From the NCBI GenBank assembly GCA_020725385.1, contig DYFC01000045.1:1-19546 (forward strand): a stretch of 19,546 nt of DNA, in the 5' to 3' direction. Positions 1-19,546 of this stretch are shown here, one piece after another. The notes beneath the pieces were generated by a model that saw nothing but the letters and a program-made list of their open reading frames with translations, was not told where the DNA came from and searched no databases. The stretch comes from Nitrospira japonica (GTDB lineage: Bacteria > Nitrospirota > Thermodesulfovibrionia > Thermodesulfovibrionales > SM23-35). How positions within the stretch are numbered: the stretch's first letter is position 1; each line of letters starts with the position of its first letter. The translations under genes and the position numbers were made by a program.

Positions 1-80
1 CGAAGGCGGGATTTGAACCCGCACGGGTTACCCCACACGCCCCTCAAACGTGCGTGTCTACCAGGTTCCACCACTTCGGC
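1..80 (-). tRNA. tRNA-Leu(GAG), last few 3' bases cut off by the window edge
   Basis: Reverse complement reads GCCGAAGTGGTGGAACCTGGTAGACACGCACGTTTGAGGGGCGTGTGGGGTAACCCGTGCGGGTTCAAATCCCGCCTTCG. Anticodon stem CACGT/GCGTG with loop TTGAGGG (anticodon GAG), long variable arm GGG-TAA-CCC, T-loop GTTCAAATC. Confidence 0.96.
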
Positions 81-90
81 ATAGATTATA

Positions 91-120
91 ATAATACTAT
101 AAAAGGTCTTTAGTCTTCAA
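91..120 (-). promoter_or_regulatory. Possible sigma70 promoter for tRNA-Leu
   Basis: Minus strand TTGAAG (120-115), 18 nt spacer, TATTAT (96-91), about 10 nt upstream of the tRNA 5' end. The AT-rich context weakens this. Confidence 0.3.
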
Positions 121-140
121 CAAATGAATTGACAACTTTT

Positions 141-812
141 TTATTCAAGAAATTTCTGATTTATAGTTATGTTCTTAATATTTTTCTTGTATCCTTCTAT
201 AAAAGACTTAACTGCTTTAGCTTTAATATCTCTTGATAAAACTTGATTTATCATATCGGCTGATTTCTCATCTCCCGAGCTCCCGGGTAAATTTATAGTA
301 AGTGCATTTACATCCGCAGAGGATTCAATAAGTCTTCTCATTTTCTCAACAATTAATTCCTGTCTTTTCATATTTTCAAAGTATTCCGGAGTTATTCTAT
401 TAAGCATTAATCTATTAACATATACATCATGGTCAAATACTCCGTTTTTCTGAAAAGCAGGCTCTTTGGCTATTGAATCCTGAAGTTCTTCATCGCTTAC
501 TACTATTCCGGCATCTTTTGCGGCAATAAGAAGTACTTTGTCATCAACCATAGATTCAAGAACTTTTCTCTTGAGTTCTTTTTGCATATCTTCTGTGAAT
601 TTGTCTTTATATATTTCCCTGTAAAAACGGACTGTTCTTTCATATGCGCTAATATAGTCATCTGCAAGAATTTTATAAGGACCAACTTCTGCTGCCTTTT
701 CTATCATTCCGGTTTTATCAACTGTGCCAACTCCCCAGAAGACAAAAGTAATTATAACAATAAAAAACAATACATAGAAATATTTTGCATGTTTACGCAT
801 AACTTTGAGCAT
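141..812 (-). CDS. SurA N-terminal domain / PpiD-like membrane-anchored periplasmic chaperone without a PPIase domain
   Basis: N-terminal MLKVMRK plus TM (YFYVLFFIVIITFVFWGVG), and the motifs 'VLESMVDDKVLLIAAKDAGIVVSDEEL' and 'FQKNGVFDHDVY' typical of the PpiD/SurA_N region. GGAGG SD upstream. Confidence 0.85.
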   Translation of the reverse strand: MLKVMRKHAKYFYVLFFIVIITFVFWGVGTVDKTGMIEKAAEVGPYKILADDYISAYERTVRFYREIYKDKFTEDMQKELKRKVLESMVDDKVLLIAAKDAGIVVSDEELQDSIAKEPAFQKNGVFDHDVYVNRLMLNRITPEYFENMKRQELIVEKMRRLIESSADVNALTINLPGSSGDEKSADMINQVLSRDIKAKAVKSFIEGYKKNIKNITINQKFLE

Positions 813-816
813 CTAT

Positions 817-1230
817 CTAATACCTCCGTTGAAAATAATCTTCTAATATATTTCTGTGATCAAAAGCAATTTTTTCAGGCAAATTTAATTTATTAAAAAT
901 CTTTGCATTTTCTGCATCATCTCCTGCGGACGGCACCCCGGATGCCTTCGCAATAAAAACTGTTGATATTGTATGGAATCTCGGGTCTCTTGAGGGATCC
1001 GAATAAGTATGAAATTGCCTTATAAGGCGGACATCAAGTCCTGTTTCTTCTTTTGCCTCTCTAATAGCTGCGGTTTCAAGACTTTCTCCATAATCAACAA
1101 ATCCACCAGGCAATGCCCATCCATCCGGAGGATTTTTTCTTTTAATAAGCACAATACCGTTATCTATTTCAATTATAATATCAACCGTAGGCAGGGGATT
1201 CTTTTTGTTATCTCTGGTTTTCAAATTCAA
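817..1230 (-). CDS. Nudix hydrolase (ADP-ribose pyrophosphatase-like)
   Basis: Complete Nudix box [24 protein letters not shown], plus 'RDPRFHTIS' and 'AGDDA'. The TTG start overlaps the hfq end, so the exact start is uncertain. Confidence 0.92.
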
Positions 1231-1447
1231 GTTCTATATCTTTTTCAGGTACAATAGTTGAAACTGCATGTTTATATATTAAAGCCTGTGTGCTTTCCCT
1301 TAAAAGAATTACAAAGTTATCAAATCCCTTAATCATGCCTTTTAATCTCACCCCGTTAGTTAAATAGATAACGACCGGTATTTTTTCCTTTCTGAGCTGG
1401 TTCAGATAAGTGTCCTGCAAGTTTAATCCTTTGCTGGGAGTGCTCAT
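1208..1447 (-). CDS. hfq: RNA chaperone Hfq
   Basis: [29 protein letters not shown]...FDNFVILL...[10 protein letters not shown] (Sm1/Sm2 motifs). Directly downstream of miaA, with an AAGGAG SD. Confidence 0.98.
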
Positions 1448-1525
1448 AATGTGTCTCCTTAAATTTTTTATTTAAAATAAATGATTTCGTATAAATATTG
1501 CAAGTTTTGAATTCTTTTAATTACA

Positions 1526-2488
1526 TTACAACCTTTTTTTAATAGTATTAAGTACAGTATCTGAAATCAATTTAACATCACTTATGTTCGTTATATCTAT
1601 CCATGAAATGTCCGCTTCTTTCTTGAACCATGTAAACTGTCTTTTAGCATATCTTTTGGTATTTCTTTTGATTAATCTTATAGCCTCATCAAAAGAGATT
1701 TTTTTATTGAGATACATTATTACCTCTTTATATCCCAATGCCTGTAACGAAGGACATGGAGGCAATGGTTTATCAAAAGAGCTGGAGGAGGAATATATAG
1801 ATTTTTCGATTAGGGAAATTACTCTTTTTACTTCTTCAACAAGTCCTGAAACAATCATATTATCTACACGTTTTTCAATGAGTTGGTAAAGTTCTTTCCT
1901 TTCTCTTGTCAGTCCTATTTTAATAAACTCATACGGTAATGGATTTGTCATGCTTTTTTGAATTTCCGACATTTTAGTATTGCTTTTTAGAAAAACTTCA
2001 ATTGCCCGAATAATTCTCCTTATATCATTTTGAGTGATTTTTGCTGCTGCTTCAGGATCTAAATTTTTAAGATAATTGTATAAAAATCCGTTTTGTTTTT
2101 TTTCCATCTCAATAAGTGACTCTCTAATTGTCCAATCAGCGGAAGGTCCGGAGAATATGCCCCGTGTCATTGCTTTTATATAAAGGCCGGTTCCTCCAAC
2201 GATAATAGGTATTTTATTTTCAATATGCAGATTTTCAATTATCGGTACAACGGTTTTTATATATTTCCCCGTGCTGAAAGTCTCCCATGGATTAACAATA
2301 TCTATCATATGGTGTTTTATTTCAGATAATTGATTCTTGTCAGGTTTTGCTGTCCCAATATCCATGAACCTGTATATCTGCATTGAATCAGCGCTAATTA
2401 TTTCTGTATTTAGTGTTTTTGCGATTGATATTGAGACTTCTGTTTTACCAACGCAAGTAGGTCCAAGCAGGATAATAACTTTATTCAT
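1526..2488 (-). CDS. miaA: tRNA dimethylallyltransferase
   Basis: GPTCVGKT P-loop, DSMQIY, GTAKP, VGGTGLY, YAKRQFTWF. Lies between mutL and hfq. Confidence 0.98.
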   Translation of the reverse strand: MNKVIILLGPTCVGKTEVSISIAKTLNTEIISADSMQIYRFMDIGTAKPDKNQLSEIKHHMIDIVNPWETFSTGKYIKTVVPIIENLHIENKIPIIVGGTGLYIKAMTRGIFSGPSADWTIRESLIEMEKKQNGFLYNYLKNLDPEAAAKITQNDIRRIIRAIEVFLKSNTKMSEIQKSMTNPLPYEFIKIGLTRERKELYQLIEKRVDNMIVSGLVEEVKRVISLIEKSIYSSSSSFDKPLPPCPSLQALGYKEVIMYLNKKISFDEAIRLIKRNTKRYAKRQFTWFKKEADISWIDITNISDVKLISDTVLNTIKKRL

Positions 2489-4161
2489 TTTCTTTTAAAA
2501 AGCTTTTTTAAGTCATCAAGAGAATAAAATATCCTTGTAGGCCTTCCATGAGGGCACTGGTCCGGGAATTCGGTTTTTTCAAGCTCTCTAATTAATTGAG
2601 AAACCTGTTCCTGATTTAGTATTTTTCTTCCTCTTACCGAACTATGACATGCAATTCTTGCAGCAATCTCCTCTTTTAAAGATTTATCGGCAGCAGTTCC
2701 TTCAATCAGACATGCTGCTGTATCAGAAAGAATACCTCTTAAATCAGATTCTTCTAATTCTTCGGGTAAAGAACGAACAATTACTGTATCATGACCGAAA
2801 TCTTCAATATCCATGCCAAAATCTCTTAATATATCAATGTTATTAGTTATAACCCGATATTCTTTATGAGAGAGCGTTATCTGTCTGGGGAAGAGTAGTT
2901 GATAAGAATTTAAGTTTATCTTTTTAAGGAACTTTTCATAAAGGATTCTTTCATGCGCAGCATGATGATCTATCAGAGTAAGACCGCCTTTGCCTGATAC
3001 AGCAATGAAAGTATCTCCAAGAAAAATAAAAGGCAAGGAAGGAAAATAAGGAATACAGGCAGGTTCGGAAATTATTTCTGATGGTTTTGCGACTGTTCCG
3101 GAAAATGAAACATCTTGTTCTTTGATAGATAATTGTCCTTCAGGCAGTTCGGTAAATTGTTCTGAATGTTCAATCCTTTCTCTTCTAACAGCCTCTCTTA
3201 TGCTATTAAGGATAAACCTGTAAATGATTTCTTTATTCTCAAACCTTACCTCACGTTTAGCAGGATGAACATTAAAATCAACCTTTGAGGGTTCTATATC
3301 AAGAAAAACAAAAAAAACAGGATGCTTATCATGAGGCAATATCCCTTCGTAAGCTCTATAAATGGCAGAAGATATAGAAATATCTTTAACAGGTCTTTTA
3401 TTTATGAATATATATTGATGTGATTTTGAGTTTCTAAAGGAATTGCTTTTTGAGACAAAAGAAGTCATTTTTAAGCCATGTTCACCTGTTTGTACTTCTA
3501 ATAAATCACTTAAAAATTCATTCCCGTATATCTGCATGATTCTTTCCTTAAAACTTGAGGACACAGGCAAAATTATTGTATCTTTCCCATCAACATTCAA
3601 ATTAAAAATAATATCAGGATGCGATAAAGCTTCTTTTGTCAGGATGTCAATTATATGAAATAATTCCGTGCTATTTGATTTAAGAAATTTTTTTCTTGCA
3701 GGCATATTATAAAACAGATCCCTTACCTCAATTGTTGTTCCAATCGCTGGTGAATCTTTCATGTCTTTAATTGTTCCGTCCCTAATTTCAAGTGAAATTC
3801 CTATAGGATTATCTTTAACACCGGTAATAAGTTTTACCTTTGAAACAGAAGCAATTGAAGGTAAAGCCTCGCCTCTAAACCCCATTGTTAATATATTAAA
3901 TAAATCATGCTCAGAGGAAATTTTGCTTGTTGCGTGTCTTTCAAAGCATAATAAAGCATCATCTTTATCCATACCCTTTCCATTGTCAGAAACTCTGATA
4001 AGGCGCTTGCCTGCATATAAAATATCAATTCTTATTTCTGTACTTTCGGCATCTATTGAATTTTCTAAAAGTTCCTTAACAACAGAAGCAGGTCTCTCGA
4101 TAACTTCACCTGCTGCAATTTTATTTCTTAAATCAGGCGGTAGAATTTTAATTTGTGGCAT
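2485..4161 (-). CDS. mutL: DNA mismatch repair endonuclease MutL (likely start ATG 4161 rather than 4188)
   Basis: IAAGEVIERPASVVKELLENSIDA, GFRGEAL, DFNVHPAKREVRF. C-terminal DHHAAHERILYE, QLLFP clamp motif, ACH and CPHGRP. MPQIKIL matches the usual MutL N-terminus. Confidence 0.97.
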   Translation of the reverse strand: MPQIKILPPDLRNKIAAGEVIERPASVVKELLENSIDAESTEIRIDILYAGKRLIRVSDNGKGMDKDDALLCFERHATSKISSEHDLFNILTMGFRGEALPSIASVSKVKLITGVKDNPIGISLEIRDGTIKDMKDSPAIGTTIEVRDLFYNMPARKKFLKSNSTELFHIIDILTKEALSHPDIIFNLNVDGKDTIILPVSSSFKERIMQIYGNEFLSDLLEVQTGEHGLKMTSFVSKSNSFRNSKSHQYIFINKRPVKDISISSAIYRAYEGILPHDKHPVFFVFLDIEPSKVDFNVHPAKREVRFENKEIIYRFILNSIREAVRRERIEHSEQFTELPEGQLSIKEQDVSFSGTVAKPSEIISEPACIPYFPSLPFIFLGDTFIAVSGKGGLTLIDHHAAHERILYEKFLKKINLNSYQLLFPRQITLSHKEYRVITNNIDILRDFGMDIEDFGHDTVIVRSLPEELEESDLRGILSDTAACLIEGTAADKSLKEEIAARIACHSSVRGRKILNQEQVSQLIRELEKTEFPDQCPHGRPTRIFYSLDDLKKLFKRK

Positions 4162-4310
4162 AGAACATTTTAACTTAAAAGTTTCCAAACTTTCAGCTTT
4201 GAAATATTTAAGAATGTAAAAAAATCTCCTTAAACGTGATAAAATTACTTTCTATCTGAAAATGTTTATTTTTATGTATAATTTAGACAGATTCAATTAT
4301 GGAGGTAATT

Positions 4311-5567
4311 ATGGATATAAAATCATTTGTTCACAAAAAGGCATTAGAGGCTAAGGAAGGGGCAAAAGTTCTTGCGAAAGCATCTTCTAAACAGAAGAAT
4401 TCTGTCTTGATTTCTATGGCAGATGCTTTACTAAAAAGAGCAAAAGAGCTTATTGCTGAAAATAAGAAAGATATTAAGTTTGCACAAGATAAAGGTCTTT
4501 CAAAAGCTTTAATTGACAGACTTACACTGACTGATAAAAGAATAAATGAAATGGCTCAGGGGCTTAAGGAAGTTGCCGCACTACCAGACCCTGTCGGTGA
4601 AATAGTAAAAATGTGGCAAAGACCCAATGGTATGACTGTAGGTAAAATGAGAGTTCCTATAGGAGTAATTGGTATTATCTATGAATCCAGACCTAATGTC
4701 ACTGCAGATGCTGCAAGTCTTTGCATGAAAGCAGGGAATTCAGTTCTTCTTAGAGGAGGCTCTGAAGCAATTAATTCAAACAGAGCGATTGTTAAAGTTC
4801 TACGAGATGTTGCAAAAAAAGAAGGACTGCATGAAGGTGTTATTACATTCATTGATATACCTGACAGAGATGCTGTTATGGAAATGCTTAAACTTGAGGG
4901 AATTGTGGATTTGATAATTCCAAGAGGAGGAGAAGCTTTAATAAGAGCGGTAACCGAGAATTCAAGAATTCCAGTGCTTAAACATTATAAGGGTGTGTGC
5001 CATGTGTTTGTTGACAGGGATGCTGACCTTAAAATGGCAGAAGAAATATGTTTTAACGCAAAGGTCCAAAGACCCGGAACATGTAATGCTATGGAGACAA
5101 TGCTGGTAGATAAAAAAATAGCTAAAATATTTTTACCGGTTATGGTTAAAAGATTTAAGGATGCCGGAGTCTTAATAAAAGGTTGCAATCTCTCGAAAAA
5201 AATAGTTCCTTCGATCGAAAAAGTTGAGGATGAAGATTTCTATAAAGAATATCTTGACCTTATTCTTAATGTAAAGATTGTTGATGGAATTGAAGATGCA
5301 ATGGAACATATTGCGCGCTATAGCTCTGCACATTCGGATGCGATTGTCACAAATGATTATGCAAAGGCAATGAGATTTTTAAAGGAAGTTGATTCATCCG
5401 CTGTTTTTGTCAATGCTTCTACAAGGTTAAACGATGGCTTTCAATTTGGTCTCGGCGCTGAAATTGGTATATCTACCGATAAAATACACGCAAGGGGACC
5501 TATGGGTCTTGAGGAATTGACATGTACAAAATTCATTGTTTTCGGGAACGGGCAATTAAGAGAATAA
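4311..5567 (+). CDS. proA: Gamma-glutamyl phosphate reductase (likely start ATG 4311)
   Basis: VPIGVIGIIYESRPNVT, IPRGG, GTCNAMET, HSDAIVT, VNASTRLNDGFQFGLGAEIGISTDKIHARGPMGL. GGAGG at 4301-4305 precedes ATG 4311. Confidence 0.98.
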   Translation: MDIKSFVHKKALEAKEGAKVLAKASSKQKNSVLISMADALLKRAKELIAENKKDIKFAQDKGLSKALIDRLTLTDKRINEMAQGLKEVAALPDPVGEIVKMWQRPNGMTVGKMRVPIGVIGIIYESRPNVTADAASLCMKAGNSVLLRGGSEAINSNRAIVKVLRDVAKKEGLHEGVITFIDIPDRDAVMEMLKLEGIVDLIIPRGGEALIRAVTENSRIPVLKHYKGVCHVFVDRDADLKMAEEICFNAKVQRPGTCNAMETMLVDKKIAKIFLPVMVKRFKDAGVLIKGCNLSKKIVPSIEKVEDEDFYKEYLDLILNVKIVDGIEDAMEHIARYSSAHSDAIVTNDYAKAMRFLKEVDSSAVFVNASTRLNDGFQFGLGAEIGISTDKIHARGPMGLEELTCTKFIVFGNGQLRE

Positions 5568-5604
5568 AAAAACAATAATAGAAGAAATATCTTATAAGGA
5601 GTCC

Positions 5605-6258
5605 ATGAAAGTCGGCATTTTTGGCGGAACTTTTAATCCTATACATTATGGCCATTTAAGAGCTGCAGAAGAGGTCAGGGAATTTCTTGGATTTGATAGA
5701 ATATTATTTGTTCCATCCAAGAAGCCACCTTTAAAATCAAAAGATATCGCTGATCCAAAACACCGCTTTGAGATGGTCAGGCTCGCTATCTCAAACAATT
5801 CTTTTTTCCAGCTTTCAGACATTGAATATAAAATTCCGGGCAAGTCCTATACTGTAAGGACTATCAATGCTCTTAAAAAACAATATCCGGCAACTGAATT
5901 TTATTTTATGCTCGGGACCGATGCTTTTCTTGATATTCCAAACTGGTGGCATCCTGAAGAACTTATCAATCTAACCGATTTTGTAATTCTTCTTAGACCC
6001 GGATTTAGTATCTCCTATCTGAAAAACTCTCCTTTTTTAGACACAAACCTGAAAAAAATTAAAGATTTCGAAAAATCATCCGAAAGACATCTTGAAATCA
6101 GATTAAAGAACGGAAGACAAGCTATTATTCTTAAAATTACGGCCTTTCAAATATCTTCTACCGAAATAAGAAGCCTTATAAAGTTAAACAAAAGCATAAA
6201 ATATCTATTGCCTCAAGATGTGCAATCCTATATAATTAGTAATAAGCTTTATATGTGA
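5605..6258 (+). CDS. nadD: Nicotinate-nucleotide adenylyltransferase
   Basis: GIFGGTFNPIHYGHL, SYTVRT, LGTDAF, ISSTEIR. AAGGAG SD and proA-nadD synteny. Confidence 0.97.
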   Translation: MKVGIFGGTFNPIHYGHLRAAEEVREFLGFDRILFVPSKKPPLKSKDIADPKHRFEMVRLAISNNSFFQLSDIEYKIPGKSYTVRTINALKKQYPATEFYFMLGTDAFLDIPNWWHPEELINLTDFVILLRPGFSISYLKNSPFLDTNLKKIKDFEKSSERHLEIRLKNGRQAIILKITAFQISSTEIRSLIKLNKSIKYLLPQDVQSYIISNKLYM

Positions 6259-6319
6259 GAATTCAAGATAATTTTGAGAAATCTATTTTTTATTTTATAA
6301 AAGAAGGGAGGGAAGGACT

Positions 6320-6670
6320 TTAGAAAGCAAAGATAAGGTTTTAATAGCTGCGAAAGCAGCATCCGAGAAAAAAGCAAAAGATGTTCAAATCCTCGATTTA
6401 CAAAACCTGACCACAATTACAGATTATTTTTTAATCTGTTCAGGAGATAGCATCACTCAGGTTAAAGCAATTCAGGAGCAAATAGAAGAAAAACTAAAAG
6501 AATCAGGGATAAGACCGCAAGGTATTGAAGGATTGAGATATGCTCACTGGGTGCTTATGGACTATGGAGATGTTATAGTACATATTTTTGAGGAAGAAAC
6601 AAGATCTTTTTATGAACTTGAAAAGCTCTGGATTGACGCAAAAAAAAATACTATTGGAGTAAAAGAATAA
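6320..6670 (+). CDS. rsfS: Ribosome silencing factor RsfS (Iojap); absent from the ORF track; start appears non-canonical (TTA 6320)
   Basis: Manual translation gives LESKDKVLIAAKAASEKKAKDVQILDLQNLTTITDYFLICSGDSITQVKAIQEQIEEKLKESGIRPQGIEGLRYAHWVLMDYGDVIVHIFEEETRSFYELEKLWIDAKKNTIGVKE*. It carries the Iojap motifs DYFLICSG, WVLMDYGDVIVHIF and R.FY.LEKLW, and follows nadD. Confidence 0.95.
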   Translation, partial: LESKDKVLIAAKAASEKKAKDVQILDLQNLTTITDYFLICSGDSITQVKAIQEQIEEKLKESGIRPQGIEGLRYAHWVLMDYGDVIVHIFEEETRSFYELEKLWIDAKKNTIGVKE

Positions 6671-6674
6671 ATCC

Positions 6675-8012
6675 ATGAGTAAATTTGGGGTTTTTTTATT
6701 TATCCTGTTTCTGGCAATTCTTGCTCTCTTTGCGATTTATAATCAGAACATAACAATTGTCAAAATCCCTTTTGGCAGTTCTTATGAAACCCCTACTATT
6801 GCGCTTATACTCATGTCAGTTGCAGCGGGTTCATTTGCAATGCTTCTGATTTTTATTATAAGGGACACGAAAAAGTTCGTAGATACATATCAATATCAAA
6901 AAAGACATAAAAGAGATATAAAGATACAGGAATTATACTCAAAGGCTTTGAATTATAATCTTGCACATCATAATAGAACTGAAGCAAAATCATTACTGAA
7001 AGAAATATTGAATGAAAACCCGGAACACTTGAATGCTTTATTACAGCTCGGCAATATTTCAATAACTGAAGAAGATTTTAATCTTGCAAAGGAATATTTC
7101 CAGAGAGCAAAAGAGATAAGTCCAAATAATCTGGATGTACTGTTTTCTTTGGTTCAATTAATGGAAAGAACAGGAAGATTAACCGATTCTATCAGGTATC
7201 TGGATGAAATACTTGATATAGATAGTGAAAATCTCGAGGCTCTCTACAAGAAAAGGGAATTTCTCGAGAGGCTTGAGAGGTGGGATGAGATTGTCCCGGT
7301 TCAAAAGTTGATTCTTAAAAATGAGAATGACCCGAAACTTAAAGCAAGAGAGAGATTAAATCTTGTTGGATATAAATACGAGCAGGGTAGAAATAATCTC
7401 GAGAATAATGAACTTGAAAAAGCCCAGAAGGTCTTCAGGACTGTTTTAAGACTTGAAAGGAATTTTATCCCTGCTACTCTTGGACTTGCTGAAACCCTTC
7501 ATATGAAAGGAAATTCCATTGATGCAGTGAATCTTCTTGAAAAAACATATGAGCAAACCTCTTCAATGATTATACTTTTAAGACTTGAAGATCTTTTAAT
7601 AAGTATCGGTGAACCTTTGAAGTTAATCAGAATATATAAGAACAATATATCAAAGAGTCCGGGTGAAATCGCATATAAATTTCTTCTTGCGAGACTTTAT
7701 TACAGACTTGAAATGATTGATGATGCATTTGATGTAATAACATCTGTAGATATGTCCGGGATTTCAAATCCAGCTATATATCAACTTAGAGGGAATATTT
7801 ATCTGAAAAGAAACCAAATAGAAAAAGCTGTACATGAATTTAAACAGGCATTGGAATCTGATGAATGCGCTCTTGGTCTTCTATACATATGCCACGAATG
7901 CGGGAGCTCGTCATCTAATTGGGATGGCAGATGTTCGAATTGCAAAAGGTGGAATACTTATTACCTTAATCTTTTTACAAGGGAGTTGCCTGAAATTGGA
8001 AGAAAAGTATAA
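6675..8012 (+). CDS. LapB-like TPR protein with a LapA-like two-TM N-terminus and a C-terminal rubredoxin-type metal site
   Basis: Two N-terminal hydrophobic segments separated by NQNITIVKIPFG (LapA-like), several TPR-like helices (ENPEHLNALLQLGN, AKEISPNNLDVL), and C-terminal CHECG...WDGRCSNCKRWNT. Confidence 0.8.
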   Translation: MSKFGVFLFILFLAILALFAIYNQNITIVKIPFGSSYETPTIALILMSVAAGSFAMLLIFIIRDTKKFVDTYQYQKRHKRDIKIQELYSKALNYNLAHHNRTEAKSLLKEILNENPEHLNALLQLGNISITEEDFNLAKEYFQRAKEISPNNLDVLFSLVQLMERTGRLTDSIRYLDEILDIDSENLEALYKKREFLERLERWDEIVPVQKLILKNENDPKLKARERLNLVGYKYEQGRNNLENNELEKAQKVFRTVLRLERNFIPATLGLAETLHMKGNSIDAVNLLEKTYEQTSSMIILLRLEDLLISIGEPLKLIRIYKNNISKSPGEIAYKFLLARLYYRLEMIDDAFDVITSVDMSGISNPAIYQLRGNIYLKRNQIEKAVHEFKQALESDECALGLLYICHECGSSSSNWDGRCSNCKRWNTYYLNLFTRELPEIGRKV

Positions 8013-10467
8013 TCCTCAAACAGTTGAGTTAAAATGGCAAAATTATTGGGCAGAAAAAAATCTTCATAAAACAGAGTTGTCTGCCAGAAAACAAAATTTC
8101 TATTGTCTTGAAATGTTTCCTTATCCATCAGGCGAGATACACATGGGTCATGTAAGGAACTACTCCATTGGAGATGTTATCGCAAGATATAAAAAAATGC
8201 GTGGTTTTAATGTGTTGCATCCTATGGGATGGGACTCTTTTGGCCTTCCTGCTGAAAATGCTGCGATTAAACATAATGTGCATCCTTCGGACTGGACTTA
8301 TAAAAATATAGAAAAAATGAAAAGTCAGCTTAACAGAATGGGATTTAGTTATGACTGGGAAAGAGAAGTAACAACATGTAATCCTGAATATTATAAATGG
8401 AATCAGTGGTTTTTTTTGAAGATGCTCGAGAAAGGGCTTGCGTATCGTAAATATTCTTATGTTAACTGGTGTCCTTCCTGTGCAACAGTTCTTGCAAATG
8501 AACAGGTAATAGATGAAAAATGCTGGCGTTGCGATAGCCTTGTGGTACAGAAGAAACTTGAGCAGTGGTTCTTTAAGATAACAAAATATGCAGAAGAGCT
8601 TTTACTTGGTTGCGATGAACTTACTGGCTGGCCTGAAAGAGTTGTGCTTATGCAGAAAAACTGGATCGGAAAGGGAGAAGGAGTAGAGGTTGATTTTGAG
8701 ATTGAAGGAACTGAAGAGAAATTAAGAATTTTCACAACAAGACCTGATACTTTGTTTGGAGTGACTTTTATGTGTGTGGCGCCCGAACATCCGGTCCTCG
8801 AAAAAATGCTTTCCGATATGAGCGCTCTTGAATCACTCAAATCAAAGTATGGAAAGGAGACCGAGAAAATCGGATTTTTTACAGGTTATTACGCGATTAA
8901 TCCAATGAATGGTGATAGAGTTCCGGTATATGCTGCAAATTTTGTGCTTATGGAATATGGAACAGGTGCGATTATGTCTGTTCCTGCTCATGACCAGCGT
9001 GATTTCGAATTTGCAGAAAAATATAATCTGCCTGTTAAGGTAGTGATAATTCCGGAAGAAAAATTTGATTTAAGTAATCCCGAATCTATGGTCTTGAATG
9101 AAGCTTATGAAGAAGAAGGAATTCTTGTTAATTCAGGCCAATTTACCGGTATGGATAGCAGAAAAGCAAAACAGGAAATTATGAAATATATTGAGGAGAA
9201 GAATCTTGGCAAGAGAGTTGTCAATTATAAACTTCGTGATTGGGGCATATCAAGGCAGAGATACTGGGGCACACCCATACCAGTAATTTATTGTGATAAA
9301 TGTAGTGTTGTACCTGTTCCTGAAAAAGATTTGCCTGTAATACTTCCTGAAAATATAAAAATAACAGGTAAAGGCAGTTCCCCTTTGCTTGAATTAGAAG
9401 AATTTTTAAACACTAAATGCCCGAAGTGCGAAGCAAATGCAAGGCGTGAAACCGATACAATGGATACTTTTGTAGATTCATCATGGTATTTCATAAGGTA
9501 CTGCTTTAAGAAAGGAGATATTGATTTATATTCTGAACTTAAATCTCCTGATTCTGAGTTTAACAAATGGATGCCTGTTGACCAGTATATCGGTGGTGTT
9601 GAACACGCTGTTTTACATCTTCTTTATTCACGCTTTTTTACACGGGTTATTAGAGATTTGGGACTTATTAATATAAGCGAGCCTTTTCAGAATCTTCTAA
9701 CCCAGGGAATGGTTATAAAAGATGGCGCAAAGATGTCTAAATCAAAAGGAAATGTAGTTGATCCTAATTATCTGATTGAAAAATATGGTGCGGATACATC
9801 AAGACTTTTCTCCCTTTTTGCTGCTCCTCCTGAAAAAGACCTTGACTGGTCTGACAAAGGTGTTGATGGAGCATATAGATTCTTAAATAGATTATGGAAT
9901 ATTGTTTTCAAATATCACCAAAGATTTCAAAGTCAGACAAAATGGCAGATAAAGAGCATATCCGATCTTCAACCTTCTACTGTTCCGTTATACAGGAAAG
10001 CACATCAAACCATAAAAAAAGTCACAACAGATATTGAAAGAGAATATCATTTTAACACTGCCATTGCATCATTGATGGAACTCGTAAATGAAATATCTGC
10101 ATTTGAGCCTGATTCAGAGGAAAAACTTGAAGTTTTACGTTTTGCGATTGAAGCGCTTCTTTTGCTTTTGTCTCCATTTTCTCCCCATATCGCAGAAGAA
10201 TTATGGGAAGCGATTGGGAATAAACCGAGCATATTCGAACAGAAATGGCCTGAATGGGATGAAGTAGCTGCAAAAGAGGAACAGATAGAACTTGTTGTGC
10301 AGGTCAACGGAAAAGTCCGTTCAAAGATTATGATTAATGCAGGTATATCTGATGATGAAATTGAAAAAGTAGCGCTCGAAGACCGAAAGATAAAGGAGAT
10401 AATAGGGGGCAAAACTATAAAAAAGATCTTAATTGTGAAGGGAAAACTCGTAAATATAGTTATCTAA
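7996..10467 (+). CDS. leuS: Leucine--tRNA ligase (likely start TTG 7996)
   Basis: MFPYPSGEIHMGH, TTRPDT and GTGAIMSVPAHDQRD (CP1 editing domain), RDWGISRQRYWG, KMSKS. (M)EEKYNPQTVELKWQ is the usual N-terminus, with AGGGAG at 7980-7985. Confidence 0.98.
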   Translation: MEEKYNPQTVELKWQNYWAEKNLHKTELSARKQNFYCLEMFPYPSGEIHMGHVRNYSIGDVIARYKKMRGFNVLHPMGWDSFGLPAENAAIKHNVHPSDWTYKNIEKMKSQLNRMGFSYDWEREVTTCNPEYYKWNQWFFLKMLEKGLAYRKYSYVNWCPSCATVLANEQVIDEKCWRCDSLVVQKKLEQWFFKITKYAEELLLGCDELTGWPERVVLMQKNWIGKGEGVEVDFEIEGTEEKLRIFTTRPDTLFGVTFMCVAPEHPVLEKMLSDMSALESLKSKYGKETEKIGFFTGYYAINPMNGDRVPVYAANFVLMEYGTGAIMSVPAHDQRDFEFAEKYNLPVKVVIIPEEKFDLSNPESMVLNEAYEEEGILVNSGQFTGMDSRKAKQEIMKYIEEKNLGKRVVNYKLRDWGISRQRYWGTPIPVIYCDKCSVVPVPEKDLPVILPENIKITGKGSSPLLELEEFLNTKCPKCEANARRETDTMDTFVDSSWYFIRYCFKKGDIDLYSELKSPDSEFNKWMPVDQYIGGVEHAVLHLLYSRFFTRVIRDLGLINISEPFQNLLTQGMVIKDGAKMSKSKGNVVDPNYLIEKYGADTSRLFSLFAAPPEKDLDWSDKGVDGAYRFLNRLWNIVFKYHQRFQSQTKWQIKSISDLQPSTVPLYRKAHQTIKKVTTDIEREYHFNTAIASLMELVNEISAFEPDSEEKLEVLRFAIEALLLLLSPFSPHIAEELWEAIGNKPSIFEQKWPEWDEVAAKEEQIELVVQVNGKVRSKIMINAGISDDEIEKVALEDRKIKEIIGGKTIKKILIVKGKLVNIVI

Positions 10468-10479
10468 TTAAGGTATAAT

Positions 10480-11022
10480 ATGAAAATGAAAAATTTGGTT
10501 AAGAATGAGATTAGTTATCAAACACAAAAAATTTTTTGTTTTTTATTCCTGATTTTAATTATCTTCTTTTCACAGTTTTCGGGATGCGGATATGCAATAC
10601 ATAAAAAATCCGAACTACCATTCGATGCGATTCAGATAACAAGAATTGAGAATAAGACTCTTGAGCCAAAACTTCAGGACAGACTTTATAATGCAATAAC
10701 TGCAGAGTTTCTTAAACAGGGAATATCTGTACAGAAAAATACCGGTTATAAACTCAATGGAACAATTAAGAAGTTTGAATTAAAGGTTCTTTCCGAGAAA
10801 TCTGACGTAGCAGTTGAGTATGAAGTCACGATTATAGGTGATTTTAAACTTATTGACCCTGATGGAAAGACAAAAGAGTTCAAAAATATCGGTTCTCCTT
10901 TTATTGTTTCCTTTTCTGGAACAGGACTTTTAAATGAGCTAATAGCAAATAAAGAGAATATTACAGAAAAAGCTGTAAAAGACATGGCAGCAGATATTGT
11001 TGCAACCATTATCTATAGATGA
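10480..11022 (+). CDS. lptE: LPS assembly lipoprotein LptE family
   Basis: Hydrophobic signal with lipobox FSG-C-GY, 'ENKTLEPKLQDRL' pattern, and classic leuS-lptE-holA synteny. Confidence 0.82.
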   Translation: MKMKNLVKNEISYQTQKIFCFLFLILIIFFSQFSGCGYAIHKKSELPFDAIQITRIENKTLEPKLQDRLYNAITAEFLKQGISVQKNTGYKLNGTIKKFELKVLSEKSDVAVEYEVTIIGDFKLIDPDGKTKEFKNIGSPFIVSFSGTGLLNELIANKENITEKAVKDMAADIVATIIYR

Positions 11023-11933
11023 GCTATCAAACATTCTTAAATGAGATAGAAAAAGGTTTGCCATCACAAGTCTATTTGTTTTATTCTTCAGATTCATTCC
11101 TTATTAGAGAAGCAATAGAAGCTATTAAGAAAATTGTTCCTGAAAATGATATGGACTTTAATTTCCATATATATGATCTTTCAGATGAAGAAGTTCCTTC
11201 AATCCAACAAATTTTAGATGTTACAAATACTTTTTGTTTTTTTAATGGCCGGAGATTTACATTATTAAGTGGCAATCTTTTGAAAATTTCAAAAAAAGAC
11301 ATTGAAAAACTTAATGCATATATTTCATCCCCTGCGCCCTCGTCGGTATTAATACTACTTCATAATGGGACTGTTAAAAAAGATGCTTTAGAAAAGTTCG
11401 GGGTTAAGAAAATTATATCCCTTGATATAAAAGAACAGGATATACCTGAATGGATTAAGAAACGCATAAAAATAAAAGAGCTTGAAATTTCTGATGATGC
11501 AGTTAGTTGTTTAATAGCCAGTTCAGGAACAGATCTTGGACTTCTTGCATCCGAAATAGAAAAGATTTCAATGCTGGGGAAAAAGAAGATAACTTATAAT
11601 GATATTTCGGATATTCTTGCCGGAGGCAGATTATATAATGTTTTTGACCTTGTTTATGCTATTAGCGCAAAAAATCCTGATAAGGTCTTTAAAATCTACA
11701 AAAGCCTCAGAGAAACGATTGACGATTATAGTCTTATAGGAGCACTTAACTGGCAATATGGCAGAAGCATTCCGGCTAATAAAAATGAAGAAGGAAGCAG
11801 CCTCTCATTTAAGATATTTGAACTTTTAAACAAAGTTGATATTGATATAAAAAGCTCTGGAAGAAACTTTCCTGTTGAATATCTTCTTATTAAGCTGCTC
11901 CGGCTTCAGGTAGATCGGGTTTCTGTAAAATAG
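11019..11933 (+). CDS. holA: DNA polymerase III delta subunit
   Basis: VYLFYSSDSFL N-terminus, GTDLGLLASEIEKI, NVFDLVYAI. Lies between lptE and a convergent rpsT, with an ATGA overlap with lptE. Confidence 0.9.
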   Translation: MSYQTFLNEIEKGLPSQVYLFYSSDSFLIREAIEAIKKIVPENDMDFNFHIYDLSDEEVPSIQQILDVTNTFCFFNGRRFTLLSGNLLKISKKDIEKLNAYISSPAPSSVLILLHNGTVKKDALEKFGVKKIISLDIKEQDIPEWIKKRIKIKELEISDDAVSCLIASSGTDLGLLASEIEKISMLGKKKITYNDISDILAGGRLYNVFDLVYAISAKNPDKVFKIYKSLRETIDDYSLIGALNWQYGRSIPANKNEEGSSLSFKIFELLNKVDIDIKSSGRNFPVEYLLIKLLRLQVDRVSVK

Positions 11934-12204
11934 CATTAACCTTCTTTGAAAGACGTGATATCTTTCTTGAAGCAGTGTTTTTATGAAGAACACCCTTTGA
12001 TGCTGCCTTGCTTATAGCTTTTATCGCATTTTTAAGCTCGTTTACTGATTCCTCAATGTTTTTTGCCGAGATAGCAGCCTCTACTTTTTTAACAATATTC
12101 TTAATAGATGTTTTAATAGATCTGTTCTTAAGATTTCTTTTTTCAGCCTGCCTTGCTCTTTTCATAGCAGACAGATTTTTCTTTGGTCTTGCTTTTGCTG
12201 GCAA
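11890..12204 (-). CDS. rpsT: 30S ribosomal protein S20 (TTG start)
   Basis: SAMKRARQAEKRNLKNRSIKT...KAASKGVLHKNTASRKISRL. GGAGG SD 7 nt before the TTG. Confidence 0.97.
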   Translation of the reverse strand: MPAKARPKKNLSAMKRARQAEKRNLKNRSIKTSIKNIVKKVEAAISAKNIEESVNELKNAIKAISKAASKGVLHKNTASRKISRLSKKVNAILQKPDLPEAGAA

Positions 12205-12293
12205 CTCAAATCCTCCTTTTTATATGAAAATAAATAATAACATAGAATACGGTAATAAAATCAACATTTTTTTAAAAATGGGACAGTCAGGAA

Positions 12294-12782
12294 TCATATT
12301 TCTGCTTCTATACTAAGTATCCGGTAATTCGATGGATTATTTTTTATCTTTTCTAACATTTTTTCGGAAACCCAATGAGAATCCTCTTCGAGATTATAGA
12401 AATAGGTATCTATTCCAAAAAAACCATCCATGAAATGTGTGATGACATGCAACATCTTGGTCTTGTATCCCTGAGGCAAAGCTATTATATCATCAAGACT
12501 TGAAATATTCTCTGATTTTATTTCCTCTGATAACTCGTAAATTATCTGACGGTTTTTTGAAATAGCTGCCTGTAACCTTTCATCAAAATTCCTATCTGTC
12601 GCAGAAATGGCAGAAGATTCGAGCATATTAATATTTGAATAACGGACAAGTTGATAGCGCTCAAAAAAAATCAAGACCCGTTTTTTTGCTGACTCAAAGT
12701 CAAAGCCTTTTACAAGAATCTCATGATAATATCTTGATTTTCCGAGATCGAGCTCTCTTGATAAAATATCATGTGTTTTCAT
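12294..12782 (-). CDS. Hypothetical protein
   Basis: 162-aa ORF filling the gap, with globular composition and a motif-like segment HFMDGFFGIDTYFYNLEEDSHW. No family recognised. Confidence 0.75.
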   Translation of the reverse strand: MKTHDILSRELDLGKSRYYHEILVKGFDFESAKKRVLIFFERYQLVRYSNINMLESSAISATDRNFDERLQAAISKNRQIIYELSEEIKSENISSLDDIIALPQGYKTKMLHVITHFMDGFFGIDTYFYNLEEDSHWVSEKMLEKIKNNPSNYRILSIEAEI

Positions 12783-12944
12783 TGTATTTAATATTTTATA
12801 TTAAATGTATTTGAAAAAGAAATTTTACTGCAACATCTGTGTTATTGTAACTGCATTTTCGGGGTTGAGCAATGTATGTATTTCGTATTAAAGATTTGGG
12901 ATATATGCGAAAAATTGTTTTATATTATGTTAATATGTATGACT

Positions 12945-13889
12945 ATGAACAAAATAAAACCTATTTCTTTGAATAAGGTTAAGACATTTTCGATCATGAA
13001 TAGAAGAAGTAAAGTTTCTCTAATATCACAGGCTTCTGTTTTCAATAAAGGGCAGACATTCAAAGTATTTATCGAAAAACTGCCCGATATTCTTGCTGCA
13101 AGGGATTTTAAATCTGTAGTAGATTCTATAGTTTTAGCCAGGAATAAGAATAAACATGTAGTTCTGGGCATGGGAGCGCATCCTATAAAAGTTGGCCTTT
13201 CCCCTTTAATTATTGATTTAATGCAAAAAAGAGTTATTACTGCTCTGGCAACAAACGGAGCATGTATAATTCATGACTTTGAGCTGTCTTTTATAGGAAG
13301 AACTTCCGAAGATGTTGCAAAAGAGATTTTATCTGGTTCATTCGGGATGGCTAAAGAAACAGGCGTTTATCTTAACAAAGCAATAAAAAAGGGCATTAAA
13401 TACGGTAAAGGCATAGGTGAATCAGTCGGTGAAATGATTTATAAAAGTAAATTCCGGTTCAAAGAACATAGTATTTTTGGTAATGCTTTTAATATGAACA
13501 TACCTGCAACGGTACATGTTGCAATTGGCACCGACATAATACATATGCATCCGGAAACCGATGGTCAGGCAATAGGCTCGGGAAGTTTTACAGACTTTAA
13601 AATACTCACTTCGGTTGTTTCTGACCTTGAAGGAGGCGTTTACATAAATCTCGGCTCTGCAGTAATTCTTCCTGAGGTTTTTCTAAAAGCTCTGACATTA
13701 GCAAGAAATCTCGGGCATAAGGTTGAAAATATAACAACAATTAATATGGATTTCATTCAACATTACAGACCATCTGTGAATGTGTTGCATAGACCTACAT
13801 TGAATAAAGGCAATTCATACGCATTAACAGGACATCATGAAATAATGTTCCCTCTTCTTGCTGCTGCTGTTATTGAAAGAATAGGTTGA
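12945..13889 (+). CDS. Conserved protein with a deoxyhypusine-synthase-like fold (start uncertain: 12939/12945 more likely than 12876)
   Basis: MGAHPIKVGLSPLIIDLM, ATNGACIIHDFE, TSEDV, FGMAKETG, HVAIGTDIIHMHP, NLGSAVILPEVFLK, GHHEIMFPLL. The layout resembles DHS-like NAD-binding proteins (inference). Confidence 0.65.
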   Translation: MNKIKPISLNKVKTFSIMNRRSKVSLISQASVFNKGQTFKVFIEKLPDILAARDFKSVVDSIVLARNKNKHVVLGMGAHPIKVGLSPLIIDLMQKRVITALATNGACIIHDFELSFIGRTSEDVAKEILSGSFGMAKETGVYLNKAIKKGIKYGKGIGESVGEMIYKSKFRFKEHSIFGNAFNMNIPATVHVAIGTDIIHMHPETDGQAIGSGSFTDFKILTSVVSDLEGGVYINLGSAVILPEVFLKALTLARNLGHKVENITTINMDFIQHYRPSVNVLHRPTLNKGNSYALTGHHEIMFPLLAAAVIERIG

Positions 13890-13912
13890 GTTTTGTCTCT
13901 GTGCTTTAATTC

Positions 13913-14344
13913 ATGAAATACTTCCAGAAATTAAAAGCCCTTATAATAAACTTTACCAAAAAGGGTATGACCCCGCATGAAATCTCAATCGGGTTTGCTG
14001 TTGGAATACTTGTAGCTTTTGTGCCTGTTTTTGGAACGCATACTATTATAGCCTTGAGTCTTTCGGCTATTTTCAGACTAAATCCCATAATTGTTTTATT
14101 ATCCACTCAGGTTTCAAATCCAATCACTTATCCGTTTCAATTATTCATATGTGCTGAAGTAGGTAATATAATTCTAAAGGGATATTTACTTGAAATTACA
14201 TTTTCAAAAGACGTTAATTTACTATCCCATTATCTCTGGCCAATTGTTATAGGAAGTGTCATTCTCGGTATCCCGGCTTCATCGGTTTCTTATTTTCTTC
14301 TAAAATGGATTCTTAATAAACGTCAAAAGAAAGATAAAAATTGA
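13913..14344 (+). CDS. DUF2062-family membrane protein
   Basis: TPHEISIGFAVG...P.FGTHT...RLN...VSNPIT pattern with several TM segments. Confidence 0.85.
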   Translation: MKYFQKLKALIINFTKKGMTPHEISIGFAVGILVAFVPVFGTHTIIALSLSAIFRLNPIIVLLSTQVSNPITYPFQLFICAEVGNIILKGYLLEITFSKDVNLLSHYLWPIVIGSVILGIPASSVSYFLLKWILNKRQKKDKN

Positions 14345-14432
14345 TCTGGTAACGGGCCTTTAAACTCTCGAATAATGCATTTTTTCTGGCTAATTTTTGT
14401 TTTAAAATAGAAAATATTTCTGTAAAAATATT

Positions 14433-14441
14433 TGATATAAT
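14433..14441 (+). promoter_or_regulatory. Extended -10 promoter element for asnS
   Basis: TG-A-TATAAT about 45 nt upstream of the asnS ATG. Confidence 0.55.
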
Positions 14442-14486
14442 TTACACAGTCATTTTGAATGAATTTCAACCTTTAAAGGGAACATT

Positions 14487-15872
14487 ATGGAAAGATTATT
14501 AATTAAAGACGTGTTGTCAGACAAATTTATAGGCAAGCAGGTTATAGTCTGCGGCTGGATACGCACGAAGCGAGAATCGAAAGATTTTGCTTTTCTAATA
14601 ATTAGTGATGGTTCAACTCAGGATACTCTTCAGGTTGTAATTCCACATGAAGCTAATTGTTCCGAGCAAATCCAAAAATGTAATACCGGAGCATCTGTAA
14701 AAATAAAAGGATTCCTGAGGGAATCTCCGGCAAAAGGCCAGAGATATGAAGTGGAAGCACAAGAAATTGAAGTTATCGGGGAGTCTGACCCGGCAAAATA
14801 TCCCCTTCAGAAAAAAGGTCATACCCTTGAATTTCTCAGGGAGATAAGCCATCTCAGACCGCGCACGAATACTTTCGGAGCTATATTCAGAATTAGAAAT
14901 GTTCTTGCAAATGCGGTTCATAATTTTTTCCAGGATAGAGGATTTTTATGGGTTCATACTCCGATAATTACTTCGAGTGACTGTGAGGGAGCGGGAGAAC
15001 TATTTTCTGTAACTACTTTTGATTTTAAGAATATTCCCCGAAAAGATGATGTGGTAGATTTTTCTCAGGATTTTTTTGGCAAACCTGCGTATCTAACTGT
15101 TAGCGGTCAGCTTGAAGCTGAATTTCTTGCCTTATCACTTGGAAATGTCTATACATTCGGCCCGACTTTCAGGGCTGAAAATTCCAATACTACGAGGCAT
15201 CTTTCAGAATTCTGGATGATAGAGCCAGAAATGGCATTCGCGGATTTAAAGGATGACATGAAAATGGCAGAAGATTTTTTGCGCTATTTATTCAAAGAAG
15301 TTACCTTAAAATGTGAGAAAGAACTTTTATTTCTTCAAAATCAATATAAAAGAATTTCGCCGGATGAAATTTCAAAACTTTCAGATATTGCCTTTACACA
15401 TATTACATATACCGAGGCAATCAATGAACTTAAAAAATCCAAAGAGAATTTTCAATTTCCGGTTGATTGGGGGAATGATCTCCAGTCCGAACATGAAAGA
15501 TATATAACTGATAAAGTCATAGGAGGACCTGTAATAGTAACTGATTATCCAAAGGACATTAAGGCATTTTATATGAGGCTTAATGATGATGAAAAAACAG
15601 TTGCTGCAATGGATGTGCTTGTACCAAAGGTTGGCGAAATCATAGGTGGAAGCCAGCGCGAAGAAAGACTTGAAATCCTTGAAGAAAGGATGAGAAAAAC
15701 AGGTATTTCCATTGATAATCTTCAGTGGTATCTTGATCTTAGAAGGTTTGGGTCGGTTCCTCATGCCGGTTTTGGCTTGGGTTTTGAAAGGCTTGTGCAA
15801 TATATTACCGGTATGATTAATATAAGAGATGTTATACCATGCCCGAGAACACCCGGCGAAATCGGATTTTGA
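14487..15872 (+). CDS. asnS: Asparagine--tRNA ligase
   Basis: OB-fold start (GWIRTKR...DGS), YPLQKK, HLRPRTN, LTVSGQLEAE, FRAENSNTTRHLSEFWMIEPE, DLQSEHERY, PHAGFGLGFERL. Confidence 0.97.
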   Translation: MERLLIKDVLSDKFIGKQVIVCGWIRTKRESKDFAFLIISDGSTQDTLQVVIPHEANCSEQIQKCNTGASVKIKGFLRESPAKGQRYEVEAQEIEVIGESDPAKYPLQKKGHTLEFLREISHLRPRTNTFGAIFRIRNVLANAVHNFFQDRGFLWVHTPIITSSDCEGAGELFSVTTFDFKNIPRKDDVVDFSQDFFGKPAYLTVSGQLEAEFLALSLGNVYTFGPTFRAENSNTTRHLSEFWMIEPEMAFADLKDDMKMAEDFLRYLFKEVTLKCEKELLFLQNQYKRISPDEISKLSDIAFTHITYTEAINELKKSKENFQFPVDWGNDLQSEHERYITDKVIGGPVIVTDYPKDIKAFYMRLNDDEKTVAAMDVLVPKVGEIIGGSQREERLEILEERMRKTGISIDNLQWYLDLRRFGSVPHAGFGLGFERLVQYITGMINIRDVIPCPRTPGEIGF

Positions 15873-15934
15873 ATTATCCTAAATACATTATTTGAATCAA
15901 GTCTGATGTTTCCCTCCTTACCTTTTCATGTTGT

Positions 15935-15955
15935 AAGAGCAATATCTGCTTTTTT
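15935..15955 (+). terminator. Weak possible intrinsic terminator after asnS
   Basis: AAGAGCA-ATATC-TGCTTTT hairpin running into a T-tract. The stem is short and weak. Confidence 0.3.
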
Positions 15956-15965
15956 CGGCACTATA

Positions 15966-15974
15966 TGCTACAAT
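15966..15974 (+). promoter_or_regulatory. Extended -10 promoter element for atpZ-atpI-pgi
   Basis: TG-C-TACAAT just upstream of the AAGGA SD and ATG 15991. Confidence 0.5.
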
Positions 15975-15990
15975 TTATCAAAGGAAATTT

Positions 15991-16233
15991 ATGGCACTCT
16001 TTAATAAAGAATTTATGCAGGCATGGGTTGTGGGACTGAACCTTGTAATTTCCACAGTTGTTGGACTTGCAATGGGAATAGGTCTTGATTATTTAATGGA
16101 AAAATGGTTTGGCTGGAATACAAGACCATGGTTAACTGTAATTTTCTTGATTTTCGGTATAATAGCTGGATTCAAAGATCTATATATGATGGCTAAAAAG
16201 CAGAATGATCAATCTAATAAAAAAAGTTCATAG
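15991..16233 (+). CDS. AtpZ/AtpI family small membrane protein (ATPase gene 1)
   Basis: GLNLVISTVVGLAMGIGLD...T.PWLTVIFLIFGIIAGFKDLY, the typical AtpZ pattern with two TM helices. Confidence 0.88.
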   Translation: MALFNKEFMQAWVVGLNLVISTVVGLAMGIGLDYLMEKWFGWNTRPWLTVIFLIFGIIAGFKDLYMMAKKQNDQSNKKSS

Positions 16234-16591
16234 ACAGGCATTGATTTTTCTGATTATATTTGCAGCAGTTTCAACATTTATTACTGCATTTGCTTCTCTT
16301 GGTGACTGGAGAAAAATGCCACACAGCGTATTGATTGGTGGGTTACTCGGGTTAGCGAATTTCAAAGGCCTCGCATGGGGGCTAAAAGATTTCGCTATCC
16401 AGCAAAGACCAACAGGAAAATTAATCTTCTGGAGCATGGTGAGATTCTTTATTCTTGCTGCTATACTGGTAGTGCTTGCATTGCTTAAGTTGATAAATTT
16501 TATCGGAATTTTAATTGGCTTAACTGTTGTTTTTGCATTAATAATAAAAGAAGGTTATCGGGAAGTTAAACAACAATCTGAAAAAATTTAA
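16205..16591 (+). CDS. ATP synthase subunit I-like membrane protein
   Basis: Four TM helices with SVLIGGLLGLANF and 'VRFFIL...INFIGILIGL'. Overlaps the atpZ-like gene. Confidence 0.78.
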   Translation: MINLIKKVHRQALIFLIIFAAVSTFITAFASLGDWRKMPHSVLIGGLLGLANFKGLAWGLKDFAIQQRPTGKLIFWSMVRFFILAAILVVLALLKLINFIGILIGLTVVFALIIKEGYREVKQQSEKI

Positions 16592-16611
16592 CCAAAAATG
16601 TGAGGTAACCA

Positions 16612-17952
16612 ATGATAAGCATTGATTATTCAAACATGATGGAAGAATATATCGGGAGCAAAGGACTTTCAAACCTTTCAATCAATAACATCTCACCACA
16701 AATAGAAAAAGCTTACAAAATGATAGCAAACAGGGAATGGAAGCAACTTGAATTTATTGACCTGCTTTCTCAGGATACCGCTGAAATCAAAAAAGCCGGC
16801 AGATATATAAAAAAATCTGCTGATAACTTCTTATTGCTCGGGATAGGCGGTTCAGCACTTGGTCCAAGAGCTATTCTTGAAGCTTTAAGCCCTTTTCACA
16901 ATCTTAAGAAAAGACCCAGGGTCTTTATTTATGATAATGTTGACCCGCGTACACTCAAGAACCTGCTCTCGATAATTGATTTGAAGAAGACTTTCATAAA
17001 CGTAATTTCAAAATCAGGAAGCACAGCAGAAACAGCTGCATCTTTTCTTATTCTCTGGGATAAAATGAAAAGGATTCTCGGCAAGGATGCTTCAAAACGA
17101 TTTGTAATTACAACTGACCCTGAAAAAGGAAGCCTGAGAAAAATCGCAAATGATGAAAAAATACTTACATTGCCGGTACCGCCTAATGTTGGCGGAAGAT
17201 ATTCGGTTTTAAGCCCTGTTGGTCTCCTAACTGCTGAAGTTACCGGAATCGACTGTAATGAACTTTTGAGGGGAGCATCCGATATAAAATCAATTTGTTT
17301 AAATAATGATGTATATAAAAATCCAGCCCTTTTGTTTGCGACACTTCTTTTTTTAATGGATAAAGAAAAAAACAGACATATTAATGTAATGGTGCCCTAT
17401 ATGGATAGTCTGAAGTTTTTATCCGAATGGTTCTGTCAATTATGGGCAGAAAGTCTCGGTAAGGAAAACAAAGGTCTTACTCCTTATCCTTCACTTGGAA
17501 CAACTGATCAGCATTCTCAATTACAACTATGGATAGAAGGGCCACCGGATAAGGTTATCTTTTTCATAAGAGTTGATGATTTCGGTACAGATATAAAAAT
17601 CCCTGCGGTATTCAAAAACATTGAAGGATATAATTATCTTTCCGGACATACATTAAAAGAGCTCATTAACTCCGAACAGGAAGCTACCGAACTTGCATTG
17701 ACAAAAGCAGGAAGGCCGAACTTTACAATAACTGTTCCTCAGATAAATGCATATTATCTTGGACAATTGTTTTTCTTTTTTGAGATGGCAACAGCTTTTG
17801 CCGGTGCTTTGCTTGAAGTAAATCCTTTTGACCAGCCGGGTGTTGAAGAAGGCAAGAATTTGACTTATGGAATGATGGGTAAAAAAGGTTTTGAAGAAAA
17901 GAAAAAAGAAGTTGATGAATATAGAAAGAACAAAGGAAAGTGGAGGATTTAA
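16612..17952 (+). CDS. pgi: Glucose-6-phosphate isomerase
   Basis: GIGGSALG, ISKSGSTAET, VGGRYSVLS, QLWAESLGK, DQHSQLQ, PFDQPGVEEGK. Confidence 0.97.
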   Translation: MISIDYSNMMEEYIGSKGLSNLSINNISPQIEKAYKMIANREWKQLEFIDLLSQDTAEIKKAGRYIKKSADNFLLLGIGGSALGPRAILEALSPFHNLKKRPRVFIYDNVDPRTLKNLLSIIDLKKTFINVISKSGSTAETAASFLILWDKMKRILGKDASKRFVITTDPEKGSLRKIANDEKILTLPVPPNVGGRYSVLSPVGLLTAEVTGIDCNELLRGASDIKSICLNNDVYKNPALLFATLLFLMDKEKNRHINVMVPYMDSLKFLSEWFCQLWAESLGKENKGLTPYPSLGTTDQHSQLQLWIEGPPDKVIFFIRVDDFGTDIKIPAVFKNIEGYNYLSGHTLKELINSEQEATELALTKAGRPNFTITVPQINAYYLGQLFFFFEMATAFAGALLEVNPFDQPGVEEGKNLTYGMMGKKGFEEKKKEVDEYRKNKGKWRI

Positions 17953-17954
17953 CA

Positions 17955-17972
17955 ATTTATCGCAAGATAAAT
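17955..17972 (+). other. Perfect hairpin/inverted repeat just after the pgi stop (terminator-like or operator)
   Basis: ATTTATC-GCAA-GATAAAT: 7-bp stem with a GNRA loop. Confidence 0.35.
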
Positions 17973-18015
17973 CCCTATATTTTATATGTCATATATTTTA
18001 AGATGAGGAGGGAAT

Positions 18016-18705
18016 GTGAAGAATAAAAAACTGAAGAAAAAGGTTATGTGTTATTCCTCAATTGCTGCCGGCGCGCTTGCAATAGCAGGACAGGCAGAAG
18101 CAGCGGTTGTTTATAGCGGACCGCAGAATATTGTTGTAAATGCAAGTAATCCATTTGCAAGTATTGATCTTGATAATAATACTGTTCCTGATTTTGTTAT
18201 ATTTAATTATTATTATAATTATAATACTATAGCCCGAGCTCATATAATTTTTGGAAATCCATATAACAGTGCTTTTATGATTAATGAACAAGTTACTACA
18301 ACATCCCCTCCATTAATGGTTGTTAATATCCCTGCCAATTATACTGTTAAAAGTACTCTTGCAACAGGAAGACAATGGTTTTCTGTTGGTATTCTTGATG
18401 CTTATTATAAAGGTACCGGTTATGGTAATTTCTTAGGAACAACAGGTTATATTGGCGTGAGATTCAACGCGGCTTGTGGAACTGCTTATGGCTGGATACA
18501 ATATAGCTCTAATAATGATGCAACAGTTGGAACAATCATAGATTGGGCATATGAAAATACATGCCGGCCAATAAGAGCGGGTGATAAAGGTCAACAGGTT
18601 GCGGTACCTGCATTTACACCAGCAGGGATTGCAGTTGCAGCAGGTCTTCTATCAGGAGCAGGCTTAAGGGCGTTAAGGAAAAGGAAAAAAGAGGGGAAAA
18701 AATAA
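18016..18705 (+). CDS. Secreted/surface protein, paralog 1, with a C-terminal VPAFT-TM-basic sorting-like tail
   Basis: GTG start after GAGGAGG, signal peptide ending AEA|A, DLDNN..PDF loop, YIGVRF...YGWIQ...IIDWAYE...I.AG, and tail VAVPAFTPAGIAVAAGLLSGAGLRALRKRKK. Confidence 0.9.
   Translation: MKNKKLKKKVMCYSSIAAGALAIAGQAEAAVVYSGPQNIVVNASNPFASIDLDNNTVPDFVIFNYYYNYNTIARAHIIFGNPYNSAFMINEQVTTTSPPLMVVNIPANYTVKSTLATGRQWFSVGILDAYYKGTGYGNFLGTTGYIGVRFNAACGTAYGWIQYSSNNDATVGTIIDWAYENTCRPIRAGDKGQQVAVPAFTPAGIAVAAGLLSGAGLRALRKRKKEGKK
18034..18135 (+). repeat. 5' direct repeat, copy 1 (signal-peptide region); copy 2 at 18866-18967
   Basis: Manual alignment: 102 nt, 8 mismatches, no gaps. Confidence 0.9.
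18592..18690 (+). repeat. 3' direct repeat, copy 1 (sorting-tail region); copy 2 at 19448-19546
   Basis: Manual alignment: 99 nt, 4 mismatches, first 57 nt identical. Confidence 0.92.
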
Positions 18706-18784
18706 GGAACAGTTTTTCTCCTTCCCATGGCTTGTTATCCTTAACCTGCTGGTGATGTCACAACCTGATGATTGGGTACTTTAA

Positions 18785-18813
18785 TTGACAAATGATAAAT
18801 TTCCTTTTATACT
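18785..18813 (+). promoter_or_regulatory. Near-consensus sigma70 promoter for paralog 2
   Basis: TTGACA (18785-18790), 17 nt spacer, TATACT (18808-18813), 31 nt upstream of ATG 18845. GGGGGA SD. Confidence 0.8.
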
Positions 18814-18844
18814 TTCTTTTAATTTTTAAAAAATGGGGGAATTT

Positions 18845-19546
18845 ATGAATAAAAGTAAGGAGTTAAAGAAAAAGTTTATGTGTTATTCATCAATTGCTGC
18901 CGGAGCGCTTGCAATAGCAGGGCAGGCAGAAGCTGCGGTTGTTTATAGCGGGCTACAGAATATTGTTCATGACACAGCAAACACAATTCGGTGGATTGAT
19001 TTAAATAACGATGGGACAAATGACTTTGGTTTCCGTTATGTTTATACTACTACTTATTATGGTAATGTTAATAGAAGGTTCGATTTCGATTTAGTATATA
19101 ATAATTATTATAATCAACATATAGATAACAGTTTACATCAAGATCCTGCACGCTTACCGAGTGGATATTTGATACAGCCTAATCTTCCTAATCAACCGGC
19201 ATTTTATTGGGATTATGAAAATTATGACACTTTAGGTACATATTCTGGTAAAGCTAGTGAAGGTGTTTTTAGGGGTCAAAGTGGATATATAGGTGTTCGT
19301 TTTCAGAGTCAGACCTGTAATGGTTCAAATTATCATTATGGCTGGATACAGTTTAGTTTGAATAATAATGCCACTTCCGGGACTATAATAGACTGGGCAT
19401 ATGAGACAAATTGTAATCAATCTATAATGGCAGGTGATACTGGTCAACAACAGGTTGCGGTACCTGCATTTACACCAGCAGGGATTGCAGTTGCAGCAGG
19501 TCTTTTATCAGGAGCAGGCATAAGGGCATTGAGGAAAAGGAAAAAA
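18845..19546 (+). CDS. Secreted/surface protein, paralog 2; absent from the ORF track; stop codon lies beyond the window end
   Basis: Manual translation, open for 234 codons: MNKSKELKKKFMCYSSIAAGALAIAGQAEAAVVYSGLQNIV...IDLNNDGTNDF...GYIGVRFQSQTCNGSNYHYGWIQF...GTIIDWAYETNCNQSIMAGDTGQQQVAVPAFTPAGIAVAAGLLSGAGIRALRKRKK. Confidence 0.92.
   Translation, partial: MNKSKELKKKFMCYSSIAAGALAIAGQAEAAVVYSGLQNIVHDTANTIRWIDLNNDGTNDFGFRYVYTTTYYGNVNRRFDFDLVYNNYYNQHIDNSLHQDPARLPSGYLIQPNLPNQPAFYWDYENYDTLGTYSGKASEGVFRGQSGYIGVRFQSQTCNGSNYHYGWIQFSLNNNATSGTIIDWAYETNCNQSIMAGDTGQQQVAVPAFTPAGIAVAAGLLSGAGIRALRKRKK
18866..18967 (+). repeat. 5' direct repeat, copy 2
   Basis: Matches 18034-18135 at 94/102 nt. Confidence 0.9.
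19448..19546 (+). repeat. 3' direct repeat, copy 2 (runs to the window end)
   Basis: Matches 18592-18690 at 95/99 nt. Confidence 0.92.

Follow-up and report, generated by a model that had tools for sequence, protein, structure and literature searches.

Constant ends on old paralogs: a tandem pair of predicted secreted all-beta proteins with an exosortase-type C-terminal tag and ends probably kept alike by gene conversion

Two adjacent genes at the 3′ end of the window (the whole stretch of DNA analysed, 19,546 nt, which is an entire contig) are nearly identical at both of their ends and differ strongly in between. An earlier note on this DNA proposed a possible cassette array, in which the ends serve to exchange the cores of surface proteins. 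We asked what the constant ends are, how old the difference between the cores is, and what keeps the ends alike. The reading that we favour, with a probability of about 0.68, is that the genes are old paralogs of two subtypes, A and B, that they carry an exosortase-type sorting tag, and that their ends are kept alike by local gene conversion.

Copy 1 (subtype A; 18016-18705, + strand) is an open reading frame of 229 aa with a GTG start and GGAGG just upstream, and consists of a candidate signal peptide, an all-beta domain and a C-terminal sorting tag. Copy 2 (subtype B; 18833-19546 and beyond, + strand) is a 3′-open reading frame at the contig end, with 238 aa visible; its true start is likely the ATG at 18845 (MNKSKEL...), judging from the alignment to copy 1 and from GGGGGA just upstream. 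A promoter-like site, TTGACA-17-TATACT, lies ahead of copy 2 (18785-18813, + strand; 11/12 in a consensus scan, a pattern match only), and the scan found no terminator-like site between the two copies. The contig stops inside the tail of copy 2, as the earlier note had said, and at its other end lies a partial tRNA, the sole Rfam match in the window.

The near-identity of the ends was confirmed. The 5′ repeat (D1), which covers the signal peptide and the first mature residues, pairs 18019-18135 of copy 1 with 18851-18967 of copy 2 (+ strand, 117 nt, 87% identical in the repeat search); in a codon alignment of the stretch LKKK..QNIV, 95/105 nt are identical, where 94/102 had been counted before. 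The 3′ repeat (D2) pairs 18592-18690 with 19448-19546 (+ strand), where the contig ends, and is identical at 95/99 nt (96%; 92/96 nt in the codon alignment), including the 57-nt perfect run noticed earlier, which begins at the first base of the repeat. It encodes the QQVA-VPAFTPAG motif (18604-18627 in copy 1, 19460-19483 in copy 2), a hydrophobic helix and RALRKRKK. A further repeat (D4) lies within the core and corresponds to a conserved family module (YGWIQ...TIIDWAYE; 18484-18560 in copy 1, + strand, with its counterpart at about 19334-19410 in copy 2); the repeated segments themselves are 18486-18554 and 19336-19404 (69 nt, 78% identical). Over their whole length the two proteins are identical at 124/239 positions (BLASTP, E 9e-58). 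The description of the core as barely alignable holds for its N-terminal half (24 identical residues over 96 aligned codons, ~25% protein identity) but not for its C-terminal half, which contains the conserved module (GYIGVRF..YGWIQ..TIIDWAYE), identical at 26/37 residues; W160, I161, D176, W177, A178, Y179 and E180 do not vary among 26 sequences. The reported richness in Tyr and Asn is also real: the variable halves contain 8.6% and 11.4% Tyr and 13.3% and 12.4% Asn, compared with 3.3% and 5.1%, respectively, in 14 other window proteins.

One constant end is a candidate signal peptide and the other a C-terminal sorting tag of the exosortase type, a combination that the earlier note did not recognise. 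In copy 1, a K-rich N-terminal start is followed by a hydrophobic helix at residues 4-24 and an AEA↓A site, which together form a candidate signal peptide of approximately residues 1-29 (...AGQAEA↓AVVYSG; cleavage site placed by eye). In the tail, VPAFTPAG is followed by IAVAAGLLSGAGL and RALRKRKK, so that the extreme C-terminus has the three parts of such a tag: a motif, a transmembrane helix (predicted at 202-227) and a basic cluster. For ends of this kind, a targeting role alone is enough to account for their conservation at the protein level.

The known system that we compared with this tag is IPTL-CTERM (TIGR04174 / PF18203), whose signature motif is IPTLxxWG, together with exosortase H (TIGR04177). 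IPTL-CTERM is likewise a three-part tag at the extreme C-terminus. The window motif, however, retains no more of the signature than the P and the last G, lacking T-L and W-G, and the TIGR04174 scores of copy 2 (13.5 bits) and copy 1 (8.4 bits) both lie below the curated cutoff of 20.5. Close relatives with a PALTPAG-type motif behave in the same way, scoring 12.8-17.2 bits or giving no IPTL-CTERM match, all under the cutoff. Bona fide IPTL-CTERM tags, on the other hand, are borne by relatives with the same core (P0006, 29.3 bits; P0011, 31.5; P0013, 34.4; P0019, 34.2), and at one related locus, L001, a family gene has exosortase H (XrtH; 91.6 bits, cutoff 86) directly downstream, along with an XrtH-associated membrane protein (48.3 bits, cutoff 35). 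On sequence grounds, the window tag is a lineage-specific divergent derivative, [VI]PA[LF]TPAG, of IPTL-CTERM. No exosortase gene was found in the 19.5-kb contig itself, a further difference from that system, and one tblastn search from a single query, liable to overlook distant members, detected an exosortase-family gene within the fetched flanks of 2/45 related loci.

The window also encodes LptE, LapB and SurA-like outer-membrane biogenesis proteins (Pfam scan of the 17 window proteins), indicating that the host is diderm. In the mechanism that we propose, a Sec-type signal peptide would direct export, the C-terminal helix would then anchor the protein, and an exosortase-family enzyme would subsequently cleave or transfer it, so that the domain would arrive at the cell surface or in the matrix. 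At the protein level, the ends would stay constant because the shared machinery must accept them. We infer both the processing enzyme and the surface location of the family proteins, and a surface or coat role of these two is plausible.

The mature part of the proteins is a beta-rich domain of ~160 residues. An AlphaFold model of copy 1 (mean pLDDT 83.8) consists of a helix at 4-24, strands at 31-180 and a helix at 202-227, with pLDDT above 90 in the all-beta domain. Both genes belong to a large, widespread and unnamed all-beta family of small secreted proteins (family HMM, E 4.7e-89 for copy 1 and 1.1e-96 for copy 2), which at E <= 0.001 comprises 7,616 cluster representatives and whose members bear C-terminal anchors of at least four kinds, PEP-CTERM among them. 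Pfam and NCBIfam contained no named domain for the core (residues ~30-195), even at E up to 10, and Foldseek against the PDB gave 0 matches at E <= 0.001, with a best TM-score of 0.17. The Atlas neighbours of one homologue, P0011, are all annotated 'hypothetical protein'. ETRAMP, Myco_arth_vir_N and LPXTG were rejected as identities of the core, since these matches were sub-cutoff and fell only on the K-rich or hydrophobic ends. A tblastn search of copy 1 against plasmid and phage collections gave no match; the best locus among species-representative genome contigs was 40% identical.

By the criterion of sequence relatedness, copies 1 and 2 are ancient paralogs separated by a deep A/B split. 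In the core tree each subtype received 100/99 support, and a clade uniting the two copies was rejected (p-AU 0.0004). The core of copy 1 groups with P0002-P0006 and is 74% identical to that of P0002, versus 37% to that of copy 2, while the core of copy 2 is 82% identical to that of P0008, its closest relative at 86%. The difference between the cores would thus stem from an old duplication, not from core swapping. The ends tree, in contrast, divides by tag type, with monophyly of type A marginally rejected (p-AU 0.0425); at the protein level it is weak, since holding copy 1 with P0002-P0005 was not rejected (p-AU 0.3). The comparison of end and core trees that had been proposed as a check therefore returned disagreement, the core following subtype and the ends following tag type. 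Parallel co-evolution of the tags with a changed sorting enzyme could likewise have produced the division of the ends tree.

Divergence between the copies at synonymous sites is strongly non-uniform along the gene: pS rises from 0.11 (tail) through 0.31 (signal peptide) and 0.65 (variable half) to 0.86 (0.855, saturated; conserved module). At identical degenerate residues the same codon is used 28/31 times in the tail and 26/32 times in the signal peptide but only 9/24 times in the module (Fisher p = 4.5e-5 and 1.8e-3, respectively), and this excess means that the ends are more homogeneous than protein constraint requires. The signal peptide of copy 1 is 94% identical to its counterparts in subtype B, against 66-86% for those in subtype A, and the residues MC of copy 1 and the F of PAFTP are otherwise common only to subtype B relatives. 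Synonymous homogenisation confined to the ends points to gene conversion between the copies, a process that we infer. Conversion between the neighbouring genes would keep their ends alike at synonymous sites, and would be limited to the sole stretches similar enough for recombination. The earlier suggestion that recombination or gene conversion homogenises the ends is thus supported, both by the non-uniform dS and by the conflict between end and core trees.

Could purifying selection, on targeting or on the nucleic acid itself, together with codon bias, make the ends alike with no recombination at all, all substrate tags having changed in parallel with the sorting enzyme? The ends are indeed kept at the protein level across many genomes, the ends tree does divide by tag type, and in three other tandem pairs (L009, L021 and L045) the tails are conserved as protein with the same codon at only 4/11, 4/13 and 2/13 positions, so that protein constraint alone does act in the family. 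One other pair, L026, shows the pattern of the window pair (same codon at 11/12 positions of the tail). What makes this explanation distinctly improbable for the window is the contrast between its tail and the module, which is equally conserved as protein and, lying in the same two genes, controls for codon bias. Moreover, between genomes the tail diverges at synonymous sites in the ordinary way: against the related locus L006 the same codon occurs at 11/23 (copy 1) and 12/23 (copy 2) positions, ~50%, no higher than in the module (17/25 and 18/31). An artefact of assembly, whether a chimera or a collapse through the shared tail that would make the tandem layout or the mosaic ends unreal, we consider very improbable indeed. 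It would fit a contig that ends 42 nt past the 57-nt perfect repeat at one side and in a partial tRNA at the other, and a source that is probably a metagenome assembly, in which a mis-join at the 57-nt run is possible. The two tails, however, differ at 4/99 positions, and copy 1 runs on into its own EGKK stop and a unique spacer; in the 5′ repeat perfect matches extend, as read by eye from the alignment, over ~17 nt at most, too short to mislead an assembler, and tandem pairs occur at 12/45 independent loci.

Programmed diversification would assign the ends another purpose, as recombination handles that let an expression site trade cores with further copies past the contig end, yielding a phase-variable or antigenically variable coat. 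Synonymously homogenised ends and discordant trees are what this would produce as well, and several features of the assemblies agree with it: the contig breaks off inside the repeat; P0008, 86% identical to copy 2 and with identical signal and tail residues, sits on another contig; for 4/9 closest relatives the sole source is a contig of 1.0-1.7 kb; and in 8/45 loci the contig ends within a family gene, as repeat-driven assembly breaks would have it. We nevertheless consider it quite unlikely. Only two copies are present in the contig, both complete with a start and a ribosome-binding site, copy 2 also with a promoter-like site of its own; among the 45 related loci with family genes 12 hold two copies and 0 hold three or more. 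Unlike shuffled cassettes, the cores fall into two deep and stable lineages, whose relatives elsewhere are 70-82% identical, and the Pfam scan found no recombinase or invertase among the 17 window proteins, every named match being housekeeping. Known cassette systems such as pilE/pilS and vlsE combine a single expressed gene with many partial cassettes that are silent and lack promoters. They share with the window pair conserved flanks, variable centres and recombination between copies, but the window has two full genes, each with a core from an old and stable lineage, and the 19,546-nt contig contains no such arrangement of one expression site with silent partial cassettes. The cassette array, the recombination handles for core swapping and the diversifying surface-protein repertoire of the earlier note accordingly found no support here.

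In some respects the window pair resembles the PEP-CTERM/exosortase (EpsH) families. According to Haft 2006 (PMC1569441), those proteins are secreted in diderm hosts, have a signal peptide, little homology and a C-terminal tag, and expand by paralogy, and their PEP-CTERM regions are more alike within than between species. Some members of the window's family carry PEP-CTERM. The window motif differs, however; likeness within the genome is here traced to synonymous sites and includes the signal peptide, and two paralogs are seen in the contig, not dozens. In our literature search IPTL-CTERM was mentioned only in a study of the S-layer protein mela_00855 of Methylomirabilis lanthanidiphila (PMC8671808), which is linked to the window through that mention, and for which the study reports only one BLAST relative. 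For exosortase H/XrtH, one listed match was the phrase 'exosortase homologue', and the other listed titles were plainly unrelated.

At 23/45 loci, family genes adjoin a gene for a ~940-aa phosphodiesterase-TPR-sulfotransferase protein. Tyrosylprotein sulfotransferase (TPST) was not accepted as the identity of its sulfotransferase domain: in a profile search against the PDB cytosolic sulfotransferases were favoured (E ~0.004), the TPST match covered the PAPS-binding loop only (E 0.07-0.2), and a single-sequence search gave no match. We consider it doubtful, though worth stating, that the family is a dedicated client of this highly conserved cytoplasmic enzyme, its Tyr-rich domain being modified before Sec export while docked through the leader and then sorted by an exosortase into a coat. 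The docking site would be the unusually conserved leader (K/R..L..Y-S..A-A-G..L-A), the ends kept by conversion would let at least two core types share one pathway in the window lineage, and just past the contig end there would be more copies and the enzyme gene, as in L006. If true, this would be an undescribed modification-plus-sorting pathway across at least five phyla; our literature search returned nothing joining exosortase, sulfotransferase and tetratricopeptide. In any case, the conserved pairing of gene and enzyme across phyla provides a specific starting point, open to test, for learning what the two do.

The window's derivative of IPTL-CTERM escapes current curated models, and the family has neither a Pfam/NCBIfam model nor a PDB fold match despite its many cluster representatives. 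The combination of constant ends and divergent cores, as seen in this gene pair, probably has an ordinary explanation in shared targeting signals and local gene conversion, and other 'cassette-like' calls may be checked in the same way, by comparing the synonymous sites of the ends with those of a conserved internal module.

The two adjacent genes lie in the final 1.5 kb of the window, which is the entire contig (19,546 nt; G+C 34.8%). Copy 1 (18016-18705, plus strand) encodes 229 aa from a GTG start behind GGAGG, and copy 2, which starts at 18833 on the same strand, is cut by the contig end after 238 aa. A repeat search bore out the earlier note's observation that the genes repeat each other at both ends: the 5′ repeat spans 117 nt with 87% identity between the copies, and the 3′ repeat matches at 95/99 nt, including a perfect run of 57 nt. 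Between these lies one more repeat of lower identity (69 nt, 78%), at a conserved motif in the interior of the genes. Overall identity between the two proteins is 52%. The description of their cores as variable held for the N-terminal half, where 24/96 aligned residues are identical, but not for the C-terminal half, which is a conserved module (GYIGVRF..YGWIQ..TIIDWAYE; 26/37 identical). Tyr makes up 8.6% and 11.4% of the variable halves and Asn 13.3% and 12.4%, confirming the noted richness in both residues; over 14 other proteins of the window the corresponding figures are 3.3% and 5.1%.

By inspection, the N-terminal repeat specifies a predicted signal peptide: its start is K-rich, and a hydrophobic helix and an AEA|A site follow. 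Conservation of this leader (window 18016-18135 and 18833-18967; alignment columns 1-48) is far above that usual for signal peptides; across 26 proteins, Y13 is invariant, A17, A18, L21, A27 and A29 are nearly so, and YSG..N is invariant at the mature N-terminus. Family members from Planctomycetota and Bacteroidota carry similar leaders. The C-terminal repeat encodes VPAFTPAG followed by a hydrophobic helix and RKRKK. The only relevant Pfam or NCBIfam match is that of the tails to the IPTL-CTERM model (cutoff 20.5 bits), at sub-threshold scores of 13.5 bits for copy 2 and 8.4 bits for copy 1; PALTPAG-type proteins all score ≤17.2 bits or have no match, as against 29.3-34.4 bits for relatives of the IPTL type. 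In the window's clade the tag reads [VI]PA[LF]TPAG and derives from IPTL-CTERM; we call it a new variant because strict membership fails on both score and motif. In the confident AlphaFold2 model of copy 1 (26-sequence alignment; mean pLDDT 83.8, pTM 0.73), helices at residues 4-24 and 202-227 flank twelve strands in residues 31-180, mostly with pLDDT >90. The core has no Pfam or NCBIfam name, even at E up to 10, and Foldseek of the fold against the PDB gave no match at E ≤ 0.001.

The proposal that the ends of the genes had been homogenised is supported by the synonymous divergence between the copies, which is not uniform along the gene; pS was 0.11 in the tail (3 of 26.7 sites), 0.31 in the signal, 0.65 in the variable half and 0.855 in the conserved module. 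At identical residues with degenerate codons, copies 1 and 2 use the same codon in 28/31 cases in the tail and 26/32 in the signal, versus 9/24 in the module (Fisher test against the module, p = 4.5e-5 and 1.8e-3, respectively). The module controls for codon bias, as it is drawn from the same two genes. Compared with L006, a locus holding the 3′ end of the relative P0010, the tails show ordinary synonymous divergence (same codon at 11/23 for copy 1 and 12/23 for copy 2), no higher in codon identity than module plus linker (17/25 and 18/31), and thus no sign of nucleotide-level constraint. The homogeneity of the ends, judged by these codon counts, is a within-genome effect.

Separate trees of ends and cores, as the earlier note had proposed to build, disagree. 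In the core tree (163 columns), subtype A (copy 1 and P0002-P0006) and subtype B (copy 2 and P0007-P0011) are each supported at 100/99, and a clade of copy 1 with copy 2 is rejected (p-AU 0.0004). The ends tree (67 columns) splits by tag type, with P0006_A and P0011_B together at 100/99 versus ten PALTPAG-type proteins; in it, type-A monophyly has a p-AU of 0.0425, and the test does not reject a tree that keeps copy 1 with P0002-P0005 (p = 0.3). The signal of copy 1 is 94% identical to those of subtype B proteins versus 66-86% to subtype A, and its 'MC' residues and the Phe of PAFTP are common only to B-type proteins. Synonymous sites, trees and identities together indicate an old duplication whose ends were homogenised afterwards, the tail more recently than the signal. 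We infer gene conversion between the neighbouring genes as the simplest process. The tandem pair of L026 (Opitutales) has the same pattern (tail 11/12 same codon), those of L004 and L019 arose by recent duplication of the whole gene, and those of L009, L021 and L045 keep the tail at the protein level only (same codon 4/11, 4/13 and 2/13). Conversion therefore is occasional and no rule for the family.

The earlier note had also suggested that the ends act as recombination handles for swapping cores, as in a cassette array that diversifies a surface repertoire. This was not supported as an explanation of the window pair: both copies are complete genes, a promoter-like site (18785-18813, 11/12 positions matched) lies ahead of copy 2, the window contains no recombinase, and the cores of both copies have stable relatives at 70-82% identity. 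Moreover, a family HMM run on all six-frame ORFs of 45 related loci drawn from the genome_contigs collection found two genes in 12/45 and three or more in 0/45 (counting as single L043, whose three matches are pieces of one frameshifted gene), and where several kb flank the family gene on either side, nearly all loci carry just that one. The array could nevertheless be thought to continue, as the contig stops within the 3′ repeat of copy 2, a contig end cuts a family gene in 8/45 loci (L006, L019, L022, L024, L028, L033, L040 and L041), 4/9 closest relatives come solely from contigs of 1.0-1.7 kb, and P0008, which shares 86% identity with copy 2 and has the same residues in signal and tail, is on a separate contig of 122,554 bases. 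All of this is consistent with assemblies breaking at repeats and perhaps with a third copy, but could also come from fragmentary assemblies alone. The start of the contig cuts a partial tRNA (1-80, minus strand; Rfam, 39 bits; not called by ARAGORN), so that both contig ends lie in repeated or multi-copy sequence.

Alternatively, the pair could be an assembly artefact, mis-joined through the 57-nt perfect run. However, the tails differ at 4/99 positions, copy 1 runs on into a stop codon and a spacer of its own, and the longest perfect run in the 5′ repeat is ~17 nt (alignment read by eye). The main explanation is ordinary biology: the paralogs are old, share targeting signals, and have undergone gene conversion locally.

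Among 5.8 billion proteins searched there were 63 relatives, many with PF18203 (IPTL-CTERM), some with PF07589 (PEP-CTERM) and one with a type IX secretion tail. When 1.84 billion cluster representatives were searched with a profile, there were 7,616 matches at E ≤ 0.001 (of which the weakest may in some cases align to the hydrophobic ends alone), 1,935 at ≤ 1e-10 and 110 at ≤ 1e-30. Across the 45 loci, one N-terminal module is joined to several kinds of C-terminus: IPTL-CTERM in Nitrospirota, deltaproteobacterial lineages and Opitutales, PEP-CTERM in Verrucomicrobiota and Planctomycetota, type IX secretion C-terminal domains in Bacteroidota, FNWNLFLPA in Desulfocapsa-like genomes, and still others. 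In the Desulfocapsa-like loci L007, L011, L012, L015, L017 and L027, a short conserved FNWNLFLPA(I/M)..G..K tail replaces the motif-helix-basic tag and may act as a further C-terminal signal that has no name yet. Every Atlas neighbour of P0011 is a 'hypothetical protein' cluster, and their tags vary over the same range. The family gene of L043 (9947-10705) is split over three overlapping frames and appears to be a frameshifted pseudogene or to contain sequencing errors. Six loci have, close to their family genes, a recurring ORF of ~150-176 aa that lacks Pfam/NCBIfam matches (tblastn E 5e-27 to 1.5e-8; L001:9370-9897, L025:13029-13499, L026:2122-2583, L019:1656-2114, L004:8938-9381 and L016:6133-6576).

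In 22/45 loci, 23-571 bp separate the family gene or genes from the gene for a very conserved protein of ~930-970 aa, which in L038 stands between the two family genes, making 23/45 in total (L006:277-3066 (+), L001:6608-9421, L004:5145-7964, L010:1314-4157, L016:2402-5245, L020:1315-4137, L025:6807-9713, L003:10764-13616 (-) and 15 further loci). From N to C it consists of a type I phosphodiesterase/nucleotide pyrophosphatase domain, TPR repeats and a weak Sulfotransfer_3 domain with an LPRSGTS loop, with a mean column identity of 63% (16 sequences). Among solved structures, the N-domain has weak matches to nucleotide pyrophosphatases and phosphonoacetate hydrolase (E ~4e-5), and a profile of the C-domain hits cytosolic sulfotransferases (E ~0.004). 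Inspection revealed no signal peptide. The enzyme is present in Nitrospirota, deltaproteobacterial lineages, Pseudomonadota-labelled MAGs, Verrucomicrobiota and Planctomycetota (the last two with a match of only ~700 residues), irrespective of tag type, and in 0/8 Bacteroidota loci. It is absent from the window but may lie just beyond 19546, since in L006, which alone among the DNA loci has a tag of the window's type, only 40 bp separate the end of the family gene from the start of the enzyme gene. That the family protein is the enzyme's substrate is speculation. A literature search combining exosortase, sulfotransferase and tetratricopeptide found no paper.

No exosortase is encoded within the 19,546-nt window, whose other genes are housekeeping (SurA-like, NUDIX, MiaA, MutL, LapB, LeuRS, LptE, HolA, AsnRS and PGI), outer-membrane biogenesis genes among them. 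Three window ORFs had no Pfam match at E ≤ 1e-5 (12294-12782 (-), 162 aa; 12876-13889 (+), 337 aa; 16205-16591 (+), 128 aa). In L001, an IPTL-CTERM family gene (10001-10708) is directly upstream of exosortase H (10720-11223; 91.6 bits, cutoff 86) and its associated membrane protein (11162-11761; 48.3 bits, cutoff 35), and L018 has a small exosortase-family gene (4628-5167, minus strand) below subtype cutoffs. Haft et al. 2006 (PMC1569441) describe proteins that share a signal peptide and PEP-CTERM and otherwise little homology, with tags more alike within than between species, which they attribute to recent paralogous expansion; the window arrangement would work like that of such exosortase-sorted proteins. 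The only paper our search found for 'IPTL-CTERM' (PMC8671808) describes an S-layer protein of Methylomirabilis lanthanidiphila, which makes the earlier suggestion of an S-layer-like coat a fair guess for the window proteins. Three things here are modestly new, namely the large family that has no name, the divergent form of the tag, and the enzyme conserved as a partner of the family.

Follow-up and report, generated by a model that had tools for sequence, protein, structure and literature searches.

A tryptophan-less C-terminal tail on tandem paralogs is likely a genus-restricted derivative of the IPTL-CTERM sorting signal, with exosortase H as its reader

The tail with the motif VPAFTPAG carried by two paralogous proteins at the end of the window is likely a Trp-less, genus-restricted derivative of the IPTL-CTERM signal with exosortase H (XrtH) as its reader, and so a minor variation on an established system. 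By the window we mean the whole of contig C43, 19,546 bases, from a draft genome that we label G000 (2.46 Mb, 34.7% G+C, 71 contigs, 96.6% complete). We give a probability of roughly 0.7 to the joint account, in which a drifted IPTL-CTERM tail on Sec-exported proteins would be removed by the single XrtH of this genome. The rest of the window is mostly housekeeping (SurA-like, NUDIX, MiaA, MutL, ProA-like, NadD and LapB-like genes, and additionally LeuS, LptE, HolA, S20, AsnS and Pgi), and the presence of LptE, LapB and SurA points to a diderm cell with LPS.

The features on which the argument rests are the following.

18016..18705, + strand: paralog 1, a complete ORF of 229 aa with a GTG start, made up of a signal peptide, a beta-rich body and a putative sorting tail
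18016..18102, + strand: signal-peptide-like N-terminus, residues 1-29 (MKNKKLKKK..AGQAEA), with a cut predicted from sequence before AVVYSG
18103..18585, + strand: body of paralog 1, beta-sandwich-like in the AlphaFold2 model, without a Pfam or NCBIfam family
18598..18627, + strand: signature motif V-A-V-P-A-F-T-P-A-G of paralog 1, residues 195-204
18628..18666, + strand: Gly/Ala-rich hydrophobic segment IAVAAGLLSGAGL, a predicted membrane helix (helix 202-227 in the model)
18667..18702, + strand: C-terminal basic cluster RALRKRKKEGKK of paralog 1, read from the sequence
18785..18813, + strand: promoter-like TTGACA-17-TATACT upstream of paralog 2, in the intergenic spacer, a consensus match only (11/12)
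18833..19546, + strand: paralog 2, an ORF open at the contig end and cut inside the basic cluster
19454..19483, + strand: signature motif VAVPAFTPAG of paralog 2, read from the sequence
19484..19546, + strand: end of the paralog 2 tail, hydrophobic segment IAVAAGLLSGAGI with basic cluster RALRKRKK, cut short where the contig stops

Paralog 1 ends in GQQVAVPAFTPAGIAVAAGLLSGAGLRALRKRKKEGKK and a stop, where QQVAV begins at 18592 and the stop codon is complete at 18705, while paralog 2 (57% identical by tblastn) ends in QQQVAVPAFTPAGIAVAAGLLSGAGIRALRKRKK as far as the contig runs. The initial annotation had placed a motif, helix and basic tail on both paralogs at 18592..18705, which is exact, and the genome holds a third copy. 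This third paralog (P0008, C53:95-835) has the same VAVPAFTPAG, Gly/Ala-rich helix and RALRKRKK. The first bases of contig C53 are a stop codon, after which comes the spacer sequence also seen 3' of paralog 1, so the contig break probably lies within the repeated tail. To judge from this, the three paralogs are probably one tandem array running from C43 into C53. The public contigs from four DNA runs are short, break at the repeated tails and do not span the join of C43 and C53; one of them covers 18592-18873 without differences, and it may stem from the sample of origin. The site at 18785..18813 resembles a sigma-70 promoter more closely than any other in the region, and identical hexamers can be read by eye upstream of paralog 3 on C53. 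No RNA run was listed among the 16 runs checked for the locus.

Both window paralogs begin in a signal-peptide-like way (KKK..SSIAAGALAIAGQAEA|AVVYSG), and A-x-A followed by [AV]-x-YSG is conserved across the alignment of 47 homologues described below. The AlphaFold2 model of paralog 1 shows the N-terminus as a helix (4-22) of low pLDDT and has a mean pLDDT of 85.6, with values of 93-99 over most of residues 30-190. The bodies of the paralogs have no Pfam or NCBIfam match over cut-off, and a Foldseek search with the body fold returned no PDB entry at E<=0.001. The best rows of VIA-align (the top seven) are HmuY-like proteins with Z of 6.0-7.2, a range that the tool itself rates as common, and the ESM Atlas matches of the body are only 'hypothetical protein' clusters, with a best score of 0.91.

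The motif, membrane helix and basic cluster that had been likened to exosortase substrates are present in the sequence, and helix 202-227 is present in the model. With a signal peptide in front and motif, hydrophobic helix and basic cluster at the extreme C-terminus, the proteins show the IPTL-CTERM layout. Among 21,065 ORFs of G000 (stop-to-stop, at least 40 aa), only three combine this motif with the helix and the basic cluster, and the other 16 'PAFT' matches are bare strings without that architecture, so the combination goes beyond chance. Set against IPTLxxWG, VPAFTPAG fits at positions 1, 2 and 8, with [VI]-P at the first two and Gly at the last, but it does not fit at Thr3, Leu4 and Trp7, where it has Ala-Phe/Leu for Thr-Leu and Thr-Pro-Ala for x-x-Trp. 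Position 4 is Phe in the window tail and Leu in seven of nine relatives.

Curated models see only part of this. On TIGR04174 (IPTL_CTERM; cut-off 20.5 bits) paralog 1 scores 8.4 bits, paralog 2 scores 13.5 and the tail alone 16.4, and in a scan of the genome the variant tails reach 15.7-18.2 bits, the highest value lying at 19475-19540 in paralog 2. These matches span profile positions 6-27 only, which is the helix and the basic cluster. PF18203 (IPTL-CTERM motif) has no match at E<=10 on the window proteins, and P0010, another protein with the variant tail, scores 11.0 bits on it against a cut-off of 20.8. The initial annotation did not recognise the tail as a named class, and this is borne out on scoring, as both TIGR04174 and PF18203 stay below cut-off. 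The tail alone does pass TIGR01167, the LPXTG anchor model, at 16.1 bits (cut-off 15.9), through positions 13-33 only, again helix and basic cluster; we rejected this candidate, given that there is no LPXTG motif, that PF00746 gives 7.1-11.7 bits against 20 and that G000 has no PF04203 sortase.

Low scores of this kind are not peculiar to the variant. G000 also has five canonical-looking tails (IPTMTEWG, IPAYTGWG, VPALNEWG, VPAMSEWG and IPTITEWG), two of which sit on LamG/ConA-like domains (a LamG protein on contig C28 is one carrier of a canonical tail), and these score 15.6-19.9 bits on TIGR04174 and 13.0-17.8 bits or nothing on PF18203. Because they likewise miss the cut-offs, scores below cut-off are a trait of this AT-rich lineage as a whole and not the mark of a separate class. 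We also built an HMM from 32 canonical tails taken from other organisms only and ran it on the 21,065 ORFs of G000. Four of the canonical tails took ranks 1-4, the three variant tails ranks 5-7 (E 0.013-0.072) and IPAYTGWG rank 8, with noise from E>3. The Trp of WG is present in 32/32 of the canonical tails, a count that is circular, as the regular expression used to select them required WG; the variant has Ala there.

The relationship is clearest within the protein family itself. Paralog 1 has 63 homologues at E<=0.001, its own entry P0001 and the C53 copy P0008 included, and 47 of these were selected by eye and aligned. The 16 left out (P0028, P0034, P0037, P0039-P0042, P0049, P0054-P0056, P0058 and P0060-P0063) were incomplete, differently built or without an in-register tail. 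Three types of tail occupy the same columns of the alignment: [VI]PA[LF]TPAG in nine proteins (46-100% identical to paralog 1), [VI]P[TSVA][LMV]xxWG in 22, and PEP-CTERM-like VPEP or VPAP in 16. Pro198 is the sole invariant residue of the tail (47/47). The closest link is P0006, which is 57% identical and is sister to the clade of paralog 1 on a tree of the bodies alone (support 99/93). Its tail, IPTLNQWG followed by LLALAALLSGAAIRALKK, has a similar helix and scores 29.2 bits on PF18203 against the cut-off of 20.8, and P0011, P0013 and P0019 likewise pass this cut-off. The suggestion that VPAFTPAG aligns best with IPTLxxWG, without its TL and W, is therefore upheld by shared columns. On the sequence evidence, the variant tail derives from IPTL-CTERM within a single protein family and is not a new class.

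The initial annotation had instead proposed a separate, lineage-specific signal, and here our result differs: other members of the same family carry IPTLxxWG or PEP-CTERM tails, and no other family has the variant. In its full form such a proposal would give VPA[FL]TPAG an enzyme of its own, distinct from XrtH, which we consider very improbable. It can draw on the failure of every curated CTERM model to reach cut-off and on the Gly/Ala-rich helix of the variant, where the five canonical tails of G000 have helices rich in Ile and Phe. However, the variant lies in register with IPTLxxWG tails of its own family, and the helices of these are Gly/Ala-rich too. Additionally, the variant is confined to one protein family wherever we looked. 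Searching with the tail alone among the longer proteins in a set of 5.8 billion clusters yielded five matches, 5/5 in this family, and an exhaustive phmmer search of 1.84 billion representatives gave a single match (1/1), the family member P0010. A dedicated reader is also hard to find, as searches of G000 found no sortase, no rhombosortase and no second exosortase, and its one CPBP protease adjoins a different, Cys-containing tail with which it is paired.

Comparison with known systems places the variant in the same way. It shares with IPTL-CTERM the tripartite C-terminal design, the homologues of the same protein family that carry that signal and the co-occurrence with exosortase H; it differs in scoring below both cut-offs and in being confined to a single family of proteins, in one genus and a few metagenome proteins. 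The PEP-CTERM / exosortase A system (Haft et al. 2006, PMC1569441) has the same tripartite tail logic. The likeness extends to the Gly/Ala/Leu-rich helix and to distant family members in Planctomycetota and Verrucomicrobiota, which have VPEP or VPAP in the same columns. In contrast, the variant has no PEP in the tail and no match to the PEP-CTERM models (TIGR02595 / PF07589) at E<=10 in NCBIfam or Pfam, and no exosortase of XrtA type was found in G000.

The candidate reader lies outside the window, as had been expected of a sortase encoded elsewhere: the only exosortase matches over cut-off in G000 fall on contig C19, and they are of exosortase H type. This single exosortase of 177 aa scores 49.1 bits on PF09721 and, on TIGR04178, 54.8 bits in the genome scan and 52.9 as a protein; the only other TIGR04178 row in G000 has 13.3 bits (E 0.17). 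On TIGR04177 (exosortase H) it reaches 87.1 bits against a cut-off of 86, a thin margin, and the next-best subfamily is XrtX with 68.7 bits against a cut-off of 170. Its residues C83, R124 and H146 are invariant in an alignment of seven sequences, at the Cys, Arg and His positions that we take to be catalytic in exosortases and archaeosortases. By the names of the curated models, XrtH is paired specifically with IPTLxxWG signals.

The gene directly downstream of XrtH in G000 encodes a protein that is 29-38% identical to the XrtH-downstream proteins of six genomes. At 7/7 other loci (these six and G209) the downstream protein matches NF041730, the model for the exosortase H-associated membrane protein; three of the matches exceed the 35-bit cut-off and four score 22.5-32.1 bits. 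The protein of G000 itself is too divergent to give an NF041730 match. The exosortase on C19 and the probable orthologue of NF041730 proteins that follows it would thus form the same two-gene module as at 7/7 of these loci. In G000 and in G005, the other genome with the variant, the module does not adjoin the variant-tail genes. Two further ideas about the enzyme were tried. That the XrtH forms of about 350 aa in family f20 are fusions with the XrtH-associated protein is not supported, with no NF041730 match at E<=0.01 and an hhalign probability of 0.7%. The idea that XrtH is co-adapted to the variant was rejected: G000 and G005 share four private positions, against 1-10 in other pairs, and without an excess of private residues there is no hint of enzyme adaptation.

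The distribution of tail and enzyme across genomes supports a pairing of XrtH with IPTL-type tails. Among 41 related genomes the protein family occurs in three, and 3/3 have an XrtH match. XrtH is over cut-off in five of the 41, and 5/5 of these have IPTL-type tails at E<=0.05; such tails occur in seven of the 41, and six of the seven have an XrtH match. The exception is G003, which is 91% complete and in 460 contigs. In a sample of 201 genomes of the phylum, XrtH is present in 6/7 genomes with a tail over cut-off as compared to 20/201 overall. Against a one-to-one pairing stand four XrtH-positive genomes of family f20 without a TIGR04174 match.

The gene neighbourhood gives a more mixed picture. 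Family members with canonical tails sit near XrtH in three other Nitrospirota genomes. In G032 the family gene, with a VPTLEQWG tail, immediately precedes XrtH and the associated membrane protein on the same strand; in G222 and G209 a single large gene separates the family gene from XrtH, and the family gene, XrtH and the associated protein share a strand. In G000 and G005 the variant-tail genes lie on other contigs than XrtH, and in G005 four fragments are located at contig ends. Across the 52 family loci found in species genomes with 16 closer family sequences as the query, XrtH lies within 4 kb in only one. This fits a system in which many substrates share one enzyme, and it lends no local support to the variant itself.

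One reading of this picture is that the signal has decayed, so that the loss of Thr-Leu and Trp ended recognition and the tail is now a mere anchor in the inner membrane that holds the domain on the periplasmic face. We judge this unlikely, though it accounts for several observations: the hallmark residues are gone, the curated models match the helix and the basic part only, neither G000 nor G005 has its variant genes linked to XrtH, and no co-adaptation of the enzyme is seen. A plain anchor, however, needs no fixed motif, yet V195, A196, P198, A199, T201, P202, A203 and G204 (V-A-x-P-A-x-T-P-A-G) are invariant in 9/9 variant proteins, whose overall identity is 47-76%. The motif is kept between two species in spite of much silent change. 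Over the 31 tail codons G000 and G005 differ by 11-12 synonymous and eight nonsynonymous changes, and in the 9-residue core there are four synonymous changes with replacements of V/I and F/L only. An invariant core together with synonymous change is the mark of purifying selection acting on the motif, for which a plain membrane anchor would have no use. Additionally, the Pro of the superfamily is retained, and both variant-carrying genomes keep XrtH and canonical substrates. These points argue for a drifted IPTL-CTERM tail that XrtH most likely still reads.

The variant is found in two of the six genomes of the genus, G000 and G005, and among the 52 species-genome loci only that of G005 has it; one other locus, L019, also has a tail without Trp (VPTLNQSG). 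Within G000 the tails and the bodies tell different histories. On the body-only tree the variant proteins fall in two clades, that of paralog 1, sister to P0006, and that of paralogs 2 and 3, nested among IPTLxxWG proteins. Forcing the variant-tail bodies into one group is rejected by an AU test (dlnL 60.05, p 0.00014), which was done once the tree was known but with groups already set by tail type. The tails of G000, on the other hand, differ across the two paralog lineages at only 2-4 of 31 codons, paralogs 1 and 2 showing three synonymous differences and one nonsynonymous. At the DNA level the paralogs are 83-92% identical at the termini and 35-50% in the middle. Between paralogs 1 and 3 the signal peptide is 76% identical, the body 37% and the tail 97%; between paralog 1 and P0006 the values are 52%, 57% and 47%.

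That two anciently diverged paralog lineages share the variant is probably the result of copying between tandem genes. The simplest account is that both termini were homogenised by gene conversion and that the variant arose once in the genus and was then copied to the second lineage. Convergent origin in both lineages without gene conversion would satisfy a body tree that needs two origins of the tail type. It is extremely improbable in our view, given how few tail codons differ between bodies of such low identity, and given signal peptides homogenised alike, as would be expected from copying between tandem genes.

Taken as a mechanism, the preferred account of a drifted tail read by XrtH would run as follows. 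The three tandem genes would give small Sec-exported beta-sandwich proteins whose tail descends from IPTLxxWG; in it Pro and Gly are kept, TLx has become A[FL]T and x-W has become P-A. Once exported, the protein would be anchored by its Gly/Ala-rich helix and basic cluster in the inner membrane, where XrtH, encoded on C19 with its probable associated membrane protein, would recognise the Pro-centred motif at the membrane surface and cut off the tail. The mature protein would then be released or re-attached towards the cell surface. The variant would have been born within one genus, and gene conversion would have spread it, together with a homogenised signal peptide, to the two paralog lineages. 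That XrtH would cleave the tail, and where the mature protein would end up, we argue by analogy with XrtA, XrtB and ArtA as reported in the Haft 2023 preprint. It is also conceivable, if rather unlikely, that the tail is a distinct sub-signal which XrtH handles differently, by slower cleavage, retention or another attachment, and which was selected as such and spread as a cassette. If this were true, a cassette of tail and signal peptide would have been propagated through an array of tandem genes for surface proteins that diverge fast.

The value of the finding, of an IPTL-CTERM derivative with XrtH as its likely reader, is modest and practical. All eight candidate XrtH substrates of G000 and the partner protein fall under the cut-offs, and automatic annotation thus leaves the system almost invisible in this lineage. 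The XrtH system has almost no experimental literature; in the library searched, the only relevant paper was PMC8671808, with an InterPro-based mention of IPTL-CTERM on an S-layer protein. Given how scarce the experimental XrtH literature is, any tractable set of substrates would be useful. The variant can also serve as a natural experiment on what an IPTL-type signal needs, with Pro and Gly persisting and Thr-Leu, and even Trp, replaceable under purifying selection. Finally, the homogenised termini around a diverged body make a neat, small-scale case of targeting signals evolving in concert across tandem genes for exported proteins.

The same family body, that of the small exported beta-rich proteins to which the two paralogs in the window belong, is joined to several kinds of C-terminal ending. 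Four homologues (P0028, P0034, P0039 and P0040) keep the body, recognizable by GTIIDWAYED, and end in ...FNWNLFLPAI..GNK with neither the hydrophobic helix nor the basic cluster, while in P0062 a T9SS C-terminal domain (PF18962, from precomputed annotation) stands in place of such a tail. The family member at locus L019, from a MAG labelled 'Deltaproteobacteria', carries the tail motif VPTLNQSG; the Trp of the canonical IPTLxxWG signal is missing here as well, independently of the variant in the window. The family also interrupts the assembly of the same-genus genome G005, where four fragments (three N-termini and one C-terminus, at loci L006, L008, L009 and L004) all lie at contig ends, so that this assembly too is broken at a multi-copy family with homogenised termini.

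The sole exosortase of the source genome, exosortase H (XrtH), forms a two-gene module with a membrane protein, and this arrangement is kept in 7/7 clear XrtH loci. NF041730, the model of the exosortase H-associated membrane protein, is matched by the XrtH partners of other genomes; it does not recognize the partner in the source genome, a copy that is too divergent. The features outside the window are the following.

L001:1441-2536 (contig C19:9161-10256 of the source genome), XrtH and a membrane protein of ~200 aa
L077:1632-2672 and L078:1557-2600 (genomes G106 and G068), XrtH of 346-347 aa, Nitrospirota family f20
L075:1017-4040 and L076:2210-5029, large protein of ~940-1008 aa; like C-terminus also at L003:2776-3681
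C29:114999-117692 (source genome), S8 peptidase of 767 aa and neighbouring intramembrane protease

The f20 enzymes owe their length to a hydrophobic C-terminal extension of ~160 aa, in which no similarity to the XrtH-associated protein could be detected. Because none of the four genomes with a long-form f20 XrtH above the cut-off has a tail match to TIGR04174 (IPTL-CTERM), the substrates of these enzymes may bear yet another tail type. In G222 and G209 the large protein, which ends in ...AVDP[SL]LKR[QH], is placed between the family gene and XrtH, and in G032 the protein encoded two positions upstream of the family member has a similar C-terminus.

At its C-terminus the S8 peptidase on C29 has a run of Gly, then a Cys, a hydrophobic helix and the sequence KRRTN. 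Directly behind its gene, in convergent orientation, lies that of an intramembrane protease of the CPBP/Rce1-like type (PF02517, 81.4 bits). The arrangement resembles the pairing of a Cys-containing sorting tail with a myxosortase-like enzyme that is described in a preprint (Haft 2023).

Within the window, three ORFs without a Pfam match at E<=1e-5 are set among housekeeping genes.

12294-12782, (-), ORF
12876-13889, (+), ORF
16205-16591, (+), ORF

When the variant tail alone (18583-18702) is used as the query, it scores 16.1 bits on the LPXTG anchor model TIGR01167 against a cut-off of 15.9, a score that comes from the helix and basic cluster only and that could cause a wrong 'LPXTG' annotation in a diderm organism.
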